Shown: positions 1 through 64,000 of the stretch, one piece after another
How the letters are laid out: every line of letters begins with the position of its first letter
Position numbering within the stretch: the first letter of the stretch is position 1
NCBI GenBank assembly: GCA_965203475.1
Contig: OZ241890.1
Location: forward strand, 2,089,423-2,153,422
DNA from: Gammaproteobacteria bacterium
GTDB taxonomy: Bacteria > Pseudomonadota > Gammaproteobacteria > UBA4575
Direction of reading: 5' to 3'
DNA: 64,000 nucleotides
The notes under the pieces: model-generated
What the model was told of the DNA's origin: nothing
What the model saw: the letters and a program-made list of their open reading frames with translations, nothing else
Database searches by the model: none
Translations under genes and position numbers: made by a program

Positions 1-1788
<1,788 letters not shown>

Positions 1789-1826
1789 CTTAAAAATTAA
1801 AATGAAATATAATTGATAAGTAGAAT

Positions 1827-2300
1827 TTACAAAGTTCCTGTATGGCCAAAACCGCCTTCACCGCGATCACTTTGTGTAAATTCTTCTACGATATGAAATT
1901 CAGTTTGCACAATCGGCAGAATTACTAGCTGTGCAATTCGATCTCCGATGTTCACTTCAAAATTGTCATGCCCACGGTTCCATAGCGACACCATTAATGG
2001 GCCTTGGTAGTCAGAGTCGATCAGACCAACCAAATTTCCCAACACAATCCCGTGTTTATGCCCTAATCCGGAGCGTGGCAAGATGGTCGCTGCAAGACCT
2101 GGGTCTTGTATATACATAGAAATACCCGTGGGTATTAATACAGATTCACCCGGTTTAACAACAGTTTTTTCATCGATGCAAGCGCGCAAATCCATGCCAG
2201 CAGAGCCTGAGGTAGCATAGGTGGGCAATGGAATTTCGTTGCCGATGCGGTTATCGAGGATTTTGATTTCGGTCTTTTGCGTTTTTAAGGAGCGTGACAT
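1827..2300 (-). CDS. dut: dUTP diphosphatase
   Basis: 157 aa, near-collinear with E. coli Dut ([36 protein letters not shown]). Start at 2300 overlaps the coaBC 3' end by 50 nt. Confidence 0.9.
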
Positions 2301-3510
2301 TGCTGCGTTTAAATGTATTGGCGTAACGGTTTGCGATTAAGCTAATTAGTTTTCTTGCAATTTTAGATTTTTTATCATGCTCAAGTGTGCAATGTCCACC
2401 ATTCCAAAATATTTCTAAGGCATTTTCATCACTGTCAAAACCAATTTCGGGGTTAGATACATCATTCCCTGCAATCATATCCAGTCGTTTTAGTTCTAAT
2501 TTTTGTTGGGCCAATTTTTTAAGCTCTCGCGTTTCTGCCGCAAATCCAACTACAAAGGGCTTGTCTTCCAATTTTGCAACTTCCGCGACAATGTCAGGAT
2601 TTCGTACCAATGAAATAGAAATATCTTCATGCAATTTTTTAATTTTTTCAGGCTGCTTATCTATGGGTCGATAATCCGCTACCGCTGCACAGCTGATAAA
2701 TATTTGTTGCTCGTCGATGATTTGTTGAACAGCTTCATACATTTCTTGTGCAGTATTCACAGAAGTGCATTCAATATCTTCGGATACTTCTAATGCCACC
2801 GGTCCTGAGATTAAATTCACTTTTGCGCCAGCATCACGCGCCGCTTCGGCTAAGGCATAACCCATGCGACCTGAACTTCGATTACTAATATATCGAATAG
2901 GATCAATCGGTTCATGAGTAGGCCCTGCCGTAATTAATACCTGCACTCCGGAAAGCTCTCCAGTGTTAAACAAATTACTTAATGAAAGTAGCAATTGATG
3001 TGGCTCAAACATGCGGCCCTCACCGACATCTCCACAGGCTTGTTTGCCAGCCGCTGGACCAAAAAATAATACACCGCGTTTTTTCAACACTTCATAATTT
3101 TCTTGTGTGGCCGCATTGGCCCACATGGCTTGATTCATTGCGGGCGCAATCGCAATTGGAGCCTGTGTTGCAAGACATACACTGCTGAGTAAATTATCTG
3201 CACCTCCATGGGTTAGTTTCGCAATAGTGTTAGCGCTCGCGGGCGCAATGAGTATGGCATCCGCCCAACGTGCCAATGTAATGTGATCCATACCATGTTC
3301 TGATTCAGGGCTCTCAAACTCATCACTTGTAACAGGATGCCCAGAGAGCGCTTGGAAAGTCAGCGGAGTAATGAATTCCTTGGCTGATTTAGTCATTATC
3401 ACGCGCACTTGCGCTCCCGCCTGAGTAAGTTCGCGCACTAAATCCGCACTTTTATAAGCGGCAATACTGCCCGTGATACCGAGCAAAACATTTTTATTGG
3501 CTAAAGACAT
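2251..3510 (-). CDS. coaBC: bifunctional phosphopantothenoylcysteine decarboxylase/synthetase
   Basis: 419 aa. N-terminal flavoprotein domain ([12 protein letters not shown]) plus C-terminal DFP/CoaB domain. Confidence 0.85.
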
Positions 3511-3608
3511 ACTTTAAGTCTATCAAATAAACTCTAGATAGTGTTTTAATTAACCTAAAGGTTCCAACCGTTAGTCAATAATCGTAAGAAATACTTATAT
3601 ATTAAATT

Positions 3609-4280
3609 ATGGCGATATCTGATTGGCCAGTGTCTGAACGTCCACGTGAAAGGCTGTTATCCCAGGGCCCGCAGGTTTTATCCGATGCAGAGCTGTTGGC
3701 GATTTTTTTACGCACAGGTGTAAAGGGAAAGTCAGCGGTTGATCTTGCGCGTCAATTACTCGACGAATTTGGTAGTTTGCGAAATCTGTTAAGTGCCGAT
3801 GTACAAAGTTTTTGTCAAGCTAAGGGATTGGGCGAAGCAAAATTTGTGCAACTACAAGCTTCTATGGAAATGGCACGACGTTACTTACAAGAATCTTTAT
3901 CTCGTGAAGGGCCTTTATCCAATCCGCAAGATGCAAAAGAGTTTTTGTTAATGCGCATGCGCGATTATACAAAAGAAGTTTTCGCTTGTTTGTTTTTGGA
4001 TTCAAAAAATAAAGTAATTATATTTGAAGAAATTTTTGTGGGCTCATTAAATTCTACAGAAGTACATCCACGTGAAATCGTCAAACGTGTACTAAAACAT
4101 AATGCACATGCAGTAATATTTGCCCACAATCATCCTTCAGGTGATGTGGCGCCAAGTCAAAGCGATATCGAAATTACAAAAAATTTACAAGACGCATTAG
4201 CACTTGTAAACGTCAAAGTTTTTGACCATTTTGTAGTTGGAGACTCAGTACAATCCTTAGCCGAACTTGGTCATCTTTAA
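3609..4280 (+). CDS. radC: RadC-like JAB/MPN domain protein (UPF0758)
   Basis: 223 aa. HhH N-terminus, JAMM motif HNHPSG...D. Confidence 0.8.
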   Translation: MAISDWPVSERPRERLLSQGPQVLSDAELLAIFLRTGVKGKSAVDLARQLLDEFGSLRNLLSADVQSFCQAKGLGEAKFVQLQASMEMARRYLQESLSREGPLSNPQDAKEFLLMRMRDYTKEVFACLFLDSKNKVIIFEEIFVGSLNSTEVHPREIVKRVLKHNAHAVIFAHNHPSGDVAPSQSDIEITKNLQDALALVNVKVFDHFVVGDSVQSLAELGHL

Positions 4281-4287
4281 CAGTTAT

Positions 4288-4315
4288 AAAAAGCCTCAGC
4301 TAAAACCAAGGCTTT
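4288..4315. terminator. bidirectional hairpin between convergent radC and mscL
   Basis: aaaagcctcagctaaaaccaaggctttt: 8-bp stem flanked by A/T runs on both strands. Confidence 0.5.
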
Positions 4316-4331
4316 TATTATTAACGTTAGA

Positions 4332-4742
4332 TTACTTTTTAAGACTGTCCCTAATTTCGCGTAATAAAACAATATCTTCAGCAGGTGCTGCAGGTTTTTC
4401 TTCTTCTTTTCTTTTCATATTATTTAAGGCCTTAATGATTAAGAAAATAACAAACGCTATAATTAAAAAATTAATAAACGCTTGTATAAACGCGCCGTAA
4501 CCAAATACCGAAGCCCCTGCATCTTTGGCGGCTGCTAACGTTGCATAATTACCTTCACCTAAATTAATAAAGTGGTTGGTAAAATCTACACCTCCGGTGA
4601 ATAGCCCAATGATTGGCATTAATAAATCATCCACCAAGGAACCCACTACAGCAGATACAGCAGCGCCGATAATAATTCCAGTCGCCATATCCATCATGTT
4701 TCCTTTTATTGCAAATTCTTTAAATTCGCTGATCATGCCCAT
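4332..4742 (-). CDS. mscL: large-conductance mechanosensitive channel
   Basis: 136 aa. [29 protein letters not shown] matches the MscL N-terminus and TM1. Confidence 0.9.
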
Positions 4743-4833
4743 AACATCCCTCCTAACTTTTGTTGTCGTTACGCAAATGTAGGAAAACTGTAAATAGAGG
4801 TCGTTGCAAATGCAACTAAAGGTTTCAATCAGG

Positions 4834-5976
4834 CTATTGAGTAACCTTGACTAGATTTTCAACTAGTTGATCTACATGCTGTGCTTCATGTGCTGCTGAA
4901 AATGTTACTCGCAGGCGCGCTTGATTCTTCGGTACAGTGGGCGGGCGAATTGCAGATACCAAAATCCCCTGTTCAAGCAATTTTTTACTAGTTTTAATAG
5001 CCTGTTGGGCCTTGCCCAGCACGATCGGTTGAATGGGTGTCTGTGACGCTGAAAGTGTGATGCCCTCTTGCTTGCAGGATTGACGAAATTGCGTGACTAA
5101 ACTTGTTAGTTTTTCTCTTCGCCAAGACTCTGTTTGCAAAAGTTTCAGACTGGTGCGTGTGGCCTCGGCCACTGCGGGCGGTGTTGCAGTGGTATACATA
5201 TAAGTACGTGACTGTTGAATTAACCATTCAATAATCTCTTGTTTGGCGACTACAAAGGCGCCAAATGTTCCCAGCGCTTTGCCCAAGGTACCCATTAATA
5301 AGGTTTCTCGATTTAAACAGTTTTCTGTAGTGCCTTTACCATCTTCTCCCAATACACCAATTCCATGGGCATCATCAATCAGCAAGGCACTATTATTTAA
5401 TTTTGCGATTTTTTGTAATTCTTGAAAGGGAGCAATCGTTCCGTCCATGCTAAACACCCCATCCGACACGATAAGAGAATGTTTTTGGTTAGTGTTTTTA
5501 AGCTTCGATTCAAGATCTTGTGTGTGTACATGTTTATAACGTTTAATTTTTGCCCTCGAAAGAATTCCCGCATCAATTAAAGATGCATGGTTGAGTCGAT
5601 CTTCAAAAACTATACTATTCCTGTTTGCAAGTACACTTATGATTCCTAGATTGGCCATGTAGCCAGTAGAAAATAATAACGCTTTTTCACAACCAAAAAA
5701 TTCGGCAAGTTCTTCTTCCAAAGCATGATGACTTGCATGATAACCAGTTATTAAATGCGAAGCGCCACTTCCTACACCAAATTTTTTTGCAGACGCAACA
5801 AAGCTTTCTAACACTGTAGGGTGATTTGCTAATCCTAAATAATCATTACTGCAAAAAGATAAAACTTTTTTTCCATTAATTACGGGATCGATTTGTTGCG
5901 CTGTAGAGTTTATATTGCGCGTGCGAAATAAGTGCTCTTGTTTAAGCGTATCTAGCGCATCTGCTAGATTTTTCAT
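4834..5976 (-). CDS. bioF: 8-amino-7-oxononanoate synthase
   Basis: 380 aa class-II aminotransferase fold. PLP-lysine region SGTLGKALG. Adjacent to bioB. Confidence 0.8.
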
Positions 5977-5985
5977 GAATAATAT

Positions 5986-6969
5986 TTAATTCGTAGTTAT
6001 GGGTTGTGGTTCATTAATACTATCGGCTTGTATGCCAAGTCGATTAAATAAGGCTTGGTCTTTATTGGTTGCAGGATTATCAGCGGTTAATAAAGTTTCA
6101 CCATAAAAAATTGAATTAGCGCCTGCAAAAAAACATAAAGCCTGAGTTTGATCATTCATATCATCACGACCAGCTGATAATCGCACATAGGACATTGGCA
6201 TTAATATTCGTGCGACCGCAATCGTGCGTATAAATTCAAAAGCATCTAGTTTTTCAATGCCGTGCAAGGGCGTGCCCTTAATTTGAATTAACATATTGAT
6301 GGGTACAGATTCTGGGTGTTCAGGCAAGCAGGCAAGCTGATGTAATAGACCAGCACGGTCAACACGTGACTCACCCATGCCTAAAATTCCACCACAACAT
6401 ACATTAATATCCGCATTTCGCACATGCTGTAACGTTTGCATGCGATCGTCATACGTGCGTGTCGTAATAATGTTGCCGTAAAATTCTGGAGAGGTATCTA
6501 AATTATGATTGTAGTAATCCAATCCAGCCTGTTTTAAGCGCTGTGCTTGTTCGGCGGTGAGCATACCGAGTGTGACACAGGTTTCGAGCCCCAGTTGTTT
6601 CACTTCCTGAATCATCTCGATTACATAATCGATATGTTTATCCGTGGGGCTGCGCCAAGCAGCCCCCATGCAAAATCGACTGGCGCCATTTTGTTTAGCC
6701 ACTAATGCATTTTCTTTGACTTCTTCGAGGGGCAATAAGCGCTCACGTTCTATATTAGTGTCGTAATGACCACTTTGTGGGCAATAAGCACAGTCTTCTG
6801 AGCAGGCGCCGGTTTTAATAGATAATAAGGTACTTACTTGGACCTTGTTAGGGTCATGATGCTCACGAAAAATACAATGAGCGTGATGCAGAAGATCATT
6901 AAAGGGAAGTTCAAACAGCTTTATTATTTCTGTCTTCTTCCAATCATGCCGAACACTGTTATATTGCAT
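5986..6969 (-). CDS. bioB: biotin synthase
   Basis: 327 aa. Radical-SAM CxxxCxxC ([11 protein letters not shown]) and BioB C-terminal domain. Confidence 0.9.
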
Positions 6970-7037
6970 AAATAAGGAGTCGTATCATTTAGAAAGAATA
7001 GCAAGTCTATGCGATTGCGCTAGGCTGTCAACTGGGG

Positions 7038-7763
7038 ATGCAAGTAACTACCTATTTACATAAGTTTTTATCAATACTCTACCCGAGTATCTGCTTACAC
7101 TGTGGCGATCAAGGTGAGGCAGATTTCGAGCTATGCGCACGTTGCAAACATACATTACCTTGGATTCGCTATGCCTGCCTACAATGTGGGCTGCCATTAA
7201 CCACGCACAATGCTTCAAGTTGTGGCGCGTGCAGCAATAGAACATTGTACTTCGAAAAAACCATAACCCCTTTTTTATATGATGATTTTATAAAAGAAGC
7301 CATACATCAATTTAAATTCAACAGTAAATTACATTATGGAAAGCTACTAGCGAATTTATTTACTGAATATATACAACAACGAAAAATACAACTACCTGAT
7401 GTATTAGTACCTGTGCCTTTATATAAAAAAAGAATACGTGAACGAGGATTTAATCAAGCCTTAGAAATTGCACGTATTGTTAATAAAAGCATAGGTGTGG
7501 ATATTCGTTATCGAGACATTAAACGTATACGCGATACAAAAACACAAATGGAATTACCAGCCAAACAAAGACAAAGCAATGTAAAAAATGCTTTTGAAAT
7601 CATAAATTCAAAATATTCATTCAAGAATATGCGTGTCGCGGTACTAGATGATGTAATGACAACAGGCAATACTGTCAATGAGGTGGCGAAATGCTTAAAA
7701 ACAGCAGGCGCTAAACAAGTAGATGCATGGTGTATTGCACGTGTAATAGCGAAATCGCAGTAG
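7038..7763 (+). CDS. comF: ComF-family protein (Cys4 zinc finger plus phosphoribosyltransferase domain)
   Basis: 241 aa. N-terminal CxxC...CxxC pairs. PRTase motif VAVLDDVMTTGNTV. Confidence 0.75.
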   Translation: MQVTTYLHKFLSILYPSICLHCGDQGEADFELCARCKHTLPWIRYACLQCGLPLTTHNASSCGACSNRTLYFEKTITPFLYDDFIKEAIHQFKFNSKLHYGKLLANLFTEYIQQRKIQLPDVLVPVPLYKKRIRERGFNQALEIARIVNKSIGVDIRYRDIKRIRDTKTQMELPAKQRQSNVKNAFEIINSKYSFKNMRVAVLDDVMTTGNTVNEVAKCLKTAGAKQVDAWCIARVIAKSQ

Positions 7764-7817
7764 TGAAATGAATGGTACTGACCTGATGCTCACATAGATA
7801 CATAACAGGAGCCAGAT

Positions 7818-8189
7818 ATGAACGATAAAACTCTTTATGAACGCCTAGGTGGTTACGAAGGAGTAATCGCTTTTGTTGAGGACTTATTACCACGCTTAGA
7901 ATCTGATCCACAGTTGGGGCGGTTTTGGCAACATCGAGGTGATGATGGTGTAGCAAGAGAAAAACAATTACTCATTGATTATTTATGTGCGAATGCTGGC
8001 GGGCCTATGTACTACACTGGACGCGATATGAAAACTTCGCATGTTGGTATGAAAATAAGTGAAAGTGATTGGTCAATATTCATGGGCCATGCAGGAGAGA
8101 CAATGAAAGCTTTAAAAGTTTCTGACCAAGAATGTAATGAAATTGCGGAGTTTGTCACGAGTTTGAAATCAGATATTGTTGAAGTTTAA
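7818..8189 (+). CDS. glbN: truncated (2/2) haemoglobin, group I-like
   Basis: 123 aa. LYERLGG...FY start and overall trHb pattern. Strong AGGAG SD 8 nt upstream. Confidence 0.7.
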   Translation: MNDKTLYERLGGYEGVIAFVEDLLPRLESDPQLGRFWQHRGDDGVAREKQLLIDYLCANAGGPMYYTGRDMKTSHVGMKISESDWSIFMGHAGETMKALKVSDQECNEIAEFVTSLKSDIVEV

Positions 8190-8297
8190 TGTCTGCTCCG
8201 ATCCTGAGCACAGGACGTGCGAATAAGAGTTACAACAGAGATGTTGTATCAAATTTAAACTTTTATAATGTCCGTTAACGACCCAAAGCGGACATAA
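8186..8297. repeat. MITE/REP-like repeat copy A (hairpin core 8268..8295)
   Basis: ...acaaacttttataATGTCCGttaacgacccaaagCGGACATaa shares the terminal hairpin and the acaaactt-aaaatgtc block with copies at 8978, 9447, 62971 and 63666. Confidence 0.7.
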
Positions 8298-8323
8298 CAT
8301 CAATTTACGAGTTAGACTTTCTG

Positions 8324-8980
8324 ATGAACAATCAAGTGCAGCGATTAATATTAATTTTAGTTGTCCTAACTTTACAATCGTGTGCAAATCAAGGGATCTA
8401 CTCGAGTCAGTACCTGAAAAAGGATAATGAGCCAAATGAATTTACTTCTGATGTGATAGGTGTCGAATTGACACTACCCAGAGGAACAGAATGGGAATTG
8501 GCACACGATAAAGCGAGTAGTGACGAATATATTAAGGAATGGATTCCCAAAGGCGAAAGTATAAATACTTATTCCTGGATTATAGTTGAACAGAAACTGC
8601 ATTTTGGTCACTCAGATACTGCACTAACAACGCATTTGACATTATTTGATGTTGCAAGAAAGGCATGTGTAGATGTGTTAGTTTTTGGTCCAGATCAGAT
8701 TGATGTTAATGGGCATAAAACTACAGCAGGCCGTGCGATATGTTCAAATCAAAGAGGAAAAAGTTACGGCACACTAATGGATCAAAGGATAATTGCTAGT
8801 GGTAACTATGCTTTTATTATTACTAGCGAATTAAGGACACCTCCAAGTAATAAAGCTGGTGTTATTAAGTTTGAAAATCAGTATGACTCAGCATTACTTT
8901 CGAGAAGGCAAGACGTATCCTCTAAATTTATTAGACAAAATTTGAAGGTATGTTTTAAATCTACGGGGACATGTGAATGA
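8324..8980 (+). CDS. hypothetical lipoprotein
   Basis: 218 aa. Signal peptide with lipobox-like LTLQSC. No recognisable catalytic motif. Confidence 0.5.
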   Translation: MNNQVQRLILILVVLTLQSCANQGIYSSQYLKKDNEPNEFTSDVIGVELTLPRGTEWELAHDKASSDEYIKEWIPKGESINTYSWIIVEQKLHFGHSDTALTTHLTLFDVARKACVDVLVFGPDQIDVNGHKTTAGRAICSNQRGKSYGTLMDQRIIASGNYAFIITSELRTPPSNKAGVIKFENQYDSALLSRRQDVSSKFIRQNLKVCFKSTGTCE

Positions 8981-9080
8981 CCGCTAACGGCCGAATGCAG
9001 ACATAATTTGAGGGATAACAGGTTAGAATCAAGTAATTACAAACTTAAAATGTCTGTTAACAATCCAAAGCGGACATTCT
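8978..9080. repeat. MITE/REP-like repeat copy B
   Basis: tgaccgctaacggccgaatgcagacataatttgagggataacaggttagaatcaagtaattacaaacttaaaatgtctgttaacaatccaaagcggacat. Starts on the stop codon of the lipoprotein gene. Confidence 0.75.
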
Positions 9081-9102
9081 AATTATTAACTACTAATACC
9101 AA

Positions 9103-9429
9103 ATGGAAGCATTTGCTGAAATAAATTGTGCAAATATTAAAGATTGGGATTCATTCCACGATGAGTTTCAATCCGCAATGGGCTTTTTTGAAGGATATGG
9201 GAGAAACTTAAATGCGTGGATTGATTGTATGGGTGATATGTATACCAATGGAGAATACGAGAGCCTAACTAAGTTTAATTTAAATGATGGTGACAGATTC
9301 ACGTTAGTACTTAGAAATTCAGAAATGTTTGCAAAAAATTATCCTGGCATACTCCAGGCATTTTCAGAATGCGCAGCATCTGTAAATACAGGAGAAAATA
9401 AGACACATTTTTATGTCGAATTTAAGTAA
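9103..9429 (+). CDS. barstar-like RNase inhibitor (immunity protein, PF01337-like)
   Basis: 108 aa. IN..NI..WDSFHDEF......FFEGYGRNLNAWIDCM aligns with barstar [37 protein letters not shown], and the C-terminal half also lines up with barstar. Confidence 0.65.
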   Translation: MEAFAEINCANIKDWDSFHDEFQSAMGFFEGYGRNLNAWIDCMGDMYTNGEYESLTKFNLNDGDRFTLVLRNSEMFAKNYPGILQAFSECAASVNTGENKTHFYVEFK

Positions 9430-9446
9430 ATCTAGTAATTATTTAA

Positions 9447-9550
9447 TGACCGCTTTTGACCGAAAGATGACATGATTGAGGATGAATCAGGTTGGAATCA
9501 ATGAACTACAAACTTAAAATGTCCGCTTCTGTCCGAAAGCGGACGTTTTA
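9447..9550. repeat. MITE/REP-like repeat copy C (strongest hairpin GTCCGCTT-n8-AAGCGGAC)
   Basis: tgaccgcttttgaccgaaagatgacatgattgaggatgaatcaggttggaatcaatgaactacaaacttaaaatgtccgcttctgtccgaaagcggacgtttta. Confidence 0.75.
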
Positions 9551-9706
9551 AATTAACCGAACTTTAATCTGTTGCATCGTCCCTGATGGAAATCTTATTC
9601 GCATATCCCTATGCTCACTATTGGCCGAAATCGGGCATTATAAAAAGATAGAATCTGTTCGAATCATCCAAGATTCGACTCATATTCGCGCATCCATGCG
9701 CTCAGG

Positions 9707-9757
9707 CACGAAAGCGGACGTTTTATATTCTTCTAACTTTAACCGGCTGCATCGTCC
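9707..9757. repeat. partial repeat (right-end module only), tandem to 9533..9582
   Basis: cgaaagcggacgttttatattcttctaactttaaccggctgcatcgtcc resembles ccgaaagcggacgttttaaattaaccgaactttaatctgttgcatcgtcc. Confidence 0.55.
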
Positions 9758-9773
9758 TAGCTCTCACTTGTGT

Positions 9774-10082
9774 TTAACTTGGCCAATCCAATTCAAACGG
9801 AAAAGGTCGGTCTTCTATATTAAAGGTTAAATAGAGAATAATCTGATTGGTGTATGTAGCCAATGACTTGCCAAAATCTTGTAGTTTCTGGTTCGTGTCA
9901 CCAGAAAACAGTACCCAAACAAATTGTACGACCACAACTGCGCCTACAACAATTCTAGAAATATAATAGAGAAAGGTGATAACCAGCATAAACACCAAAC
10001 GAAGCCAAATTGATTTGGATTTCAAGTTATGGGTTAATGAAGATTTTTCAGAAGAGGAAGAGGTATTTTCATTCATGACCAA
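9774..10082 (-). CDS. small hypothetical inner-membrane protein (two predicted TM helices)
   Basis: 102 aa. Ser-rich N-terminus, two hydrophobic helices, conserved-looking RPFPFELDW C-terminus. Confidence 0.45.
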   Translation of the reverse strand: MVMNENTSSSSEKSSLTHNLKSKSIWLRLVFMLVITFLYYISRIVVGAVVVVQFVWVLFSGDTNQKLQDFGKSLATYTNQIILYLTFNIEDRPFPFELDWPS

Positions 10083-10154
10083 TCCTTACCATAAACTAGT
10101 CAGTAGATAAAACTAAATATAGGGATAAAAAAATAGAATTCAAGCAGGAATTAT

Positions 10155-11027
10155 TCACAATGCTTTTGTTTTTAAATAATAGTCCAGTGCAATTCCGATA
10201 AAAATAATCAGACCATAATATTGGTTGTTTAAGAATGCATTAATACAGCGATCAGCTAAGCGATGTTTTAATAAGATATGCTGATAAATAAAAAATCCAA
10301 TACTAATTAAAATAAACAGATAATACACCCAACCCATATCAGCTTGGACCCCAACTAACACTAAACAAACCACAACGAACGCTTGTAGTATCGCGATTAC
10401 AAATTTATCCATTTCACCAAACAAAATAGCGGTGGATTTCACACCAATTCTTACATCATCTTCTCGGTCGGCCATGGCATACATGGTGTCATAGGCGGTG
10501 GTCCATAATACGGCTGAAGTAAAAAGTAGCCAGGCCAGTGGGGGTGGATAGGTGTTGGTGACAGCGGTAAAGGCCATGGGAATGGACCAGGCAAAGGCTA
10601 TGCCTAAGTGCACTTGTGGTAAGAAATGCAAGCGTTTCATAAAAGGATAACTGGCAGCCAACAAGACACCGCCGATAGCAAAATATAATGTCAGTCGATT
10701 TAAAACAAAAACTACTAATAAAAATGCAATAAGAATAAGTACTGTAAAAACCAGTAATGCATCTTTCGGTTGCAGTGCGCCACTGGCAAGTGGTCGTTGT
10801 CGGGTTCTGGCGACATGGGGATCAATGTCACGGTCAGCATAATCATTAATCGCACAACCGGCTGAACGCATTACGATCACACCTAAAATAAATACAACTA
10901 AAATTAATATGTCAGGCATTCCTTCTGCTGCAAACCAAAGCGCCCACAAGGTAGGCCACAACAAAAGAAAAATTCCAACAGGCTTGTCGAGGCGAACTAG
11001 TTTTGCGTATAAAAACAGTTTGTCCAC
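10155..11027 (-). CDS. ubiA: 4-hydroxybenzoate polyprenyltransferase
   Basis: 290 aa polytopic. UbiA motifs NDYADRDID and YDTMYAMADREDD. Confidence 0.85.
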   Translation of the reverse strand: MDKLFLYAKLVRLDKPVGIFLLLWPTLWALWFAAEGMPDILILVVFILGVIVMRSAGCAINDYADRDIDPHVARTRQRPLASGALQPKDALLVFTVLILIAFLLVVFVLNRLTLYFAIGGVLLAASYPFMKRLHFLPQVHLGIAFAWSIPMAFTAVTNTYPPPLAWLLFTSAVLWTTAYDTMYAMADREDDVRIGVKSTAILFGEMDKFVIAILQAFVVVCLVLVGVQADMGWVYYLFILISIGFFIYQHILLKHRLADRCINAFLNNQYYGLIIFIGIALDYYLKTKAL

Positions 11028-11031
11028 GCGC

Positions 11032-11916
11032 TTATAAGGTTGCAGGTTTGCTGTTGGGGCGGAAATAATGGTAAGCCATGCCCGTATCCGGGCGTTTGTT
11101 GCGCCACAAATAAAAAGCTTCTGCCGCTTGTTCTAATAACATACCAAAGCCATCTACCACGATGTTTGCATTATTATTTTTTGCCCATCGCATAAACGGT
11201 GTAGCAGAGTTACTATAAAAAAGATCATAACAACAGGTGTGTGCTTGAATAATTTCTGTAGGCAAATCAAGCTTATCACTTTGTAATGCAGCAGAAGTCG
11301 CATGTAGAACTAAATCAAATCCCTGTTTCGGAATTTCATGTAGACCACAATATTCAATTTCACCAAAAGCTTTAAAGTGTTCTGCAATGGCTTTAGCATT
11401 ACTAACGGTTCGATTTGCAAGCACCAGAGTTGCAGGTTTTTCATCCAGTAATGGCTCGACAATTCCTTGTGTGGCACCACCTGCACCAATGATTAAAATT
11501 TTTTTACTTTCTAACTGTAAACACTGTGATTTTTTTAAATCACGCAACAGTCCTATACCATCCGTATTAGCACCCAGATAGTTTCCATTTTCTTTTCTTA
11601 AAATGGTATTTACTGCACCAGCATGTTCCGCATAATCAGTGCATTCATTTACAAACTGAAAGGCGTTTACTTTGAATGGAACAGTGATGTTTAAACCTTT
11701 TCCACCGTTTTCAAAAAATTCATTAACAAAACTTTCAAATTCACCAACCTCTACTTGAATTTTTTCATAAGTAATATGTTCGCCGGTTTGATCGGCAAAC
11801 AGCAAATGAATATCGGGAGATTTGCTATGCGCAATCGGGTTCCCAATCACCGCATAACGGTCGATGGAGACTTCATCCGAGGTTTGATTCATGTCTGTGC
11901 AATCACTCAAAACCAA
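11032..11916 (-). CDS. aroE: shikimate dehydrogenase (true start probably MNQTSDE at 11892)
   Basis: YAVIGNPIAHSKSP substrate site and GAGGA Rossmann motif. Confidence 0.8.
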   Translation of the reverse strand: MVLSDCTDMNQTSDEVSIDRYAVIGNPIAHSKSPDIHLLFADQTGEHITYEKIQVEVGEFESFVNEFFENGGKGLNITVPFKVNAFQFVNECTDYAEHAGAVNTILRKENGNYLGANTDGIGLLRDLKKSQCLQLESKKILIIGAGGATQGIVEPLLDEKPATLVLANRTVSNAKAIAEHFKAFGEIEYCGLHEIPKQGFDLVLHATSAALQSDKLDLPTEIIQAHTCCYDLFYSNSATPFMRWAKNNNANIVVDGFGMLLEQAAEAFYLWRNKRPDTGMAYHYFRPNSKPATL

Positions 11917-11930
11917 TTGAGTAAAGAATA

Positions 11931-12932
<1,002 letters not shown>

Positions 12933-13001
12933 TTATGATAACAAAACCTACCGGCTCACTCTGTATGTTAGCTTCAAAGGGTTGCTTAATACAGACAAAA
13001 A

Positions 13002-13916
13002 TTATGTATCGGCTAACCAATCTTTTACAGGCAAGAAATCTGTATATAGTTTTTCTTCATCACTGCTCGATTCGGGTTGCCATGCATATTGCCATCTCAC
13101 GTGTGGCGGTAAAGACATTAAAATTGATTCGGTACGCCCACCTGACTGCAATCCAAATAAGGTGCCGCGATCGTATACCAAATTGAATTCTACATAGCGC
13201 CCACGACGGTATAACTGAAACTGCCGTTGTTGCTCATTGAATTCATGATCTTTACGACGTTCAACGATGGGCAAATAAGCTTTTAAATAATAATTGCCAA
13301 CACTTTTAAGCAAGCTAAAACTCTTTTCAAAGCCGCCTTCATTGTAGTCATCAAAAAACAGTCCACCAATTCCGCGTGCTTCTTTACGATGTTTAATGTA
13401 AAAATATTCATCACACCATTTTTTAAACTTTTCGTATAAGCCATTATCAATTTCATCACAAGCTTGTTTTGCTGTTTTATGCCAAAACACAGCGTCTTCT
13501 TTGAATCCATAATAAGGCGTTAAATCAAAGCCGCCACCTACCCACCACACTGGAACTTCATTTTCTTTTTCCGCAATGAAGAAGCGAACATTGCAATGTG
13601 AAGTGGGCACATAAGGATTTAATGGATGCATAACACATGAAACCCCCATGGCTTGAAAATTTCGTCCTGCTAATTCAGGACGTTGTGTGGTAGCGGAAGG
13701 TGGTAACTGATCTCCAAACACATGTGAAAATCCTACGCCCGCTTGTTCAAACACAGAACCATTTTGCAAAATGCGTGTGCATCCACCACCACCTTCTGCA
13801 CGTTTCCAGTTATCTTCTTTAAATACAGCACTACCATCCAGTTGTTCTAACTGTTTGCAAGTACGTTCTTGCAAATCACGTAAGTAATGTAATACTGATT
13901 CGATTTCTGTTTTCAT
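13002..13916 (-). CDS. hemF: oxygen-dependent coproporphyrinogen III oxidase
   Basis: 304 aa. HemF-family signature stretches ([28 protein letters not shown]). Confidence 0.85.
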
Positions 13917-13922
13917 GGGCTA

Positions 13923-14471
13923 TCAATTGCGTAATACTTTTCCAGTTTGTAAATCACAAATGCGACTCGGTATTCCAGTGCCATTACTGCCTATGATTGC
14001 ATAGTCTAAGTGTGGGCCAAACCAATCTCGTAGCTGTTGCTCATTTAATGCAGTTGGGTAATCTGAAATATTGGCACTACTGGATACGATGGCACCCATA
14101 GAGGCGCAAATATTTCTAACATCAGGATGCTGTGTCAGACGTATTGCTAACGAATCATGCTGACCCGTAATCCATCTCAGAACATCAGCTTTAGCAGGGA
14201 TTAACCAAGTAGTGGGTTGATTTGATTGTTCAGTAATTTTCGACAATTGTTCGTTGCTTAGTGAAAGTGAATATGTTTGAACGGTATCAGTATCGGCACA
14301 AAGAAGAATTAACCCTTTTTCAGCGGAACGATTTTTTAACCATAATAATTTTTTTATTGCAGTTTCATTATTGGGATCGCAGCCCAAACCTAAAATAGTA
14401 TCCGTGGAGTAAGCAATTACACCTCCATGTTGCAACACATGAATGGCTTGGGAGATTTGTTTTGCAGACAC
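13923..14471 (-). CDS. tsaC: threonylcarbamoyl-AMP synthase (YrdC/Sua5 domain)
   Basis: 182 aa single YrdC domain (VIAYSTDTILGLGCD). Confidence 0.75.
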   Translation of the reverse strand: MSAKQISQAIHVLQHGGVIAYSTDTILGLGCDPNNETAIKKLLWLKNRSAEKGLILLCADTDTVQTYSLSLSNEQLSKITEQSNQPTTWLIPAKADVLRWITGQHDSLAIRLTQHPDVRNICASMGAIVSSSANISDYPTALNEQQLRDWFGPHLDYAIIGSNGTGIPSRICDLQTGKVLRN

Positions 14472-14482
14472 AAATCGATGGA

Positions 14483-16864
14483 CTAGGTAGATTTTTTAGC
14501 TGCTTTCTTTTTGGTCGCAGCTTTTTTCTTTTTAGTAGTCGTTTTTTTAGTTGCAGCTTTTTTCTTTTGCCCTTTGCGCCAGCTTTTCTTTTCAGGTGCC
14601 TCAGCAATCATTTTTTCACATTCTTCTAAGGTTAATACGGCGGGTTCCTGGTCTTTAGGCACTTTTACATTTTTATTACCATCCGTTACATAGGGACCAT
14701 ATCGACCATTTAATATTTGTATTCCTTGCTCTTCAAAATTTTTAATAATTTTATTTGCATCGGCAATTTTCTTTTCTGCAATTACTTCCAGTGCACGCTC
14801 TAAGGTGATGGTGTAGGGATCGTCTTCTTTAATCGAAACATATTTGGAGCCATATTTCACATAGGGACCAAAGCGACCAATGCTGGTAGATACCGGTTCA
14901 CCTTCATCTGTTTCTCCTAATTTGCGCGGTAGCTTAAATAATTCCATGGCTTGTTCAAATGTAATTTCTGCCATTTTTTGTCCTGGCAACAAGCCCGCAA
15001 ATTTTGGTTTTTCTTCATCGTCACGTGTACCAATCTGCACAAAGGGCCCATAACGCCCCATACGCACGGAGACTGGTTTCCCTGATTTTGGATCGGTGCC
15101 TAATTCTCTAGCTTGTACGGCTTCTTCTCGTGTAACTGATTTGTCTTTGTCTTCAACTAAGGCACTAAATGGTTTCCAAAACGCATGTAATACTGGCACC
15201 CATTCTTTTTCACCACGAGAAATTTCGTCTAAGTCATCTTCAAGTCGCGCGGTAAAGTCATAATCCACATATTGTGTGAAATGCTTTGTTAAAAAATCAT
15301 TTACCAGTCTCCCCATTTCAGTAGGCGTGAAGCGACGATTTTCAACTTCTGCATAATCACGATACTGTAATGTAGAAATTATGCTGGCATAGGTAGAAGG
15401 TCGGCCAATGCCAAATTCTTCTAAAGTTTTTACTAAACTAGCTTCCGTGTAGCGTGGAGGAGGCTCGGTAAAATGCTGTTCGGCACGAATTTCTGTAAGC
15501 GAAACTTTTTCACCAATATCAAAGTTTGGCAGCATTCGATCATCACCATTATCTTTTTTATCGTCTTGCCCCTCCTGGTACACCTGTATAAATCCAGGAT
15601 TTTTAATCGATGAGCCTGTTGCACGGAATACATTACCTTCACCACAGGAAAATTCCACGGCAACCATATTTAAAGTAGCATGGATCATCTGGCTGGCTAC
15701 GGCACGCTTCCAAATCAAGCTATACAATTTATATTGATCGGAATTTAAATGGCTCTTGACTTCTTCGGGAGTACGCATAAAAGAAGTCGGTCGAACCGCT
15801 TCGTGGGCCTCCTGTGCATTTTTTGATTTGGTTTTAAATACCCGCACAGAATCAGGAAGGTTTTCTTTGCCATATCGTTGCGTAATAAATTCACGTAATT
15901 CATCGATTGCTTCCTGCGCTAAGGTCACGGAATCGGTGCGCATATAGGTGATTAAGCCAATAGGGCCGTCCCCAAGATCAATTCCTTCATACAGTTGTTG
16001 TGCCACCCGCATCGTTTTTTGCGCGGAAAAACGAAGTTTTCGAACAGACTCCTGTTGCATAGTTGAAGTAATAAAGGGTGCTGCGGGATTTCGATTTCTT
16101 TCTTTTTTATCTATGTTGCTAACAGTTAATTTACCGTCCGCGTTCTTTTCAAGTAGCGCCTTGGCGTCTAGCGCATCTTTTTCATTATTAATATCAAACT
16201 GATTAAGCTTGTTCTCTTTATATATGTGTAATTTTGAGATGAATTCTTGTTTCTGTTTTTCACAATCGGCTTCTACGGTCCAGTATTCTTGCGGAATAAA
16301 CTTTTCTATTTCGTCTTCACGTTCACATAGCAAGCGTAATGCCGGGCTTTGTACTCTGCCAGCCGATAACCCACGCTTTATTTTTTTCCACAGTAATGGT
16401 GACAAATTAAAGCCCACCAAATAATCCATGGCACGCCGTGCTTGTTGGGCGTTGATTAAGTCATCGGAAAGAATTCTTGGATTATCGATGGCTTCATTCA
16501 CGGCGCGTTTTGTGATCTCGTGAAATACAACGCGGAAGACTTCTTTATCATCTAATAGTCCACGGTCTTTAAGTAATTCATATAAATGCCAGGAAATGGC
16601 TTCGCCTTCACGATCAGGGTCTGTGGCAAGATATAAGGCGTTTGATTTTTTTAATGCTCTAGAAATTTCCGATACATGCTTTTCATTTTTTTCAATGATT
16701 TCATATTTCATATCAAAATCGTTTTCTGGATCAACCGCACCTTCCTTTGGAACCAAATCACGTACATGCCCATAGGAAGCTAATACACCAAAATCTTTTC
16801 CAAGATATTTTTCTATGGTTTTTGCTTTCGCAGGAGATTCAACAATGACTAAATTTTTACTCAT
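14483..16864 (-). CDS. topA: DNA topoisomerase I with a lysine/alanine-rich C-terminal tail (start taken at MSKNLVIVESPAKAKT)
   Basis: TOPRIM N-terminus and Tyr active-site region. Three C-terminal GRFGPY/GRYGPY Zn-independent repeats. Last roughly 35 aa are KKAATKK-type repeats. Confidence 0.9.
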   Translation of the reverse strand: MSKNLVIVESPAKAKTIEKYLGKDFGVLASYGHVRDLVPKEGAVDPENDFDMKYEIIEKNEKHVSEISRALKKSNALYLATDPDREGEAISWHLYELLKDRGLLDDKEVFRVVFHEITKRAVNEAIDNPRILSDDLINAQQARRAMDYLVGFNLSPLLWKKIKRGLSAGRVQSPALRLLCEREDEIEKFIPQEYWTVEADCEKQKQEFISKLHIYKENKLNQFDINNEKDALDAKALLEKNADGKLTVSNIDKKERNRNPAAPFITSTMQQESVRKLRFSAQKTMRVAQQLYEGIDLGDGPIGLITYMRTDSVTLAQEAIDELREFITQRYGKENLPDSVRVFKTKSKNAQEAHEAVRPTSFMRTPEEVKSHLNSDQYKLYSLIWKRAVASQMIHATLNMVAVEFSCGEGNVFRATGSSIKNPGFIQVYQEGQDDKKDNGDDRMLPNFDIGEKVSLTEIRAEQHFTEPPPRYTEASLVKTLEEFGIGRPSTYASIISTLQYRDYAEVENRRFTPTEMGRLVNDFLTKHFTQYVDYDFTARLEDDLDEISRGEKEWVPVLHAFWKPFSALVEDKDKSVTREEAVQARELGTDPKSGKPVSVRMGRYGPFVQIGTRDDEEKPKFAGLLPGQKMAEITFEQAMELFKLPRKLGETDEGEPVSTSIGRFGPYVKYGSKYVSIKEDDPYTITLERALEVIAEKKIADANKIIKNFEEQGIQILNGRYGPYVTDGNKNVKVPKDQEPAVLTLEECEKMIAEAPEKKSWRKGQKKKAATKKTTTKKKKAATKKKAAKKST

Positions 16865-16956
16865 TCCTGTAATTTTATTTCTACACAACTTCCTGGCGGC
16901 GAACTATTACGCATTTAGGAGTGATTTGTAAATATTTTTAATGTGATTAATTTCGA

Positions 16957-18072
16957 CTAGACACGCACATATACACTATTACCATTGTGTAGGACTTGGC
17001 CATTCAGTTCTAAAATCAAAAGGATAGAAGATACAACTTCGACGCTTAAACCGCATTTGTTGACCAAACTATCGATAGATATAGGCTCATACCCCATGCT
17101 TTCCAATACCATTTGATGTTGGGGGTCGTTGTTTGTTGGTGATTCATAGTTATGTGTGATGGGAGGTTCTTTTCTGAGTTCATCTAAAGAAATACAGGGT
17201 TTTAGCTCTTCCAATACATCTTCAACTGTTTCCACTAATTTTGCGCCATTTTTAAGTAAAGCATGTGTACCTTTACTTAATGGACTATTAATCGAACCGG
17301 GTATCGCGAATACCTCTCTGTACTGATCCATTGCAAGCCTTGCAGTAATTAATGAACCACTTTTTATGGATGCCTCAATCACTAATACCCCAAGACTTAG
17401 TCCACTGATGATGCGATTCCTTTTTGGAAAGTGGCCTGGTTTGGGGAGTGTGCCGATGGGGAATTCTGATATTAGCAGTCCTTGTTGACTAATTTGTTCG
17501 GCTAATTTTCGATGTGATGCAGGATATACGTGATCTAAACCACATGCCGCGATTGCAATTGTAGAGCCTATGCTTGCCTGTAGCGCCCCCTGGTGTGCAG
17601 CACCATCAATGCCGCTTGCCAAGCCACTCGTAATGACGAGACCTGCTTGCGCCAGTTTTTCAGCAAACGTTTTGGCAATTTGTTTTCCTTGGGCACTTGC
17701 ATTACGACTTCCAACAATGGCTAATTGCGGGTCTGATAATAAATCGGCCACATGTTTTTTCTTGCCATGCACATATAAAAGTATGGGCGGATCTGGAATT
17801 TGTGTAAGTAATTTTGGATAGTGTGGGTCTTGCATGGTAATGAGGTGATGGTCTTCATGCTCTAACCAGCGTAAGTCTTGCTCTATGCTAGAGGGCTCTG
17901 CCGCAATAATTCCTTCGACAACCGTCTTGGGAATACCAACACTTTCAAGTTGTGGACGCTTGGCGTTTAAAATTTTTTCAGGGCTGGGGAATTCGTTGAG
18001 TAATTTACCTGCAGTCGCAGGACCTAATTGCTTAACATGATTGAGCACCAACCACTCTTCAAGCTGTGACAT
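16957..18072 (-). CDS. dprA: DNA-processing protein A (Smf)
   Basis: 371 aa. Rossmann-like DprA core (AIVGSR, GLASGIDGAAH). Confidence 0.85.
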   Translation of the reverse strand: MSQLEEWLVLNHVKQLGPATAGKLLNEFPSPEKILNAKRPQLESVGIPKTVVEGIIAAEPSSIEQDLRWLEHEDHHLITMQDPHYPKLLTQIPDPPILLYVHGKKKHVADLLSDPQLAIVGSRNASAQGKQIAKTFAEKLAQAGLVITSGLASGIDGAAHQGALQASIGSTIAIAACGLDHVYPASHRKLAEQISQQGLLISEFPIGTLPKPGHFPKRNRIISGLSLGVLVIEASIKSGSLITARLAMDQYREVFAIPGSINSPLSKGTHALLKNGAKLVETVEDVLEELKPCISLDELRKEPPITHNYESPTNNDPQHQMVLESMGYEPISIDSLVNKCGLSVEVVSSILLILELNGQVLHNGNSVYVRV

Positions 18073-18162
18073 CGATTCACTATTAGAATTATTTTAGGTC
18101 ATTGTAACGATTGCTAACCCGGAATACACCCGGATTAGGACCGAACAATTTAGGCAGAAATG

Positions 18163-19377
18163 TTAAGGAGTGACGACAGTATCGCCAAGTTGAATGGTAT
18201 CGTTAGTTTCCATGACTAAGGCATAACTTACTTTTTCAAAAGTTCGAAATACCATCGCAATTCCAGTTTTTTCTTCTGGCAGTTCTACATCAACCAGTGT
18301 ATTAGGATTTTCAAATGGATCACCAATAACGCGCCCAGCTTGATTAACGGCTAGCACATGTCCTTTTTCTATGCCATCGCGATCACCTAAACTGATCGTC
18401 ACTACTTGTAGTGAGCCTACGTGGCTAATGGCATCAAATAACCCAATGACGTATCCTTGCGTACCTTCGGCAGGCGCATGCGGTACAAATTCTGTATCTT
18501 GTTCACTGAAGTTAATCGGCAGTAGGCGATCACCACGCAAAGCTTCGCGTTTGGTTTGAAGTAAATCAAAAGTAACCGGATCGCCAGTACGCACAACTTC
18601 ACCATCACCCACTAGAATGGCCTCATAACCCAACAATTCATTGGATTCAGGATGATGATATTCCTCGCCCTGTCGGAACACAGTGTAGCGACCTACAGGT
18701 TCTTCTTGGAATCCTCGTACATAAACACGATCACCACTACCATAAACAAGACGCTCTTCTTGTGAACCTAATATATAAGGTGAAGTATTTAAAATCTCAT
18801 CACTCAGCACACGGGGTCGAATGATAAATTGCTGAATCGCTTGGATCGGAACATGAAATGCATCCGCGTCAATATCTTCCGTACGCACTTTTGGTGATAG
18901 TCGTTCTGCTCCGACAAATTGTGGACCACCATCGACTCTTGGACCACCGCCCACAGTTATATAGGGCTTGCCACCGACGTAAAATACATTAATCACATCT
19001 CCCGGATAAATAAGATGTGGGTTATTAATCTGTGGATTTAAATACCAAATTTCTGGCCAATACCATGGCTCAACTAAAAAGCGATTCGATAAGTCCCATA
19101 GGGTATCCCCTTCTTGAACCACATATTGTTCGGGGGCTGCAGCTTGTAATTCAACATTATTTTGTTCTGGTGGAACCGGCAGATCTTCTACGCGTGGGGC
19201 AGCACTTTCTGCCACGGCTTGTGATTCACTAGTGGAAACCTCAACCTCAGGTTCACTCACTTCCACACCAGAATTATCGGAAGACAGGGTAGAGGAGCAG
19301 GCTGTAAATCCAAATGCTAAAAATAAAGCTATGGCTGCTAAGAATAATGTATTGAAATGTATGAATTTACTCGTCAT
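18163..19377 (-). CDS. LysM-domain lipoprotein, TsaP-like (positional homolog of Pseudomonas PA0020 between dprA and def)
   Basis: 404 aa. Lipobox FTACSS. LysM motif YVVQEGDTLWDLSNRF...GDVINV. Synteny dprA-LysM-def-fmt. Confidence 0.55.
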   Translation of the reverse strand: MTSKFIHFNTLFLAAIALFLAFGFTACSSTLSSDNSGVEVSEPEVEVSTSESQAVAESAAPRVEDLPVPPEQNNVELQAAAPEQYVVQEGDTLWDLSNRFLVEPWYWPEIWYLNPQINNPHLIYPGDVINVFYVGGKPYITVGGGPRVDGGPQFVGAERLSPKVRTEDIDADAFHVPIQAIQQFIIRPRVLSDEILNTSPYILGSQEERLVYGSGDRVYVRGFQEEPVGRYTVFRQGEEYHHPESNELLGYEAILVGDGEVVRTGDPVTFDLLQTKREALRGDRLLPINFSEQDTEFVPHAPAEGTQGYVIGLFDAISHVGSLQVVTISLGDRDGIEKGHVLAVNQAGRVIGDPFENPNTLVDVELPEEKTGIAMVFRTFEKVSYALVMETNDTIQLGDTVVTP

Positions 19378-19516
19378 AACGATCCTTATCCGCTTTACTA
19401 ATCAATAATTTGTTAAACTAAAGCCTGTATTGTCCCCTATGAATGCTCGGGATATTTTATTCTCACAAGGTTAAAAGACAATACTCGAGTAAGTTTACAA
19501 CAATTTACGTAACTCA

Positions 19517-20059
19517 ATGGCATTATTAGAAATATTACACTTTCCTGATCCCAGATTGCGAAAAAAAGCGAGCCCAATCGATGAGGTGAATGATCAGGTC
19601 CGACAGACGGTGAAGGATATGTTTGAGACCATGTATGCTGCGCCAGGCATAGGATTGGCGGCTACACAGGTGAATATTCAGAAGCAAATCATCGTGATTG
19701 ATGTGTCGGAGGATAAAAATTCACCAATTTGCTTAATTAACCCAGAAATTATAAGTCAGGCCGGCGAAGAAGAAATGCAGGAAGGCTGTTTATCGGTGCC
19801 CGGCATTTTTGAAACCGTACAACGCGCAGAAACCATCGAAGTACAAGCATTGAATGAAAATGGAGATTCGGTAACGCATCAGGTGGAGGGCTTACTTGCG
19901 GTTTGTATTCAGCATGAAATGGATCATTTGGATGGAAAGTTATTTGTAGATTATCTATCTCCATTAAAACGTCAACGCATACAAAAGAAATTACTGAAAC
20001 AGCAAAAACATGAGCAAAGTTCTCAAGATGCTGTTCCGAATTCCGCGAGTGTAATTTAG
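19517..20059 (+). CDS. def: peptide deformylase
   Basis: Motifs [24 protein letters not shown]. Confidence 0.9.
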
Positions 20060-20105
20060 TTTTACACATTTAATTTGTCGGCGCCTAACTTTTAACTTTC
20101 TAGGC

Positions 20106-21071
20106 ATGACTCAAGGTCTAAAAATTATCTTCGCTGGAACTCCAGAGTTTGCAGCATCTACTTTACAGGCTTTAGTCAAAAGCCCACATCAAGTGCTTGC
20201 CGTATTTACACAACCAGATCGACCGGCTGGACGTGGCAGAAAGCCAAGCTGTAGTGCTGTTAAACACGTTGCGAATCAACATCAGCTTTCAGTATTGCAA
20301 CCAGAAAAAATGGATGATCAAGCTATTCAACAAATTCAATCTTTACAAGCGGATGTGATGGTTGTGAGTGCTTATGGTTTGCTGTTACCAAAACAAGTGA
20401 TTGATCTTCCAAGGTTAGGATGCATCAATATTCATGCCTCCTTACTTCCGGCATGGCGTGGTGCAGCACCGATTCAACGCGCTATCATTAATGGCGACAA
20501 AGAAACGGGAATTACCATTATGCAAATGGTGGAAGCGTTAGATGCTGGCCCCATTTTATACCAAATGCCATGCCTAATTCGTGAACACGACACAAGTGCC
20601 AGTTTGCATGATCGATTAGCTGAAATTTCCGCGAATGAAATCGATGAGGTATTGTCCAAACTACAAAATAAACAATTGAAAGAAACGCCTCAGAACAATA
20701 AGCAGGCCACATATGCTAAGAAATTATCTAAATCAGAAGCCAATATAAACTGGCAAGAGCCAGCTATTTTGATCGAGCGGAAAATACGCGCCTTTAATTC
20801 TTGGCCAGTAGCCTATACCTATCTTGATGATAAACGCTTGCGAATTTGGAAAGCGACAGTTAAAGAAGATATTTGTACCGGGCAAGTTGGTGAAATTCAA
20901 GCTGCTAGTAAAGATGGGATTGAAGTTGTAACCGGCGATGGTTTGTTATGTTTGCAATCATTGCAACTTCCCGGAGGCAAAGTGATCAGTGCGGAGGATT
21001 TCATAAATGCCTATCAGGTGAAGGGCAAAGTGTTAACTACTGAGCGGACTCAATCTGTTATAAGCGCATGA
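20106..21071 (+). CDS. fmt: methionyl-tRNA formyltransferase
   Basis: 321 aa. Formyltransferase N-terminal domain (NIHASLLPAWRGAAPIQ) and C-terminal domain. Confidence 0.9.
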   Translation: MTQGLKIIFAGTPEFAASTLQALVKSPHQVLAVFTQPDRPAGRGRKPSCSAVKHVANQHQLSVLQPEKMDDQAIQQIQSLQADVMVVSAYGLLLPKQVIDLPRLGCINIHASLLPAWRGAAPIQRAIINGDKETGITIMQMVEALDAGPILYQMPCLIREHDTSASLHDRLAEISANEIDEVLSKLQNKQLKETPQNNKQATYAKKLSKSEANINWQEPAILIERKIRAFNSWPVAYTYLDDKRLRIWKATVKEDICTGQVGEIQAASKDGIEVVTGDGLLCLQSLQLPGGKVISAEDFINAYQVKGKVLTTERTQSVISA

Positions 21072-21619
21072 ATAAAGTTTTCAAAACTACACTTTGCATT
21101 ACATTATTTCTGGTTTTTTCTTTTCCAGTTTTTGGTAAATCTATCGCAATCAATTATTTTAATATTGCTGAAATTGAAAACGAATTGCGTCTCGATGCTG
21201 AAATCAGATATCGATTAAACCAAGAAGTACGCGATGCACTTACCAATGGAATTGAACTATTATTTCAAGTTGAAATACAAATAAAATCTGAACGTAATTG
21301 GGTGTGGAATAAAACAATTTCAAGTACAACCTATACCAGCACTTTAAATTACCATGCATTAAGTAAACAATATGTGTGGGAAAACGTAGAAATGGGTGTC
21401 AGCGATAATTTTCCGGACTTGGAATCTGCGCTTATTCATCAAGGGCGTATTTCAGCCATGTATATTGCAGAAACGAGTAATTTTAAAGCTTCAGAAAAAC
21501 ATATCGTGTTAATGCGTTCGCGTTTATTAACCGATACGTTACCTCTGCCATTAAAGATGAGAAGTTACTTTTCTCCAAAATGGCGTATGGATAGCGGGTG
21601 GTACGAATGGCGTCTGTAG
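21068..21619 (+). CDS. DUF4390-like periplasmic protein (the one normally found between rsmB and the ntrY-type kinase)
   Basis: 183 aa with signal peptide. ATGA overlap with fmt and overlap with the downstream kinase. Call rests on position, length and synteny. Confidence 0.45.
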   Translation: MNKVFKTTLCITLFLVFSFPVFGKSIAINYFNIAEIENELRLDAEIRYRLNQEVRDALTNGIELLFQVEIQIKSERNWVWNKTISSTTYTSTLNYHALSKQYVWENVEMGVSDNFPDLESALIHQGRISAMYIAETSNFKASEKHIVLMRSRLLTDTLPLPLKMRSYFSPKWRMDSGWYEWRL

Positions 21620-23823
21620 AAAAACAATCATTTATTCGCATTTGGCCCATATTATTATTGTTTGCCTTGCTAATGGGCTCGCTATTTTTAATGGCGGATG
21701 CCACACGAAGTGAAACCAGTTTTAAAGATTTACATTATTGGTTATTTCCTTTCAATGTATTACTGCTCGCCATCTTTCTAATTCTTATTGTAATTAATAT
21801 TTATAAGCTCGCAGCACAGGTTTTAAAACGTCAACCAGGTTCACGTTTAACGTTACGTTTACTATTAATGTTTGTACTACTCGCGATCGTTCCCGTAGGA
21901 ATTGTGTATTCATTTTCAATTTGGCTAATACAAGAAGGTGTCGATAGTTGGTTTGATACTGATCTAGAAAAATCATTACAGGATTCTGTTGATCTGAGCC
22001 GCTCTTCACTCGACTTACACATGCGAAATCTACGCAAGCAAACACAACCGATGGTGGAGAAACTTGCACGTTCCAATCAAATCGATGCTCCACTAGTGAT
22101 AAACGATTTACTGAGCCAAAGTGGTGCCGCAGAAATTGTGTTGTTTGACCGTAGTAGTCGAATTATTGCCTCTGGTGGAGAAGTTGGTGCTTCCGTATTG
22201 CCGCGTTTACCAGGGGAAACCGTTATGCAGCTTGTGGCACAAGGAGAAACTTACGTTGGATTGGATCCTATTAAGGACAGTGGTCTGCATGTACGTTTAG
22301 TTTTTCCGATTCAATCGGATAGTACAGTTTCTCAAGAACGTATGGTGCAAGTGTTGTACCCCATATCAGACCGTATTAGTGATCTTGCTTTAAATGTACA
22401 GCAAGGCTTTGGTAAATATAATGAGCTTGTTTATTTGCGCACACCATTAAAACAAAATTTTTCTTTGATTCTTACCCTAGTATTGTTACTTGGAGTGTTA
22501 TTTGCTGTATGGGCTTCATTTTATTCTGCCCGCAGATTGGCTGCACCGATTAAAGATTTAGCTCAAGGTACCAAGGCGGTTGCTGCTGGTCAGTACCATA
22601 AAAAAATACCCGTTGAACAAAAAGATGATATGGGAATGCTGGTTGAGTCTTTTAATCAAATGACAGAGCGGTTATCACTGGCCCGAGACAAAGCAAAACT
22701 AAGTCAGCGTTTAATCGATGGACAACGACTTTATTTGCAAACCATTTTAGAAAACCTTTCGTCTGGAGTTATCAGTCTGGATAAAAATTTAATCGTTAAG
22801 ACAGCAAATGCATCCGCTTCGCAAATTTTAAACTCTAACATCAATGAGTTTATTGGGTCTGATATTGGGCAATTATCCATGGCACACGAAAATCTTAAAA
22901 GTTTTTGTGATCAAATTGTACCGTTATTGCAAAGTGATGAAAAAGAATGGCAAACCGAAATTAAATTATTAGGAGAAGATAGTGGTAAGACCTTAATGTG
23001 CCGAGGTGTTACCTTGCCGCAAGAAGATAAACCAGAGGGAGGATATGCGCTTGTATTTGATGACATCAGTGAACTAATTCGTGCACAAAGAGATTCCGCC
23101 TGGGGTGAAGTGGCTCGAAGATTAGCGCATGAAATTAAAAATCCATTAACACCTATCCAACTATCGGCAGAGCGTTTACACGGTAAAATTTTACCAGAAC
23201 TAAATGAGCATGAAGCCAGTATACTGGAGCGTGCAACCAGCACCATCGTGCAACAGGTGGAGTCGATGAAAACCATGGTGAATGATTTTGCCGAGTTTGC
23301 ACGTGCTCCTGAAATAGAAAAACTACCACTGGACCTCAACCGCCTCATTTCAGAAGTAATCGAACTTTATAAGAACAACACTTATAACATCGAAGTGCAG
23401 GCTTCACTGGATGAAATTCCTCCAATGATCAAAGGAGACAGTATTCGCTTACGTCAGCTACTACATAACGTAATTAAAAATGCATTAGAAGCTATGCAAG
23501 AACAATCTGGAAGTAAGATACAAATCACAACGCGTTGTTTTGAAATTAGTAGTGTAGCTTTTGTTAGTTTAGTGATTTTAGACGATGGACCTGGAATTCC
23601 TCTAGTTATATTGGATCGTTTATTTGAACCCTATGTGACCACAAAAAGCAAGGGAAATGGATTAGGATTGGCCATTGTGAAAAAAATTGTGGAAGAACAT
23701 GGTGGCACCATTCAAGCAGAAAATGCGGCACCGATGGGAGGCGCACGAATTAAAATCCGTTTTCCTATCAGTTCAATGCTGACTTCCAATGTACGCATAC
23801 GTTCTCAAGGAGATGCTGCATGA
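21598..23823 (+). CDS. ntrY: NtrY-like sensor histidine kinase (TM-HAMP-PAS-HisKA-HATPase)
   Basis: 741 aa. H-box HEIKNPLTPIQLSAERL. G-box GNGLGLAIVKKIVEEHGG. Confidence 0.8.
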   Translation: MVRMASVEKQSFIRIWPILLLFALLMGSLFLMADATRSETSFKDLHYWLFPFNVLLLAIFLILIVINIYKLAAQVLKRQPGSRLTLRLLLMFVLLAIVPVGIVYSFSIWLIQEGVDSWFDTDLEKSLQDSVDLSRSSLDLHMRNLRKQTQPMVEKLARSNQIDAPLVINDLLSQSGAAEIVLFDRSSRIIASGGEVGASVLPRLPGETVMQLVAQGETYVGLDPIKDSGLHVRLVFPIQSDSTVSQERMVQVLYPISDRISDLALNVQQGFGKYNELVYLRTPLKQNFSLILTLVLLLGVLFAVWASFYSARRLAAPIKDLAQGTKAVAAGQYHKKIPVEQKDDMGMLVESFNQMTERLSLARDKAKLSQRLIDGQRLYLQTILENLSSGVISLDKNLIVKTANASASQILNSNINEFIGSDIGQLSMAHENLKSFCDQIVPLLQSDEKEWQTEIKLLGEDSGKTLMCRGVTLPQEDKPEGGYALVFDDISELIRAQRDSAWGEVARRLAHEIKNPLTPIQLSAERLHGKILPELNEHEASILERATSTIVQQVESMKTMVNDFAEFARAPEIEKLPLDLNRLISEVIELYKNNTYNIEVQASLDEIPPMIKGDSIRLRQLLHNVIKNALEAMQEQSGSKIQITTRCFEISSVAFVSLVILDDGPGIPLVILDRLFEPYVTTKSKGNGLGLAIVKKIVEEHGGTIQAENAAPMGGARIKIRFPISSMLTSNVRIRSQGDAA

Positions 23824-25172
23824 GTGTACAGAATATTCTTGTAGTAGATGACGAGCCAGACATTCGTGATTTGGTTCAGGAAATTCTTATGGACGAAGGG
23901 TATGAGGTGAAAGTTGCCGAAGATACGACAGCAGCGCGCCAGCATGCACATCAACAACAACCTGATTTAGTGTTATTAGATATTTGGATGCCAGGGGAAG
24001 ATGGTATTAGTTTGCTAAAAGATTGGTCTAACAGTGGCGGCATACAATGCCCAGTTGTAATGATGTCAGGACATGGAACTGTAGAGACCGCTGTTGAAGC
24101 CACACGTTTAGGTGCTTTTGATTTTATTGAAAAACCACTTACAACTGCAAAATTAATCGTAAGTGTTAAGCGTGCTTTAGAAGCCAATGAAATTAAGGCT
24201 CAGAAGAAAGAATTAACATTAATTAAAGAAGAACCGATTGGAGCTAGCAAAATCATGAATGATTTGCGAGACCAAGCAAAGAAACTTGCGAAACTGGATA
24301 CATTATTGCTAATTACTGGTGAGTCTGGTGTAGGCAAGAAAACGTTTGCATCTTATATTCATGCATTAAGTGATAAACAAGACAATCGATTTGTAATGTT
24401 ATCGGAAGAAAGTTTTAATGATCAGAAAGCGATTAAAGAATTATTTGGCAGCGAAAAAAATGAGGTAATAACGCCAGGTGTATTAGAATTGGCAAAAGGT
24501 GGAACTATTTATATTAATGATGTTGCAAAAATCAATAAAGCTGGACAAAAAATATTATTACACCTTTTGCAAACTAAACAGTTTAATCGGGTTAACGGCT
24601 CTGATAATCAACAATTACTCGCACGAGTCATCGTTGCAACTCAAGCTGATTTAAAGTTCGAAGTTCAATCGAAACACTTCAGTGAAGAATTATATTTCTT
24701 ATTAAATGTAGTGCCTGTTCGCATCCCTTCACTTAGCGAACATTTAGAAGATGTGCCCGATTTAATACGTTACTACATAGATTTTTATTGTTCACAAGAA
24801 AATTATCCCTATCGAAATTTTACAATAGCGGCACAAAATTCTTTATTACATTATCCTTGGCCAGGGAATATTCGTGAGTTACGAAATTTAGTGCAAAGAC
24901 TTTTAATTCTAAGCGCATCGGATGAAATCTCTAGTGAGGAAGTGGAACTGGCCCTAAATGAATCTGGTACACCGGTTGAAAATCATTGGCATGAAGATTT
25001 ATACAAGCTCCCCTTACGGGAAGCGCGTGAGTCATTTGAACGAGGTTATTTATTGCACCAGCTGAAGCAGGTGAATGGCAATATCAGCAAACTGGCCGAT
25101 TTGGTTGGTTTAGAGCGTACCCACCTTTATCGCAAACTTCGTACACTTGGGATCAATACTAAGGATTCATAA
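23820..25172 (+). CDS. ntrX: NtrX/NtrC-family response regulator with degenerate sigma54-interaction motif
   Basis: 450 aa. Receiver (VVDDEPDIRD...LLDIWMPGEDG), AAA+ P-loop GESGVGKKTFA, Fis-type HTH at C-terminus. ELFGSEKNEVITPG replaces ELFGHEKGAFTGA. Confidence 0.75.
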   Translation: MSVQNILVVDDEPDIRDLVQEILMDEGYEVKVAEDTTAARQHAHQQQPDLVLLDIWMPGEDGISLLKDWSNSGGIQCPVVMMSGHGTVETAVEATRLGAFDFIEKPLTTAKLIVSVKRALEANEIKAQKKELTLIKEEPIGASKIMNDLRDQAKKLAKLDTLLLITGESGVGKKTFASYIHALSDKQDNRFVMLSEESFNDQKAIKELFGSEKNEVITPGVLELAKGGTIYINDVAKINKAGQKILLHLLQTKQFNRVNGSDNQQLLARVIVATQADLKFEVQSKHFSEELYFLLNVVPVRIPSLSEHLEDVPDLIRYYIDFYCSQENYPYRNFTIAAQNSLLHYPWPGNIRELRNLVQRLLILSASDEISSEEVELALNESGTPVENHWHEDLYKLPLREARESFERGYLLHQLKQVNGNISKLADLVGLERTHLYRKLRTLGINTKDS

Positions 25173-25265
25173 GCCACATATCGAAAATTACTTGCAACCG
25201 CCTAGTGATTTCACCTATGCTGCGCCGCCTGCCTAAGCAATCTTGATGCTTTATAAGGAAAGTCT

Positions 25266-26639
25266 ATGAAAATCATAATCTTAGGTGCAGGTCAGGTAGG
25301 CGGGTCTTTGGCCCTAAGCCTGGCTAATGAAGATAATGACATTACCCTGGTCGATATGGATGCAACCGTGTTGCAAGATATACAGGATCGGGCCGATTTG
25401 CGTACCGTAGTGGGAGAGGCTTCTCATCCGTCGGTACTAGCACGTGCTGGTGCCAAGGATGCAGATATGGTGATCGCACTTACCAATAGTGATGAAACCA
25501 ATATGGTAGCGTGCCAAGTAGCCTATACCTTATTTCATACACCCACCAAAATTGCACGTATACGTGCCGTAGAATACTTAAGCTATTCCGATTTGTTTGT
25601 GCAAGAAGCTTTACCGGTAGATGTTTTGATTAGCCCCGAGCATTTGATTTCGCAATACATACAACAATTAATTAAACATCCTGGTTCATTACAAGTATTA
25701 GATTTTGCAGATAACAAAATTAAATTGTTAGTTATGCGTGCAGAAGAAGGAAGCTCCTTAGTTGGCAGACGTTTGCGAGATATTTGGGAGTTGATGCCTG
25801 AAACAGAAGCAAAAGTTGTTGCACTTTATCGAAACAATATTTCGATTGGGGTTGCAAGCGAAACTATAATTCAGCCAAATGACGAAATATTTTTTCTTGC
25901 ATCATCCAATAATGCAATAGAGTTAACACGACAACTGCGCGGCACCAACAAGCCTTATAAGCGTATTTTACTGGCTGGTGGTGGCAACATTGGATTTCAT
26001 CTTGCCAAGTCACTCGAAAATAATTATCAAGTAAAAATTATTGAACGCTACCCAGAGCGTACGCAATTTCTATCCGAATCATTAGATAAGGCTATTGTAT
26101 TACAAGGAGATGCTGCGGATCAGGATATGCTAGTTGAAGAAAATATAGAAAATATGGATGTGTTTTGTGCATTAACAAATGACGATGAAGCCAATATTTT
26201 ATCTGCCATGCTTGCGAAACGTTTGGGCGCAAATACCGTAATGTCGTTAATTAACCGTCCAAGTTATGTAGACCTTGTCGAAAGTGGCACCATCGATATC
26301 GCGATTTCCCCGCAACAGGTTACTTTAGGTACCTTGCTAGCACATGTGCGAAAAGGCGATATTGTGGCAGTGCATTCTTTACGCCGTGGTGCGGCTGAAG
26401 CCATCGAAGCGGTAGCACATGGAGATGATAAAACGTCAAAAGTGGTTGGCCGCAAGATCGAAGAAATAGAACTTCCTAAAGGTGCAACCATTGGCGCAAT
26501 CGCTCGAGGCGATGAGGTCATAATTGCGGAAGCAGATGTCGTTATTGAATCCGAAGACCATGTCATTATTTTTCTCGCTGACAAAACAGGCGTAAAAGAA
26601 ACGGAACGTTTGTTCCAAGTCAGCGCAACTTTCATTTAA
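25266..26639 (+). CDS. trkA: Trk potassium uptake system NAD-binding subunit
   Basis: 457 aa. Two RCK/TrkA-N domains (MKIIILGAGQVGGSLA and LLAGGGNIGFHLA). Confidence 0.9.
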   Translation: MKIIILGAGQVGGSLALSLANEDNDITLVDMDATVLQDIQDRADLRTVVGEASHPSVLARAGAKDADMVIALTNSDETNMVACQVAYTLFHTPTKIARIRAVEYLSYSDLFVQEALPVDVLISPEHLISQYIQQLIKHPGSLQVLDFADNKIKLLVMRAEEGSSLVGRRLRDIWELMPETEAKVVALYRNNISIGVASETIIQPNDEIFFLASSNNAIELTRQLRGTNKPYKRILLAGGGNIGFHLAKSLENNYQVKIIERYPERTQFLSESLDKAIVLQGDAADQDMLVEENIENMDVFCALTNDDEANILSAMLAKRLGANTVMSLINRPSYVDLVESGTIDIAISPQQVTLGTLLAHVRKGDIVAVHSLRRGAAEAIEAVAHGDDKTSKVVGRKIEEIELPKGATIGAIARGDEVIIAEADVVIESEDHVIIFLADKTGVKETERLFQVSATFI

Positions 26640-26690
26640 CACAATTTCTTTTTGTAGTTTTTTTAATTTCCAAATACCAGTCAACTTAGA

Positions 26691-28142
26691 ATGCAAAGAC
26701 AAGTTATACAGCGGGTCTTAGGAATTTTACTTGCATGGTTTAGCGTAACCATGTTGCTGCCAATTATTGTCGGCATGTTATACAAAGAAAATTCCGCTAT
26801 GCCGTTTATATCTGCATTTGTAATTACCGTTATTACAGGTTTGTTATTGTGGTATCCAGTTCGCAGCTATCAAGAAGAAATGCGATTAAGAGATGGATTT
26901 TTAATTGTCGTTTTATTTTGGTCAGTATTGGGCACGTTTGGCGCACTACCCTTTATATTTAGCCAGCCACTTTCTCTTAGTATTACGGATGCTGTATTTG
27001 AATCGATATCTGGATTAACAACCACTGGCGCAACTGTAATTACTAATTTAGATGATTTACCAAAGTCGATTTTATTTTATCGACAGTTATTACAATGGTT
27101 GGGAGGGATGGGAATCATTGTATTGGCTGTCGCGATTTTACCTATGTTAGGTGTAGGAGGTATGCAACTTTATCGAGCTGAAACACCTGGACCTATTAAA
27201 GACACTAAGCTTACGCCGCGAATAAAGGAAACTGCAAAAGCACTTTGGTATATCTATCTCTCTCTTACGGTTGCATGCACTTTAGGCTACTGGTTTGCTG
27301 GCATGGATGCATTTGATGCCATTGGACATAGTTTTTCTACAGTCGCAATTGGAGGATTTTCAACTCACAATGAAAGCATCGGTTATTTTAGAAGTGCGCC
27401 TATTGAAACGGTTTCGATCATTTTTATGATTTTGTCAGGTGCAAATTTCGGCTTGCATTTTATTACATGGAAATCCCAAAGCTTGCGTCACTACATTCAA
27501 GATGCAGAATTTAAAACCTATTTGTTTGTAATTTTTGCAGTCACTTTAATTACGACTGTATTTTTGAGAAATGCTGAGGTCTATTTGAGCTGGGACGATG
27601 CGTTCGCAAAAGCAGTTTTCCATGCTGTTTCGATTGGAACGACCACCGGGTTTACAACTTCGCATTATCATTTCTGGCCCAGCTTTTTACCGGTAATGCT
27701 AATCTTTGCTAGCTTTATTGGCGGATGTATGGGATCTACAGGTGGAGGCATGAAAGTGATTCGCGTGCTGTTACTCGTCAAACAAGGATCAAGGGAAATG
27801 CTGCGTCTTATTCATCCCAGTGCAAAAATTACGGTAAAACTTGGTTCCAAAGCGGTAGATAGTCGCGTAATTGAAGCCGTGTGGGGATTTTTCTCCGCTT
27901 ACATTGGTGTGTTTGTCGTGATGTTACTTTTACTAATGGCAACTGGTTTGGACCAAGTGACTGCTTTTTCTGCGGTTGCCGCAACGCTGAATAACTTAGG
28001 CCCGGGTCTGGGCGAAGTCGGTGCAAACTACACCGCGATTAATGACTTTAGCAAATGGATTTTATGCTTAGGCATGTTGTTAGGGCGGTTAGAGATTTTT
28101 ACGCTTCTGGTAATTTTGACACCAGCATTTTGGAAACGATAA
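26691..28142 (+). CDS. trkH: Trk potassium uptake membrane subunit
   Basis: 483 aa polytopic with repeated selectivity-filter-like TTTGA/TTTGF loops. Confidence 0.85.
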   Translation: MQRQVIQRVLGILLAWFSVTMLLPIIVGMLYKENSAMPFISAFVITVITGLLLWYPVRSYQEEMRLRDGFLIVVLFWSVLGTFGALPFIFSQPLSLSITDAVFESISGLTTTGATVITNLDDLPKSILFYRQLLQWLGGMGIIVLAVAILPMLGVGGMQLYRAETPGPIKDTKLTPRIKETAKALWYIYLSLTVACTLGYWFAGMDAFDAIGHSFSTVAIGGFSTHNESIGYFRSAPIETVSIIFMILSGANFGLHFITWKSQSLRHYIQDAEFKTYLFVIFAVTLITTVFLRNAEVYLSWDDAFAKAVFHAVSIGTTTGFTTSHYHFWPSFLPVMLIFASFIGGCMGSTGGGMKVIRVLLLVKQGSREMLRLIHPSAKITVKLGSKAVDSRVIEAVWGFFSAYIGVFVVMLLLLMATGLDQVTAFSAVAATLNNLGPGLGEVGANYTAINDFSKWILCLGMLLGRLEIFTLLVILTPAFWKR

Positions 28143-28152
28143 CTTGAGTTAA

Positions 28153-28746
28153 ATGAAAACAATAGATGTTAAAAAGAAGTGGAATCAAATTTACTCAAGT
28201 GGTGACTTATTAAATAGTCCACCCGCGAATGTTTTAACCCAATTTTCATTTTTGTTGCCCAAGAAAGGTTATGCGCTGGATATTGCCTCGGGTTTGGGCA
28301 CAAATTCTATTTTTTTAGCACAACATGGGTTGCATGTTGAAGCATGGGACATCTCTGAACAAGCTCAGCAAAAATTACAACAAAAACTTGAAACAAATGC
28401 TGAATTTTCGCAGCTTTCATTAAATTCTATAGTGCGGGATGTGCAGGCAAATCCTCCTGCACAATGTTCATTTGATGTAATTTGTGTGTGTTACTTTTTA
28501 GAACGCAGTATAAGCCGACACATTATTCAAGCACTTAAGCCAAACGGGCTTTTGTTTTACGAAACATTTATACATGAAAAAGTCACAGATTCAGGTCCAA
28601 GTACTCCAGAGTTTAGATTAGGTGAAAATGAGTTATTGTCTCTTTTTTCAGAATTACATATTTTGCAATATCAGGAGTATGGAACTGTGGGTGATGTAAA
28701 ACAAGGTACGCGAAATATTGCAAGTTTAGTGGCGCAAAAAAGATAG
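28153..28746 (+). CDS. class I SAM-dependent methyltransferase (TehB-like)
   Basis: 197 aa. Motif I LDIASGLGTNSIFLA. Confidence 0.6.
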   Translation: MKTIDVKKKWNQIYSSGDLLNSPPANVLTQFSFLLPKKGYALDIASGLGTNSIFLAQHGLHVEAWDISEQAQQKLQQKLETNAEFSQLSLNSIVRDVQANPPAQCSFDVICVCYFLERSISRHIIQALKPNGLLFYETFIHEKVTDSGPSTPEFRLGENELLSLFSELHILQYQEYGTVGDVKQGTRNIASLVAQKR

Positions 28747-28766
28747 TAAAAATTTTAAAACACCTC

Positions 28767-29726
28767 ATGGCATTGTTAGATTTTTATCCTGCTATACAAC
28801 CTCATCATGAATTTCAGTTAAAGGTATCCGAGCTTCATACACTGTGGATTGAAGAGTGTGGAAATCCACAGGGTATTCCCGTGGTATTTTTACATGGAGG
28901 GCCAGGTGCAGCATGCGAAAAATTTCACAGACAATTTTTCGATCCAGCTCTTTATAGAATCATTTTGTTCGATCAGCGTGGTTGTGGGCGCTCAACACCT
29001 CATGCAGAATTGCGTGAAAACACAACTCAATTATTAATAGAAGATATTGAAACAATTCGTAAACACTTAAATATAGAACAGTGGTTGGTGTTTGGTGGTT
29101 CTTGGGGTTCCACCTTAGCTTTGGCTTATGCTCAATCATATCCGAGTACTGTCAGAGGATTAATTCTTAGAGGTATTTTTTTATGTCGACCAAGAGACAT
29201 ACACTGGTTTTATCAAGAAGGAGCAAGTTATATCTACCCTGATTTATGGCAGCAATACATAAGTATTATTCCAGAAGAAGAACGAAAAAATATGGTGGCT
29301 GCGTATTACAAACAGTTAACTTCTGAAGACGAATCTGTACAGCAACGAGCGGCACAAGCCTGGTCTGTGTGGGAGGGTAGCACTTCAAATTTAGTTCAAC
29401 GATCGTCTGTAGTGGATCATTTTGCCAATTCGAAAGTGGCGCTAAGTTTAGCTCGTATTGAATGTCATTACTTTATGCACGATTCTTTTTTGCAGCCGAA
29501 CCAACTTTTAAACAACATGGAAATTTTAAAAGATATTCCTGGGGTAATTGTACATGGAAGGTATGATGTAGTGTGCCCTATTGAACAGGCGTATTTATTA
29601 CACCAGGTATGGCCAAATTCCGAATTTATAATTGCACCTACATCCGGTCATTCGGCAACAGAAGATGAAATAGTGGATGCACTAATTCAAGCGACAAATA
29701 AGTTCAGTAAGTTACTGAGTAATTAA
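28767..29726 (+). CDS. pip: prolyl aminopeptidase (alpha/beta hydrolase)
   Basis: 319 aa. HGGPGA oxyanion region and nucleophile elbow GGSWGS. Confidence 0.8.
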   Translation: MALLDFYPAIQPHHEFQLKVSELHTLWIEECGNPQGIPVVFLHGGPGAACEKFHRQFFDPALYRIILFDQRGCGRSTPHAELRENTTQLLIEDIETIRKHLNIEQWLVFGGSWGSTLALAYAQSYPSTVRGLILRGIFLCRPRDIHWFYQEGASYIYPDLWQQYISIIPEEERKNMVAAYYKQLTSEDESVQQRAAQAWSVWEGSTSNLVQRSSVVDHFANSKVALSLARIECHYFMHDSFLQPNQLLNNMEILKDIPGVIVHGRYDVVCPIEQAYLLHQVWPNSEFIIAPTSGHSATEDEIVDALIQATNKFSKLLSN

Positions 29727-29727
29727 C

Positions 29728-30174
29728 ATGATCGCATTGCTACAGCGGGTACAGATGGCAAGTGTTGAAGTACAGAAAGAAACCATTGCCAGTGTAAACT
29801 ATGGAATGTTGGTATTTTTAGCCGTGCAAAAAAATGATAATAAGGCGAGTGCACAACGCATGTGTGAGAAATTACTGACCTATCGAATATTTTCGGATCA
29901 TGAACAAAAAATGAATAAAAATATTCAGGACATACAGGGTGGAATTTTATTAGTGCCTCAATTCACATTAGCTGCGGATACTCATCGAGGACTGAGGCCT
30001 AGTTTTTCAAACGCGGCTGCTCCTGCTAAAGGTGAAATACTATTTGATCATTTATTAAACAAATTATCTGAAAATTATGCTAAGGTTAAAGCCGGAATGT
30101 TTGGTGCTGACATGCAAGTCCAATTAATAAATGATGGCCCGGTAACATTTTGGCTTGAAGTAAAGGCAGAATAA
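29728..30174 (+). CDS. dtd: D-aminoacyl-tRNA deacylase
   Basis: 148 aa. MIALLQRV...FLAVQ start and SQFTL-like/NDGPVT C-terminus typical of Dtd. Confidence 0.85.
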   Translation: MIALLQRVQMASVEVQKETIASVNYGMLVFLAVQKNDNKASAQRMCEKLLTYRIFSDHEQKMNKNIQDIQGGILLVPQFTLAADTHRGLRPSFSNAAAPAKGEILFDHLLNKLSENYAKVKAGMFGADMQVQLINDGPVTFWLEVKAE

Positions 30175-30228
30175 TTAATTACTTAGTCCCCTAGATAACC
30201 CGTAACTACTACACCTACACCTACGACT

Positions 30229-30822
30229 GTGACTGCTCGTATTGCTAGTGTTGAACGCAACACCAACGAAACTAAAATCTCAATTAATTTAAATATTGAT
30301 GGATCGGGGCAGTCCACCTTGAATACTGGTTTACCTTTCTTTGAACACATGTTGGATCAAGTGGCGCGCCACGGAATGTTGGATCTTGAAATTGATGCAA
30401 AAGGCGATCTTGAAATTGACGCACACCATACTGTCGAAGATGTAGGCATCACACTTGGACAGGCATTTGCAAAAGCTTTAAATGATAAAAAAGGTATTCG
30501 ACGTTATGGACATGCCTATGTGCCATTAGATGAAGCTTTATCACGTGCGGTAATTGATTTTTCTGGAAGACCAGGATTGGAATTTCGCGCACAGTTCCCA
30601 CGTGCACGCGTTGGTGACTTTGATGTGGACTTAACGCATGAGTTTTTTCAAGGTTTTGTTAATCATGCAAATGTTACTTTGCACATTGATAATATTGTGG
30701 GCGCAAATTCACATCATATTGCTGAAACAATTTTTAAAGCATTTGGCCGTGCAATTCGTATGGCAATTGAAGCAGACTCAAGAATGAGTGGAATCGTTCC
30801 TTCAACTAAAGGCAGTTTGTAA
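30229..30822 (+). CDS. hisB: imidazoleglycerol-phosphate dehydratase (monofunctional)
   Basis: 197 aa. IGPD Mn-binding histidines ([14 protein letters not shown]). Confidence 0.9.
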
Positions 30823-30844
30823 ATTCTAAATTTCTAAAATAATA

Positions 30845-31495
30845 ATGAGTTCAATTGCAATCGTGGATTATGGAATGGGCAATCTATACTCGGTGGCGAA
30901 AGCTGTTGAGTATGTTGCATCATCCGGTGATCAAGTTTTTATTACCTCAAATGCTGACGAGCTCGTCAGTAGTGATAAAGTAATTTTCCCCGGGCAAGGT
31001 GCTGCGCGAGATTGCATGAGCGCATTAAATAAATACGAATTAACAATAGCTATTCATGAAACTGCTAAAGAGAAACCTTTTTTGGGAATTTGTATGGGAA
31101 TGCAAGTATTGATGAAAAACAGTGAAGAAAACGAAGGTACGCAATGTTTAAATATATATGATGGTTCCGTCGAATATTTTGGTAAATATATTTCTAATAA
31201 CAATACTAAGCAAAGTTACAAAATCCCGCACATGGGTTGGAATGCAATTTCTCAACAACAATCGCACCCATTATGGAAAGACATTCCAGACGCAAGTTAC
31301 TTCTATTTTGTACATAGTTATTTCGTGAATTGTAATAACCGTAATCTTATTGCAGGCGCTACAGAATATGGTGTGCAATTTACTTCAGTAATTGCAAACG
31401 AGAATGTATTTGCTATGCAATGTCATCCCGAAAAAAGTGCCAGTGTAGGGTTACAGCTTTTAAAAAATTTTGTACATTGGGATGGAAGTAGTTAA
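30845..31495 (+). CDS. hisH: imidazole glycerol phosphate synthase glutaminase subunit
   Basis: 216 aa class-I GATase (GICMGMQ, HPEKS). Confidence 0.9.
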
Positions 31496-31507
31496 ATATA
31501 ATCAAAA

Positions 31508-32246
31508 CATGATTGTAATACCTGCAATTGATTTAAAAGATGGAAAATGTGTGCGCCTACGACAAGGCGCTATGGATGATGTAACCGTTTTTTCGGAAGA
31601 CCCTGTAGCAGTTGCAGAACAATGGATTGAGCAAGGTGCACGCCGTATTCACATTGTTGATTTAGATGGAGCCTCTGCCGGCATTCCTAGAAATGCTGAT
31701 TTAATACATACCATTGCTGATAACCATCCAGACATTCCTATTCAAGTCGGGGGCGGTATACGAGATGAAGATACGGTGCAGGCGTATCTTGATGCAGGTG
31801 TACAGTATGTCATTATCGGTACAAAAGCTGTGAGCGCACCCCATTTTGTAAATGATCTATGTCTAGAATTTCCAGGCCACATCATCATAGGGCTTGATGC
31901 AAAAGACGGGAAAGTAGCTATTGATGGTTGGTCTAAACTTTCGCATCACGATGTTATTGATATGGCACAACATTTTGAAGCGGATGGTGTTGCCGCTATT
32001 ATTTTTACGGACATTAGCCGGGATGGTATGTTAGATGGATTGAATGTGGAGGCCACTGCCGAACTCTCAAGCAATATTCATATCCCAGTCATTGCTTCCG
32101 GCGGAGTTACAGATGAGAAAGATATTAAAAAATTATGCGAATGTGATGAAGAAGGGATCATCGGTGTAATTGTTGGTCGTGCTTTGTATGAAGGCACTAT
32201 TGATTTGCAACATGCGCAAAATCTTGCAGACACTTATCCATCTTAA
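31508..32246 (+). CDS. hisA: ProFAR isomerase (start placed at MIVIPAIDL)
   Basis: TIM-barrel HisA motifs ([19 protein letters not shown]). Confidence 0.85.
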
Positions 32247-32309
32247 ATTTAAAATTTTCTTAACTCTTTAACTTTGTGTACCACAAAGTAACTAATATCT
32301 AAATTTCCG

Positions 32310-33083
32310 ATGCCGCTTGCGAAAAGAATTATTCCTTGTCTTGATGTGGATGTCGGGCGTGTTGTTAAAGGCGTTAAATTTGTTGATATACGTGATGCTG
32401 GAGATCCTGTTGAGGTGGCAAAACGATATGACAGCGAAGGTGCGGATGAAATAACATTTTTAGATATTACTGCTAGTTTTGACAATCGTAATACAATGGT
32501 GAATGTTGTAGAAAAAGTGGCTGAACAAGTGTTTATTCCGCTGACAGTAGGGGGTGGTATAAGAAAAGTTGAAGATATACGCACCATGCTAAATGCAGGT
32601 GCGGATAAAGTAGGTATAAATACGGCAGCAGTATTTAATCCGGAATTTGTACGCGAAGCCAGTGAAAAAGTTGGTTCACAATGTATTGTTGTAGCAATCG
32701 ATGCCAAACAAATTAGCCAAGCAAATGAACCTTTACAGTGGGAAATTTTTACGCATGGTGGACGCAAGCCCACTGGACTGGATGCCCTGGAATGGGCAGT
32801 TAAAATGCAAAACTATGGCGCTGGGGAAATTTTACTGACCAGTATGGATCGAGATGGAACCAAAATTGGTTTTGATTTAGAGCTTACCCGAGCCATCAGT
32901 GAGTCCGTTGGTATTCCCGTTATAGCCTCCGGGGGTGTCGGCACATTGGAACATTTGGCTGAGGGGGTAACAATGGGTAAGGCAGACGCTGTACTGGCGG
33001 CAAGTATATTTCATTTTGGTGAATACTCTATCCAACAAGCCAAGGAATATATGTCTGCAAAAGGTATTATGATGCGGCTCTAA
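32310..33083 (+). CDS. hisF: imidazole glycerol phosphate synthase cyclase subunit
   Basis: 257 aa (IIPCLDV, TVGGGIR, ASGG). Confidence 0.9.
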
Positions 33084-33111
33084 GCGACGCAAAGAGTTAA
33101 AATGCTAAAAA

Positions 33112-33432
33112 ATGAATGACGATACCTTGCAGAATTTATCTAATATTTTAGAGCAACGAAAACATGCGAATTCAGACGAGTCTTATGTGGCCAGTTTATA
33201 TGAAGCAGGGCTGAAAAAGATTTTAGGAAAAATTAATGAAGAGGCAAAGGAGGCAATCGAGGCTGCATCAGAAGATGATACCCAGCATTTAATACATGAG
33301 GTGGCTGATTTGTGGTTTCATTGTATGGTACTGCTGGCGCATAAAAATTTAGACTATACCGATGTATTACGTGAACTAGATAATAGATTTGGCATTTCTG
33401 GTTTAAAAGAGAAAGCACAACGTAAACGGTAA
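33112..33432 (+). CDS. hisE: phosphoribosyl-ATP pyrophosphatase (stand-alone HisE)
   Basis: 106 aa. MazG-like EExxE pattern (EEAKEAIEAASEDD). No fused HisI domain. Confidence 0.75.
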   Translation: MNDDTLQNLSNILEQRKHANSDESYVASLYEAGLKKILGKINEEAKEAIEAASEDDTQHLIHEVADLWFHCMVLLAHKNLDYTDVLRELDNRFGISGLKEKAQRKR

Positions 33433-33468
33433 ATAGTAAATATGCACATTATTAAAGGAGTGTAGATT

Positions 33469-33654
33469 ATGGGAATTAGTCCTTGGCAATTACTCATCGT
33501 ATTACTCATTGTGGTGTTAATTTTTGGCACAAAAAAATTAAGATCGATGGGCGGCGATGTCGGTAGTGCTGTTAAAAATTTCAAAAAGTCGATGAAAGAC
33601 GAAAGCGAAGATTCAGACGACGAACCATCTGATGACACTTCACCAAAAGAATAG
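33469..33654 (+). CDS. tatA: twin-arginine translocase subunit TatA
   Basis: 61 aa. [23 protein letters not shown] followed by an amphipathic helix. Confidence 0.9.
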
Positions 33655-33660
33655 TAATTA

Positions 33661-34038
33661 ATGTTTGATTTTGGTTTTTGGGAACTTGCCATTGTAATGG
33701 TAATAGTTCTCTTAGTGGTTGGACCAGAACGATTACCCACTCTTGCTGGCCAACTAGGAAAATGGGTTGGTAAAGTAAAACGTGTAATGGAAAGTGTACG
33801 CTCAGATATTGAATCTCAAATAAAAGCTGCAGAACTTAAAGATATTCTAGAAAAACAACAAAGTGAAATTGGCGAGCTTAAAGAGATGTTAAAAGATACG
33901 AAGAAAGAAATAGAAGAAGAGAGTGATAGAAGTCTAATTGAAGCCGTAGAAAAACACATACAGTCCACAAAAGATTCACGAACCGATCAACAAGAGTTGA
34001 CGTTTAATTCTAAAACTGAAAAGCAAGATGCCGACTGA
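33661..34038 (+). CDS. tatB: twin-arginine translocase subunit TatB
   Basis: 125 aa. MFDFGFWELAIVMVIVLLVVGPERLP. Confidence 0.85.
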   Translation: MFDFGFWELAIVMVIVLLVVGPERLPTLAGQLGKWVGKVKRVMESVRSDIESQIKAAELKDILEKQQSEIGELKEMLKDTKKEIEEESDRSLIEAVEKHIQSTKDSRTDQQELTFNSKTEKQDAD

Positions 34039-34924
34039 AGATTCTTCAGAATCAAATTTAAAACAAGAAACCTTTCTTTCACATTTACGTGAATTACGCA
34101 CACGGTTGTTATGGGTCGTAGGGCTTGTTATGGCCGTTTTCTTTTGTTTATTTCCATTTGCCAATACGCTATATGGATATTTGGCGGGCCCTCTAATGGC
34201 GCATCTCCCAGAAGGTAGCTCAATGGTTGCCATTGATGTCGCATCTCCCTTTCTAACTCCTTTTAAACTTGTATTTTTACTAAGTATTGTTTTAGCGATC
34301 CCAGTTATTCTTTATCACGCATGGGCATTTATTGCCCCTGGTTTATACGGCCATGAAAAACGTTTCGTTTTTCCTATCCTAATATCAAGCTCAATACTTT
34401 TTTATGTCGGAATGGCGTTTGCTTATTTTGTGGTATTTCCGCTCATGTTTGGATTTTTTACCAAAGTGGCTCCACAAGGTGTGACGGTAATGACCGATAT
34501 TGGAAGATATTTAGATTTTGTAATGAAAATTTTTATTGCATTTGGTGTAGCGTTTGAAGTTCCAATTGTGACACTGGTAATGGTAAAACTGGGCATGACT
34601 ACGCCACAAAAGTTGGCGGATAAAAGACCCTATGTCATTGTTGCGGCATTTGTGATTGGTATGTTGCTTACACCACCCGATGTAATATCACAGGTTTTGC
34701 TGGCCATTCCAGTATGGATATTATTTGAATTAGGTTTGGTGTTAGCACGTTTAATGGTAAATAATAGGGCCTCTACAAAAAGCAAATCAGAGAAGGAATC
34801 ATCTAAAAAAGAACCACGATTTCAACCACTTACAGATGAAGAACAGGAAATGGAACTGGATGAAAAGGAACTTTTAGACGATACAGAGCCCTCTATAGAT
34901 AACGCCGATAGTAAAACGCTTTAG
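34028..34924 (+). CDS. tatC: twin-arginine translocase subunit TatC
   Basis: 298 aa. Six TM helices. LSHLRELRTRLL N-terminal signature. Confidence 0.9.
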   Translation: MPTEDSSESNLKQETFLSHLRELRTRLLWVVGLVMAVFFCLFPFANTLYGYLAGPLMAHLPEGSSMVAIDVASPFLTPFKLVFLLSIVLAIPVILYHAWAFIAPGLYGHEKRFVFPILISSSILFYVGMAFAYFVVFPLMFGFFTKVAPQGVTVMTDIGRYLDFVMKIFIAFGVAFEVPIVTLVMVKLGMTTPQKLADKRPYVIVAAFVIGMLLTPPDVISQVLLAIPVWILFELGLVLARLMVNNRASTKSKSEKESSKKEPRFQPLTDEEQEMELDEKELLDDTEPSIDNADSKTL

Positions 34925-34941
34925 TACATTTATATTTTTTC

Positions 34942-36486
34942 ATGCCAGAAGATAAATTAAATCTGCGCAATAGGGCCATGTTGTTAATCCTAGATGGGTT
35001 TGGTGTGAATCCAAGTAAAACTAATAACGCAATTTTGCACGCGGATACCCCACATTTAGATCGTTATTTTTCTAAATATCCGCATACAATTTTAGAAGCC
35101 TCAGGTGAAGCTGTAGGGCTTCCTCCAGGGCAAATGGGAAATTCTGAAGTGGGCCACATGACTATTGGTTGTGGCACCATCATTCGGCAAGACTTAATAC
35201 GCATTAATGATGCAATTGCGGATGGAAGTTTTTTTGAGATGTCTCCCTTGTTGCGTGCACTTGATAATGCAAAGAAAAAAGAAGGGCATATACATTTAAT
35301 TGGTCTTGTATCTGATGGAGGTGTACATTCGCATATTGATCATTTAATCGCATTAATAAATCTATCCAATGAAGTACAGGTAAAACCATATGTACATATG
35401 ATATCGGATGGTCGTGATTGTCCACCCAAAAATGCTGCAAAGTATATTCAACAATTATCCCCACCGCTGACGGAAGCAAAAGGCGCAATCATTACCGTAA
35501 TGGGGCGCTACTATGCGATGGATCGAGATCGAAGATGGGAGCGCACAAGAAAGGGCTGGGAGGCATTAGTAAAAGCAAAAGGAGAAAAAGCCAAAAACCC
35601 AATGGATGCCATTGAACAGGCTTATGCGCGTGGAGAAACCGATGAATTTATTTTACCCACTGTAATCGATGGCACGGTGCCTATGACCGGTGAATCCGAA
35701 GTCTTATTTTTTAATTTTAGAAATGATCGACCTCTTCAGTTGAGTAAAGCATTAGCAAAAGAAAATTTTACAGCTTTTGACCGTGGCGAAAATTATGAGC
35801 TGATTAAACTTACTAAGATGACAAAATATAGTAAAGAATTTTTGGGGCCCGTAATTTTTCCACCACGTAAACCAGAATCTAATCTTGCCGAAGTTGTGAG
35901 TGAACAAGGGCTATATCAATTTCATTGTGCTGAAACAGAAAAGTATCCACATGTCACATATTTTTTAAACGGTGGACAGGAAGAAGCATATGAAGGCGAG
36001 GATCGAAAAATGGTTCCATCGCCTAAAGTGGCAACCTACGATTTACAACCGGAAATGAGCGCTGAAGAAGTTGCAGACGAGGTTATTAAAGCCATCAATA
36101 ATGATGCCTATGCTTTAATTGTTACGAATTTTGCCAATGGTGACATGGTAGGACATACTGCGAAACAGGATGCCATCATAAAAGCCATAGAAGCATTAGA
36201 TTTACATGTGGGACGCGTGCTCGATGCGGCGGTTGAGAAAGGAATTTCAGTTGTACTTACTTCGGATCATGGGAATTGCGATGAGACGGTAGATCCAATC
36301 ACGAATGAACCACATACCCAACACACAACCTATCCAGTTCCTTGCTTAGTAATAGATAAAGAATTTAAAAATTTAATAAATGGTCAAGGCTTAAGTGCAG
36401 TTGCACCCACTATTCTTGAACTGATGGGAATAGATAAACCACCAGCGATGACCAGCAGTTCTTTGTTGTTGGATGCAAGTGATTGA
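34942..36486 (+). CDS. gpmI: 2,3-bisphosphoglycerate-independent phosphoglycerate mutase
   Basis: 514 aa. iPGM metal sites (LILDGFG, SDGGVHSH, TSDHGN). Confidence 0.9.
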   Translation: MPEDKLNLRNRAMLLILDGFGVNPSKTNNAILHADTPHLDRYFSKYPHTILEASGEAVGLPPGQMGNSEVGHMTIGCGTIIRQDLIRINDAIADGSFFEMSPLLRALDNAKKKEGHIHLIGLVSDGGVHSHIDHLIALINLSNEVQVKPYVHMISDGRDCPPKNAAKYIQQLSPPLTEAKGAIITVMGRYYAMDRDRRWERTRKGWEALVKAKGEKAKNPMDAIEQAYARGETDEFILPTVIDGTVPMTGESEVLFFNFRNDRPLQLSKALAKENFTAFDRGENYELIKLTKMTKYSKEFLGPVIFPPRKPESNLAEVVSEQGLYQFHCAETEKYPHVTYFLNGGQEEAYEGEDRKMVPSPKVATYDLQPEMSAEEVADEVIKAINNDAYALIVTNFANGDMVGHTAKQDAIIKAIEALDLHVGRVLDAAVEKGISVVLTSDHGNCDETVDPITNEPHTQHTTYPVPCLVIDKEFKNLINGQGLSAVAPTILELMGIDKPPAMTSSSLLLDASD

Positions 36487-36704
36487 TTCATAGGGTATTA
36501 TTTCATTCGCCGCATATTTCTTGATCAAAATTCACCCGACTTTCTGCGTGCTTGTCACATCGACATATGCTGCAGATCCGTAGAGGGTGCACTATACTAT
36601 TCATACACTGGCACAGTGTTTGTGGAACTGAGGAGTTCAAGTTTCACATTATAGAGTGTGTAAAAAATTAGAATAAATCACTTAATGTCGGAGGAAACAA
36701 CAAC

Positions 36705-37814
36705 ATGAGAGTAGTCTTATTGGTCATAGGCTTATCTTTGTTTGGTCTCGTGAATGCAAATTCTTTGTTAGGGTTACCAGAAGTTCCTGTCCCTGAGAAT
36801 AACCCTCAATCGGAAGCAAAAATCGCATTAGGGGAACGTCTATTTGAGGATAAACGCTTTAGTTCAACAGGCGATGTGAGTTGCGGTACTTGCCATGCAC
36901 CTGACAAAGCATTTACAGATGGGCCTTTAAGCGTTTCAGAAGGAATTAACAAACTTACGGGAACAAGAAATGCACCGACCGTAGTTAATGCTGCATTTAA
37001 TAAAACCCAATTTTGGGATGGACGCTCACCAGACCTAGAAGATCAAGCATTACATCCATTTCTAAACCCAGTTGAAATGGCATTACCTGATCATGATGCC
37101 TTATTAAAAATTGTTAGAAACGATAAAGACTATGTAAAAGCATTTAAAAGTATTTTTAATGTAAGCGCAGAAAACATTACGATGAAAGAGGTTACCAAAG
37201 CGATTGCTGCTTTTGAACGCATCCAGGTTTCTGGCAACTCCCCATTTGATCGTTGGCATTTTGGTGGCGAAAAAGATGCTATGAGTGAAGCAGCCATTCG
37301 CGGCTTTGATGTATTCATAAAACAAGGGCGTTGTGTTTCATGCCATACCATTGAGCAAGATCATGCCGTGTTTACAGATCATAAGTTTCACAATATTGGT
37401 ATTGGGATTAATAATATTCAAACTAAAGTGCCAAAACTTGCAAGTGCATTTTTGGTAGCGAAAGTTAATGGTGCTGATGTTGATGTAACTGTGCTAACGG
37501 ATGCTGATACATCTCATTTAGGTAGATTTGCAGTATCTGATGACTTAAGTGACATGGGCGGTTTTAAAACTCCTACACTTCGCAATATCGCGGTAACACC
37601 GCCTTATATGCACGATGGAAGTTTGGAGACCTTAAAAGAAGTTGTAGAACACTACAATAATGGTGGTGTTACAAATGAAGGTGATGAAGTGAACGCATTT
37701 ATTGCAGGTGGGATTCGTCCTCTTAATTTAAGCGATGAACAAATTGATGATTTGGTTGCATTTATGGAAGCGCTGACAAGCCCTGAACATAAAAATGCAA
37801 AGACTAAGAAATAA
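36705..37814 (+). CDS. di-haem cytochrome c peroxidase / MauG-family protein
   Basis: 369 aa, signal peptide. Two CxxCH (CGTCH, CVSCH) with CCP/MauG spacing. Conserved PTLRN and MHDG stretches. Confidence 0.8.
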   Translation: MRVVLLVIGLSLFGLVNANSLLGLPEVPVPENNPQSEAKIALGERLFEDKRFSSTGDVSCGTCHAPDKAFTDGPLSVSEGINKLTGTRNAPTVVNAAFNKTQFWDGRSPDLEDQALHPFLNPVEMALPDHDALLKIVRNDKDYVKAFKSIFNVSAENITMKEVTKAIAAFERIQVSGNSPFDRWHFGGEKDAMSEAAIRGFDVFIKQGRCVSCHTIEQDHAVFTDHKFHNIGIGINNIQTKVPKLASAFLVAKVNGADVDVTVLTDADTSHLGRFAVSDDLSDMGGFKTPTLRNIAVTPPYMHDGSLETLKEVVEHYNNGGVTNEGDEVNAFIAGGIRPLNLSDEQIDDLVAFMEALTSPEHKNAKTKK

Positions 37815-37828
37815 TTTCGGAGGCACTT

Positions 37829-38893
37829 ATGAATAATGACAGACGAAAATTTATTAAAGCGGCCAGCACCGGAGTTATCGCTGGCATGATGCCTATGAGC
37901 ATTGTGAAATTAGCAGGCGCAAAATCGTCAGAAGATTTTACTTTTGCCTACATTTCCGATTCGCATATTCAACATATAAAAGGCAACAAATTTGTGCGCA
38001 ATTGGGATCGTGGTTTGATACGAGCTGTAGCAGAAACCAATTTATTGGAACCCAAGCCCGATTTTGTAATATTTGGCGGAGATTTGGCGCAACTAGCTAC
38101 CAAGCCCGAACTGGATCATGGTGCAGAAATGTTGTCAGCATTGAACTATAAAACCTATATGGTCATGGGTGAGCATGATTATTATCTTGATAATGGTGAG
38201 TATTGGAGTGAGCTGTTTGGTCCACAACACTACAGCTTTGATCATAAAGGTGTGCACTTTGTTGTACTTAACAGCATTCTGACGCATGACGAATGGATGA
38301 ATCGCTACGAGACGGGTGAACAACGCATGGCCGAAATGGCAGGTTTAGATAATCCAAACGGTTCGCCATTCATGGTGGGGCAAAAACAAATCGATTGGTT
38401 GAAGCAAGACTTAAGCAACGTTAGCAAAGATACACCATTGGTAGTTCTTTCTCACTCACCGTTGCAGAAAATTTTCAAAAATTGGAATTTCTGGACGGAT
38501 GATGCTGAAGATGTACAAGCTCTACTCAAACCATATGACAAAGTAAATGTGATCTACGGACATGTGCATCAAATACAATACAACCAGATCGGCAACATTG
38601 CATTCAGTTCAGTAATGGCCACCGCATGGCCATGGCCGTATCCAAGAAGTTACACACAAGCCGAAAGTCACATGCCCGTGCTTACCGTGCCCATGAATCG
38701 CGCCGATCCATTTGACGAACGCGATGCAACTGGGTGGGAGTTTGTGAATGTACACACTGGGCGCATAGACCTGCATTACAACTTATATAGTAATGAGAAT
38801 CGTGTACTAGCCTTCAACAAAGAAAAAGGACATCCGGAAGATGTATCTTTTCAAGATCCAAGTAAGCGAATCTTACCTCAAACTCATTACTGA
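37829..38893 (+). CDS. Tat-exported calcineurin-like metallophosphoesterase
   Basis: 354 aa. Twin-arginine leader DRRKFIKAASTGVIAGMM...AGA. MPE motifs GGDLAQ, GEHDYY, VLSHSP, GHVHQ. Starts 15 nt after the CCP stop. Confidence 0.7.
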   Translation: MNNDRRKFIKAASTGVIAGMMPMSIVKLAGAKSSEDFTFAYISDSHIQHIKGNKFVRNWDRGLIRAVAETNLLEPKPDFVIFGGDLAQLATKPELDHGAEMLSALNYKTYMVMGEHDYYLDNGEYWSELFGPQHYSFDHKGVHFVVLNSILTHDEWMNRYETGEQRMAEMAGLDNPNGSPFMVGQKQIDWLKQDLSNVSKDTPLVVLSHSPLQKIFKNWNFWTDDAEDVQALLKPYDKVNVIYGHVHQIQYNQIGNIAFSSVMATAWPWPYPRSYTQAESHMPVLTVPMNRADPFDERDATGWEFVNVHTGRIDLHYNLYSNENRVLAFNKEKGHPEDVSFQDPSKRILPQTHY

Positions 38894-38913
38894 ACTTAGG
38901 AGTTAATAATAAA

Positions 38914-39318
38914 ATGAAAAAAATAAGTATCTTGGTTGTTGGCACTATAGCGATATATGTTACTTCTATGCTTGTAACTGCCGATGAGTTCACTCAAGAA
39001 GACACGGATCGCTGGTTGGCTCAATATGAAAAAGTTGCTGCTGAAGGACGTTCACATTTCACGGATCCAAAATTGGGAACCAATGGAGTGGTATGTGCAC
39101 AATGCCATCCAAATGCAGCAAATATTCATCCTGAAACCTACCCTAAATTTCAAAAACAATTAGGCCACGTTGCACAACTTTGGGAAATGATTAATTGGTG
39201 TATTCGAAATCCACTAGAAGGCGAAGAGCTTGCGGCTGGGGACCCTAAGATGACCGCTATTCTTGCCTATGTGCACAAAGAACGACGTGGTGTAAAGTTA
39301 GAACCAGGTAAACATTAG
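38914..39318 (+). CDS. mono-haem c-type cytochrome
   Basis: 134 aa. Signal peptide. Single CAQCH. Confidence 0.7.
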   Translation: MKKISILVVGTIAIYVTSMLVTADEFTQEDTDRWLAQYEKVAAEGRSHFTDPKLGTNGVVCAQCHPNAANIHPETYPKFQKQLGHVAQLWEMINWCIRNPLEGEELAAGDPKMTAILAYVHKERRGVKLEPGKH

Positions 39319-39340
39319 ATCAATCTGGTAGTTGAATTTC

Positions 39341-39365
39341 AAACCGGTATCGGTTTTCTATCGGT
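39341..39365 (+). terminator. rho-independent terminator of the CCP operon
   Basis: AAACCGgtatCGGTTTTCTAT hairpin plus U-run, 23 nt after the cytochrome c stop. Confidence 0.5.
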
Positions 39366-39544
39366 ACCTGAAGACCCTTTAAATGGTTCCCGCATAATGG
39401 TTTGAACAAAATGTAATGTTTTGTTGAACTAAAATTGTCGTTATTACCCTTGTGTATATGTCGTATTTCTTGTTGGAAAAAACTTCTACAATTCATTTCA
39501 AGAAATAAATAAAAAGTGTGTTGAATATTTAGCATATAAAAAAT

Positions 39545-40156
39545 GTGCTTAAGCTTTATAAACTAATCCCAGTTGTCATTTCTGTTGTAGTGACGATAGG
39601 TTGTAGTAATCACATTCATTTGCAAGAGGAGACGGTACCGGTTCCGCTAGTGCCCACACTACCTACTGTGATGGCGATTTACTTCGATGAAAGTATGCAA
39701 AATGTAACAGCAGAAGTAAGGGTGCCAAAGTTTGGCGATTTGACGGTATATCTTGATGCTGCCCAGACTGCGGGGTTCGATAAAGTATTTAATCAATTAT
39801 TTGTCGATACCAAGATGGTTGATAGCCCAAATTCAATTCCGATGGGATATGACGCATTAATAATCGTGGAAATGGATTCATTTACAATTTATGAAAGAGA
39901 ATATACAGGTATACCCTATTTATTTTTAGTCGAAGTTGAATATGACATTAAGGTAGAAACTGACAAAAATATTTTACTGCACCATTGGAAAATCAAAGGT
40001 GAAGGCCAATCTTACGATGCAGAAGCCAATCCTGCCCCCCTTATAAAAGAAGCGAGCGAAGTTGCAATACGTGATGCACTAGCCGATCTTATCTTCAGTT
40101 TTATTGAGGCCAGTAAAAATAATTATATACTGCAAGCCCGCTCTCAAAAAAATTAG
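39545..40156 (+). CDS. hypothetical lipoprotein
   Basis: 203 aa. Lipobox VTIGCS. Confidence 0.5.
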   Translation: MLKLYKLIPVVISVVVTIGCSNHIHLQEETVPVPLVPTLPTVMAIYFDESMQNVTAEVRVPKFGDLTVYLDAAQTAGFDKVFNQLFVDTKMVDSPNSIPMGYDALIIVEMDSFTIYEREYTGIPYLFLVEVEYDIKVETDKNILLHHWKIKGEGQSYDAEANPAPLIKEASEVAIRDALADLIFSFIEASKNNYILQARSQKN

Positions 40157-40162
40157 TCGGCT

Positions 40163-40843
40163 ATGTTACATAAACATCAAAAATTACAACGAGTATTTAC
40201 ATTTATACCTGTACTTTTAATACATGCTGGCTGTGTATCAACTAATGTTGAAGGAACTATGTTGACTCAAAAAAATACAATAGAACAAGGTAAAGTTACA
40301 GTGTTATCACAGAGTATTGCAGCGGGAAATGAAACAGAGAAAAAATTTACCAAATGCGTCATAAAGAAAATAAAAGCAATGTTGCCTCAGGATTCTTATC
40401 TAGATAATCAAGAATTTATTAATGCAATGTATCCTTGGTTTGAGCCAGAACGCTTTCCAAGTGACATTGTTCAATTAAGAAGTATTTTGGAAAAACCGTT
40501 AATTACTGAAAAAATTAATTCATTACATGTTCGATATATGGTGTTACTTACCGGAAATACAGTAGATGTGAATAAAAAAGAATGTGGTGCATGTAGTGTT
40601 GCGCCACTGCTGGTTGGTATGCCTGGTTTAGCCACCTTTGATAAACAAGCAAGCTATGTTATTGAGATCTGGGATTTAAAAAAACAAGAAGCAATTGTTG
40701 ATTTAAATGTTGGTGGAACGAGTACAATCTATATGCCGATACTACCCATCGTGGCCCTACCGATACCAATGGGAGGGGACATACAAGAAGCTTCTTGCAA
40801 AGAATTAGGAAAGCAAATGCAAAAGTTTTTTACTGATGCTTAA
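40163..40843 (+). CDS. hypothetical lipoprotein
   Basis: 226 aa. Lipobox LIHAGCVS. 7-nt gap to the preceding lipoprotein gene. Confidence 0.5.
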   Translation: MLHKHQKLQRVFTFIPVLLIHAGCVSTNVEGTMLTQKNTIEQGKVTVLSQSIAAGNETEKKFTKCVIKKIKAMLPQDSYLDNQEFINAMYPWFEPERFPSDIVQLRSILEKPLITEKINSLHVRYMVLLTGNTVDVNKKECGACSVAPLLVGMPGLATFDKQASYVIEIWDLKKQEAIVDLNVGGTSTIYMPILPIVALPIPMGGDIQEASCKELGKQMQKFFTDA

Positions 40844-40844
40844 T

Positions 40845-41387
40845 TTAGCCACCACAAATCTGAGTGATCTGATCGGTAGTAAATCCTTTATCAATATAAA
40901 ATGTGACATCCTCTTTACTACAAGAGTTTGCAGCGGCCGTTGAAGCAGGTTGATTTTTTTGATAATCAATTCCACCTTGATCTTCTGCTTTTTTAAGCGA
41001 GATCATAGCCTCTTTCAAAGCATCCACTTCACTTTGTAAAGCATCAATTTTTTGTTTTTCTTTATCCTTGGCTTCTTGTCGTTCACGGGCACCGCGATGA
41101 CCACCAGCTTTATGCTCATTTAAAAAATACTCAGAGTTGAGTAATTTAGGATTAGTAACTCTTTTATATTGTTCTGCAGGAGAATAGGCTTCCCCTTCTC
41201 GTTTCACTGTACTGTTGATATCGACCGGAGATTTTTTCTCTTTTTCAGCTTCTATTTCTTCAACATCCGCCTCCGCAATGAGTTGGTCTTCATCACCATC
41301 CCCGAAAAAAGGCATGGAAGAACAACTAGCGAATAAAACTAGACTTAAAATTGAAGCTGTATATGTTATGAAATTTCGATTAGTCAT
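40845..41387 (-). CDS. hypothetical lipoprotein with acidic and coiled-coil regions
   Basis: 180 aa. Lipobox LFASCSS. EAEKEKK / KQKIDALQSEVDALKEAMISLKK heptad-like stretch. Cys-containing C-terminus. Confidence 0.45.
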   Translation of the reverse strand: MTNRNFITYTASILSLVLFASCSSMPFFGDGDEDQLIAEADVEEIEAEKEKKSPVDINSTVKREGEAYSPAEQYKRVTNPKLLNSEYFLNEHKAGGHRGARERQEAKDKEKQKIDALQSEVDALKEAMISLKKAEDQGGIDYQKNQPASTAAANSCSKEDVTFYIDKGFTTDQITQICGG

Positions 41388-41465
41388 GAGGCTGTGAATT
41401 ACCGTTTATTTGTTTAAAAACTGTACCATATCGTGCATTTGGCAACAATGATGAACCCTGACTCC

Positions 41466-41496
41466 AAAAAAAACCCCCGAACAAGTCGGGGGTTTT
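41466..41496 (-). terminator. rho-independent terminator after the outer-membrane protein gene (usable on both strands)
   Basis: aaaaaaaaCCCCCGAacaagTCGGGGGttttc: perfect 7-bp GC stem with A-run and T-run on either side. Confidence 0.65.
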
Positions 41497-41518
41497 CTAT
41501 ACTGATTTAATCAGTAAT

Positions 41519-43327
41519 TTAGAAGGCCCAGACGAATTCCATGGCTAAACGCACAGCTTCTTCGTCTTCTTCTTGACCGGCATAAGCTTCAATCAGTTCT
41601 TCAACCCCATCACCGGGGAAGAACACAGAAGCCTGAGTTTTAACCGTTGTATTTGGAGTTAAACCCCAGTCCAACTGGTTGGACCACTCCCAGCCAATTT
41701 CTTCTTCATCAACTTCTACATAACCAGTCGCAGATACACCACCAACACCAGGCGTAAATCCAGCTACAGATGAGTTACGAGCTACATAAAAGTCTTCGTT
41801 CCATCGCATATAGCGGAGACGTGATTTGAATTTTACATGTGGCTTGAGTTGCATGGTTGCAACCGCAGAAATTTCAGCATAACCGGGATTATCACCACGG
41901 CCAGCACCACCTGAGAAGCCGCCGTCAAAGTTGGCAATACCACCTACTTTAACCGGGGTACCATTACCTAATCCTTCTGGCAAGTGAGAGAATACTGGAA
42001 GACCTAGCATGAAGTTGCCATCCCCTACAAAGGTGTTTTCACCACCCCAGGAGGAGAAGCGTTGGTCACACATGACACAGATGAAGCCTTCCAAGTCATC
42101 ATCGTCACCATCATCATCACCTGAGGTGTAAATACCATCAAGGCGAAGATTGAGCTTGTCGGTAACTTGAAGTGCTGCATAGGCAGAGAATGCATAAGCA
42201 TTAACATCAAACGAATCATCCACTGCTGTTACACCATCAACAAAGTTAACAAGTGTTGCACCATTGTTAATGTCAGCTTCACCAGTATTGTAGTAAGCGC
42301 CTAAATGGGTACTTAAATTGCCCCATGAGGCATTCCAGTAGGCACCAAAGTGATGCACATCAAAGTCTGATTTTTCTACAAAGCCAGAAGCGGCAATATT
42401 GTTATTTAAGAATGCATTTAGATCTGCAACGACTTCGTTCGCAGACTTATCATAGGCATACATCAAACGTAAATTACCATTGCCCAGTGCAAGATCAGCA
42501 AAGCCCATAACTGCTTCACGGTCATCATTGTCTGTAGCGCCACAAGCAAGACCTGCTCCAGCGGTTTGACCTCCGCCAAAGCCACCAAAGTCACCGGCAC
42601 ATTCACCAGCGGCTGCTTGGAATGCATTTTCACCGGGACGGGACAACTTGTTTCGTTCATTGAATACATGGTAGCCAATGTTAAACCACATTTTATCGTT
42701 GGGTTTACCCACTAGCCATAAGGCTGCGGTGTCATCACCAAACATTAAGGCCGCACCACCGACAGTGTCCACATCCACAAATTCAAAACCAGCATGTAAG
42801 CGTAAGGTGTCAGTAAGCAGCATAGAACCATTCAAACGTTCGATACCGAAGTCACTGGTTCCTGCACCTACTTTACCGCCAGAGTCACCTGAAGCTACAT
42901 CCAGCAAGTTGTCATAAGCGGCATGTGCGTGAAAACTGGCTCGACCATCATTGGATAACCAGTTGAAGAACATATTGAACTCATTACGAATATAGTCACC
43001 GCCTAACAAGCCGCCTTCCGCAAAGTGAATACGGCCCCAGTCAGCACCAATGTTATCATCTGGAACTGTACGGGCACCACCTTGATCGACGATCGCCTCT
43101 CTCAGGCCAAAGTCCCAGTCATGCTCATAGGTAGGGATGAAGCGGTTGACCATACCTAAACTAAATTGTCCGGTTGCATTACGTATGACAAAGCTGCCTG
43201 GCCCTAATAAGCCACCACAACAGCCATATCCACCATCTTTCAGAATGTCATATTCTTTTGCGAATACACCACTGGATAGTGAAAGCGCGCAAACAGCCAG
43301 GACAAATCCTAGTAGTTTACTTTTCAT
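41519..43327 (-). CDS. large outer-membrane beta-barrel protein with Gly/Asp-rich acidic loops (putative porin/channel)
   Basis: 602 aa. Signal peptide. Alternating amphipathic strands. C-terminal EFVWAF aromatic terminus. Loops such as GDDDGDDDD and GGFGGGQTAGAG. Confidence 0.6.
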   Translation of the reverse strand: MKSKLLGFVLAVCALSLSSGVFAKEYDILKDGGYGCCGGLLGPGSFVIRNATGQFSLGMVNRFIPTYEHDWDFGLREAIVDQGGARTVPDDNIGADWGRIHFAEGGLLGGDYIRNEFNMFFNWLSNDGRASFHAHAAYDNLLDVASGDSGGKVGAGTSDFGIERLNGSMLLTDTLRLHAGFEFVDVDTVGGAALMFGDDTAALWLVGKPNDKMWFNIGYHVFNERNKLSRPGENAFQAAAGECAGDFGGFGGGQTAGAGLACGATDNDDREAVMGFADLALGNGNLRLMYAYDKSANEVVADLNAFLNNNIAASGFVEKSDFDVHHFGAYWNASWGNLSTHLGAYYNTGEADINNGATLVNFVDGVTAVDDSFDVNAYAFSAYAALQVTDKLNLRLDGIYTSGDDDGDDDDLEGFICVMCDQRFSSWGGENTFVGDGNFMLGLPVFSHLPEGLGNGTPVKVGGIANFDGGFSGGAGRGDNPGYAEISAVATMQLKPHVKFKSRLRYMRWNEDFYVARNSSVAGFTPGVGGVSATGYVEVDEEEIGWEWSNQLDWGLTPNTTVKTQASVFFPGDGVEELIEAYAGQEEDEEAVRLAMEFVWAF

Positions 43328-43517
43328 TGAAGATACTCCTCTTCATATTTGTTATAAGAAAAAAGAAAAATACTCGAGTAATTTTCCTAACGAAGATGAC
43401 TCAAACATTAGTCAGGCTTTCGGTGTAAACCTTAAGCGCTTCCCTCCCTCTGTAAGATTCATCTCGACTTGAAAAGAAAAAATCAGCATCCCTGCTAACT
43501 TTTCCATTTCAAGATAA

Positions 43518-43726
43518 ATACAACAAGCGTTGTATTTGTGCGACAGATTGCCCTGTCAGTGGTATCAAGTCAAGCAAATATTGTTGTTATTATACAACTA
43601 CCATCAACATTGATAAGTTGTTGTATTAATTAATTAAATCCTTTTGCGACTCAATAATGTTTGATAGCAAAAGTTTATCTAGAAGGGTAACTATCCAGTG
43701 AGTATTGTTGTATTTATACAACATTA
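43518..43726. promoter_or_regulatory. three copies of a GTTGTAT/ATACAAC palindromic operator-like motif upstream of the OMP gene
   Basis: 43518 ATACAACaagcGTTGTAT. 43583 GTTGTtATtATACAAC. 43707 GTTGTATttATACAAC. All lie within 400 bp of the start at 43327. Confidence 0.45.
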
Positions 43727-43954
43727 GGCGATAAATTTTTTTAAATCATTGATTTTTATGAATAAACTTTAATTAGCGAGTGCATCAATTGCTTGAAAAA
43801 CATCCCCACGCTGAAGGTAGGTAGTTATAAACCATTACCTAAATATTGAGCAAAACGAACTTTGTCGGATGTCTAATTGACTTGATACCTCTGTGATCAG
43901 CGGATTTGATTAAAATAATGCATGCTAGACAAAAGCATATGCACAGTTAGTTTC

Positions 43955-44023
43955 ATGACCGTAAATTTATTACTCGCACTTTTTGTCCTGATCGCCGGGG
44001 CAGCAATCTTAATTTGGAATTGA
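43955..44023 (+). CDS. possible 22-aa hydrophobic micro-protein (MTVNLLLALFVLIAGAAILIWN)
   Basis: ATG...TGA read directly from the sequence. Single TM-like helix. No convincing SD. Convergent with the 44050..44454 gene. Confidence 0.25.
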   Translation: MTVNLLLALFVLIAGAAILIWN

Positions 44024-44049
44024 GCATTAACTCGATTTTTGAATAAGGT

Positions 44050-44454
44050 TTAATGGGGTCGTCGAGTTAATTTTTCGATGGGCGTAAAGGTTAAGTGAGT
44101 CTCATCTTGATAAGGCCGAATAAAATCAAGTGCTATGATAATTTCTCCGTCTTGTTCAATAGCTTTTAGCTGTTTCAAATCTGGCAAGGCGGTCGCGATA
44201 TAGGCACAGCTTGCTGCTGCCAACGTATCTTCCTCATTCATTATAGCTGAGACTAAATTAGCAGCTACAAATTCGATTCTTTGTTCTTTGGTTGGATTAG
44301 CTAGAAATTGATTGTTTAACGTAATTCCCTGGTCTAGTTTATCATTCATTAAATCGAGAGATTCACCTTGTTTTTTAGATAGTATTTTATTTCTATCGTA
44401 TTCCAAGATAGCAGAGCCATTCAATGAAACCGTTAACAAATCTTTACTCAACAT
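44050..44454 (-). CDS. hypothetical acidic cytoplasmic protein
   Basis: 134 aa. No signal peptide. 25-nt gap downstream of the 577-aa gene, so likely co-transcribed. Confidence 0.5.
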   Translation of the reverse strand: MLSKDLLTVSLNGSAILEYDRNKILSKKQGESLDLMNDKLDQGITLNNQFLANPTKEQRIEFVAANLVSAIMNEEDTLAAASCAYIATALPDLKQLKAIEQDGEIIIALDFIRPYQDETHLTFTPIEKLTRRPH

Positions 44455-44478
44455 ACAAACAATGAATTTAAGAGATGA

Positions 44479-46212
44479 CTAGTTAAATGGCTCGTAATAG
44501 GGGAACGATTTATTCTCTTGAGGATTTGTAGTTTTTTTATGACTTAATTTGCGAATGCTTTCTTTAATGGCTTGATCGTGCGGATATATTTCTAAGGCTT
44601 TGCTGTAAAAATATTTTGCACGTTTTAAATCATTGCTATTTTCGTAATGTTTCCCCCAGCTCACATATCTTGCATGTATATCATCAACACCTTTAATTGC
44701 ATCAGCATTATTTGGATCCATAGATAAAATCGTATGATAGGTTTCGTATGCGTTATCCCCGCTAGGTGAGGTTAATTTTTTATTATCAAATTGTAATTTT
44801 GCTATGTTGAGTAACACTTGAAAATCGTTGGACAAGTTTTCTGACTTTTTTTCAATGACGGTTTCCTCAACTTGCACGTGAGCATCTAGTTCATTTTCTT
44901 TCACTTGATTTTCAATAGCCACATGGGTCTTGGATTCTTCATTTAAATTTGTTTGTACATTTGGCGGGATAATATTTAATGATGTCTGCTCTGTACTATT
45001 GATTGGCTCAAGATCAGTAGCAGATATGTCTTCAGCAGCAATGTCGATACTCAATTTTTGAGATACATTTTTTTCTAAAGAAATTTCTACTGCATGAATC
45101 GATGTAGATTTTTTATTAATCGGAGAAAAATGAACTAAACTAACAAATATAATGAGTCCAGTTGTAAGGGCAATGAATAAAGGTTTTTTGCCAGGAAAGG
45201 TATCAATTTTTTTTACATTAAATTTGGGTATCTCATCACTCACTATTTCAAAAACTGGCTTGTTACTATTGTTTGCTGATTCGGCTAGTGTAGTAATAGT
45301 AGGTATCTTTGTTATTTCAGCTGCTTCATTTTCATTTATAGTCTCTTTTTCGGCGATGATTTCAGATTCATTTTCTGTATCATCTTCATAGGCTAAGGGA
45401 GGGTAAGCGTGTTTTAAATCTATTTCATATTTTATAGAGTGTTGCTCTAACAAGTCTAAGATGTGGCAAGCATTTTCTTCCGTAAACTCCTCTAACTGTT
45501 CAGTGGCAGCAACGAATGAACACCATTCTAATAAAACATCTAATTTATTTAAGTCGTTTCCAATAAAATCAATTATTATCCCTAGTGATTCCTCATCAAA
45601 TGTAATACGTTTAATATTAGATTCAATTTGATAACTTTTATTTGCAATAAATTCTAAAATTGTATCTTCAGTTAGTTTATCAATAGAAATAGTTACGAGC
45701 TCATTTTCTAAAAACGTTACACTTGATATTAATTCATCTTTAAATTCAGTAGATCCCGTTAAAATTAATTTAATATCACTATTGTTATCTACTAATTCTT
45801 TTGAAGCACTAACAATTGTATTGAGCTGCTGAATTTTTAACGCGTCTGCATTGTCAAGTAAAACAGTTATTTTTTCGTTAAGACTTGCGGAGCCTTTTAT
45901 GTGGTCTATGATGTAATTTATATCTAGCGAACTGTTTTGTTTATTTTTATGTGTCGATAATTTTCTATTAGTAGAATGATTTAAAGATAGTTTATTACAC
46001 CGCATAAAAATTAAACGTGAATTTGCAGCGATCTCTACCCCGATATTTTTTACTAGTCTATTTTTATAATCACAATGTTCACTTGTAATCAAAATAAACT
46101 TTGAATCATCCGAAATTATTTTATAAATGGTATCGAGCACCTTGCGGTTGTAACTATCTGGTGACAGGGAAGAGTCATGCTCTTTTGCAAGGCTGAAGGC
46201 GCTGGCACTCAT
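44479..46212 (-). CDS. ExeA/GspA-like protein with degenerate P-loop, one TM segment and periplasmic TPR repeats
   Basis: 577 aa. N-terminal region follows the AAA_22/ExeA pattern, but the Walker A is replaced (FILITSEHCDYKNRL). TM at about residues 340-360. TPR-like C-terminus (AYETYHTILSMDPNNADA...RAKYFYSKALEIYPHD). Confidence 0.5.
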   Translation of the reverse strand: MSASAFSLAKEHDSSLSPDSYNRKVLDTIYKIISDDSKFILITSEHCDYKNRLVKNIGVEIAANSRLIFMRCNKLSLNHSTNRKLSTHKNKQNSSLDINYIIDHIKGSASLNEKITVLLDNADALKIQQLNTIVSASKELVDNNSDIKLILTGSTEFKDELISSVTFLENELVTISIDKLTEDTILEFIANKSYQIESNIKRITFDEESLGIIIDFIGNDLNKLDVLLEWCSFVAATEQLEEFTEENACHILDLLEQHSIKYEIDLKHAYPPLAYEDDTENESEIIAEKETINENEAAEITKIPTITTLAESANNSNKPVFEIVSDEIPKFNVKKIDTFPGKKPLFIALTTGLIIFVSLVHFSPINKKSTSIHAVEISLEKNVSQKLSIDIAAEDISATDLEPINSTEQTSLNIIPPNVQTNLNEESKTHVAIENQVKENELDAHVQVEETVIEKKSENLSNDFQVLLNIAKLQFDNKKLTSPSGDNAYETYHTILSMDPNNADAIKGVDDIHARYVSWGKHYENSNDLKRAKYFYSKALEIYPHDQAIKESIRKLSHKKTTNPQENKSFPYYEPFN

Positions 46213-46375
46213 TATTTTAATTTTAAAAAAGTGTAGATAATGTAAATAATATAGGATTGTTTACATTTCCGAGGCGCTATTTAGTTAAAAATAACGAATT
46301 GTGAAAAGAATCACGTAAATTAGAACTTTAACCCTGATCCTTAAAGGGTTAATGGCATTAAAGTAATCGTTTGTT

Positions 46376-46729
46376 TTAGTGAGATACGATTACTTTTTTA
46401 GCTGGATCCATATAAAAATCTCGGACGCAGGTTTTACGTGTTTGTGAGTAAATGGTATCGTTACTTACAAATTGATAGGTGCCGTAAATTTTACTAATTA
46501 AATCCAACACAATTTTTTGTTCGTCATAACTATTATTTTGTTCTAAATAGTATCCAGTGAGTTGAACTTCATCTAATCCAATATCACGGTTCATGGCGAT
46601 AACTCTGGCTGCATTGGCTTTCCAAGTACAAAATCGGACAATTTCAGGATGTTCTCCAGCAATTGCTGCTGTGCCCAAAATTGATGACAGCAGAACGGAA
46701 AAGATCAAAAAATGACTTAGGCGTAACAT
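46376..46729 (-). CDS. hypothetical small secreted protein
   Basis: 117 aa with signal peptide. Two Cys. Confidence 0.45.
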   Translation of the reverse strand: MLRLSHFLIFSVLLSSILGTAAIAGEHPEIVRFCTWKANAARVIAMNRDIGLDEVQLTGYYLEQNNSYDEQKIVLDLISKIYGTYQFVSNDTIYSQTRKTCVRDFYMDPAKKVIVSH

Positions 46730-47008
46730 AGGCGTACTCCCTGTAAATTGTGTCCTTACTACATAGGTTGCATATATCAGACCAGTTACCCAAAACCGCA
46801 GTATTTATCATAAATGTATATTTTTACGGTACTAATTTAGAGATAGGCTGTGATTTTCGATACACTGCCAATCATTAAAACATGACGAGTTTTGAACGAA
46901 ATTAAACAGTAATGGGCACTTGTTGGAACAAAATTAAGTCAGCCATACATCGTTAATAGCTAAATACACAGTTAGATTAACCACTTAATAATTATCTAAG
47001 GAGTCAAT

Positions 47009-48298
47009 GTGAGTAATAAATCTCAACTAGGATTTTCAACACGTTCAATACATGCCGGTGCAACACCGGATCCAAGTACTGGTGCAAGAGGAACACCTAT
47101 TCACCAATCTACGGCATTTGTATTTAACGATGCTGATCATGCAGCCGCATTATTTGGATTAGAAGAAGTAGGATTCATTTATTCACGGCTCACAAATCCT
47201 ACGGTAAGTGTGTTTCAAGATCGAGTTGCTAGTTTAGAAGGTGGAGTTGCAGCAACGTGCACAGCATCAGGTCATTCTGCTCAGCTTTTAGCATTATTTG
47301 CGCTTATGAGTAGTGGAGATGAATTTGTTGCTTCTAATAAGTTATATGGTGGTTCGATCACACAGTTTGGTCATAGTTTTAGAAAGTTTGGTTGGAACGT
47401 TACTTTCGTAGATCCTCTTGATCCGGAAAACTTTCGCAAAGCAATTAATGACAAAACCAAAGCTGTATTTACTGAAAGTTTAGCCAATCCAGGTGGAGTG
47501 GTATGTGATATCGAAGCCATTGCTGCAATCGCACATGATGCTGGCATCCCATGTATTGTCGATAACACACTTCCATCCCCAGTCTTATGTAGACCAATAG
47601 AATTTGGAGCTGACATTGTGGTGCACTCTACAACTAAATTTATTTCTGGGCATGGCAATGCTATGGGAGGAGTAGTAGTTGATAGTGGTAAATTTGATTG
47701 GTCCCAAAATGATAAGTATCCAGATTTAGTAAATAGTTGCAGTGCCTATCATGGGCTAAAGTTCCAAGAGACATTTGGTGAACTCGCCTATACTTTTTAC
47801 TGTATTGCGGTAGGCTTGCGTGATTTGGGCCCGAGCATGTCTCCAATGAATGCCTACTTATCACTTACAGGAGCAGAAACACTGCCTCTGCGTATGCAAA
47901 AACATGCAGACAATGCGCTAGAAGTTGCAAAGTGGTTACAAACTCATCCAAATGTTACTTGGGTTTCTTATGCAGGGTTACCTGAAAATGAGTTTTATTC
48001 ACTGCATCAAAAATATTGTCCGAAAGGTGCCGGATCAGTTTTTACTTTTGGAGTGAGCGGTGGCTACGATATGGGTTTAGGTGTTGTAAGTAATGCAAAA
48101 CTACTTTCACATCTTGCCAATATTGGAGATACACGCTCCTTAATTATTCATCCTTCATCTACTACGCATCGACAGTTAACTGAAAAACAGCAAATTTCTG
48201 CAGGTGCGGGGCCTGATGTAGTTAGACTTTCCATTGGCTTAGAAGATGCTGAAGACATTATTGCAGATTTGGATCAGGCATTAGCTGCATCAAACTGA
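47009..48298 (+). CDS. metY: O-acetylhomoserine aminocarboxypropyltransferase (sulfhydrylase)
   Basis: 429 aa. Cys/Met-metabolism PLP enzyme. PLP-Lys region HSTTKFISGHG. Confidence 0.85.
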   Translation: MSNKSQLGFSTRSIHAGATPDPSTGARGTPIHQSTAFVFNDADHAAALFGLEEVGFIYSRLTNPTVSVFQDRVASLEGGVAATCTASGHSAQLLALFALMSSGDEFVASNKLYGGSITQFGHSFRKFGWNVTFVDPLDPENFRKAINDKTKAVFTESLANPGGVVCDIEAIAAIAHDAGIPCIVDNTLPSPVLCRPIEFGADIVVHSTTKFISGHGNAMGGVVVDSGKFDWSQNDKYPDLVNSCSAYHGLKFQETFGELAYTFYCIAVGLRDLGPSMSPMNAYLSLTGAETLPLRMQKHADNALEVAKWLQTHPNVTWVSYAGLPENEFYSLHQKYCPKGAGSVFTFGVSGGYDMGLGVVSNAKLLSHLANIGDTRSLIIHPSSTTHRQLTEKQQISAGAGPDVVRLSIGLEDAEDIIADLDQALAASN

Positions 48299-48668
48299 TC
48301 TAAGCACTTATGGTCTGTTCAGGAAGGATGGGCTGTAAAATATTCCGGATAAATGGGCCTCAACCCTTTTCGTTCACTTGTATAGTTTTGTACTGAATTC
48401 AATATTCAGTTGGAGTTGGAGTACATTTTTCATGCACTGTAAGTGATAGGATTTTTATCCGTAGACCTTAGTGATTTTGGTCTGAAAATTAAATCCACTC
48501 AGTGCGTTACATATTTAATTCATCTCCCTAAAACCTGAAAATTCTTATCTAACAAGAGTCATCCAGATGGCTGAATATTGGAAGGCAAAACTAAATCTTT
48601 AAATAAAATTTATATTAGAAGCTCATTCAACATTATCGAATTGACTTCCATGTACAAAGAGGTGTGAC

Positions 48669-49169
48669 ATGAATTTTCGTTTTCTAAATTTCATTACAAT
48701 TTCATTTTTAATTTTTATTCCGTTTACAGTTTCTGCAATCTCTGTTGGCGATAATGTTCCTTCGTTTAAAGCGCGCACCATTGATGGAAGTAAAAATGTT
48801 GCACTAGAAGATTATCGAGGCAAAGTTGTGTTAGTCGATTTTTGGGCATCGTGGTGTCCACCCTGTCTTAAATCGTTACCAAAATATAATGAGCTTCGTC
48901 GTCAAATTGGCACAGCAAATTTTGAAATAGTTGCGATTAATGTTGATGAAAATACGGAAGATGCAAAAAAGTTTTTAGAAAAACATCCTGTAAGTTACCC
49001 CATTGCTAAAGATCCTAAAGGAGTGTTGCCTGGAGTATTTGGTGTGAAGGCAATGCCAACTTCTTATCTGGTGGATAAAAATGGGGTTGTTCAATATGTG
49101 CATGCTGCATTTAAGGAAGGCGATATTGAAAAACTAAGAATCAAAATCGAACAGTTAATCGCTCAATAA
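48669..49169 (+). CDS. periplasmic TlpA/ResA-like thiol:disulfide oxidoreductase
   Basis: 166 aa. Signal peptide. Thioredoxin fold with FWASWCPPC. Confidence 0.8.
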   Translation: MNFRFLNFITISFLIFIPFTVSAISVGDNVPSFKARTIDGSKNVALEDYRGKVVLVDFWASWCPPCLKSLPKYNELRRQIGTANFEIVAINVDENTEDAKKFLEKHPVSYPIAKDPKGVLPGVFGVKAMPTSYLVDKNGVVQYVHAAFKEGDIEKLRIKIEQLIAQ

Positions 49170-49176
49170 ATTTTCC

Positions 49177-49407
49177 ATGCAAAATTTATTTCAAAAGTTA
49201 ACCATCCTAGGTATTACGGCTCTAGTTGTACTGACATTTTCTGCTTGCACCACGGTTAAACCATGGGAGCGTGGAATTCTTGCCAAAAAAGAAATGGCAT
49301 GGGAACCAGATGCTCTTGCCGGGCAACTTCAAGAACATGTGTATTTTAGTAAAGAAGGGTCCTCTGGCGGCTATGGAGCTGGTGGTGGCGGTTGTGGTTG
49401 TAACTAG
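49177..49407 (+). CDS. DUF4266-like small lipoprotein
   Basis: 76 aa. Lipobox FSACTT. TVKPWERGILAK motif. Gly-rich Cys tail GGGGCGCN. Confidence 0.6.
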   Translation: MQNLFQKLTILGITALVVLTFSACTTVKPWERGILAKKEMAWEPDALAGQLQEHVYFSKEGSSGGYGAGGGGCGCN

Positions 49408-49430
49408 GTAAAAAAATTCAAAAAATTTAA

Positions 49431-50642
49431 ATGAAAAATAAATCAAGCGGAATTAGCCCGACATTAGCAGCTTTAACCTCAGCAGCGATGACACTCCCTG
49501 GTATTAGTTCAAGTGTAAAAGCGGCGGTGGCAGAAAATCAGCCTTCACTTTCATTTCAATACACACGTTATGACGAAGATTCCATTCCAAGTGGTGATGC
49601 CGACCCAAATGTTGGTGATCGTGGCCGCTATGAAATTGATGTCGCACAAATAGAATTTTTGTATCCACTGAATGAGAAATGGCAGCTTAATGGTGGATTT
49701 ACCTATGACGATATGAGTGGTTCTTCACCTTGGTATGTACGTCCTACAGATACAATTAATGCGACAGGAGATCCACTGGTGGTAATGAGTGGTGCTACTA
49801 TTGATGACACACGTTATGATTTTTCTTTTGGCGCCGAATATTTTGGAGACAATTACACGGTTGCACCTTCCGTAGGATTTTCAACGGAAGAGGATTATGA
49901 AGCCATTAGTGGGAGCCTTGAAGTTGAATATGAATTTCCGAATAAAGCGACTTCGGTAAGAGGCGGTATTGCAGTTTCCTTTGACGAAATTGATCCTACT
50001 CAGGAAGAAGGCACGATACGCGTCGACAACGAAGATAAAGAGAATTACTCCATCTTTGGTGGGGTTACTCAAGTCATTAATAAATATACTGTGTTGCAAG
50101 CGACACTTGGCGTTTCTTATTTTGATGGCTTTTTATCAGATCCTTATAAACAAGCCTGGGTCGCGGGTGCCGTGCTACCAGACAGTCGACCCGACGAGCG
50201 AACGCAATATACTTTTTCTACACGATTACGCCGGTATTCCGAATTACTTGAAGCCGCATTTCATGTTGATTATCGATTTTTTTATGATGATTGGGATGTA
50301 CGCTCGCATACATTAGACTTAGGCTTATACAAACAGACTCTTACAGGATGGGGATTTGATGCCTCCATCCGATATTATTCACAAACTCAAGCTGATTTTT
50401 ATGAGCCGTTTTATCGCACAGTACGCAGCGATGGTGAGTATTCTAGTGATTATCGGCTTTCACCCTATGGTTCCATCGCTTTTCGATTAGGAATTTCTGA
50501 AACCATCGGGAATTGGACAATTAGAACCTCGGCTGAACGTTATATCAGTGATAAATCTTATTCCATACAAACAGTTGATGTTGAGAATCCATCATTACTA
50601 GATTACACATTGTTTAGTTTTGGCATTGATTATAAATTTTAA
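49431..50642 (+). CDS. DUF3570-like outer-membrane beta-barrel, candidate flavinylation substrate
   Basis: 403 aa. Signal peptide. C-terminal FGIDYKF aromatic end. Internal S-G-A-T (aa 120-123, nt 49788..49799) matching the ApbE [S/T]GA[T/S] site. Confidence 0.6.
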   Translation: MKNKSSGISPTLAALTSAAMTLPGISSSVKAAVAENQPSLSFQYTRYDEDSIPSGDADPNVGDRGRYEIDVAQIEFLYPLNEKWQLNGGFTYDDMSGSSPWYVRPTDTINATGDPLVVMSGATIDDTRYDFSFGAEYFGDNYTVAPSVGFSTEEDYEAISGSLEVEYEFPNKATSVRGGIAVSFDEIDPTQEEGTIRVDNEDKENYSIFGGVTQVINKYTVLQATLGVSYFDGFLSDPYKQAWVAGAVLPDSRPDERTQYTFSTRLRRYSELLEAAFHVDYRFFYDDWDVRSHTLDLGLYKQTLTGWGFDASIRYYSQTQADFYEPFYRTVRSDGEYSSDYRLSPYGSIAFRLGISETIGNWTIRTSAERYISDKSYSIQTVDVENPSLLDYTLFSFGIDYKF

Positions 50643-50730
50643 TTTGTAGTCTAGTTGCGGTTCACTTTATTACTTCCATGTAACCGTGTTTTAAATTTAG
50701 TACACTGTTTTCTTTTTATATATTCCAATT

Positions 50731-51639
50731 TTGGAACTGCATACCTTTCCCTTCAAAGCAATGGGCTCGCCATGCGAGTTCCGCCTTTATGCAGAAGAAA
50801 AAAAATTTGCGAGTCATGTCGCTGATCGGGCGATTGCAGAGTTACAACGCCTAGAAAAAAAATATTCGCGTTATCGTGATGACAGTGTTACCACGAAAAT
50901 TAATCAATACGCGGGTGATAAAAATGGAATTGAACTAGATGAAGAAACATCACTTCTATTAAATTATGCCCAAGTAGGGTTTGAGCAAAGTGATGGCTTG
51001 TTCGATATTAGTTCTGGAATTTTACGGAAAGCGTGGAATTTTCGATCGAACCAATTACCTTCTCAGGAAGAAATTGACAAACTTTTACCCTTAATTGGTT
51101 GGGATAAGCTTAGTTGGAATAAGCCAATTTTGTGTTTGCCGCAAAAAGGCATGGAAGTAGATTTTGGTGGTTACGTAAAAGAATATGCGGCTGATGTAGC
51201 AGTAAATGTGTGCCGTCAAGAAGGGATTCAACATGGATTGGTTAATTTGGGGGGTGATATTTGCATTGTTGGCCCACATCCAAATGGTAATGCATGGAAA
51301 ATTGGTGTTCGACATCCGCGCAACCCCGAAATTCCTATGTCTTTTGTATTTTTAGAGCAAGGAGGACTGGCGAGTAGCGGCGACTATGAACGTTTTATGA
51401 TGGTTGGTGGAAAACGCTATGCCCATATATTGAATCCAAAAACTGGTTGGCCGGTGCAAAGCCTGGCATGTACAAGTGTGTATGCTGATCAGTGTGTCGT
51501 TGCTGGGACTTCTTCTACAATTGCGATGTTAAAAGGTGAACAGGATGGTATTAAATGGTTGGATGAGTTGGGCTTACCTTATATAGGTATGAATCAGAAC
51601 TTAGAAATTTTTGGTACATTAAAATTTGTGGAAGAGTAA
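50731..51639 (+). CDS. apbE: ApbE-family FAD:protein FMN transferase (no signal peptide or lipobox in this reading frame)
   Basis: 302 aa. ApbE core (KAMGSPCEF, GGYVKEYA, GGDICIVG). Start is TTG at 50731 or ATG at 50761. An in-frame stop at 50698 precludes an N-terminal extension. Confidence 0.75.
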   Translation: MELHTFPFKAMGSPCEFRLYAEEKKFASHVADRAIAELQRLEKKYSRYRDDSVTTKINQYAGDKNGIELDEETSLLLNYAQVGFEQSDGLFDISSGILRKAWNFRSNQLPSQEEIDKLLPLIGWDKLSWNKPILCLPQKGMEVDFGGYVKEYAADVAVNVCRQEGIQHGLVNLGGDICIVGPHPNGNAWKIGVRHPRNPEIPMSFVFLEQGGLASSGDYERFMMVGGKRYAHILNPKTGWPVQSLACTSVYADQCVVAGTSSTIAMLKGEQDGIKWLDELGLPYIGMNQNLEIFGTLKFVEE

Positions 51640-51881
51640 GAATTCAAATTCAATAGACACAAATAGTCAGTAATTATTTGGTTGCGACATAATGTGAATC
51701 TCATCACAATTTGCCTAGATATAACCTATAAAAATCATAGAAATACAAACAGTTATTGACCTAGTACTACCACATTCTTTAAAAAAGAGTTACTATTTAA
51801 GTGCCACATTGTTCCAACTCCAGTGGCATTTGTGGAAGCCTTGTGGATGGATCCATGGGGCTTTCATTACTACTGCTACTA

Positions 51882-53033
51882 TTAAAACTTCTCCTTCAAA
51901 AATTCTTCTATTTGTAATTCATTCTCTTCTGCATCTTGTTCGCCTAATTTAATTAAATGACTCAAGTAGCCAGGTTGAAACATTAATAAAGAAAGTGAAT
52001 CTGGGCTTTTTGTATCACGTGTGCCAAACCCACGTGTGAAATAACGAAAGGGTTGTGGCAATTGAATTTCATATTGACTGGCAAGCTTACCTAAATCTTC
52101 ACTGGGTCGAAGAATTAATAAGTTGATTTGTCTGAAACGATCACGTGTATGTTCAGAAATCTCTTCATACATTTCATTTATTCGATTCATATTGGCAGCA
52201 TCGTAATCCAGTAAATCTAAAAAGATTGAGTCTAATAAAATACCTATGATTTGCGCAGCAGGCACATATCCTTCAATTACGTTTTCATCCGGTGTTACTT
52301 GGCCACCTCGGAAACGGGTGGAGATTGCAAGAATTTTTGAAGCACCTAAATGCATGGCGGGAGAAAGGGGTGCAATTGAGCGAATTCCACCATCACCATG
52401 CCAACCATCGTCTAAACGAATCGCAGGAAAAACAATTGGCAAAGCAGTTGATGCCATTATATGTTCAATCGTTATTAGGGTGTTTTCACTTCTTCGCCGA
52501 GGACGTGCCCAATGTTCTTCAACCTGCCCCTGCACCCAAGTGATGGCTTTACCGGTTCCATAGTTAGTACTGGTAATACCTAACACTTGTAATAAGCCGC
52601 TATCAATATTTTGCTGAATGTCTGAAATTGGATCTGAAGCTTTTGAGCTTAGTTTCGTTTCTAAATACTTCCGAAGAGGTGCACTATCTAATAAGCTTCG
52701 TGATCTGGGAGCTACTTCACTGCCCCCTAAAATAAAACTTAATCCCCAACGCATAAAATTTTTGAAAAAATATCCGCTGTCTGTGCGAAATACTTTATCG
52801 GTACTTAATTCCAACCATAAAGTCGATAGTTCTTGCACAGCATCACTGAAAGTTCCTTGGTAAGCTGCAAGATGAACCGCATTTACCGCACCTGCAGAAA
52901 CACCTGTAATAATAGGGGGCCTAAAGGTTTTGTGTTTTTTGCAGATAAAATTTAGTACACCAACTTGGTAGGCGGCACGCGCACCACCACCTGTCATTGC
53001 TAGTCCAAGACCATCATTAATTATGTTGGGCAT
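51882..53033 (-). CDS. patatin-like phospholipase
   Basis: 383 aa. Oxyanion GGGARAAYQVG. Nucleophile elbow GVSAGAVN. Catalytic Asp in DGG. Confidence 0.8.
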   Translation of the reverse strand: MPNIINDGLGLAMTGGGARAAYQVGVLNFICKKHKTFRPPIITGVSAGAVNAVHLAAYQGTFSDAVQELSTLWLELSTDKVFRTDSGYFFKNFMRWGLSFILGGSEVAPRSRSLLDSAPLRKYLETKLSSKASDPISDIQQNIDSGLLQVLGITSTNYGTGKAITWVQGQVEEHWARPRRRSENTLITIEHIMASTALPIVFPAIRLDDGWHGDGGIRSIAPLSPAMHLGASKILAISTRFRGGQVTPDENVIEGYVPAAQIIGILLDSIFLDLLDYDAANMNRINEMYEEISEHTRDRFRQINLLILRPSEDLGKLASQYEIQLPQPFRYFTRGFGTRDTKSPDSLSLLMFQPGYLSHLIKLGEQDAEENELQIEEFLKEKF

Positions 53034-53213
53034 CTTGTTTTATAATTGTAGTAGGCCTATAAAGATAAAAAGTAATAGTAGGTACGCGATTATACAGACC
53101 ATAAATAGAGCTAATTATATTTCAGACATGTAAGAAAAAATACAATATGGAGTTCTTATTCAATATTTCTAAAAAATGAATCTTAATTAAAAAAAATTAA
53201 AACTAGTTACTAT

Positions 53214-55859
53214 ATGAACGATACAGATCCACAAGAAACGCAAGAATGGCTAAATGCATTGCAGGCATTAGTACGGCATGGAGGCCCAGAGCGCGCGCAT
53301 TTTATTATTGAAGAACTCATCCATAGTGCAAGAATATCTGGAATCAATCTTCCGTTTCGAAATACTACGGCATATGTAAATACCATTCCCGTGGATCAAG
53401 AAGAACGACTCCCCGGTGATCCGCTCATGGAACATCGTGTGCGTTCACTGGAACGCTGGAACGCTTTAGCGACAGTGGTGCGCGCCAACAAAAAGTTTCC
53501 TGAACTTGGCGGGCATATATCGACCTATGCATCTGCGGCCACGTTGATAAGTATTGGTTTTAATCATTTTTTTCGTCCCACTACTGAATCGTTTGCAGGG
53601 GATTTAGTTTATTTTCAAGGCCATGCGGCACCTGGTGTGTATGCTCGCGCCTATTTGGAGGGCCGAATTTCAGAACAACAACTACAGCATTATCGAAGGG
53701 AGGTTGAAGGCAAAGGTTTATCCTCTTATCCACACCCCTGGTTGATGCCAAACTTTTGGCAGTTTCCAACCGTCTCTATGGGTTTGGCACCTATTATGGG
53801 GATCTATCAAGCGCGTTTTATGGAGTATTTACATGATCGGGGCATTATCGACAAATCTGATCGAAAAGTCTGGGTATTCACTGGTGATGGCGAGATGGAT
53901 GAACCGGAATCGCTGGGTGCCATTACGTTAGCAGCTCGAGAAGAATTGGATAATTTAATTTTCGTCATTAATTGTAATTTACAACGCTTAGATGGCCCTG
54001 TGCGTGGCAATGGAAAGATTATTCAGGAACTTGAAGGCAGTTTTCGAGGTGCAGGTTGGAATGTAATTAAAGTGTTATGGGGGGAAAACTGGGACCCACT
54101 ATTAGCACGTGACAAAGATGGAATTTTACGAAAACGTATGGAAGAAGCATTAGATGGAGATTATCAAAACTATCGTGCTAAAGGCGGTACCTATGTGCGC
54201 GAACATTTTTTTGGGAAGTATCCAGAACTTGAAAAACTGATTGAAAATATGACCGACGATGACATTTGGCGTTTAAACCGTGGTGGTCATGACCAACAAA
54301 AAGTATATGCAGCCTATGCTGCTGCAGTTAAACATAAAGGACAACCTACAGTAATTTTAGTTAAAACTGTAAAAGGATATGGATTAGGCAAAAGTGGTGA
54401 AAGCATGAATATCGCACATCAATTAAAAAAACCTGCAAAAGAATCTTTAATTGCCTTTCGTGATCGTTATGGCATTCCATTTAAAGATGATGAATTAGAA
54501 GATGTGCCATTTTATAAACCTCTAGAGAGCAGCGCAGAAATGCGCTACCTGAAGAAGCTTCGCAGTAAACTTGTTGGTGAAATTCCAAAACGCACACATG
54601 CTACGCAATCTTTAAAGATTCCATCCATCGAAATTTTTAAAGATTTACTGTCAGGGAGTGATGGTCGTGAAAATTCCACTACCATGGCCTTTGTTCGAAT
54701 TTTGTTGGCCTTAACACGTGATAAGTCTATTGCCGATTATGTAGTACCCATTGTGCCGGATGAAGCAAGAACGTTTGGTATGGAGGGCTTGTTTCGAAGC
54801 ATGGGAATTTATGCGCATAAAGGGCAACTGTATGATCCCGTAGATGCTGACCAGGTAATGTATTACCGTGAGGATCAAGCTGGTCAGATATTAGAAGAGG
54901 GCATTAACGAAGCCGGTGCAATGTCTTCTTGGATTGCAGCGGCCACCTCTTATACAGGGCACCACAGTCCCATGATTCCATTTTATATTTTTTATTCCAT
55001 GTTTGGTTTTCAGCGAGTAGGAGATTTGGCCTGGGCTGCCGGAGATAGTCGCGCACGTGGCTTTTTAATTGGCGGTACTGCGGGCCGTACTACTCTAGCT
55101 GGAGAGGGTTTGCAACATCAGGATGGCCATAGTCATGTACTCGCTTCTACTATCCCAAATTGTCGCGCCTATGATCCATGTTTTGCCTATGAGTTAGCGG
55201 TAATTGTGCATCATGGATTAAAAGACATGTTTGTAAAAAAACTAGACTACTTTTATTACATCACAGTAATGAATGAAAACTATGCACAACCTGCATTACC
55301 CAAGGGAAGTGAAGATGGAATTATCCAGGGCATGTATTGTTTGAGCAAATCAAAGACAGATGAAGCCCATGTTCAATTGCTAGGCAGTGGTGCAATTTTA
55401 CGAGAAGTTTTACAGGCAGCTGAATTACTAAAAAACGACTTTTCTATAACCTCAGATGTTTGGAGTGTTACTAGTTTTAATGAACTACGGCGTAATGGAA
55501 TGGAAGTACAACGTTGGAATATGCTGCATCCGGAAAAAGATCAAAGAATTTCTTATGTAGAACAAAATTTAAGCAACAAGAAAGGCCCTGTTATTGCCGC
55601 TACTGACTATATGAAAATATATGCAGACCAGATTCGACCTTATATTCATTCAAGATATGTTGTATTAGGCACGGATGGATTTGGTCGAAGTGATACTAGA
55701 GAAAAGTTGCGTTACTTTTTTGAAGTAAACGCACAGTACATTGCAATAACTGCACTACATGCTTTAGTTGAAGATAAATTACTGGATAAAAAGATATTAC
55801 AGACAGCGATAGAGAAGTATGCAATTGATCCTGAAAAACTAGATCCAGTTACTGTTTAA
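53214..55859 (+). CDS. aceE: pyruvate dehydrogenase E1 component (homodimeric type)
   Basis: 881 aa. ThDP motif GDGEMDEPES and transketolase-like domains. Confidence 0.9.
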   Translation: MNDTDPQETQEWLNALQALVRHGGPERAHFIIEELIHSARISGINLPFRNTTAYVNTIPVDQEERLPGDPLMEHRVRSLERWNALATVVRANKKFPELGGHISTYASAATLISIGFNHFFRPTTESFAGDLVYFQGHAAPGVYARAYLEGRISEQQLQHYRREVEGKGLSSYPHPWLMPNFWQFPTVSMGLAPIMGIYQARFMEYLHDRGIIDKSDRKVWVFTGDGEMDEPESLGAITLAAREELDNLIFVINCNLQRLDGPVRGNGKIIQELEGSFRGAGWNVIKVLWGENWDPLLARDKDGILRKRMEEALDGDYQNYRAKGGTYVREHFFGKYPELEKLIENMTDDDIWRLNRGGHDQQKVYAAYAAAVKHKGQPTVILVKTVKGYGLGKSGESMNIAHQLKKPAKESLIAFRDRYGIPFKDDELEDVPFYKPLESSAEMRYLKKLRSKLVGEIPKRTHATQSLKIPSIEIFKDLLSGSDGRENSTTMAFVRILLALTRDKSIADYVVPIVPDEARTFGMEGLFRSMGIYAHKGQLYDPVDADQVMYYREDQAGQILEEGINEAGAMSSWIAAATSYTGHHSPMIPFYIFYSMFGFQRVGDLAWAAGDSRARGFLIGGTAGRTTLAGEGLQHQDGHSHVLASTIPNCRAYDPCFAYELAVIVHHGLKDMFVKKLDYFYYITVMNENYAQPALPKGSEDGIIQGMYCLSKSKTDEAHVQLLGSGAILREVLQAAELLKNDFSITSDVWSVTSFNELRRNGMEVQRWNMLHPEKDQRISYVEQNLSNKKGPVIAATDYMKIYADQIRPYIHSRYVVLGTDGFGRSDTREKLRYFFEVNAQYIAITALHALVEDKLLDKKILQTAIEKYAIDPEKLDPVTV

Positions 55860-55867
55860 CTGTTTTC

Positions 55868-57106
55868 ATGCCTGATTTAAAACCAATAAAAATCACTGAT
55901 ATTGAAGAATTTGATTCTGTGGACGTCGTTGAAATTCTGGTGAATGTTGGCGATGAAATTTCACAAGATCAAGCAATTATCACCCTTGAAAGCGAAAAGG
56001 CGATGATGGATTTTCCTTCTAAATATGCAGGTGTAGTACATGAAATTAGTGTGCAAGAAGGCGGTTCCGTCAAAGAAGGTGATACATTATTAACACTAAG
56101 TGTTGTATCAGATAAAACAGTAAATAAAAAAGATAAAGAAGAAGCCTCTGACAAAGAATCAATTAATAAGCTTGGATCTCCGCTCAGCGAGGAAAAAAAG
56201 GTAACACATACACCCAAAGCAACTTCTGAACCGAGCCAAGCCTATGCAAGCCCAAGCGTACATAAATATGCCAGAGAGTTAGGCGTTACGCTTGAAAATG
56301 TACAAGGTAGTGGAAATAACAGTAGAGTTTTACATGACGATGTACAAACACATGTACGTGAAAATCTTTATGAAAATAAATCTGCAATAAATAGTAAGCC
56401 TTTGGATTTTTCTGCATTTGGAGAAACAGAAGTAGTTCCGCAGACAAAAATTCAAAAAGTCACCGAAAAAAATATGCAAAATGCTTGGCGAAGCATTCCC
56501 CATGTCACGCATTTTGATCAGGCGGATGTTACAAAACTCGAATTACATAGAAAAAAACTAGCTGAGAAATTAAAAGAAAAACAAATTAAACTTACACCAT
56601 TAGCTTTTATTGTAAAAGCATTAGTAAACGCTTTAAAAGCGTACCCACAATTTAATGCATCCTTGGATATAGCCACTCAATCTATAATTTATAAAAAGTA
56701 TTACAATATTGGAATTGCGGTAGATACGCCGCATGGCTTGTTAGTGCCTGTTATTCACAATGCGGATACAAAAACAGTTGAACAAATTGCTGGGGAGTTA
56801 ATGCAACTGAGTAGCTTAGCAAGAGACCGCAAATTATCAGTAAAACAAATGTCAGGTGCTTGCATGTCTATTTCTAGTTTGGGTGTGCTCGGGGGGCAAG
56901 CATTTACACCTATTATTAACCCGCCTGAAGTAGCTATTCTTGGCGTGTCCAAAATGATGATAAAGGAAAAGAGTAATACTACAGAACAGAAGCTATTGCC
57001 GCTTTCCTTGTCCTATGATCACAGAGTTATTAATGGTGCGGATGCAGCAAAATTTTGTTCGCATCTCATCTCAGTATTGGAGGATATTTGGAAACTGATA
57101 TTGTAG
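55868..57106 (+). CDS. aceF: dihydrolipoamide acetyltransferase E2 (single lipoyl domain)
   Basis: 412 aa. Lipoyl-Lys motif LESEKAMMD. E3-binding domain. Catalytic DHRVINGA. Confidence 0.85.
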   Translation: MPDLKPIKITDIEEFDSVDVVEILVNVGDEISQDQAIITLESEKAMMDFPSKYAGVVHEISVQEGGSVKEGDTLLTLSVVSDKTVNKKDKEEASDKESINKLGSPLSEEKKVTHTPKATSEPSQAYASPSVHKYARELGVTLENVQGSGNNSRVLHDDVQTHVRENLYENKSAINSKPLDFSAFGETEVVPQTKIQKVTEKNMQNAWRSIPHVTHFDQADVTKLELHRKKLAEKLKEKQIKLTPLAFIVKALVNALKAYPQFNASLDIATQSIIYKKYYNIGIAVDTPHGLLVPVIHNADTKTVEQIAGELMQLSSLARDRKLSVKQMSGACMSISSLGVLGGQAFTPIINPPEVAILGVSKMMIKEKSNTTEQKLLPLSLSYDHRVINGADAAKFCSHLISVLEDIWKLIL

Positions 57107-57111
57107 AACAC

Positions 57112-57714
57112 CTATAAATATTCTAAATAATAAATAATTGCGCCTAAGGCGATTAATACAATTTCTGTAATACTTATCGCAATAATTAAAAATGTAATTC
57201 TTCTCGCAGAAGGTTTTATCGGCAACCAAATTTTAGTTTTATAAAATCTCCATGGGCTAAACCAAGACCATCGTTGCCATTGGAAAATAAAGGATTGAAT
57301 GTCTTCTGCCCATTTCGTTAAGCTTTTGTCAACCTCTACAAGCCGTGGGCTGACTTCATTTTGTGGAAGCCTTTTATATTGTTCCTCGATGATTAGTTTT
57401 GATCCTTCTGGTATCGGATGAATTGAAATGGTTGTGTTTGACTTAATACCATTTTCGTATACAAGTCGAATTTCATGATCAATTTTTTCTACATGAATTG
57501 CGGTGTGAATCGTAAATGCAGGTTTTTGACTTAAATTCGTTGCCGTAAAAAAATAATCTTGTGGCCCTAGCTGTTCCCAGCTTTCAAAAACTAAATAAGG
57601 GTTGATACGAAATAATCGCTCTATGTCATTACAAAAGTCTAATAGTTGCGATGCAAGTAGTGGAGTTTTAAATTCTACCCAGGCTTTGTCTTCAGTGCCT
57701 GGCTCATTAAGCAT
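57112..57714 (-). CDS. hypothetical protein with C-terminal TM anchor
   Basis: 200 aa. Soluble N-terminal domain then FLIIAISITEIVLIALGAIIYY. Confidence 0.45.
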   Translation of the reverse strand: MLNEPGTEDKAWVEFKTPLLASQLLDFCNDIERLFRINPYLVFESWEQLGPQDYFFTATNLSQKPAFTIHTAIHVEKIDHEIRLVYENGIKSNTTISIHPIPEGSKLIIEEQYKRLPQNEVSPRLVEVDKSLTKWAEDIQSFIFQWQRWSWFSPWRFYKTKIWLPIKPSARRITFLIIAISITEIVLIALGAIIYYLEYL

Positions 57715-58174
57715 TCGGAAAGGGAATTTGCAATACAGGTGATTTAATTTGTTTTGTGATTTTCGTGGAAAACATTTTTGATCTGAGTCCCGAAATTGTT
57801 TTGGGTCGTGATGAACCTAAAATAATTACATCAAATGTAGATTTATTGCTGGTAGTAGCTAAACATTGTTGTGGATTGCCAATATAAATCGATGCACTAT
57901 AGGAAGCCTGCAGATCCTCAACATTTGTTTTAACACGATTTATAGTATTTTGAACTTCTTTAGACAACTCATACTCTAGGTAATTGCCAAATCTCTGTTG
58001 AGTAATATCGTTATTTAACCAGTCATCTCCCATCATATTTTTCCAAAATTCTGGTATTACGTATAAATGGGTTACATGAACATTTTTAGAACACATTCCA
58101 TAAGTAGCTTGTTCGGCAGCTTGGGCGCCTTGTGTGCCGTGACTGGCTAATAGTATTTTTATTATAGATTTCAA
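57707..58174 (-). CDS. universal stress protein (UspA family)
   Basis: 155 aa. ILLASHGTQG...VIILGSSR... alpha/beta Usp pattern. Confidence 0.6.
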   Translation of the reverse strand: MKSIIKILLASHGTQGAQAAEQATYGMCSKNVHVTHLYVIPEFWKNMMGDDWLNNDITQQRFGNYLEYELSKEVQNTINRVKTNVEDLQASYSASIYIGNPQQCLATTSNKSTFDVIILGSSRPKTISGLRSKMFSTKITKQIKSPVLQIPFPNA

Positions 58175-58176
58175 TT

Positions 58177-58296
58177 TTAGTACACGAGATACACAAAAAA
58201 TGCGATTAATAACGCTATTATTAATGCCATTAAATCTTCTCTACGATCACTACTGAAAATTGATAATGTACTTCCACGATCAAATTTTTGTTCTTG
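58177..58296 (-). CDS. possible 39-aa tail-anchored membrane peptide (MQEQKFDRGSTLSIFSSDRREDLMALIIALLIAFFVYLVY)
   Basis: Fills the gap between the transporter and usp. Stop lies 2 nt before the usp ATG. No homology evidence. Confidence 0.25.
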   Translation of the reverse strand, partial: QEQKFDRGSTLSIFSSDRREDLMALIIALLIAFFVYLVY

Positions 58297-58319
58297 CATG
58301 ATATTTTCCGTATTAAAAG

Positions 58320-59900
58320 TTAAATTGTTTCCGATATGAATAAAACAACTACCACTAAAGACAACACAGCTTTTACAAGTCCTACAATGCCACCGATTAT
58401 GGCCGGCTGACCACCAGCTTGTCGCATGGCAGAAACCGTAATTTGCATCCCAAGTCCGACTAAACCAAAAGCAAATAGCCAAGTAATCCAATCACGAAAT
58501 GCTTTAATTTTTTTGGCTGTATGCCGTACAGCCTTATGTGCTTTTTTTAGAATTTGATTAGCATTTTTCGTGAGTATATTCGCATTAACTAAGCCTCTTA
58601 AAGTGTCATCGTCTTCAATACTCATGACTTTGCCATTTGCGATTAATTTTTGTAGTGCTTGATTGCGTTCTATATGCTGAATTTTGAAAGCTTCATTACT
58701 TAGTAGTTCACGTTCCTCTGAAGTGAGAAGATTTTCAGTTTTGAATCCAGTTTTTTCTGTATTTCCAAAGTATTTACCTTTGTAGTGATTCGCGGGCGCG
58801 AAGATTCCAGTTGTTGATAAAGCAAATAACAAAATGAATCCGAGTACAAATATTGGAAATTTTTCAAACATCACTCTTCCAACATTTATATCTGCCACGG
58901 CACTTTCTTCGCGTTTTACATACCAAATGGCAAGCCATAAAACGATAATAGGTAATACGAGTACACGAGTTATATTAAAAATTTCCGCAACTTTAAGTGT
59001 TTCTATTCCATCCGGTTGATAAGCAAGTGCGGCACCTGCAACTTGAGCCGAATTTAAAATACCTGTGCCTGCCCACGCGCCAAATTGCACATGTGAAAGA
59101 TTGAGCAAATGCCCAACGATTGGAAATACAAACATGCAGCCAACGCCCCATAGTAAAATAGTGCCAATTGTGTACGCGATTTCGACGGACTTTGCTTGTA
59201 CTACTGGTGCGGCAGCAACGGTTGCAGAGACGCCACATACGCCCATTCCAGCCGAAAGCACCCCGCCCATAGAATTTGGCACTTTCATTCGGGCTCCAAT
59301 CCACAACACTAAGCCAACAGAGCCCAAGACAAAAAAGCCAATCATAATGATGGATAAACCACCCAGGTTTCTTAGTTCTGCAGCACTGTATAAGGTGCCC
59401 AGTAAGATTACACCAGTCTTAAGCCCCAAGCGTGAAAGCCGAACCCCATTTTCTGCCCAGCTCGGTACACGAAATACATTGACGATAATAATCCCAGCTA
59501 AAATTCCCAACACGACATAATTTAATCCAAGAATAGTGTGTAAATGTTTCCCGGTGTTCCCAATTTTGCCGAAAGATTCGCTAAGTACAGCAATTTCGGG
59601 CGCCACAAACCAGCGTACAAGCATGGCAATTAACAAAATAAACATTGCCCCAGCCACGGTTGATAAGTAATAGTCAAATTCCCCTTCTTTGTGTTTGCCA
59701 AACCATTGCCAAAAACCTAATACAACGGAAACAATTCCAAAATAAAGTGGCAGATAAAGAAGTTCGTTAGAATACTTATACTTAGCCCCACCTAAATGTT
59801 CGATATAAGGAGAAATAAAGTCGGTCTTTGCTACAAGCCATATGGCAAGCATAATTAAACCGATTATGAATAGTACGGGTGATTTTTTTGTATAAATCAT
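58320..59900 (-). CDS. YeiH/UPF0324-like membrane transporter with roughly 100-aa cytoplasmic coiled-coil insertion
   Basis: 526 aa. More than 10 TM helices. Gly-rich segments typical of UPF0324. Charged insert TSEERELLSNEAFKIQHIERNQALQKL. Confidence 0.5.
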   Translation of the reverse strand: MIYTKKSPVLFIIGLIMLAIWLVAKTDFISPYIEHLGGAKYKYSNELLYLPLYFGIVSVVLGFWQWFGKHKEGEFDYYLSTVAGAMFILLIAMLVRWFVAPEIAVLSESFGKIGNTGKHLHTILGLNYVVLGILAGIIIVNVFRVPSWAENGVRLSRLGLKTGVILLGTLYSAAELRNLGGLSIIMIGFFVLGSVGLVLWIGARMKVPNSMGGVLSAGMGVCGVSATVAAAPVVQAKSVEIAYTIGTILLWGVGCMFVFPIVGHLLNLSHVQFGAWAGTGILNSAQVAGAALAYQPDGIETLKVAEIFNITRVLVLPIIVLWLAIWYVKREESAVADINVGRVMFEKFPIFVLGFILLFALSTTGIFAPANHYKGKYFGNTEKTGFKTENLLTSEERELLSNEAFKIQHIERNQALQKLIANGKVMSIEDDDTLRGLVNANILTKNANQILKKAHKAVRHTAKKIKAFRDWITWLFAFGLVGLGMQITVSAMRQAGGQPAIIGGIVGLVKAVLSLVVVVLFISETI

Positions 59901-59918
59901 GGTCTAAAATACTAACCT

Positions 59919-61820
59919 ATGTTCCAAGATAGTGAAATCGATCAAGATGATATTCCTATCCATCGAGATACTTTAAGTACACCATTTCAACATGTACTGC
60001 AAAAACGTCTTGACCGTCGTAGTTTTATAAAAGCCACAGCAGTTACAAGTGGCTGGCTCATGTTTGGAGAAGCCGCTTGGACAACCGACACTAAGACAGA
60101 ATTAACTTTTAAAGAAGTATCGCATGGGCTTGATGAAGATTTACATATTGCAGATCACTATACATATCAAGTGTTATTACGTTGGGGAGACTCTATATTT
60201 TTAGACGCTCCTGATTTTAATCCACACCAACAATCTGAAAAATCTCAGCTCAGGCAATTTGGATATAACAATGATTTTCTAGAATTTTTACCTATCACTT
60301 TTAATATAGAAAATTCCAAACACGGATTATTAGTCGTCAATCACGAATATGTGAATAGTCGTTTAATGCATCCTAATTCTCCCAATCCATTTGATTTGTC
60401 CAAGCAACAACTGGCTACAGAAATGGCTGCGCATGGATTGAGTATTATCGAAGTGAAACAAAAGAAGCAAGTTTGGGAGGTGGTGCGCTCCTCTAAATTC
60501 AATCGACGCATTACTCCACGTACAAGAACGATGTTTTCCGGACCAGCAATAGGCAGTGATCGTGTCAAAGCAAAGTTTTCAGCTGATGGAAAAATATGTC
60601 TGGGCACGTTTGCAAATTGTGCTGGTAGCGTAACACCGTGGGGTACGATTTTAACTGCAGAAGAAAATATACAAGCATATTTTATGGGAGATGCATTAAA
60701 CACCAAGGAGGGGAAAAGTTATAGAAGATTTGGATTATTAGGCGACAAAACATCATTATCAGCATGGGCCAAATTAGATTCAAAATGGAATATTAACGAA
60801 CACCCACAGGCAGGCTTGCATGCAGGTTGGATAGTTGAAATAAATCCCTACGATGCGAATTTTGTTCCAATAAAAAGAACAGCGTTAGGTCGATGCAAGC
60901 ACGAAGGATGTGGAATTCACATAAACAAGGATCAACGCATTGTTATATATATGGGAGATGATCAAGCTTTTGAATATATTTATCGATTTGTTAGTAAACG
61001 AAAATATCAACCAAAAGATTTACAATACAATTTGTCTTTACTGGATGAAGGGGAGTTATCTGTCGCTGAATTTAAAGAAGATGGAAAATTAATTTGGCAC
61101 CCACTGGTGTGGGGACAAGACCCACACACTGGAGACAATGGGTTTAGTAACCAAGCGGATGTTGTAATTGATATGCGCTATGCGGCAGATTTGGTAAATG
61201 CGACGCCTATGGATAGGCCCGAAGAAATTAAAGTAAACCCTGTAAGTACACATGTATTTGCAGTAATGACAGGAAATATTAAACGTGATCCCTTACATTT
61301 AAATGCCGCAAATTCACGACCACTCAATCGCCATGGGCATATTCTTGAACTGATTGCGCCTGATCAAGACCATACTGCGGCAGAATTCACTTGGGAAGTT
61401 TTTGTGTTAGCAGGAAACCCGAAACGATTATTAGATCAGGCTAAATATCATCCCAAACTATCTAAGCACGGTTGGTTTTCAAATCCAGATAATTGCACAT
61501 TTGATGGAGATGGAAGATTGTGGGTCGCTTCCGATGGGTTTTATCGACATGGAAGTGCGGATGGAATTTGGGTTGCAGAAGTACAAGGCACTAACAAAGC
61601 ATTGTTTAAACAATTTTTGCGAGCTCCCCATGCAGCGGAAATTTGCAGTCCATGTTTCACTCCAAATCGAAGAACCATGTTTTGTTCTGTACAACATCCA
61701 GGAGGCGATTCCACTTTTAGCAAACCCTCAACGCGTTGGCCAGATTTTGATAAAAATATCCCACCTCGTCCTTCTGTAATAGCAATTAAAAACAATGATG
61801 GAGATGTGATTGGTACTTAA
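59919..61820 (+). CDS. phoX: PhoX-family (DUF839) Tat-exported phosphatase
   Basis: 633 aa. Tat motif LDRRSFIKATAV. Length and beta-propeller-like repeat content fit PhoX. Confidence 0.55.
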   Translation: MFQDSEIDQDDIPIHRDTLSTPFQHVLQKRLDRRSFIKATAVTSGWLMFGEAAWTTDTKTELTFKEVSHGLDEDLHIADHYTYQVLLRWGDSIFLDAPDFNPHQQSEKSQLRQFGYNNDFLEFLPITFNIENSKHGLLVVNHEYVNSRLMHPNSPNPFDLSKQQLATEMAAHGLSIIEVKQKKQVWEVVRSSKFNRRITPRTRTMFSGPAIGSDRVKAKFSADGKICLGTFANCAGSVTPWGTILTAEENIQAYFMGDALNTKEGKSYRRFGLLGDKTSLSAWAKLDSKWNINEHPQAGLHAGWIVEINPYDANFVPIKRTALGRCKHEGCGIHINKDQRIVIYMGDDQAFEYIYRFVSKRKYQPKDLQYNLSLLDEGELSVAEFKEDGKLIWHPLVWGQDPHTGDNGFSNQADVVIDMRYAADLVNATPMDRPEEIKVNPVSTHVFAVMTGNIKRDPLHLNAANSRPLNRHGHILELIAPDQDHTAAEFTWEVFVLAGNPKRLLDQAKYHPKLSKHGWFSNPDNCTFDGDGRLWVASDGFYRHGSADGIWVAEVQGTNKALFKQFLRAPHAAEICSPCFTPNRRTMFCSVQHPGGDSTFSKPSTRWPDFDKNIPPRPSVIAIKNNDGDVIGT

Positions 61821-62467
61821 TTTGCCGGCATCCATTGAATGGAGTGAATTAGGGCAGCGAGTTTTTGGTCCATTTTTAAAATTGTATTTTTCCAGATTGA
61901 TTCATCGTCAATACAAGATTCTTCTGCCTTATCTTGGCCATGTTCTCGTATGATGATTCCCGATTGAGTTCTATACACTGTAAAAATTGTTTCTGGCGTC
62001 ATTTTTTCATAGGCTGAACTTCCGTAAACTGTGTCAATAGGTGGAAACTTATTGTCATATTGTTCAGCAAGTTGACTTAAATCAATAGTTGATGACTGTT
62101 TCAACTCATGTGCACTATGTGCTTGAGTATTTTCATCCTCGATATCTATGTAACGCCCTGATAAACGATCGACTCGATACATTGCATCTACACCGAATAG
62201 TGTTGTCCAAGATTTCCATTTTAAAAATTGTGCATCAATACGCCATTCATCGCCATAGAGCCGATAAATTTTTTCTTCACACTGTTCCCCTAAGCGCAAT
62301 AAGGCATCAAATTCTTGTTGTTGGACAGGGATAAATCGTAATTGAACAATTGGTTTTTCATCTGTCAGCCTTTGGTAGGTGTATACATTTCCTAACACCA
62401 AAAATGACAAAATGATTAACGCTATTATTGTAAATTTAAATACCGTGCGCGAAATAAAACGAAACAT
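61817..62467 (-). CDS. hypothetical membrane-anchored protein
   Basis: 216 aa. N-terminal TM/signal anchor. Convergent 4-nt overlap with phoX. Confidence 0.45.
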   Translation of the reverse strand: MFRFISRTVFKFTIIALIILSFLVLGNVYTYQRLTDEKPIVQLRFIPVQQQEFDALLRLGEQCEEKIYRLYGDEWRIDAQFLKWKSWTTLFGVDAMYRVDRLSGRYIDIEDENTQAHSAHELKQSSTIDLSQLAEQYDNKFPPIDTVYGSSAYEKMTPETIFTVYRTQSGIIIREHGQDKAEESCIDDESIWKNTILKMDQKLAALIHSIQWMPAN

Positions 62468-62659
62468 TTATCAATAATGATTAAGAGGTAAAAATACGTT
62501 TAGGAACTGTTGAACATATATTCAAATGTGAACCCTATCACGTTTTTAATACTGAAATTTCCCGTTTATCTAGTTGAATAATCCGACGAGAACTATAGCC
62601 ATATAATTTTTGTAGTAAATAGTAGTACTACCCATATTTCGAACTACTGGGAGAAAGAT

Positions 62660-62908
62660 ATGTGGGGACGAAAAAAAGCAAATAAAGTTGACTCGTCGAT
62701 ACAAAAATCTGTGTTGTTAGATCGCAGAAGTGAAAAAGTTGATCGACGATCCTTTGGACCGCCTACAAAGTTTCCTTTTATTGATACAAAAGGGAAGGTT
62801 ATAAAAGTTGATCGTCGTGCTGTGCCTGACCGTCGCATTAATAACATTGAAGTGAAAGAAGATCATCTTTCATTTGATATGTCTCGTTTCGATAAATCTC
62901 AAAAATAA
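62660..62908 (+). CDS. small basic protein with four (V/P)DRR repeats
   Basis: 82 aa. GGAGA SD 7 nt upstream. DNA-level direct repeat aaagttgatcg(a/t)cg at 62728 and 62805. Confidence 0.5.
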   Translation: MWGRKKANKVDSSIQKSVLLDRRSEKVDRRSFGPPTKFPFIDTKGKVIKVDRRAVPDRRINNIEVKEDHLSFDMSRFDKSQK

Positions 62909-62970
62909 AAAATATCATAGTAGGCCCAGTAGGACTTGAGCCTAGGACCAAAGGATCATCCTCTTTGCCG

Positions 62971-62995
62971 TGTACTAACGGCCAATAGTGGACAT
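62971..62995. repeat. degenerate copy of the repeat hairpin module
   Basis: tgtactaacggccaatagtggacat resembles tgtccgttaacgacccaaagcggacat. Confidence 0.4.
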
Positions 62996-63050
62996 TAAGA
63001 ATTTTAAGAAATATTAGCCATATAGAAAATGGCATTAAGTGGAAACATTG

Positions 63051-63377
63051 TTATGACACTTCATCCCAATGTTCAACCGCTTCCCCACGTACATCGATTT
63101 CGTACCTAAAGGTATGTCGGGTTCCATCAAGTACAAACTTTTTAATTCTATTGTCTTCGTAAATCATTTCTCTTCTAGACGAAGATAGTGGGTCAGCACC
63201 AGGATGAAATATTCTAAATGCATCTGTATTTTTATGTTGTTTCATGATTGCATCAGACTTTAGTTTCCATGAGAGTAATTTTGCGGCTTTATCCCAGTTA
63301 TCGCCTTGTACAGAGGGAAGCCGATCATAAAATTCATACCAAATTACAAATAGTAGTATGAATAACGCAGTGAGCAT
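63051..63377 (-). CDS. hypothetical membrane protein (start taken at MLTALFILLF)
   Basis: ATG overlaps the upstream stop in a TAATG junction. N-terminal TM then roughly 85-aa soluble domain. Confidence 0.5.
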   Translation of the reverse strand: MLTALFILLFVIWYEFYDRLPSVQGDNWDKAAKLLSWKLKSDAIMKQHKNTDAFRIFHPGADPLSSSRREMIYEDNRIKKFVLDGTRHTFRYEIDVRGEAVEHWDEVS

Positions 63378-63664
63378 TACAATTGCCACAATTGATCTAT
63401 CTCTTTTACAATTAGTGCATGAGATCCAACAATCAGTAATACCAATACAGCAATAAATGCTAGGAAGCGTAATACATTTTTTTCTTTTTGAATATTTTGT
63501 GTAACACAATTATCACATAACGGAACCGCAAGAGTGCCAATTGGTCTATAAATATTCTTAGTGTCGGTCATGGTTCCACATACAGATACTTCTTTCCCGT
63601 ACCATCCATATTCTTGTGTATATACAGATTTTGTAGGGGCGTTACATTGTTCACATTTGCTCAT
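63377..63664 (-). CDS. zinc-ribbon membrane protein
   Basis: 95 aa. CEQC...17 aa...C...CDNC four-Cys ribbon then TM helix FLAFIAVLVLLIVGSHALIV. Confidence 0.5.
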   Translation of the reverse strand: MSKCEQCNAPTKSVYTQEYGWYGKEVSVCGTMTDTKNIYRPIGTLAVPLCDNCVTQNIQKEKNVLRFLAFIAVLVLLIVGSHALIVKEIDQLWQL

Positions 63665-63665
63665 A

Positions 63666-63747
63666 TGTCCGTTTCGGGTCGTTATCAGACATTATTAAGT
63701 TTGTAGTTCATTGATTCCAACTTAATGAAATGTGTCCCAATCGGTCA
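63666..63747. repeat. MITE/REP-like repeat copy E (inverted orientation), abutting the start codon at 63664
   Basis: Reverse complement tgaccgattgggacacatttcattaagttggaatcaatgaactacaaacttaataatgtctgataacgacccgaaacggacat matches copies B and C almost base for base. Confidence 0.75.
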
Positions 63748-64000
63748 TTCAGCTAATTTTGTTTCACTATAGGTTTTACGAAAAGTAACCATTGAAGAAC
63801 GAATAAAACCATACTTCTGATAGAATTTATGAGCGCCAGCATTATCTGAATCAGTAAGTAAAGTGATACGTTTGCAGCCTTTATGCATAGCAATTTCTAA
63901 GCAGTAATCAATCAACTTAGAACCAACTCCTTGCCCACGTGAATCTGGTAAAACTACCATATCTTCAAGGATTGCAACTTGCCCCCCTAGTGCAGTTGAA
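63745..64000 (-). CDS. GNAT N-acetyltransferase, C-terminal part (gene continues past the window edge)
   Basis: Acetyl-CoA motif A (VLPDSRGQGVGSKL). ORF is open to position 64000. Confidence 0.65.
   Translation of the reverse strand, partial: STALGGQVAILEDMVVLPDSRGQGVGSKLIDYCLEIAMHKGCKRITLLTDSDNAGAHKFYQKYGFIRSSMVTFRKTYSETKLAE

Follow-up and report, generated by a model that had tools for sequence, protein, structure and literature searches.

We propose that the repeats clustered in a 64-kb stretch of gammaproteobacterial DNA (the window, meaning the whole stretch that was analyzed) are copies of a composite element that lies between genes and punctuates arrays of gene cassettes, where it would act both as a recombination junction and as an expression adaptor. 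We give this reading as a whole an even chance of being correct. The element is a two-hairpin spacer of about 105 bases that lacks every integron hallmark tested, and it may represent a mode of gene shuffling and expression that has not been described.

Results

Two related palindromes make up the element

The original prediction described a cluster of hairpin-ended repeats in a gene-poor part of the window, with at least three full copies and two tail fragments. This cluster is real, lies where it was predicted and far exceeds chance. The repeat search yielded a 107-nt pair (8976–9082 and 9445–9551, 71% identity), a 33-nt hairpin unit in five places (8263, 8972, 9045, 9441 and 9514) and a 49-nt direct repeat (9534–9582 and 9709–9757, 84% identity), the last of which corresponds to the tail fragments reported at 9533 and 9707. 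The sequence AAAGCGGACAT, with one mismatch or none, occurs 6 times against 1.4 expected, always within 8285–9721, and a scan with a position weight matrix (PWM) for the 28-nt hairpin gave 25–47 bits at 8268, 8977, 9050, 9446, 9519 and 9611, the top score in the shuffled window being −3.4 bits.

Instead of the single terminal stem that had been described, the repeat contains two related 28-nt palindromes, 73 nt apart from start to start, which we term hp1 and hp2. The composite unit is 103 or 113 nt long and consists of hp1, a core of 45 or 55 nt, and hp2; the start-to-start spacing of the hairpins falls into two classes, 73 and 83 nt, which differ by 10 nt or one helical turn. hp1 is the palindrome ATGWCCGCT-ATTGGCCGAA-AGCRGACAT, and hp2 is ATGWCYGCT-WACGACCCAA-AGCGGACAT, with WACGACCCAA as its loop. 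The consensus (125 and 104 copies) starts with AATGWCCGCT and ends with AGCGGACATT, and the element has terminal inverted repeats (AATGTCCGCT ... AGCGGACATT); its ends (AATG... and ...ACATT) are sharp and identical in unrelated contexts. The best-conserved part is the center rather than the ends, and GGTTGGAAT in the core is nearly invariant. Hairpin loops come in two discrete types, of which one occurs in 204 hairpins and the other in 176, hybrids being limited to 6, and a lone hairpin of either type may take the place of the full element. The hairpin can also be parsed as 11 + 6 + 11, as in a dif site. The original prediction recorded neither this two-hairpin layout nor the arrays seen in relatives nor the short frame that is conserved in the 3′ half.

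The window holds trHb, lipoprotein and barstar cassettes between comF and a DUF4389 gene, and a single-cassette locus at 63 kb. At the first of these loci, a decayed hairpin relic occupies positions 7768–7795 (plus strand) of the gap between comF and the truncated hemoglobin (trHb) gene. At 4.5 bits it is the sole site in the 64 kb, besides the clear hairpin sites, to score above the shuffled maximum, and 19 of 29 positions fit the hairpin consensus by manual count; the relic implies that trHb is itself a cassette. The trHb gene (7818–8189, plus strand; Pfam Bac_globin, E = 2e-13) is flanked by this relic and by element A (8186–8296, plus strand), which starts on the trHb stop codon (TAA, 8187–8189). 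Of the three copies that had been called full, B and C are so, but A shares with them only hp2 and about 15 nt before it: its first hairpin is decayed (about 8189–8219), it has a variant, type-2 core, which is also found in other genomes (L010, L012, L020, L033 and L040), and its hp2 is intact (8268–8295, 47.4 bits) and spanned by a mini-ORF that runs from ATG 8268 to TAA 8297.

The second cassette (8324–8980, plus strand) encodes a predicted lipoprotein of no Pfam family, homologues of which (39–46% identity) are located in high-GC contigs without hairpins. Its stop codon, TGA 8978–8980, lies within element B, in agreement with the observation that copy B begins on a stop codon. Element B (8976–9078, plus strand; nhmmer E = 6e-29; PWM 38.0 and 36.4 bits) is of the short, 103-nt class and comprises hp1 at 8977–9004, a core with GGTTAGAAT and hp2 at 9050–9077, with a leader frame from TTG 9008 or ATG 9050 to TAA 9082. 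It is followed by the third cassette, a barstar-like gene (9103–9429, plus strand; Pfam Barstar, E = 1.7e-15), and by element C (9445–9547, plus strand; nhmmer E = 5.5e-31; PWM 34.4 and 32.9 bits), also of the short class, in which hp1 lies at 9446–9473, GGTTGGAAT at 9490–9498 and hp2 at 9519–9546, and a leader small ORF (sORF) of 19 codons extends from TTG 9492 to TAA 9551. Tail to tail with C is an inverted type-2 element on the minus strand (9512–9639), recognized by an nhmmer minus-strand match (9639–9512) and by alignment with copy A; it is made up of a hairpin at 9611–9638, a core at 9547–9610 and the palindrome at 9519–9546, which it has in common with C. An inverted repeat (I1) pairs 8213–8258 with 9563–9608 at 74% complementarity. 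The gap 9547–9773 thus contains the sixth hairpin (9611–9638), and it also holds the second copy of the 49-nt tail (9709–9757, plus strand), a half hairpin AAAGCGGACGT plus about 38 nt that repeats 9534–9582. Elements fill every intergenic gap, as had been claimed.

The locus at 63 kb carries element D (63660–63757, minus strand; nhmmer E = 3.4e-19; PWM 35.4 bits) in the gap between a GNAT gene and a small ORF. Its hp1 is degenerate, its core is intact, hp2 lies at 63665–63692, and a 1-nt insertion breaks the leader frame. The cassette downstream of D (63051–63664, minus strand) consists of a 95-aa zinc-ribbon/membrane ORF and an overlapping 152-aa ORF, both without a Pfam family, and is closed by a decayed hp1 (62968–62995, minus strand; 16.8 bits; AATGTCCACTATTGGCCGTTAG). 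Because copy D lies 54 kb away and more than 130 full copies occur in other genomes, the repeat is dispersed and the idea of a local tandem duplication fails.

The element bounds gene cassettes in related genomes

The family comprises about 400 non-redundant hairpins by PWM scan (shuffles scored below 0 bits) on about 70 contigs from uncultured low-GC marine Gammaproteobacteria. With nhmmer, 133 full copies were retrieved, 125 of them distinct; the set of full elements used for the frame and consensus counts holds 104 copies spread over about 70 contigs. Adjacent hairpins are on the same strand in 94% of cases, and the intervals between hairpins have a median length of 591 nt (n = 197; interquartile range, 410–880). 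A single ORF covers at least 60% of the interval in 143 of 187, 81% of these being co-oriented with the hairpins, and at 164 hairpins the end of a co-oriented ORF falls within −60 to +15 nt of the hairpin start. L004 and L011, which belong to one contig, together carry a series of at least 16 full elements. Arrays occur at several loci per genome (two in the window and four in WLWD01000004.1) and start directly 3′ of the stop codon of a core gene, as seen for a nuoN-like gene (L011), hemB (L005) and comF (window).

Cassette content is accessory and heterogeneous, including NYN, DinB, DUF6572, DUF2846, DUF6869, MORN, DUF1428, DUF1801, barstar and GNAT proteins, and 148 of the flanking ORFs match 181 Pfam families. 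The same cassette recurs between unrelated flanks and with differing hairpin types (L002/L055, L039/L077, L016/L060 and L024/L055), the homology of such common cassettes stops in the hairpins, and hairpin type is not linked to cassette identity. At L017, the orthologous DUF4389 flank is accompanied by cassettes different from those of the window. The suspected tie to accessory genes was borne out, in that the family delimits gene cassettes that recur in different contexts. In viral contigs the full-element pattern had no match and the hp1 pattern had 5, which included 3 genuine lone hairpins on high-GC contigs with uninformative neighbors; the element was not found in plasmid and phage collections, and a literature search with sequence strings returned nothing relevant to it. 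GC skew, considered as a means of relating hairpin strand to replication, follows only local gene orientation.

Mobility and secondary structure

The repeat had been likened to a miniature transposable element (MITE) or to a family of structured RNA modules. Target-site duplications of 2–9 bp occurred at chance frequency at 107 full elements and 181 lone hairpins, with three offsets considered, so that a DDE-type MITE is rejected; nor does a transposase lie nearby. Searches of about 470 kb of sequence flanking more than 400 hairpins with phmmer, motif regular expressions and Pfam yielded no recombinase or transposase, Y1/RAYT, tyrosine recombinase and Xer homologues included. The phmmer queries (IntI1, XerD, IS608 TnpA and E. 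coli RAYT) served as probes only, and the Pfam check, in which a single match could hide, took in 148 ORFs of at least 170 aa and the 25 most frequent families. Strain-level gain or loss of a hairpin-bounded cassette was not found; the one clean indel examined, between L031 and L034, was considered as an insertion polymorphism and proved to be a tandem paralogue event without hairpins. The elements were also considered as DNA uptake sequences, an idea that was dropped because the 64-kb window has no scattered copies of the arm motif outside the elements.

The predicted fold of the consensus is a single long hairpin (−17.6 kcal/mol, z = −4.7; 90% of cells pair), in which the two loops pair with each other (TTGG:CCAA, CG:CG), and by manual comparison of the consensus sequences hp2 resembles hp1 about equally in direct and inverted register. 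Base-pair covariation did not exceed that of column shuffles for either possible fold, RNAalifold gave essentially no consensus structure (−0.34 kcal/mol), and Rfam 15 gave no gathering-level match in the 64-kb window, the best relaxed match having E = 0.27, all of which speaks against a structured RNA. The polymorphic stem positions (R at hp1 position 23 and Y at hp2 position 6) vary independently and were discarded as support for the long hairpin, and no tRNA or tmRNA origin was found.

A reading frame is conserved in the 3′ half

One frame of the 3′ half of the element is open in 100 of 104 copies, frame-0 stops being present in 4 copies versus 77 and 87 in the other frames. Within a variable stretch of 21 nt, 1 of 103 copies has a stop in frame 0 versus 28 and 72 in the others (shuffles: mean 48, minimum 30), and among 14 sequence clusters the stops number 0 in frame 0 versus 6 and 6. 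The same pattern is seen in 31 copies outside the search-pattern selection, of which 30 have the TTG and 28 the G-run. Because it has a G-run resembling a Shine-Dalgarno (SD) sequence and a TTG start, the open frame looks like a leader sORF that is read through hp2. The positions of its stops past the element decay roughly geometrically, and by a crude count an upstream SD was present for 13 of 65 cassette genes and 8 of 53 core genes, which does not separate the two; based on these two results, translational coupling is not demonstrated, and a scarcity of SD sequences before cassette genes was given up as support for it. TTGGAA-17 nt-TAAAAT in the core can also be read as a σ70 promoter, in competition with the sORF reading. 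These sequences are AT-rich, and their promoter-like matches of such quality are not in excess of those in shuffles; there is no T-run 3′ of hp1.

Discussion

In the model that we favor, the 28-nt palindromes would form the junctions for joining and exchanging cassettes, through the action either of a sequence-specific DNA enzyme whose gene lies elsewhere in the genome or, in its absence, of RecA, with the hairpins serving as portable homology. The core would be an expression adaptor on the array transcript: its G-run, with SD spacing, and its TTG start would launch a leader ORF of about 20 codons, translation of which would pass through hp2 and end between a few and some tens of bases past it, thereby keeping hp2 melted and delivering ribosomes to the next cassette. 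Because no recombinase or transposase was found in the flanks, the recombination step has no enzyme assigned to it. Since cassettes are not associated with a particular hairpin type and few loops are hybrids, these data do not locate the crossover, and ordinary homologous recombination would account for them just as well. We further consider, tentatively and with some doubt, that the arrays constitute a capture and expression system distinct from integrons, in which hp1 and hp2 are sites of two specificities for an enzyme encoded elsewhere, arrays are seeded 3′ of many core genes, and a translated leader crosses the hairpin in every inter-cassette element; with a leader in each element, any captured gene would be expressed from the host operon transcript.

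It seems unlikely to us that the repeats are selfish REP/REPIN elements, with hp1 and hp2 as REP units and the 103/113-nt element as a doublet copied via single-stranded DNA by a single-copy RAYT (a Y1 HUH transposase) encoded elsewhere. In such a scheme the link to cassettes would be secondary, since accessory islands tolerate insertions, and REP-REP homologous recombination would shuffle the genes. Like REP, BIME and REPIN sequences, which are extragenic imperfect palindromes of 20–40 nt located 3′ of ORFs in high copy and without target duplications, the 28-nt hairpins are imperfect palindromes, extragenic, mostly just 3′ of ORFs and numerous, and lack target-site duplications; the doublets are REPIN-sized (about 100 nt) and fold as one long hairpin with loop pairing, strand uniformity fits a single-strand mechanism, and a single-copy RAYT is easily missed in sampled flanks. 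REPIN populations are usually lineage-specific, whereas this element is about 80–90% conserved across divergent genomes of 35–40% GC, its highly conserved loops are of two discrete types, and no Y1/RAYT homologue was found in the 470 kb around its hairpins. In addition, a selfish origin leaves unexplained the conserved open frame that the element carries, the cassette-sized intervals with single, functionally unrelated ORFs, and the recurrence of these swappable cassettes with different neighbors. Unpaired GTAG and CGTC tags at one end define the two REP super-families (PMC3733652), but neither tag is present on these hairpins, whose ends read A-ATG... and ...CAT-T; a CGTC-like variant, ACGTCC, is seen in a few copies only.

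A purely regulatory intergenic module without dedicated mobility, spread and homogenized by homologous recombination and gene conversion after natural transformation, is in our view quite unlikely. It might carry an internal promoter (TTGGAA-17-TAAAAT) between two palindromic operators of one dimeric regulator, or hp1 might be a 3′ stabilizer or terminator and the sORF with hp2 a 5′ leader. Conservation of sequence rather than of pairing is as expected for protein-bound DNA, the core has conserved hexamers around a variable spacer fixed at 17 nt, the two spacing classes differ by one helical turn, the sORF signature is present, and no recombinase was found in the flanks. Against the promoter form, such matches are no more frequent than in shuffles, one large subfamily has TTTAAT instead of TAAAAT and hence lacks the −11 A, and a transcript from this promoter would leave out the G-run and TTG, yet the TTG frame is conserved; the absence of a T-run after hp1 also counts against the module, and neither form explains lone hairpins at cassette junctions or sharp element ends that are identical in unrelated contexts. 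Canonical attC sites are ruled out by the core sites and by how the arrays start, and it is highly improbable that the repeats are atypical attC sites of sedentary chromosomal integrons, with the loci as CALINs (clusters of attC sites without an integrase) acted on by an IntI encoded elsewhere. The arrays do resemble chromosomal integrons in architecture, in the size and gene content of their cassettes and in the bias of ORF orientation, and the imperfect palindrome, which is of attC-like length, has a possible fold that includes a bulged base and internal loops. However, neither RYYYAAC nor GTTRRRY is present at or near either end of the element, the flanks have no conserved GTT or AAC, and the center is the best-conserved part of the element but the variable part of attC. 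Furthermore, a nuoN-like gene, and not intI/attI, stands at the start of the large L011 array, single genomes have arrays at several loci, as in the window and in WLWD01000004.1, and no tyrosine recombinase was detected in the flanks.

Integrons are, to our knowledge, the one well-understood system by which bacteria store promoterless genes as cassettes that can be exchanged, and the outward architecture of the present arrays is integron-like. As in Vibrio VCR arrays and CALINs, short unrelated accessory ORFs stand in same-strand arrays with an imperfect palindromic repeat of about 60–130 nt after each, cassettes recur across contexts, ORF stops often fall inside the repeat, and repeats are homogeneous within a lineage. 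Yet the repeat differs, having no R″/R′ core sites and consisting of two autonomous 28-nt palindromes that are also found alone, and the arrays occupy many chromosomal loci after core genes rather than after intI/attI, with no integrase seen next to them and with a leader frame built into each repeat. If a dedicated enzyme acts on the junctions that we propose, the arrays would represent a second independent solution to cassette capture, based on small 28-nt recombination sites. If there is none, REP-like palindromes would organize accessory genes into shufflable, self-expressing units, an outcome that bears on the long-open question of the purpose of REP-type repeats.

Other known systems share single features with the element. 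In Neisseria, NIMEs are repeat units between 20-bp dRS3 palindromes, and these, minimal mobile elements and Correia elements invite comparison: Neisseria palindromes flank small repeat segments and variable gene segments and are thought to promote exchange after transformation, and Correia elements carry expression signals. Short palindromes likewise flank both kinds of segment here, but their sequences have no relation to those of Neisseria, long regular arrays with one gene per unit are not known for NIMEs, and Correia elements duplicate a TA target, whereas the present element makes no duplication. In the pdif (Xer) system of Acinetobacter plasmids, gene modules are bounded by 28-bp sites, reminiscent of the possible 11 + 6 + 11 parse of the hairpin, and are acted on in trans by a host-encoded recombinase. 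However, pdif sites alternate in orientation, whereas adjacent hairpins are predominantly in the same orientation and the arrays are chromosomal rather than plasmid-borne; the hairpin sequence also has no known similarity to that of dif. Finally, ORF-11 in attI1 of class 1 integrons assists the translation of cassettes that have no initiation region of their own. The leader frame resembles it in being a short ORF that has its own SD and lies upstream of a cassette, where its translation could feed the downstream gene. While ORF-11 occurs once per class 1 integron, in attI, the leader frame is present in every inter-cassette element and runs through a hairpin.

Anatomy and distribution of the element

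The region at 7.7–9.8 kb of the window carries comF-like, trHb, predicted lipoprotein and barstar-like genes, all on the plus strand, followed by a convergent DUF4389 gene and then ubiA, and related repeat sequence is present in each of its gaps. A repeat search of the window returned a pair of 107-nt repeats (8976–9082 and 9445–9551, 71% identity), a 33-nt hairpin unit present five times and a direct repeat of 49 nt (9534/9709), the last corresponding to the tail fragments originally predicted at 9533 and 9707. A full copy consists, from 5′ to 3′, of a 28-nt palindrome (hp1), a core with GGTT(A/G)GAATCAA...ACAAACTTAAAATG and a second 28-nt palindrome (hp2), the distance from hp1 start to hp2 start being 73 nt in the full copies of the window. 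The prediction of three full copies, at 8186, 8978 and 9447, holds for the second and third (copies B, 8976–9078, and C, 9445–9547) but not for the first (copy A, 8186–8296), in which hp2 is intact (47 bits), hp1 is decayed and the core differs. An inverted copy of the A-type variant lies on the minus strand at 9512–9639 and has the palindrome at 9519–9546 in common with copy C. A second core family (type 2, roughly GAGCA.AGGA..TGCGAATAAGA...CAG.GA.G.TG) was seen joined to the same hp2 hairpin, both at 8196–8267 and 9547–9610 in the window, where the lipoprotein and barstar cassettes lie between two type-2 copies in inverted orientation, and in loci of uncultured relatives (L010:6577–6692; L020:1417–1530 and 1597–1655; L033:2238–2331; L012:896–952; L040:1591–1693). 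The gap before the DUF4389 gene (9640–9708) also contains two small perfect palindromes unrelated to hp1 or hp2, GAATC-tgttc-GAATC..GATTCGA and GCGCAT-cc-ATGCGC.

When the gap sequences were compared with the whole window by short-word BLAST, an extra copy, D (63660–63757, minus strand), appeared, flanked by a GNAT gene and a small ORF. It belongs to a second cassette locus on the minus strand (62968–63757), 54 kb away from the cluster at 8186–9760, which comprises the GNAT gene, element D (hp1 degenerate, core and hp2 intact), a pair of overlapping small ORFs of 95 and 152 aa that are possibly one frameshifted gene, and a decayed hp1 0.7 kb beyond element D. Adjoining this locus is an 82-aa ORF (62660–62908, plus strand) that matches no Pfam family and contains repeats of a (V)DRRS/DRR motif. 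A position-weight scan of the 64 kb found nine hairpin sites, all within the two loci and none elsewhere in the window; eight scored 17–47 bits and a relic at 7768 scored 4.5 bits, against a shuffled-window peak of −3.4 bits.

When one genome per species, the source genome not being among the representatives, was scanned with an exact pattern, seven true loci emerged, all in uncultured Gammaproteobacteria or 'Thiotrichales' MAGs of 35–40% GC, and a second pattern led to 67 metagenome contigs. A profile built from these copies yielded 133 full elements, 125 of them distinct, and a hairpin scan of the loci 400 non-redundant hairpins, all on fragments no longer than about 14 kb from MAGs or metagenomes; together with copy D, these show a dispersed family rather than a local tandem duplication. 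The element was not found in plasmid and phage collections, its sequence strings do not occur in the searchable literature, and the window lipoprotein is represented by a single database record. The element ends are sharp and identical across unrelated contexts (AATGWCCGCT... and ...AGCGGACATT), and the hairpins fall into two discrete loop types, ATTGGCCGAA (n=204) and WACGACCCAA (n=176), with only six hybrids. In the alignment of 104 full elements, hp1 and hp2 are spaced 83 nt apart in a long class (about 80 copies) and 73 nt apart in a short class (24 copies), plus three copies at 59 nt; the window copies are of the short type. A single block of exactly 10 nt, located 3′ of hp1, separates the two classes; it equals one helical turn but may simply distinguish two subfamilies. 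Lone hp1-type hairpins (GWCCGCTATTGGCCGAAAGCRGAC) were also seen, without full elements, in high-GC (51–57%) viral-like IMG/VR contigs (L079:289–316; L081:5701–5728; L083:2637–2664, 4615–4642 and 6257–6284), so that the host range of the 28-nt palindrome is much wider than that of the composite element; their neighbors (a VapE-like primase, DUF6932 and unknowns) were uninformative.

Hairpins as probable cassette junctions

In relatives, the elements punctuate arrays of small accessory genes. JANQOB010000003.1 (loci L004 and L011) carries no fewer than 16 full elements, along with several lone hairpins, on one strand, 400–1000 nt apart, with each interval filled by one or two small same-strand ORFs; these are unrelated accessory genes (NYN, DinB, DUF6572, DUF2846, DUF6869, MORN repeats, DUF1428, DUF1801), and many match no family. 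Across all loci, 94% of neighboring hairpins share a strand, the median interval is 591 nt (IQR 410–880, n=197), and a single ORF covers at least 60% of the interval in 143 of 187, 81% of those ORFs being co-oriented with the hairpins. Flanking ORFs of at least 170 aa (n=148) match 181 different Pfam families, none recurring more than three times. Arrays start directly 3′ of a core-gene stop codon, as at the nuoN-like gene of L011, hemB in L005 and comF in the window, and the preceding ORFs frequently terminate right at the hp1 boundary, using the TGA within ATGA in 21 cases; the window lipoprotein gene likewise stops there. The DUF4389 flank is kept in L017 (78% protein identity), where the adjoining array holds three different cassettes. 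Arrays are found at several loci per genome: the window contains two, and WLWD01000004.1 (2.65 Mb) contains four. The large array opens just past the nuoN-like gene with an element (L011:7080–7140, minus) whose hairpin keeps the hp1 loop on another stem (TCGCG-TATTGGTTGA-CGCGA), the only such case seen.

Several cassettes were found in two contigs at 83–98% identity with unrelated sequence on both sides, and the homology begins and ends inside the 28-nt hairpins. The hairpin preceding one cassette is hp1-type in one of L039 and L077 and hp2-type in the other, and for the cassette common to L016 and L060 the type differs at both flanks, which together with the limits of homology indicates that what is exchanged extends from one hairpin to the next. 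In two pairs (L002 versus L055, L024 versus L055), one contig has a full element where the other has a lone hairpin and then unrelated sequence, implying that the full element is one of several ways of joining two units. A 480-nt indel with a small secreted-protein gene (L031:6645–7128 versus L034), bounded by directly repeated gene-start sequence (cattgttgtc..cctcctt), was rejected as a cassette change; it represents gain or loss of a tandem paralogue without involvement of hairpins. IS110/IS1111 elements target REP and attC palindromes, and an IS110-family transposase (DEDD_Tnp_IS110 and Transposase_20) adjoins a 39% identical homologue of the window lipoprotein in L084 (3043–4270), but this contig (51% GC) lacks hairpins and the association is probably coincidental.

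A putative leader reading frame

The 3′ half of the element contains a reading frame, TTG GAA ... ATG TCC GCT AAC GAC CCA AAG CGG ACA, that crosses hp2, its TTG GAA lying inside the nearly invariant GGTTGGAAT. This frame is open to the element end in 100 of 104 copies, the other two being stopped in 77 and 87. In the 21-nt stretch from GAA to ATG, which is variable in sequence and fixed in length, it is stopped in 1 of 103 copies as compared to 28 and 72 for the other frames; nucleotide shuffles of the stretch averaged 48, with a minimum of 30 in 2000 trials, and one representative from each of 14 sequence clusters gave 0 versus 6 and 6. Because pattern-found copies are biased at pattern positions, key statistics were redone on 31 copies beyond reach of the search patterns, in which the stop counts were 0, 14 and 20, TTG was present in 30, and a G-run (GGGG, GGAG or GAGG) lay 5–16 nt upstream in 28. 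An in-frame stop precedes TTG by 5 or 8 codons in the long class, and an in-frame ATG by 5 codons in the short class of L004/L011; the frame ends 1–25 nt past the element in most copies. In the window it spans 9492–9551 in copy C and 9008 or 9050 to 9082 in copy B, is reduced to an hp2 mini-frame in copy A and is frameshifted in copy D. The predicted peptide, (L/M)ES-x6-M(S/T)A(N/Y)DPKRT, is poorly conserved in its middle, which suggests that translating the frame is more important than the peptide made. In L011:6491–6593 and L016:2812–2914 (minus), the frame from the hp2 ATG continues into the downstream cassette ORF (287 and 152 codons), so that the predicted proteins would begin with hairpin-encoded MSGIDPKRT-like residues.

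The same-orientation arrays at core-gene 3′ ends, with a G-run, a start codon and a frame through hp2 at each joint, suggest that the core probably acts on a polycistronic transcript, in which translation of the leader would keep hp2 unfolded and supply ribosomes to the following gene. Past the element, the stop positions of the frame fall off in a roughly geometric way, and a crude SD count gave similar figures for cassette genes (13 of 65) and core genes (8 of 53). The segment TTGGAA-17-TAAAAT could instead be read as a promoter, but matches of this kind show no enrichment in these AT-rich sequences, and a transcript begun there would leave out the conserved start of the leader frame, making this the weaker reading.

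Origin and classification

The original prediction also described the repeat as a mobile miniature element or a family of structured RNAs, but support was found for neither a classical MITE nor a structured RNA. No target-site duplication of 2–9 bp was found around 107 full elements or 181 lone hairpins, which excludes a DDE-type MITE. With respect to RNA structure, no Rfam family matched, and pairing of approximately 88–90% of cells in both the two-hairpin and the single long-hairpin fold was not above column shuffles, which reached the observed value in 98 and 495 of 500 trials, respectively. Polymorphic stem positions vary independently and RNAalifold gave −0.34 kcal/mol, indicating that the sequence rather than its pairing is conserved. 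This strict conservation, which includes the loops, and the two discrete types point to recognition of the hairpins by a protein whose gene lies elsewhere in the genome. The 28-nt palindromes would then be sites for joining and swapping cassettes; their 11-6-11 parsing resembles a tyrosine-recombinase core site, and single-stranded DNA in the long-hairpin fold would re-form that site, much as in attC. Searches with approximate recombinase probe sequences detected no tyrosine recombinase, Y1/RAYT or other recurrent recombinase in ~470 kb around hairpins. As a fallback, RecA might mediate exchange between near-identical 28-mers after DNA uptake; the two routes are not separable, because the crossover point falls within sequence common to all copies and few hybrid loops exist. 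That the arrays form an independent cassette system with an enzyme of its own is a substantial possibility, although less likely than not.

The closest counterpart in function and layout is a chromosomal integron array, and in the nature of the repeat the REP/BIME/REPIN elements and the Neisseria NIMEs. Yet neither element end carries RYYYAAC or GTTRRRY, the center rather than the ends is best conserved, and the large array begins at a nuoN-like gene rather than an integrase, all of which argues against attC. The hairpins also have neither GTAG nor CGTC, the tags by which the two REP super-families are defined (PMC3733652). Since each known system differs in a defining feature (core sites and intI/attI for integrons, the terminal tag for REPs, in addition to the lack of a RAYT around the hairpins, target duplication for MITEs, and sequence and orientation for dif modules), we classify the system as REP-like palindromes organized as cassette-array punctuation with a built-in leader frame.

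Follow-up and report, generated by a model that had tools for sequence, protein, structure and literature searches.

A conserved cassette of a MauG-type di-haem enzyme, a Tat-exported metallophosphoesterase and a SoxA/TsdA-type cytochrome, with a possible role in periplasmic redox chemistry

Gene content of the locus

Three co-directional open reading frames, all on the + strand, lie at positions 36705-39318 of the window (the whole 64-kb stretch of DNA analyzed), as placed by the original prediction of a three-gene operon. They are separated by 14 nt and 20 nt; the second of the gaps given previously holds, while the first had been put at 15 nt. Each is preceded by a Shine-Dalgarno sequence (GGAGG or AGGAG, 6-11 nt 5' of the ATG). 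The features of the locus are:

36487..36704, + strand: upstream intergenic region, 218 nt, presumed to bear the promoter
36705..37814, + strand: MauG-type di-haem CCP family protein, 369 aa, Sec signal peptide (Pfam CCP_MauG)
36882-36896, + strand: haem motif CGTCH of the peroxidase
37332-37346, + strand: haem motif CVSCH of the peroxidase
37647-37655, + strand: predicted axial ligand Tyr of the peroxidase, Y317 (EHY), from alignment
37829..38893, + strand: Tat-exported binuclear metallophosphoesterase-fold protein (MPE), 354 aa (Pfam Metallophos)
37841-37858, + strand: MPE Tat motif RRKFIK
37955-37966, + strand: MPE motif I, SDSH
38075-38083, + strand: MPE motif II, GGD
38168-38179, + strand: MPE variant motif III, GEHD, with Glu for the canonical metal-ligand Asn
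38450-38461, + strand: MPE motif IV, SHSP
38558-38569, + strand: MPE motif V, GHVH
38914..39318, + strand: exported mono-haem cytochrome c of the SoxA/TsdA family, 134 aa (Pfam PF21342)
39094-39108, + strand: haem motif CAQCH of the cytochrome
39193-39201, + strand: invariant NWC of the cytochrome, with predicted Cys axial ligand C96
39346..39368, + strand: 9-bp hairpin GGTATCGGT/ATCGGTACC, from folding, 28 nt past the last stop codon

A consensus sigma-70 site was not found in the region upstream of the peroxidase gene (36487-36704), nor is this sequence conserved among the closest relatives; an operator palindrome picked out there by eye was dropped, given this lack of conservation and the empty result of a repeat finder. 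A terminator had been proposed at 39341. The consensus scan found no canonical intrinsic terminator after the cytochrome gene, and folding yielded only the hairpin at 39346-39368, which lacks a T-tract (z-score of the 70-nt stretch, -0.98). This hairpin may mark the end of the operon.

Family assignments of the three proteins

The first gene matches Pfam CCP_MauG (PF03150; E 8e-58), and its top PDB match is 6e1c ("Di-heme enzyme"). In the alignment, Y317 takes the position of the axial Met258 of NeCCP, where 6e1c also has a Tyr, and the same change from axial Met to Tyr was found in all 103 peroxidase sequences examined from the peroxidase-containing clades A and B (see below). The distal His is absent from the aligned loop SEGINKLTGTRNAPT, while the inter-haem Trp is retained. 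His-Tyr instead of His-Met ligation of the E haem is the criterion for MauG-type enzymes (PMC11892367), and the product is accordingly classed as a MauG-type di-haem enzyme with a predicted His-Tyr E haem. The earlier MauG/CCP-type assignment can thus be narrowed: a canonical bacterial cytochrome c peroxidase is ruled out by the Tyr at the axial Met position and by the missing distal His, which activatable enzymes carry on the P-haem loop. Nor is the protein MauG proper or MbnH. These families are its best NCBIfam matches, but it scores below both cut-offs (MbnH, TIGR04039, 253.8 versus 362.85 bits; MauG, TIGR03791, 201.7 versus 443.85 bits), and the genes beside it encode the MPE and the cytochrome, with none for the cognate partners mauA/B or mbnP.

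The second gene encodes a member of the calcineurin-like superfamily with a variant metal site. Its placement rests on a Pfam Metallophos match above cut-off (PF00149; E 4.6e-13, 50.5 bits versus 21.5) and on the fold match of its AF2 model (pLDDT 83), which comes closest in fold to GpdQ, Rv0805 and purple acid phosphatases, with sequence identity of only 15-17%. The leader (D-R-R-K-F-I-K, a hydrophobic stretch, then LAGA with its A-G-A) is a textbook twin-arginine match, all of 35 diverse relatives share its RR, and Pfam TAT_signal is annotated on several homologues; together with the family and fold matches, this bears out the predicted Tat-exported binuclear MPE. Homologues number 4683, with 71-87% identity among the best 120 of these. 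They carry abundant invariant Trp and Tyr (WNFW, AWPWPYP), and QTHY forms a clade-specific C-terminus.

In the family profile, motif III (GEHD) aligns with the GNHD of GpdQ (Asn80) and Rv0805 (Asn97). The replacement of Asn by Glu is family-wide, and the other four motifs are intact. The predicted ligands are Asp44, His46, Asp85, Glu115, His209, His245 and His247, so that, with the change, either metal would be bound by two His and one carboxylate besides the bridging Asp. This ligand composition is identical to that of the di-iron site of flavodiiron proteins, which are another hydrolase fold turned redox enzyme. Purple acid phosphatases, GpdQ and Rv0805 (the latter two class III phosphodiesterases) match the MPE in four of its five motifs and have Fe/Mn-type binuclear centers, and the two-metal site of the MPE is probably iron-containing. 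These phosphatases differ from the GEHD family in the motif III Asn, and the GEHD family is further set apart by its Tat export and by the dedicated redox partner that accompanies it in every case. Apart from that Asn, the MPE retains the full hydrolytic set, including His116, for which reason it may be just a hydrolase.

More specific identities for the MPE were considered. It scores 39.5 bits against the NCBIfam CpdA equivalog (cut-off 225), which speaks against a CpdA/Icc cyclic-nucleotide phosphodiesterase, and its motif II (GGDLAQ) lacks the GDxxY Tyr ligand of purple acid phosphatases. At 354 aa with one catalytic domain, it is also distinct from the two-domain, ~560-aa SoxB, which is absent from its 22 PDB sequence-profile matches and top 50 fold matches; a 5'-nucleotidase ranks 50th among the latter.

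The third gene, previously described simply as a cytochrome c, does encode a haem c protein, but of a particular type. It matches the SoxA/TsdA cytochrome c domain (PF21342; E 2.2e-11, 44 bits versus 27), and C96 aligns with the haem-ligand Cys of SoxA (1h31) and TsdA (4wq7); C61, C64, H65, W95 and C96 are invariant. Entries for TsdA, SoxA or TsdBA fill the first 11 places among its PDB fold matches, which is supportive only, as the AF2 model is of low confidence (pLDDT 65). We therefore regard the protein as a single-domain SoxA/TsdA-type cytochrome with a predicted His/Cys haem. It is not SoxA proper (TIGR04484, 39.6 bits versus 110) or TsdA, being a single domain of 134 aa in which the thiosulfate-binding arginines of TsdA are unconserved (R82 versus Q82, R92 versus M92). 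Its best SoxA match is to the N-terminal, non-catalytic haem domain.

Conservation of the trio and its variants

The trio is a conserved unit far beyond chance. Among loci with enough flanking sequence, which were sampled by similarity and are not an unbiased census, the peroxidase gene lies directly upstream of the MPE gene in 83/83 from clade A and 16/16 from clade B, and the cytochrome gene directly downstream in 90/90 and 19/20, respectively. Three of three loci picked from the peroxidase side also hold the trio. The three proteins strictly co-occur and are co-inherited, with correlated pairwise identities (r = 0.6-0.7). Clade A spans Gammaproteobacteria, Nitrosomonas, Hyphomicrobiales, Acidobacteriota, Planctomycetota, Gemmatimonadales, Latescibacterota, Methylomirabilota, Bdellovibrionales and Trichloromonas, with MPE identity of at least 64% throughout, and bacteria of at least eight phyla have the complete cassette. 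The original prediction was to be given up if the trio was not conserved as a unit elsewhere; it is conserved, and in the same order. A lone MPE gene beside IS110 fragments on a Methylocystis bryophila plasmid is functionally uninformative.

Clade C retains the MPE and the cytochrome, with an adjacent peroxidase gene in 0/22 loci. Its upstream slot instead holds a cupredoxin-like gene (20/27 loci) with invariant HNTH and C-x2-H-x2-M motifs, and a cbb3 oxidase is encoded at 10-11 loci. In Ralstonia and Burkholderia, the MPE homologues retain GEHD, with a gene for a Cupredoxin_1 protein after that of the MPE and no match to the CCP profile at these loci. The invariant core is thus the MPE with a small redox protein, while the peroxidase is an accessory replaced in sister clades by cupredoxin and cbb3 oxidase.

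This pattern of linkage bears on one rival account of the locus, that an ordinary secreted Icc/CpdA/GpdQ-like phosphodiesterase is merely co-transcribed with, and uncoupled from, a peroxidase and its donor cytochrome. Automated annotations do name the MPE CpdA/Icc, every hydrolytic motif is kept bar the Asn, and GpdQ and Rv0805 are among the nearest folds. However, the genes remain strictly linked and in the same order across phyla and in three divergent clades, the three proteins are co-inherited, a redox partner stays where the peroxidase is missing, and the CpdA score is far below cut-off. We consider this account very unlikely.

Clade C bears equally on the main rival explanation, which builds on the oxidative post-translational modification raised in the original prediction and in which the MauG-type enzyme and H2O2 would modify the neighboring protein once to give an active periplasmic phosphoesterase. 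The modification could turn a Trp or Tyr into a protein-derived cofactor, or oxidize Fe(II) at the metal site of the Tat-exported protein to Fe(III), and the small cytochrome would supply or remove electrons for this step. Like MauG (with pre-methylamine dehydrogenase) and MbnH (with MbnP), the window peroxidase has the CCP_MauG fold, a predicted His-Tyr E haem (a class assigned here by alignment), no distal His at the peroxide-binding haem, a retained inter-haem Trp and an adjoining presumed partner gene. MauA is Tat-exported, as is the MPE. The MPE is also rich in invariant Trp and Tyr, and residue 76 of the cytochrome differs between clades, being Tyr in those with the peroxidase and Phe in clade C. 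MauG modifies a partner protein whose gene lies nearby, and the same is proposed for MbnH (PMC11892367).

Two published pairings of a MauG-like enzyme with an iron phosphatase also favor activation over electron flow: BthA always adjoins a putative purple acid phosphatase, PhosA (PMC6405878), and a Flavobacterium phoX forms one operon with a MauG-like gene, both induced by phosphate depletion (PMC8812569). In both, as in the window, the gene of an exported metallophosphatase accompanies that of a MauG-type or MauG-like peroxidase, and any function given for the pairing is at most a proposal. These pairs differ from the cassette in several respects. BthA lacks the inter-haem Trp and is only a distant relative of the window peroxidase (E ~1e-12); PhosA is described as purple-acid-phosphatase-like and PhoX has another fold, whereas the window MPE belongs to the GpdQ/Rv0805 branch with GEHD; and a SoxA-type cytochrome is reported in neither. 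Orthology with BthA/PhosA was rejected given the distance of BthA and the cupredoxins, with no CCP-profile match, at the Burkholderia and Ralstonia MPE loci.

Further points weigh against maturation. The window cassette includes no methylamine dehydrogenase or MbnP genes, the partner being the MPE with the cytochrome. Clade C has no di-haem gene, yet its MPE and cytochrome retain nearly all conserved aromatic and metal-site residues, and its upstream slot holds an electron carrier, the cupredoxin. Since this sister clade works without a di-haem enzyme, an obligatory maturase role is disfavored. In addition, Pho-regulon genes were not seen among the recurrent neighbors of the cassette, and at least 64% identity across phyla would be unusual for a scavenging phosphatase. 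On balance, we judge maturation unlikely, though it deserves serious consideration.

Gene neighborhoods

Sulfur-related genes accompany the cassette at a minority of loci. At 24/80 clade A loci, the trio directly adjoins a gene for an exported rhodanese, which often has a second Cys within a conserved FNCG tail, and a SoxY-SoxZ fusion adjoins the MPE-cytochrome pair at 7 clade C loci. On pSymA of S. meliloti, soxY, soxZ, a cytochrome c gene and a gene for an FCSD-like flavoprotein are divergent from the cupredoxin, MPE and cytochrome genes. Other recurrent neighbors are linked to peroxide: OxyR-like LysR and Fur/PerR-like regulators (Fur family at 23/80 loci), ferritin or bacterioferritin (Bfr; adjoining the cassette in several lineages) and peroxiredoxin. 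NnrS also occurs. The 64-kb window itself contains no rhodanese, SoxYZ, Fur, Bfr or OxyR genes.

The peroxide-linked neighbors could reflect defense against reactive oxygen or nitrogen species, with the MPE acting as a cytochrome-fed di-iron reductase of H2O2, O2, superoxide or NO alongside the peroxidase. The flavodiiron-like ligand set (4 His, 2 Asp, 1 Glu) is consistent with this, as are the OxyR-like, Fur/PerR-like, ferritin/Bfr, peroxiredoxin and NnrS neighbors and the cbb3 oxidase context of clade C. However, the cassette encodes no electron source, the SoxYZ, FCSD, rhodanese and SoxA-type links would be left unexplained, and the MauG-type instead of canonical nature of the peroxidase would not be accounted for; such a role is improbable in our view.

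Alternatively, the cassette may handle iron, oxidizing Fe(II) with H2O2 in the periplasm in an EfeB/EfeO-like manner that limits Fenton chemistry or feeds iron storage. The Fur-family regulators and adjoining ferritins could be taken to point this way, but they are equally expected of a peroxide regulon, and no iron transporter is linked to the cassette. The potential of a His/Cys haem is, moreover, far too low to take electrons from Fe(II), leaving this explanation only a very slim chance.

Proposed function

Taken with its variants and neighbors, the cassette probably performs redox, possibly sulfur, chemistry, not plain phosphate hydrolysis. Our preferred version, which we rate at somewhat short of an even chance, is that the MPE and the cytochrome oxidize or process a reduced sulfur compound while the MauG-type enzyme, using H2O2, draws off the electrons. 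The three genes would encode a single periplasmic redox module, potentially a physical complex, in which the variant two-metal site of the MPE works with its dedicated His/Cys-haem SoxA/TsdA-type cytochrome. Together they would bind and oxidize, or oxidatively hydrolyze, a low-potential substrate, most likely a reduced sulfur species (an oxyanion, or a sulfane or S-sulfonate on a protein Cys), with the cytochrome in the part of SoxA and the MPE in that of SoxB. In the peroxidase-bearing clade, the MauG-type enzyme would be driven to a high-valent state by H2O2, take up the electrons and return its partners to the oxidized state through long-range electron transfer, in repeated catalytic cycles and not as a single event. 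Overall, oxidation of the substrate would be coupled to the reduction of H2O2 in the periplasm.

Several lines of evidence favor this proposed sulfur-linked redox module: the unit character of the trio and its constant redox partner across clades, the sulfur links (the SoxA/TsdA-type cytochrome and the SoxYZ, FCSD-like and rhodanese neighbors), the peroxide-linked neighbors (OxyR-like, Fur/PerR-like, ferritin/Bfr, peroxiredoxin) and the flavodiiron-like ligand composition of the metal site. The potentials of the two haems also fit, as an E haem at the potential of MauG-type enzymes suits a low-potential His/Cys haem donor. Values of about -100 to -200 mV are given for the MauG-type E haem (PMC11892367). 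Of the two readings offered in the original prediction, a periplasmic redox enzyme is favored by context in its redox aspect, though reduction via the cytochrome is not: electrons more likely leave the MPE and cytochrome.

The Sox thiosulfate-oxidizing system (SoxAX, SoxB, SoxYZ) offers a parallel, as it also combines a Cys-ligated SoxA-family haem protein with a Tat-exported binuclear hydrolase of the MPE superfamily, all components are periplasmic, and some cassette relatives have a SoxYZ-type carrier or a Cys-tailed rhodanese. The parallel is incomplete: the MPE is not a SoxB orthologue, the cytochrome is single-domain and under the SoxA cut-off, and the cassette has a MauG-type peroxidase instead of SoxX or SoxCD. 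Similarly, the cytochrome shares PF21342 with TsdA, its ligand Cys aligns to TsdA Cys96, and JGI automated annotation names its homologues "thiosulfate dehydrogenase," but TsdA has two haems to its one, and the cytochrome lacks the substrate arginines and is always MPE-paired.

Some observations count against the proposed module. The TsdA thiosulfate arginines are not conserved and the best SoxA match is to a non-catalytic domain; rhodanese, SoxYZ, Fur, Bfr and OxyR genes are absent from the window, and sulfur neighbors are confined to a minority of loci. Furthermore, no His-Tyr di-haem enzyme studied is known as a routine electron sink: of the three, MauG and MbnH act on a partner protein, which they oxidize or modify, and for BthA the activity is H2O2 turnover (PMC6405878).

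Significance

The original prediction held that the arrangement was undescribed. Full-text literature searches found no description of the peroxidase-MPE-cytochrome trio and nothing relevant on a metallophosphoesterase with SoxY or with cupredoxin, so this is sustained for the trio; MauG-like enzymes paired with a metallophosphatase have, however, been reported (PMC6405878, PMC8812569). Thousands of homologues from sediment, soil and marine bacteria of many phyla carry the cassette, for which current annotations offer only "cAMP phosphodiesterase," "cytochrome c peroxidase" and "cytochrome c." Cultured hosts (Steroidobacter, Aliikangiella, Marinobacterium and Tahibacter, and S. meliloti and Ralstonia in sister clades) make the question directly testable.

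In the broadest form of the proposal, which we regard as possible but on the unlikely side, GEHD Tat-MPEs would be the first oxidoreductases of the calcineurin-like fold, passing electrons via a cytochrome or cupredoxin to a MauG-type peroxidase or cbb3 oxidase. Their substrate would be a low-potential oxyanion or protein-bound sulfur (sulfite, S-sulfonate or, conceivably, phosphite), and MauG-type enzymes would gain a catalytic, respiratory-like role. Redox coupling of the MPE would widen the range of reactions known for a very large superfamily of hydrolases and would provide a physiological role for the poorly understood MauG-type enzymes, among which the activity of BthA is still called cryptic. 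The cassette could also reveal an unrecognized route connecting sulfur oxidation with periplasmic peroxide removal.

Gene organization in the window

The cassette comprises three co-directional ORFs followed by a short hairpin.

Features of the cassette (window coordinates)
36705-37814, +, CCP, putative MauG-type di-haem protein, 369 aa (Pfam CCP_MauG, E 8e-58)
37829-38893, +, MPE, metallophosphoesterase, 354 aa (Pfam Metallophos, E 4.6e-13)
38914-39318, +, small cytochrome, 134 aa (Pfam SoxA/TsdA cytochrome c domain, E 2.2e-11)
39346-39368, +, 9-bp hairpin without a T-tract, not a canonical terminator (folding)

Each start codon is preceded by a Shine-Dalgarno-like GGAGG or AGGAG, and the intergenic gaps are 14 nt (CCP-MPE) and 20 nt (MPE-cytochrome); the tight operon of the original prediction therefore stands, apart from a first gap then put at 15 nt. 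The twin-arginine leader foreseen on the middle protein is a textbook match (DRRKFIK), but the terminator placed at 39341 was not recovered: a terminator scan found no canonical terminator after the trio, and folding gave the hairpin instead. No sigma-70 consensus was found in the 218-nt spacer upstream of CCP, which is not conserved even against the nearest relatives, and none of the three proteins reached the curated cut-off of any NCBIfam model.

The window flanks (his genes, tatABC, gpmI and two unannotated lipoprotein-like ORFs) are common to the closest relatives only. The genes tatA, tatB, tatC and then gpmI lie just upstream of this Tat-dependent cassette (33469-36486), but since the order hisF-hisE-tatABC-gpmI-trio is restricted to the closest relatives (loci L081, L082 and L083) and absent from other lineages, their adjacency is probably coincidental. 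Downstream, neither of two exported or lipoprotein-like ORFs of 203 and 226 aa (39545-40156 and 40163-40843) gave a significant hit in Pfam or NCBIfam; L081 and L083 have unannotated genes of about this size at the corresponding position, and 80 more distant loci lack them. Beyond them lie an unassigned 180-aa ORF (40845-41387) and a 602-aa exported Gly/Asp-rich protein (41519-43327, minus strand) without a Pfam match, with a C-terminal VWAF of the kind common in outer-membrane proteins. Between 44001 and 46000, GC falls to 0.32 against a window mean of ~0.39, with strong negative AT skew; this stretch, which may be acquired DNA, covers a 577-aa ORF (44479-46212, minus strand) and a 134-aa ORF without a Pfam match. 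At 48669-51639, genes for a TlpA/AhpC-like thioredoxin-fold protein, a DUF3570 protein and the flavin transferase ApbE cluster together; they resemble a set for redox maturation in the periplasm and show no obvious connection with the cassette.

Predicted properties of the three proteins

The best solved relative of CCP is 6e1c ("Di-heme enzyme"), which we take to be MbnH, with canonical peroxidases and MauG next; CCP scores under the MauG and MbnH family cut-offs and is only remotely related to BthA. In alignments, Tyr317 matches the axial Met258 of NeCCP (Tyr is also found there in 6e1c and in all examined homologues from clades A and B, defined below), the loop that carries the distal His of activatable peroxidases lacks any His here, and the inter-haem Trp is retained (FWDGR). 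These features place CCP in the MauG-type class, sharpening its earlier MauG/CCP-type assignment. In the literature, His-Tyr versus His-Met ligation of the E haem separates MauG-type from canonical enzymes.(PMC11892367) For the MauG type, H2O2 serves as the oxidant and the E-haem potential is around -100 to -200 mV.(PMC11892367)

MPE has the canonical forms of motifs I, II, IV and V; motif III reads GEHD, so that the second-metal Asn (Asn80 in GpdQ, Asn97 in Rv0805) is replaced by Glu. GEHD is kept in relatives down to ~30% identity, all with an RR leader. No close solved structure was found: the AF2 model (pLDDT 83) is closest to GpdQ, Rv0805 and purple acid phosphatases at 15-17% identity, and the sequence contains neither Cys nor the purple-acid-phosphatase Tyr ligand. 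The predicted ligands (four His, two Asp, one Glu) match in composition those of the di-iron site in flavodiiron proteins, and by this analogy MPE may be apt for redox chemistry.

The third gene had been called a cytochrome c, which holds; more exactly, its product is a single PF21342 domain with invariant C61, C64, H65, W95 and C96. Its sole Cys outside the haem motif, C96 (in an invariant NWC), aligns with the haem-ligating Cys of SoxA (1h31) and TsdA (4wq7), and the first 11 PDB matches of its low-confidence model (pLDDT 65) are all TsdA, SoxA or TsdBA. Since the thiosulfate-binding arginines of TsdA are nevertheless not conserved in the alignment, and the best SoxA match is the SoxA N-terminal domain, the protein is judged to be SoxA/TsdA-type but an orthologue of neither enzyme.

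Conservation of the trio

The database holds 4683 MPE homologues, with identities of 71-87% for the best 120 of them. Our first set of 80 genome loci spans Gammaproteobacteria (Woeseiaceae, Steroidobacter, Methylobacter, Aliikangiella, Marinobacterium, Tahibacter), Nitrosomonas, Hyphomicrobiales, Acidobacteriota, Planctomycetota, Gemmatimonadales, Latescibacterota, Methylomirabilota, Bdellovibrionales and Trichloromonas; except where contig ends truncate a locus, the order CCP-MPE-cytochrome is identical in all 80. A further 80 loci, from a metagenome scan with distant MPE relatives, fall into three clades: A (that of the window), B (diverged, with CCP; ~45% identity in sampled members) and C (no adjacent CCP). 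In a profile-based recount, CCP lies directly upstream of MPE in 83/83 clade A and 16/16 clade B loci, and the cytochrome directly downstream in 90/90 and 19/20, so the trio is conserved as a unit well beyond the window. Loci chosen from the CCP side carried it in three of three cases. Pairwise identities of the three proteins correlate (r = 0.6-0.7), MPE being the most conserved (median 73%, minimum 64%).

Some loci are irregular. On Methylocystis bryophila plasmid p1 (L165, 5932-7008), a clade A MPE at 66% identity stands alone next to IS110 fragments and to siderophore/NRPS genes; it lacks CCP and cytochrome and resembles a degenerate remnant of the cassette. The trio in a MAG labelled Bathyarchaeia (L062; MPE identity 73%) probably reflects binning contamination or recent transfer, and in L172 a frameshift or assembly error divides MPE into two ORFs.

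In 24/80 clade A loci the trio is adjoined by a gene for an exported rhodanese, usually immediately upstream and, in L173, overlapping the CCP start; this protein often ends in a conserved FNCG tail with a second Cys. In ~17 loci (L001, L004, L008, L024, L033, L049, L173 and others) the directly upstream rhodanese carries (V/M)FNCG after its catalytic CRxGKR loop, followed by a variable tail, an arrangement that recalls a SoxY-like carrier arm; the downstream rhodaneses of Steroidobacter type lack the motif. A Fur/PerR-like regulator occurs in 23/80 clade A loci, and bacterioferritin-like genes, ferritin, peroxiredoxin and OxyR-like LysR regulators recur nearby. The 64 kb of the window contain none of these neighbours, rhodanese included. 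A connection with NO stress is hinted at only once, by an NnrS (NO-response) membrane protein gene divergent from the trio on one long contig (L172, 820-1962).

The wider family and a proposed role

Clade C keeps the MPE-cytochrome pair with no adjacent di-haem gene (0/22). Directly upstream of MPE, 20/27 loci encode an exported protein with invariant N.DP..HNTHG and CD.HGWM motifs, which match a putative amicyanin-like type-1 copper site, and a CarboxypepD_reg domain fused after the motif domain. Its N-terminal domain is unrecognised by Pfam (L114-L152; e.g., L138, 1376-2113), and this HNTH / C-x2-H-x2-M protein apparently forms an unclassified family. Other neighbours are a cbb3-type oxidase (CcoN and a CcoO/P fusion; 10-11 loci) and a SoxY-SoxZ fusion with a Tat signal (seven loci). 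The fusion (L117, 7399-8262, and six similar loci) also matches a desulfoferrodoxin/neelaredoxin iron domain (HPM..EHHI, CNRHG) and could be a SOR-like iron protein instead of a sulfur carrier.

Annotated records bear out this layout. On Sinorhizobium meliloti pSymA, cbb3 subunits I and II, SCO and a cupredoxin-like gene precede MPE and a "hypothetical" protein that is SoxA/TsdA-type by Pfam, with an FCSD-like flavoprotein, cytochrome c, soxZ and soxY divergent from this run of genes; this is the accessory "soxYZEF-like" island found in 7/33 strains.(PMC4053727) The MPE of Ralstonia solanacearum and Burkholderia cenocepacia, at 33% identity, retains the RR leader and GEHD and is followed by a Cupredoxin_1 protein, with an ECF sigma/anti-sigma pair upstream in Ralstonia. 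The constant of the family is therefore MPE plus a small dedicated redox protein, and the di-haem enzyme would be one oxidising partner among several.

In the main rival explanation, the MauG-type enzyme would mature or activate an iron phosphoesterase in a single event. Two published pairings of a MauG-like gene with an exported phosphatase, BthA-PhosA(PMC6405878) and Flavobacterium phoX,(PMC8812569) favor it; that clade C conserves the same residues without the di-haem gene weakens it. Defence against ROS or NO by a di-iron MPE, iron oxidation and mere co-location of the genes are weaker rivals. The evidence best fits a periplasmic redox module: a low-potential substrate would be handled by MPE together with the His/Cys cytochrome, and the electrons would pass to a partner that deals with an oxidant. 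In the window this partner would be the MauG-type enzyme with H2O2, and elsewhere cupredoxin and cbb3 oxidase. Such a module would account for the MauG-type character of CCP, because these enzymes extract electrons from a partner protein, and also for clade C dispensing with the di-haem gene. The leading candidate for its chemistry is that of sulfur, given the SoxA-type haem, the SoxYZ, FCSD and rhodanese neighbours, and the analogy to SoxA/SoxB/SoxYZ.

In line with the original view that this was not a described system, full-text literature searches turned up neither an account of the trio nor one of an MPE alongside a SoxA-type cytochrome; the trio's known relatives in kind are MauG-type enzymes with their partners and Sox-like periplasmic modules. 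We raise only tentatively the possibility that, within the MPE fold, this family is the first lineage of oxidoreductases.

Follow-up and report, generated by a model that had tools for sequence, protein, structure and literature searches.

Palindromes upstream of the porin gene

What purpose do the repeated GTTGTAT/ATACAAC palindromes in front of a 602-aa outer-membrane protein gene serve? A reading of the sequence alone had taken them as operators that a dimeric regulator binds cooperatively. They lie within the 64-kb window (the whole stretch of DNA that was analysed), in the gap upstream of the porin gene (43328-44049, 722 bp, 34% GC), and the elements needed for the argument are the following.

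41519-43327, minus strand: gene of the 602-aa outer-membrane beta-barrel protein, with a signal peptide and the C-terminus ...VWAF
43518-43535: the everted palindrome P1, ATACAAC-aagc-GTTGTAT, 7/7 perfect
43583-43598, no strand: the proximal palindrome P2 (element O2), GTTGTTA-tt-ATACAAC, centred at about -52 from the predicted start
43620-43626, plus strand: an isolated GTTGTAT half-site, present only in the window and in its closest relative, L001
43707-43722, no strand: the distal palindrome P3 (element O3), GTTGTATTTATACAAC = GTTGTAT-tt-ATACAAC, centred at about -176 from the predicted start
43956-44024, plus strand: a divergent 22-codon hydrophobic ORF, MTVNLLLALFVLIAGAAILIWN*, which shares the intergenic region with the porin gene

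All three palindromes are present as described and lie well beyond chance: exact GTTGTAT-N0-6-ATACAAC matched once against 0.00 expected in the 64-kb window, GTTGYN6RCAAC matched three times in 64 kb against 0.25 expected, with two of the three matches in the porin promoter region, and 6 of the window's 20 GTTGTAT heptamers are packed into the 205 bp of the palindrome region. Their description as near-perfect 7-bp repeats holds for P1 and P3 (7/7 each) and is generous for P2, in which heptamer pairing reaches just 5/7 and which can alternatively be written as a clean GTTGT-N6-ACAAC. The arms of P1 extend to 9 bp by direct reading of the sequence (43516-43537, AAATACAAC/GTTGTATTT), and P3 is a perfect 7-2-7 element, the arms of which can be extended to 11 nt at 91%. 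The half-site at 43620-43626 is probably non-functional. The third GTTGYN6RCAAC match (41848-41863, GTTGCATGGTTGCAAC) falls within the porin coding sequence, where the protein stretch is unconserved among orthologues, and is probably due to chance. The gap had also been called a 720-bp leader; the predicted 5' UTR takes up only about 211 nt of it, and the remainder consists of the promoter, the two upstream palindromes and the divergent 22-codon ORF.

Related loci and the comparison set

Among 5.8 billion proteins, only seven are close relatives of the 602-aa protein (69-80% identity), and all seven come from metagenomes or metagenome-assembled genomes. The contigs of these relatives are loci L001-L006; a leader-hairpin scan of metagenome contigs with TACTCGAGTANTTTTCTTT added L008, L017, L021, L025, L034, L037 and L043 together with two partial loci, and homologues of the neighbouring 134-aa protein gene led to L046, which has two promoter copies, and to L047. 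The comparison comprised 16 promoter copies in total, and counts for O2 and O3 are given over 15. Scans of genome contigs with the porin, either as a single sequence or as an alignment, found no relative, and blastn of the promoter and leader against plasmids and phages gave no match. The pyruvate dehydrogenase E1 of the source organism shares 78-84% identity with many marine assemblies and about 68% with Candidatus Thiodiazotropha; the source organism is an uncultured marine gammaproteobacterium. The palindromes are real and are conserved before the main outer-membrane channel gene of this uncultured marine sulfur bacterium.

The everted palindrome and the leader RNA

The transcript predicted to start at 43537-43539 would begin with P1 and continue through four further conserved hairpins to the start codon of the porin gene.

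43328-43539, minus strand: predicted structured 5' leader of about 211 nt, hairpins HP1 to HP5
43516-43537, minus strand: HP1, AAAUACAAC-GCUU-GUUGUAUUU, a 9-bp stem-loop at a distance of 0-2 nt from the predicted 5' end
43468-43513, minus strand: HP2, a long hairpin of 20 bp with a conserved apical GGA loop (GCAGGGAUGC), which starts 2 nt after HP1
43365-43386, minus strand: HP4, GAAAAUUACUCGAGUAUUUUUC, nearly invariant, the query pattern that retrieved the related leaders
43328-43345, minus strand: HP5, UGAAGAGGAGUAUCUUCA, whose loop presents the Shine-Dalgarno GGAG right before the ATG and whose stem is invariant in 12 leaders

The whole leader has a minimum free energy of -63.4 kcal/mol (z -4.6), and the RNAalifold consensus contains 7 compensatory pairs in 6 sequences. 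HP1 (dG -7.8 kcal/mol, z -5.1) appears in the minimum-free-energy fold of 11/12 leaders, and 99% of its cells are paired across 15 sequences, while its loop of 3-4 nt is variable in sequence (GCTT, TTT, GTTT, GCCT, TTTT, GTGA). Covariation in HP1 alone is thin, as its sole compensatory change is one double change, in copy B of L046, and 39 of 500 shuffles equal this; moreover, a symmetric DNA site would likewise retain both arms of P1, which counts against HP1 as an RNA element. HP2 is of a different kind: 15 of its 18 pairs show compensatory double changes, and neither any of 500 shuffles nor any slid control reached its covariation score, in an alignment that was fitted to the covariance model R1. 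This model was required because MAFFT misplaces HP2 between the two leader subtypes. In addition, HP2 folds independently in 8 distinct sequences (z -3.3 to -7.2). The reading of HP1 as RNA is strengthened because the strongly covarying HP2 directly follows it, and the sequence comparison makes it most likely that P1 opens a long, folded mRNA leader as its first hairpin and is not a separate operator.

The model of the sequence-only reading differs at this point, as it would have all three palindromes, the everted one included, act as operators bound cooperatively by one dimeric regulator, with no role for RNA. The same heptamers do occur in all three palindromes, all three are conserved in relatives, and the arms of P1 are nearly invariant, as would be the case for a protein contact surface. 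However, the everted P1 has a spacer of 3 or 4 bp, a geometry unlike the fixed 7-2-7 of the other sites, and dimers tolerate changes in spacer length poorly. The variants in the arms also speak for RNA: in L047 (ATGCAAC/GTTGTAT) an A-U pair has become a G.U pair, so that the symmetry of the DNA is lost and pairing is kept in the sense transcript only, and in L046 copy B an A-U pair is replaced by G-C through changes in both arms together, outside the heptamer. Since P1 furthermore adjoins an RNA helix with strong covariation, we regard the purely operator-based model as unlikely, and favour P1 as the first leader hairpin.

An intrinsic terminator was also considered for HP1 and was rejected, since the stem contains 2 G-C pairs, L008 lacks the U-run, and the terminator scan did not call this hairpin. 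With Rfam 15, the window gave 0 matches at gathering score, and the region 43300-43760 gave only chance-level matches (E ~7-9). The leader of about 211 nt, with its covariation support, may be an addition to RNA family libraries.

Three parts of the leader resemble CsrA/RsmA sites, namely the apical loop of HP2, GCA(A/G)GGAUGC, the Shine-Dalgarno loop GGAGUA and the invariant single-stranded GAGGGAGGGAAGC. RGGA is found in the HP2 loop of 12/12 leaders, and the loop of HP5 is GGAGUA. The likeness to CsrA/RsmA regulation of the glgC type, a GGA in the HP2 loop (GCAAGGAUGC) and a second GGA at the Shine-Dalgarno loop, is one of motif resemblance only, and it differs from the SELEX consensus RUACARGGAUGU (PMC7652899) in that the ACA is replaced by GCA or GUA here. 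By this analogy, the GGA motifs in the two loops suggest an additional CsrA-type control of translation.

Core promoter and predicted start

43568-43573, minus strand: -35 box TTGACT, invariant in 16 promoters
43545-43550, minus strand: -10-like hexamer CAATCT, a weak hexamer inside the invariant GGCAATCTGTCG

TTGACT and CAATCT are separated by 17 nt, a spacer that is conserved in length and freely variable in sequence. CAATCT is weak as a -10 element, yet A at position 2 and T at position 6 are kept. With the copies in register without gaps from -75 to +30, the conserved blocks are GTTG..aaa..ACAAC, TTGACT, and GGCAATCTGTCG.ACAAATACAAC followed by GTTGTAT, and between -75 and +12 conservation in the 16 copies is limited to GTTG/ACAAC, TTGACT and GGCAATCTGTCG.ACAAATACAAC. 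Because both hexamers are invariant at a fixed spacing of 17 nt whereas the spacer sequence varies, we read them as the -35 and -10 elements of a putative sigma-70-type promoter, which would place the transcription start at 43537-43539 on the minus strand and give a leader of about 211 nt.

A sigma-54 promoter (GG...GC in GGCAATCTGTCGCA) with an enhancer-binding protein on the upstream palindromes would be another way to arrange these elements. The consensus of such promoters is TGGCAC-N5-TTGCA, to which the invariant GGCAATCTGTCGCA is similar, and sigma-54 promoters typically have palindromic activator sites 50-200 bp upstream. But the distance from GG to GC in AGGCAATCTGTCGCA is 9 nt in most copies instead of the strict 10, the start would land inside HP1, and the invariant TTGACT exactly 17 nt from CAATCT would be left unexplained, so we consider sigma-54 very improbable here and retain the sigma-70-type promoter. 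An RpoE-type promoter was rejected on the spacing, which is 19 nt and not 16, and a TATAAT-containing promoter-like site inside P2 was rejected as it is unconserved in relatives.

Between the 134-aa protein gene and the porin promoter lies a terminator-like hairpin with a T-run (43805-43821, minus strand, CCTACCTTCAGCGTGGG GATGTTTTTC), which was seen only in the window and in L001.

Operator-like elements at the promoter

Whether the motif is conserved upstream of orthologues was a point on which the sequence-only reading had hung, and it is retained: O2 is found in 15/15 promoter copies, exactly 9 nt upstream of TTGACT in each, and O3, as GTTG-N7-ACAAC, in 12/15 promoters at -160 to -207. O2 has an invariant ACAAC and, in 13/15 copies, GTTG, with C or T at position 5 and variable inner bases; the copies of O3 have unrelated flanks, and the probability of a chance match is at most 0.003 per locus (shuffled 258-nt segments). 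In 172 kb of clade DNA, GTTGY-N6-ACAAC occurs 33 times at these promoters versus 3 times elsewhere, and in 221 kb of unrelated loci it occurs once. As RNA, O2 and O3 would form stems of merely 4-5 bp, and therefore a function at the level of DNA fits better; since GTTG and ACAAC are kept while the inner bases and the flanks vary, the comparison supports O2 and O3 as candidate sites of a symmetric, probably dimeric, DNA-binding protein. The proposal of operators for a dimeric regulator thus stands for P2 and P3 and probably not for the everted P1, which is better explained as an RNA stem-loop.

This pattern of conservation also bears on the idea that the upstream palindromes have no specific function and are what remains after the hairpin region was duplicated locally in AT-rich DNA. 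Over 29 nt, P2 and P3 of the window are 79% identical, and the intergenic DNA has a GC content of 34%; neutral remnants would decay, however, and here GTTG/ACAAC are kept in many lineages despite diverging flanks and inner bases, with the register of O2 fixed in 15/15 copies. The idea is already disfavoured, and we give it hardly any credence. Least credible is an invertible promoter switch, with recombination sites that let the promoter face either the porin gene or the divergent small ORF. A perfect 13-nt inverted repeat (43514-43526/43705-43717) does bracket 178 bp with the promoter, P3 has a hix-like 11-2-11 layout, and the locus shows porin replacement as well as a duplicated cassette beside IS remnants; but a single orientation is found in 16/16 promoter copies, the 13-nt repeat is unconserved in relatives beyond GTTG/CAAC, and Pfam scans found no recombinase in the neighbouring genes.

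Besides the candidate protein sites O2 and O3, a cryptic third site overlaps P1.

43529-43544, minus strand: O1, GTCGCAC-AA-ATACAAC, spanning about -6 to +10 relative to the predicted start

The upstream arm of P1 is the right half of O1, and the downstream arm is its complement. In the form GTCGYAC-AA-ATACAAC, O1 is nearly invariant in 15 promoters and fits GT(T/C)GY-N6-ACAAC, its left half being off consensus with GTCG instead of GTTG. Its single frequent variable position is C/T at position 5, the same as in O2 and O3. We infer that O1 is bound by protein, and O1, rather than the everted palindrome, is the likelier third operator candidate.

The distance between O1 and O2 is constant at 54 bp, about five helical turns. 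The spacing of O2 and O3 is 108, 124, 133, 138 or 155 bp, which corresponds to 10.3-14.8 turns with mixed fractions and no helical phasing, and because of this variation looping and the cooperative binding that had been deduced from the number of copies are both unsupported. The position of O2, at about -52.5, is not a classical activator position.

Search for a regulator

The regulator was said not to be encoded nearby, and this is consistent with Pfam scans, which detected no recognised DNA-binding domain in the window's genes at 19.5-64 kb, the STAND NTPase neighbours included, while several small uncharacterised proteins remain there. One gene deserves separate mention.

44050-44454, minus strand: gene of a 134-aa protein, immediately upstream, with 36 homologues that occur in this clade only and always beside the cassette

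The AlphaFold model of the 134-aa protein (pLDDT 87) had no fold match in the PDB at E < 0.7 and contains no helix-turn-helix, and these data neither support nor exclude a regulatory role. The literature held nothing relevant for the heptamers or for motifs of the type GTTG-N8-CAAC, and no matching operator was found in it. Among the 64-kb window and the 172 kb of clade DNA, no second target or regulon was detected for GTTGY-N6-ACAAC; as a defined and conserved 16-bp element, it is a handle for finding the regulator and for scanning genomes for its regulon.

Comparison with known systems

Copies of one symmetric element, three in number here, occur at the promoter as in lac O1/O2/O3, gal OE/OI and deo O1/O2/OE, with one candidate site across the predicted start and others about 50 and 160-210 bp upstream. 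Compared with the primary operators of these systems, O1 spans about -6 to +10, its left half is off consensus and the start is predicted only; unlike in these systems, the distal spacing is not helically phased and looping is unsupported. Like GTTGY-N6-ACAAC, the deo operator TGTTAGAA.TTCTAACA is a palindrome of 16 bp; it starts with TGTT and ends with AACA.

The 16-bp geometry, 5-6-5 (or 7-2-7) with one helical turn between contacts, is also that of CRP/FNR and NarL sites. Half-sites are TGTGA and TTGAT in the CRP/FNR family and TACYYMT for NarL-type regulators, and CRP/FNR sites are centred at -41.5, -61.5 and so on. A CRP/FNR or NarL site was rejected, as the half-site GTTGY differs and a centre at about -52.5 fits neither a class I nor a class II position. 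The LexA box and sites of NtcA, Zur/Fur, NarL, 434-type repressors, OhrR and HutC were likewise rejected for a mismatch in spacing or half-site.

For the leader, the closest parallel is the ompA-type 5' stem-loop. That 5' secondary structure, including the ompA 5' UTR, stabilises mRNA against RppH/RNase E is established, the effect having been demonstrated first for the ompA leader, according to PMC3997798, which cites Emory, Bouvet and Belasco 1992 and Arnold et al. 1998 for this stem-loop. The likeness consists in the mRNA of an outer-membrane protein, a long 5' UTR and a conserved stem-loop that lies within 0-2 nt of the predicted 5' end; the difference is that there is no sequence similarity and that the 5' arm here coincides with a putative operator half-site. 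Operators together with a 5' hairpin are familiar in kind (lac, gal or deo plus ompA), and the more unusual aspects are the conserved leader and the porin swap.

Proposed organisation of the cassette

On the observed sequence, its conservation, the covariation of HP2 and the fixed geometry, we consider it slightly more probable than the opposite that the locus carries a conserved promoter-plus-leader cassette, in which operator copies surround a sigma-70-type promoter that is joined to a 5' hairpin leader. In such a cassette, a dimeric protein, presumably of the helix-turn-helix type, would bind the copies of GTTGY-N6-ACAAC. RNA polymerase would be hindered by O1 across the start site, with O2 (54 bp from O1) and O3 in an auxiliary role. 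At the 5' end of the mRNA, the first 22-24 nt would fold into HP1, the 9-bp stem-loop, which by ompA-type analogy may protect this end against RppH and RNase E, and the GGA loops of HP2 and of the Shine-Dalgarno region may add CsrA-type translational control. An operator half-site that doubles as a hairpin arm would explain why both arms of P1 are nearly invariant whereas HP2 drifts.

A bolder version of the cassette would make it an undescribed clade-specific porin module, in which ATACAAC serves both as operator half-site and as mRNA hairpin arm and couples transcription control with mRNA protection, possibly with one factor reading both, and in which the five-hairpin leader is a new cis-regulatory RNA family and a fixed 'socket' for swapped, unrelated porins. 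We hold this version to be rather doubtful.

Porin replacement and gene content of the locus

Porins set what enters Gram-negative cells and are common phage receptors; we know of nothing on porin control in uncultured marine sulfur-oxidising Gammaproteobacteria. The 602-aa protein itself has no Pfam match, and its relatives carry PF13372 (Alginate_exp). Across the clade, the gene order is STAND NTPase, 134-aa protein, small ORF, cassette, outer-membrane protein gene and later phosphoglycerate mutase, and the same cassette precedes non-homologous porins, which are 602-aa alginate-export-like in the subgroup of the window and Porin_4-type proteins of 435-458 aa in other loci. The Porin_4-type genes in the same slot are the following.

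L008:4002-5360: Porin_4-type gene
L017:2078-3427: Porin_4-type gene
L047:6118-7434: Porin_4-type gene

The N-terminal MK(S/T)KLLG is common to both types of outer-membrane protein. As non-homologous porins stand behind one cassette, control belongs to the locus and not to the 602-aa channel; the tight control that had been proposed for this channel is not specific to it, as the same cassette stands before Porin_4-type porins at the same locus in relatives. That promoter and leader are kept while the porin gene is replaced suggests that expression is controlled at the level of the locus, and this bears on the diversification of surface proteins.

In the subgroup of the window, extra genes lie between the porin gene and that of phosphoglycerate mutase, of which p203 and p226 are found in all members, and SoxA-like, metallophosphatase and cytochrome c peroxidase genes in the window and in L001 and L003. 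A gene after the porin gene (40845-41387, minus strand) encodes a 180-aa low-complexity lipoprotein and is conserved downstream of the 602-aa type, a short part of the protein being conserved also in some Porin_4-type loci; this lipoprotein may be a partner of the porin. A single 1.2-Mb contig carries the whole cassette twice in tandem (L046:4352-4620 and L046:7148-7411), the copies being separated by IS1595-like remnants.

The divergent 22-codon ORF is present with conservative substitutions in 10/10 loci that have enough upstream DNA; it has no match in NCBIfam and probably encodes a small membrane protein that lacks an annotation. On the plus strand, about 65 nt before this ORF, the 17 nt at 43877-43893 (TTGACTTGATACC(T)CTG) are a repeat, on the opposite strand, of the porin -35 box and the initial bases of its spacer. 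This element is only partly conserved in relatives and may serve the divergent small ORF as a twin -35 box.

Follow-up and report, generated by a model that had tools for sequence, protein, structure and literature searches.

We studied a cluster of four genes in a 64-kb window (the whole stretch of DNA analysed), where a gene for an ApbE-family FAD:protein FMN transferase lies downstream of a gene for a DUF3570 protein. The question raised by this locus is whether DUF3570 is flavinylated by its neighbour and, if so, at which residues, in which compartment and as part of which electron path. The first-pass annotation had proposed that ApbE flavinylates DUF3570 at an SGAT tetrapeptide within a thioredoxin/DUF4266 module, and had held that no biochemistry was established for such modules. 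The latter was wrong: DUF3570 flavinylation had already been shown experimentally (PMC8238504), the DUF3570 of Chlorobium (C. luteolum) being flavinylated by its cognate ApbE at two [S/T]GA[S/T] sites (Méheust et al. 2021, eLife 10:e66878, PMC8238504). The modification was seen as UV fluorescence on SDS-PAGE after co-expression, and the signal was lost only when both motif serines were mutated; flavinylation was obtained by cytoplasmic co-expression and DUF3570 was recovered in the insoluble pellet (PMC8238504). The same study counted 543 loci with DUF3570 clusters, 227 with DsbD and 316 without, and in its model the electrons come from DsbD (PMC8238504).

Judged by its sequence, the cluster in the window is an ordinary ortholog of this published DUF3570 "DsbD system", of the subtype in which dsbD is not adjacent. 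Its four Pfam families and their order are those of the published clusters, as are the two site positions in DUF3570 and the C-terminal CXC in DUF4266, and it falls with the 316 clusters without a colocalised DsbD. It differs in site 1, which is SGSS in the window and [S/T]GA[S/T] in the published system, and in the thioredoxin-like protein, which belongs to PF00578/PF08534 (TlpA-like) here whereas PF13899 was named there. The flavinylation hypothesis is correct but already published: modification of DUF3570 by ApbE stands, having been shown for a homolog (PMC8238504), but the number of sites is two, the acceptor at SGAT varies between Thr and Ser among homologs, and ApbE lacks an export signal (see below).

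Organization of the cluster and its surroundings

The four ORFs were located in the positive strand between positions 48669 and 51639, in the order thioredoxin-fold protein (Trx), DUF4266, DUF3570 and ApbE, with intergenic gaps of 7, 23 and 88 nt (Table 1). ORFs and Pfam families were all found where the first-pass annotation had placed them, and its remark that nqr and rnf genes are not beside the cluster also held, none being present among the neighbours or the annotated large ORFs of the window. A tblastn search of the 64-kb window with a cluster-linked DsbD found no DsbD (best E = 3.8). Promoter and terminator scans gave fewer sites than in shuffled sequence, the 88-nt gap before apbE showed no significant structure (z = -0.6), and the window gave no match in Rfam or tRNA scans. 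Pyruvate dehydrogenase genes adjoin the cluster, and the host is apparently a marine, aerobic gammaproteobacterium.

Table 1 Positions of the four genes and of the two putative flavinylation sites in the window
Feature	Position	Strand	Description
TlpA/ResA-like thioredoxin-fold protein	48669..49169	+	166 aa; Pfam AhpC-TSA/Redoxin
DUF4266 small lipoprotein	49177..49407	+	76 aa; Pfam PF14086, E=5e-23
DUF3570	49431..50642	+	403 aa; Pfam PF12094, E=8e-64
Flavinylation site 1 in DUF3570	49716..49727	+	aa 96-99, SGSS; predicted acceptor Ser99
Flavinylation site 2 in DUF3570	49788..49799	+	aa 120-123, SGAT; predicted acceptor Thr123
ApbE-family FAD:protein FMN transferase	50731..51639	+	302 aa, TTG start; Pfam PF02424, E=4e-73

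Conservation of gene linkage

A metagenome scan with an alignment query yielded 86 related loci, and a single-protein scan of genome contigs yielded three close relatives and one weak match. Co-occurrence of the four genes, which the first-pass annotation had expected, was borne out: a Trx homolog was upstream of DUF3570 in 63 of 63 testable loci, DUF4266 adjoined DUF3570 in 74 of 78, and ApbE was downstream on the same strand in 58 of 63 (adjacent in 56), the order being always Trx-DUF4266-DUF3570-ApbE. DsbD was present in 24 of the 86 loci. Flanking genes were the same as in the window in close relatives and different in distant ones; the four genes thus behave as one module.

Putative flavinylation sites in DUF3570

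The SGAT reported for the barrel was found at its expected place (site 2, Table 1), and the estimate of about 1% for its occurrence by chance was about right: [ST]GA[ST] was counted three times in the 19,541 residues of the window ORFs of at least 150 aa, and the single SGAT was that of DUF3570. Site conservation was scored on 137 diverse DUF3570 representatives, clustered at 50% identity. The context of site 2 is V-M-S-G-A-T-I-D-D, without an acidic residue at -6. Its block was [ST]GA[ST] in 109 of the 137 representatives and the acceptor was Ser or Thr in 133, which agrees with the predicted conservation of SGAT but not with an invariant Thr (Ser in 70, Thr in 63).

SGAT is conserved but is not the only site, a second conserved one at aa 96-99 (site 1) having been overlooked. 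Its context, D93-D-M-S-G-S-S-P-W, departs from the canonical [D/E]-x-x-S-G-A-S motif in reading SGSS here, against SGAS in most homologs. Among the representatives the block was [ST]GA[ST] in 118/137 and SGS[ST] in 11/137, the acceptor was Ser or Thr in 132/137 and the residue at -6 was acidic in 136/137; the window protein keeps the acceptor Ser, the Gly, the Pro-Trp and the acidic residue. SGSS was uniform in the clade of the window (62 of 117 close homologs).

Predicted fold and export of DUF3570

DUF3570 matched PF12094 with 216 bits (cut-off 25) over residues 13-374. This was its sole Pfam match at E<=0.01, the FMN_bind domain (PF04205) being absent. It contains no cysteine, and no CxxCH was found in the four cluster proteins or their homologs; a haem-based mechanism was rejected on the latter ground. 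The leader reads MKNK...VKA up to its junction with AV (hydrophobicity KD 1.45), and the C-terminus is ...FGIDYKF, whose terminal Phe occupies the aromatic position of the beta-signal. Export through Tat was rejected, an RRxFL-like motif being present in 1 of 251 homologs.

The AlphaFold model was confident (pLDDT 87) and showed an 18-strand barrel with turns of 2-5 aa on its short-turn face. All the best fold matches in a structural search were outer-membrane barrels, though generic ones of 7-14% identity, with no specific structural relative among them. Signal peptide, strands and terminal Phe predict that DUF3570 is an outer-membrane-type beta-barrel and likely a BAM substrate. Site 1 lies in the L2 turn joining strands 3 and 4, and site 2 in the L3 turn joining strands 5 and 6; of the 45 most conserved residues, 44 are on the long-loop face, as are both sites, sidedness being read from strand parity in the predicted model. 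We found no mention of the barrel fold, or of a surface-face location of the flavin sites, in the searchable literature.

The thioredoxin-fold protein and DUF4266

Trx matched AhpC-TSA (E=3e-27) and Redoxin (E=9e-26) in Pfam, and ResA/DsbE/TlpA-like models in NCBIfam, all under the equivalog cut-offs. Its leader is MNFRFLNFITISFLIFIPFTVSA (hydrophobicity KD 2.87) and its active site is WCPPC (Cys63/Cys66, nt 48855-48866). The Trx homologs upstream of DUF3570 carry a WASWCxPC motif, most of them with WCGPC or WCPPC, which are motifs of the reducing thioredoxin type. DUF4266 presented the lipobox FSAC (Cys24) with Thr at +2 and a Gly-rich tail ending in C73-G-C75-N (nt 49393-49404). In its homologs the lipobox Cys precedes (K/Q)PWER by four residues, the +2 residue is A, T or S and never D, and the tail GCGCN was found in 78 of 81 loci.

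A leaderless ApbE

The best solved relatives of ApbE were TM1553 of T. maritima (1vrm, 5e-40) and FmnB of Listeria (7esa, 9e-37), and its core SGDYER...H-ILDP-TG-P was conserved in the alignments to both. The Pfam domain begins at residue 11; neither a signal peptide nor a lipobox was found on the protein (leader hydrophobicity KD 0.49), and the frame is closed upstream by a TAG at 50698-50700, 31-33 nt before the start. All DUF3570-linked ApbEs with a readable N-terminus share the leaderless pattern M-x-x-x-x-F-x-F-[KR]-A-M-G-[SCG]-P-C, which we did not find mentioned for DUF3570 clusters in the searchable literature. Classical periplasmic ApbE typically, although not universally, has an N-terminal lipoprotein signal or signal peptide. 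The lack of a leader throughout the family is puzzling in terms of topology. A linear motif of as few as seven residues suffices for recognition by ApbE, and truncated ApbE is active in the cytoplasm.

Proposed mechanism and alternatives

We consider it probable that the cluster is a DUF3570 flavinylation ortholog in which a thiol relay leads to the flavins and FMN is loaded before export. Our data show the family memberships, the conserved sites, the gene linkage, the predicted barrel and the leaderless ApbE; what we infer is the path and direction of the electrons, which face bears the flavins, when flavinylation happens and what the module does physiologically. ApbE, using FAD, would link FMN to Thr123 of DUF3570 through a phosphoester, and Ser99 of site 1 (SGSS) is probably modified too, the two flavins being the putative sole redox centres of the cysteine-free barrel. 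Trx (WCPPC) and the lipoprotein DUF4266 (CGC) would form a thiol-disulfide relay, most likely delivering reducing equivalents to the flavins. A DsbD/CcdA-type membrane protein, whose gene would lie elsewhere, would ultimately supply the electrons, and the flavins would hand them to an acceptor in the envelope or at the cell surface. Since three of the four proteins carry export signals and ApbE does not, DUF3570 most likely receives its FMN in the cytoplasm, as an unfolded precursor, and only then passes through Sec and is inserted by BAM. The short linear motif, the cytoplasmic activity of truncated ApbE and the cytoplasmic co-expression all fit a precursor that is still unfolded when it is modified, although we know of no protein that shows export of an FMN-bearing chain through SecYEG.

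Flavinylation of site 2 alone in the clade of the window, site 1 being kept structurally, is a tentative and rather unlikely variant. No residue of the ApbE motif is better conserved than Ala, whose change to Val about halved flavinylation in another substrate; site 1, where Ser replaces this Ala throughout the clade, may therefore be poorly or not modified here. Ala to Ser is, however, milder than Ala to Val; the 11 SGS[ST] representatives are mutually 31-52% identical, except for the pair P0001/P0045 (73%), and the nearest neighbours of some of them have SGAS. Furthermore, the acceptor hydroxyl, Gly97, Pro100 and the acidic -6 residue are all still conserved, which suggests that site 1 stays functional. 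That the leaderless ApbE serves a cytoplasmic substrate, with DUF3570 modified by another periplasmic ApbE (e.g., that of NQR) or unmodified and adjacency reflecting co-regulation only, appears very unlikely. The missing signal peptide would fit it, as would the cytoplasmic ApbEs of Klebsiella with cytoplasmic substrates; but ApbE was adjacent on the same strand in 56 of 63 loci, the stop and start codons of the DUF3570 gene and apbE often overlap or abut, DUF3570 of C. luteolum was flavinylated by the ApbE of its own cluster, and such apbE genes were spotted as "orphans" in a genome without another substrate (PMC8238504). The least credible alternative, which we regard as extremely improbable, is that DUF3570 is a soluble periplasmic protein and the barrel a prediction artefact, even though Méheust et al. 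2021 (PMC8238504) treat it as a secreted substrate and never mention a barrel.

The direction of electron flow might also be the opposite: the DUF3570 flavins would take thiol electrons through the DUF4266 CGC and Trx and pass them to O2 or another oxidant, a split flavin sulfhydryl oxidase in the envelope, comparable with Erv/Ero1. CGC peptides have a relatively oxidising potential, near that of PDI, and the CXC motif of DUF4266 is invariant; DsbD was absent from the window and present in only 24 of the 86 loci, and an aerobic host with adjoining pyruvate dehydrogenase genes would suit an oxidase. We still judge this direction unlikely: where a linked membrane partner exists it is DsbD, a reductant, WCGPC and WCPPC are typical of reducing thioredoxins and TlpA-like proteins, and in the published model electrons arrive from DsbD (PMC8238504). 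A further reading, doubtful at present, extends the reducing relay into a conduit without haem that would take electrons across the outer membrane. Both covalent flavins and nearly all conserved DUF3570 residues would be on the cell-surface face, and DUF4266 would sit in the outer membrane, its Gly-rich CGC tail running through the DUF3570 lumen so that electrons from thiols pass from the periplasmic thioredoxin to the flavins; the leaderless ApbE would load the flavins in the cytoplasm and the unfolded chain would carry them through Sec.

Comparison with other redox systems

The FMN predicted for DUF3570 resembles that of NqrC, NqrB, RnfG, RnfD and other FMN_bind substrates, in which ApbE, with FAD as donor, joins FMN as a phosphoester to the final Ser/Thr of a D-x-x-[S/T]-G-A-[S/T]-type motif. 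Unlike those substrates, DUF3570 lacks PF04205, is a predicted all-beta barrel and has two sites at a spacing of 24 residues; nqr and rnf genes are absent from the cluster, and its ApbE is leaderless whereas the classical one is a periplasmic lipoprotein. The cytoplasmic ApbE of Klebsiella pneumoniae likewise has no signal peptide, but its substrate, a soluble fumarate reductase, is cytoplasmic, whereas DUF3570 bears a signal for export and is predicted to fold as an outer-membrane protein. In the DsbD - TlpA/CcmG/ResA reducing pathways there is likewise a secreted TlpA-like CxxC protein, and DsbD is adjacent in 24 of the 86 related loci; the clients there are apocytochrome c or a Cu protein, in contrast with a CXC lipoprotein and a putatively flavinylated barrel here. 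The likeness to MtrCAB-type porin-cytochrome conduits is one of concept only, without homology: these contain haems and a 26-strand barrel, whereas the four proteins of the window have neither haems nor CxxCH, the DUF3570 barrel has 18 predicted strands and its cofactor would be on the barrel itself.

Significance

Since the central result is already published, the finding on its own adds a further ortholog, whose host is an uncultured marine gammaproteobacterium. Our additions are the SGSS variant of the second, overlooked site, the conservation of both acceptor positions, the linkage in 86 loci, the predicted barrel and the family-wide leaderless ApbE. The DUF3570 system is of interest because no physiological function was found for it in the searchable literature, despite 543 published clusters. 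DUF3570 would be the first known outer-membrane barrel with a covalent flavin, and the leaderless ApbE poses the specific question of where and when an exported protein gets flavinylated. If the flavins face outward, the module would be a flavin-based counterpart of the porin-cytochrome conduits and may bear on iron acquisition, or on redox chemistry at the cell surface, where seawater is poor in iron.

Gene content and linkage of the cluster

The four genes reported at this place by a first-pass annotation were all recovered as plus-strand ORFs with Pfam assignments, separated in gene order by gaps of 7, 23 and 88 nt. They were flanked by a Cys/Met PLP enzyme, a patatin-like lipase and AceE/AceF. 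The annotated remainder of the window was housekeeping (TopA, NtrYX, TrkAH, iPGM, PhoX), and the cluster was rightly described as not lying beside nqr or rnf, none of which was found among the annotated window genes. The window had no tRNA genes and no Rfam families at the gathering threshold. The 577-aa ORF lay inside a 32% GC patch (rest of the window ~39%) and shared only 27-33% identity over its longest alignments in relatives, the adjoining genes sharing 75-89%; it looks like a fast-evolving protein, possibly surface or secreted.

Features of the cluster and its surroundings (window positions, nt)
Feature	Positions	Strand	Pfam match or remark
Thioredoxin ORF	48669-49169	+	AhpC-TSA 3e-27, Redoxin 9e-26
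DUF4266 ORF	49177-49407	+	5e-23
DUF3570 ORF	49431-50642	+	8e-64
DUF3570 leader	49431-49526		residues 1-32
Site 1 (SGSS)	49716-49727
Site 2 (SGAT)	49788-49799		aa 120-123
Gap and TTG start of apbE	50643-50733
Upstream stop (TAG)	50698-50700
ApbE ORF	50731-51639	+	4e-73
ApbE Cys15	50773-50775
602-aa ORF	41519-43327	-	no Pfam family at E<=1e-5
577-aa ORF	44479-46212	-	no Pfam match

Linkage was examined in 86 DUF3570 loci; each denominator counts those whose flanking sequence was long enough. The window thioredoxin had a homolog upstream of DUF3570 in 63/63 loci, DUF4266 was directly upstream in 74/78, and in 58/63 ApbE followed downstream, in the same orientation (adjacent in 56), so that the co-occurrence expected across genomes was borne out. 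Close relatives share the synteny MetY - four genes - patatin - AceEF with the window; distant relatives had quite different flanks. By gene order, the thioredoxin, DUF4266, DUF3570 and ApbE genes are evidently one module.

The thioredoxin presented a classic hydrophobic leader (hydrophobicity value KD 2.87) and the motif WCPPC (WASWC[G/P/A]PC in homologs), and matched NCBIfam ResA/DsbE/TlpA-like thiol-disulfide oxidoreductases, none reaching the equivalog cut-off. DUF4266 had a lipobox Cys four residues ahead of (K/Q)PWER and a Gly-rich tail with a GCGCN terminus in 78/81 loci. Under the enterobacterial +2 rule, a non-Asp +2 residue directs Lol sorting to the outer membrane; this location is predicted for the DUF4266 lipoprotein because its +2 residue was A, T or S, never Asp.

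Relation to the published family

DUF3570 has been met beside "orphan" apbE genes and carries two conserved [S/T]GA[S/T] motifs (Méheust, Huang, Rivera-Lugo, Banfield, Light, eLife 2021, PMC8238504). Co-expression of Chlorobium luteolum DUF3570 with its cognate ApbE yielded flavinylated DUF3570, the signal being abolished only with both motif serines mutated (PMC8238504). The earlier proposal that ApbE flavinylates DUF3570 in such a module was thus already shown for a homolog, and its statement that no biochemistry was established does not stand. The published cluster comprises ApbE, DUF3570, a thioredoxin-like protein and DUF4266 with a C-terminal CXC; DsbD accompanies it in 227 clusters and is missing from 316. 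Its authors proposed a DsbD-fed hybrid thioredoxin/flavin electron-transfer chain of unknown function, possibly iron-related (PMC8238504). One further paper mentions the DUF4266/DUF3570/TlpA neighbourhood in passing only, and no later work extending the system was found in the searchable literature. The window locus is a further member of this family, whose flavinylation is already demonstrated.

In L005 (4781-7009 and 7114-7716), a DsbD-linked relative, the PF13899 (Thioredoxin_7) match was the C-terminal domain of DsbD itself, and the separate thioredoxin gene was of the AhpC-TSA/Redoxin type, like that of the window. Part of the published "thioredoxin-like PF13899" count may therefore come from DsbD and not from a stand-alone thioredoxin.

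Two putative flavinylation sites

Alignments of 117 close-to-moderate homologs and, separately, of 137 representatives of 50%-identity clusters both showed two conserved blocks in DUF3570. Site 1, [D/E]-x-M-S-G-A-S-P-W (aa 93-101), had [ST]GA[ST] in 118/137 representatives, an acceptor Ser/Thr in 132/137 and, in 136/137, Asp or Glu at position -6. Site 2, V-M-S-G-A-[ST]-I-[DE]-[DE] (aa 118-126), had [ST]GA[ST] in 109/137, without an acidic residue at -6. Both canonical motifs were present in 95/137 and neither in only 5/137. The single SGAT first noticed in the barrel is site 2, which is real and conserved, but site 1 had been overlooked; likewise, the acceptor at site 2 is kept as Ser/Thr but not as an invariant Thr (Ser 70/137, Thr 63/137). 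The chance estimate of ~1% for SGAT was fair against the background: in 19,541 residues (all window ORFs with 150 aa or more, in any frame) SGAT occurred once, in DUF3570 itself, and [ST]GA[ST] had three occurrences, of which two lay elsewhere, in TrkH and in an aminotransferase.

Site 1 of the window is SGSS, the same across its clade. SGS[ST] was found there in 11 representatives with mutual identity of 31-52%, except for one pair (73%), and several had SGAS nearest neighbours, by which it appears to be a recurrent, tolerated variant. ApbE recognises the motif D-x-x-[S/T]-G-A-[S/T]; since in another substrate Ala->Val approximately halved flavinylation (Asp->Ala had little effect), SGSS may be modified poorly or not at all. 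The SGSS variant was not found in the searchable literature.

Predicted fold of DUF3570

The leader of DUF3570 was of the OMP type, with moderate hydrophobicity (KD 1.45), and the protein ended in Phe, as did 185/251 homologs. Its AlphaFold2 model had 18 membrane-length strands with, by strand parity, eight connections of 2-5 residues on the N/C-terminal face and five long loops (13-27 residues) on the opposite face, in the model a canonical OMP arrangement. Both flavin sites were predicted as tight turns (L2, L3) on the long-loop face, which held 44/45 of the most conserved mature positions, with 0 on the short-turn face. Neither a barrel nor an outer-membrane location was described by Méheust et al. 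(PMC8238504), and a predicted outer-membrane barrel with flavin sites on a conserved long-loop face was not found in the searchable literature.

The leader was conserved as 'ALxALTxAAxALPG' among homologs only ~40% identical overall, with A14, L15, A19, L22 and P23 each at least 90% conserved. Sec leaders are not usually so conserved, which hints that this one is specifically recognised, perhaps in connection with the leaderless ApbE (see below).

ApbE without a leader

The window ApbE frame is closed upstream by a TAG, its Pfam domain begins at residue 11 and its N-terminus is hydrophilic. All DUF3570-linked ApbEs with a readable N-terminus begin ~9 residues ahead of a conserved A-M-G-[S/C/G]-P-C, and in low-GC loci stop codons lie directly upstream of the start. 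The Cys of M-G-[S/C/G]-P-C (Cys15 here) was present in 67/70, with an adjoining Cys in 17; we know of no described role for it. The TTG start ('LELFTFPFKAMG') is common to four close relatives (L001, L003, L008, L009), and in distant relatives apbE has an ATG start abutting or overlapping the DUF3570 stop. No significant RNA structure was detected in the gap before apbE (z=-0.6).

ApbEs of the classical kind are lipoproteins of the periplasm; the known leaderless ones serve cytoplasmic substrates. On the simplest reading, FMN would be attached to the unfolded DUF3570 precursor in the cytoplasm, ahead of post-translational Sec export; SecYEG tolerates bulky side-chain adducts, and we know of no demonstrated export of an FMN-bearing chain. 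It agrees with the ability of ApbE to modify short linear motifs and to work in the cytoplasm, and with the published flavinylation, which took place in the E. coli cytoplasm, with an insoluble product (PMC8238504). The missing ApbE leader drew no comment in that paper, and a family-wide leaderless ApbE, as suggested here, was not found in the searchable literature.

Proposed electron path and alternatives

The best-supported mechanism, which we consider probable, is a thiol-to-flavin relay. Electrons would enter from a DsbD/CcdA encoded elsewhere and pass to the TlpA-like thioredoxin, then to the CGC of DUF4266 and on to FMN on DUF3570, and from there to a further acceptor. DsbD was present in 24/86 loci and none is encoded within the 64-kb window (tblastn, best E 3.8). 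A thioredoxin/DUF4266/DUF3570 chain that instead runs oxidatively seems unlikely. With SGSS at site 1, a one-flavin variant in the window's clade is conceivable though doubtful, and would be compatible with the relay.

DUF3570 lacks cysteine, as do 235/251 homologs, and has no haem motif. An outer-membrane conduit that works with flavin and thiol and without haem is a rather improbable extension. It is very unlikely that an enzyme other than the cluster ApbE modifies DUF3570, and there is scarcely any chance that the barrel, modelled at pLDDT 87.3 and pTM 0.83, is a prediction artefact. The remaining interest of the family lies in a predicted outer-membrane barrel whose conserved long-loop face bears the flavin sites, an apparently family-wide leaderless ApbE and the SGSS variant of site 1.
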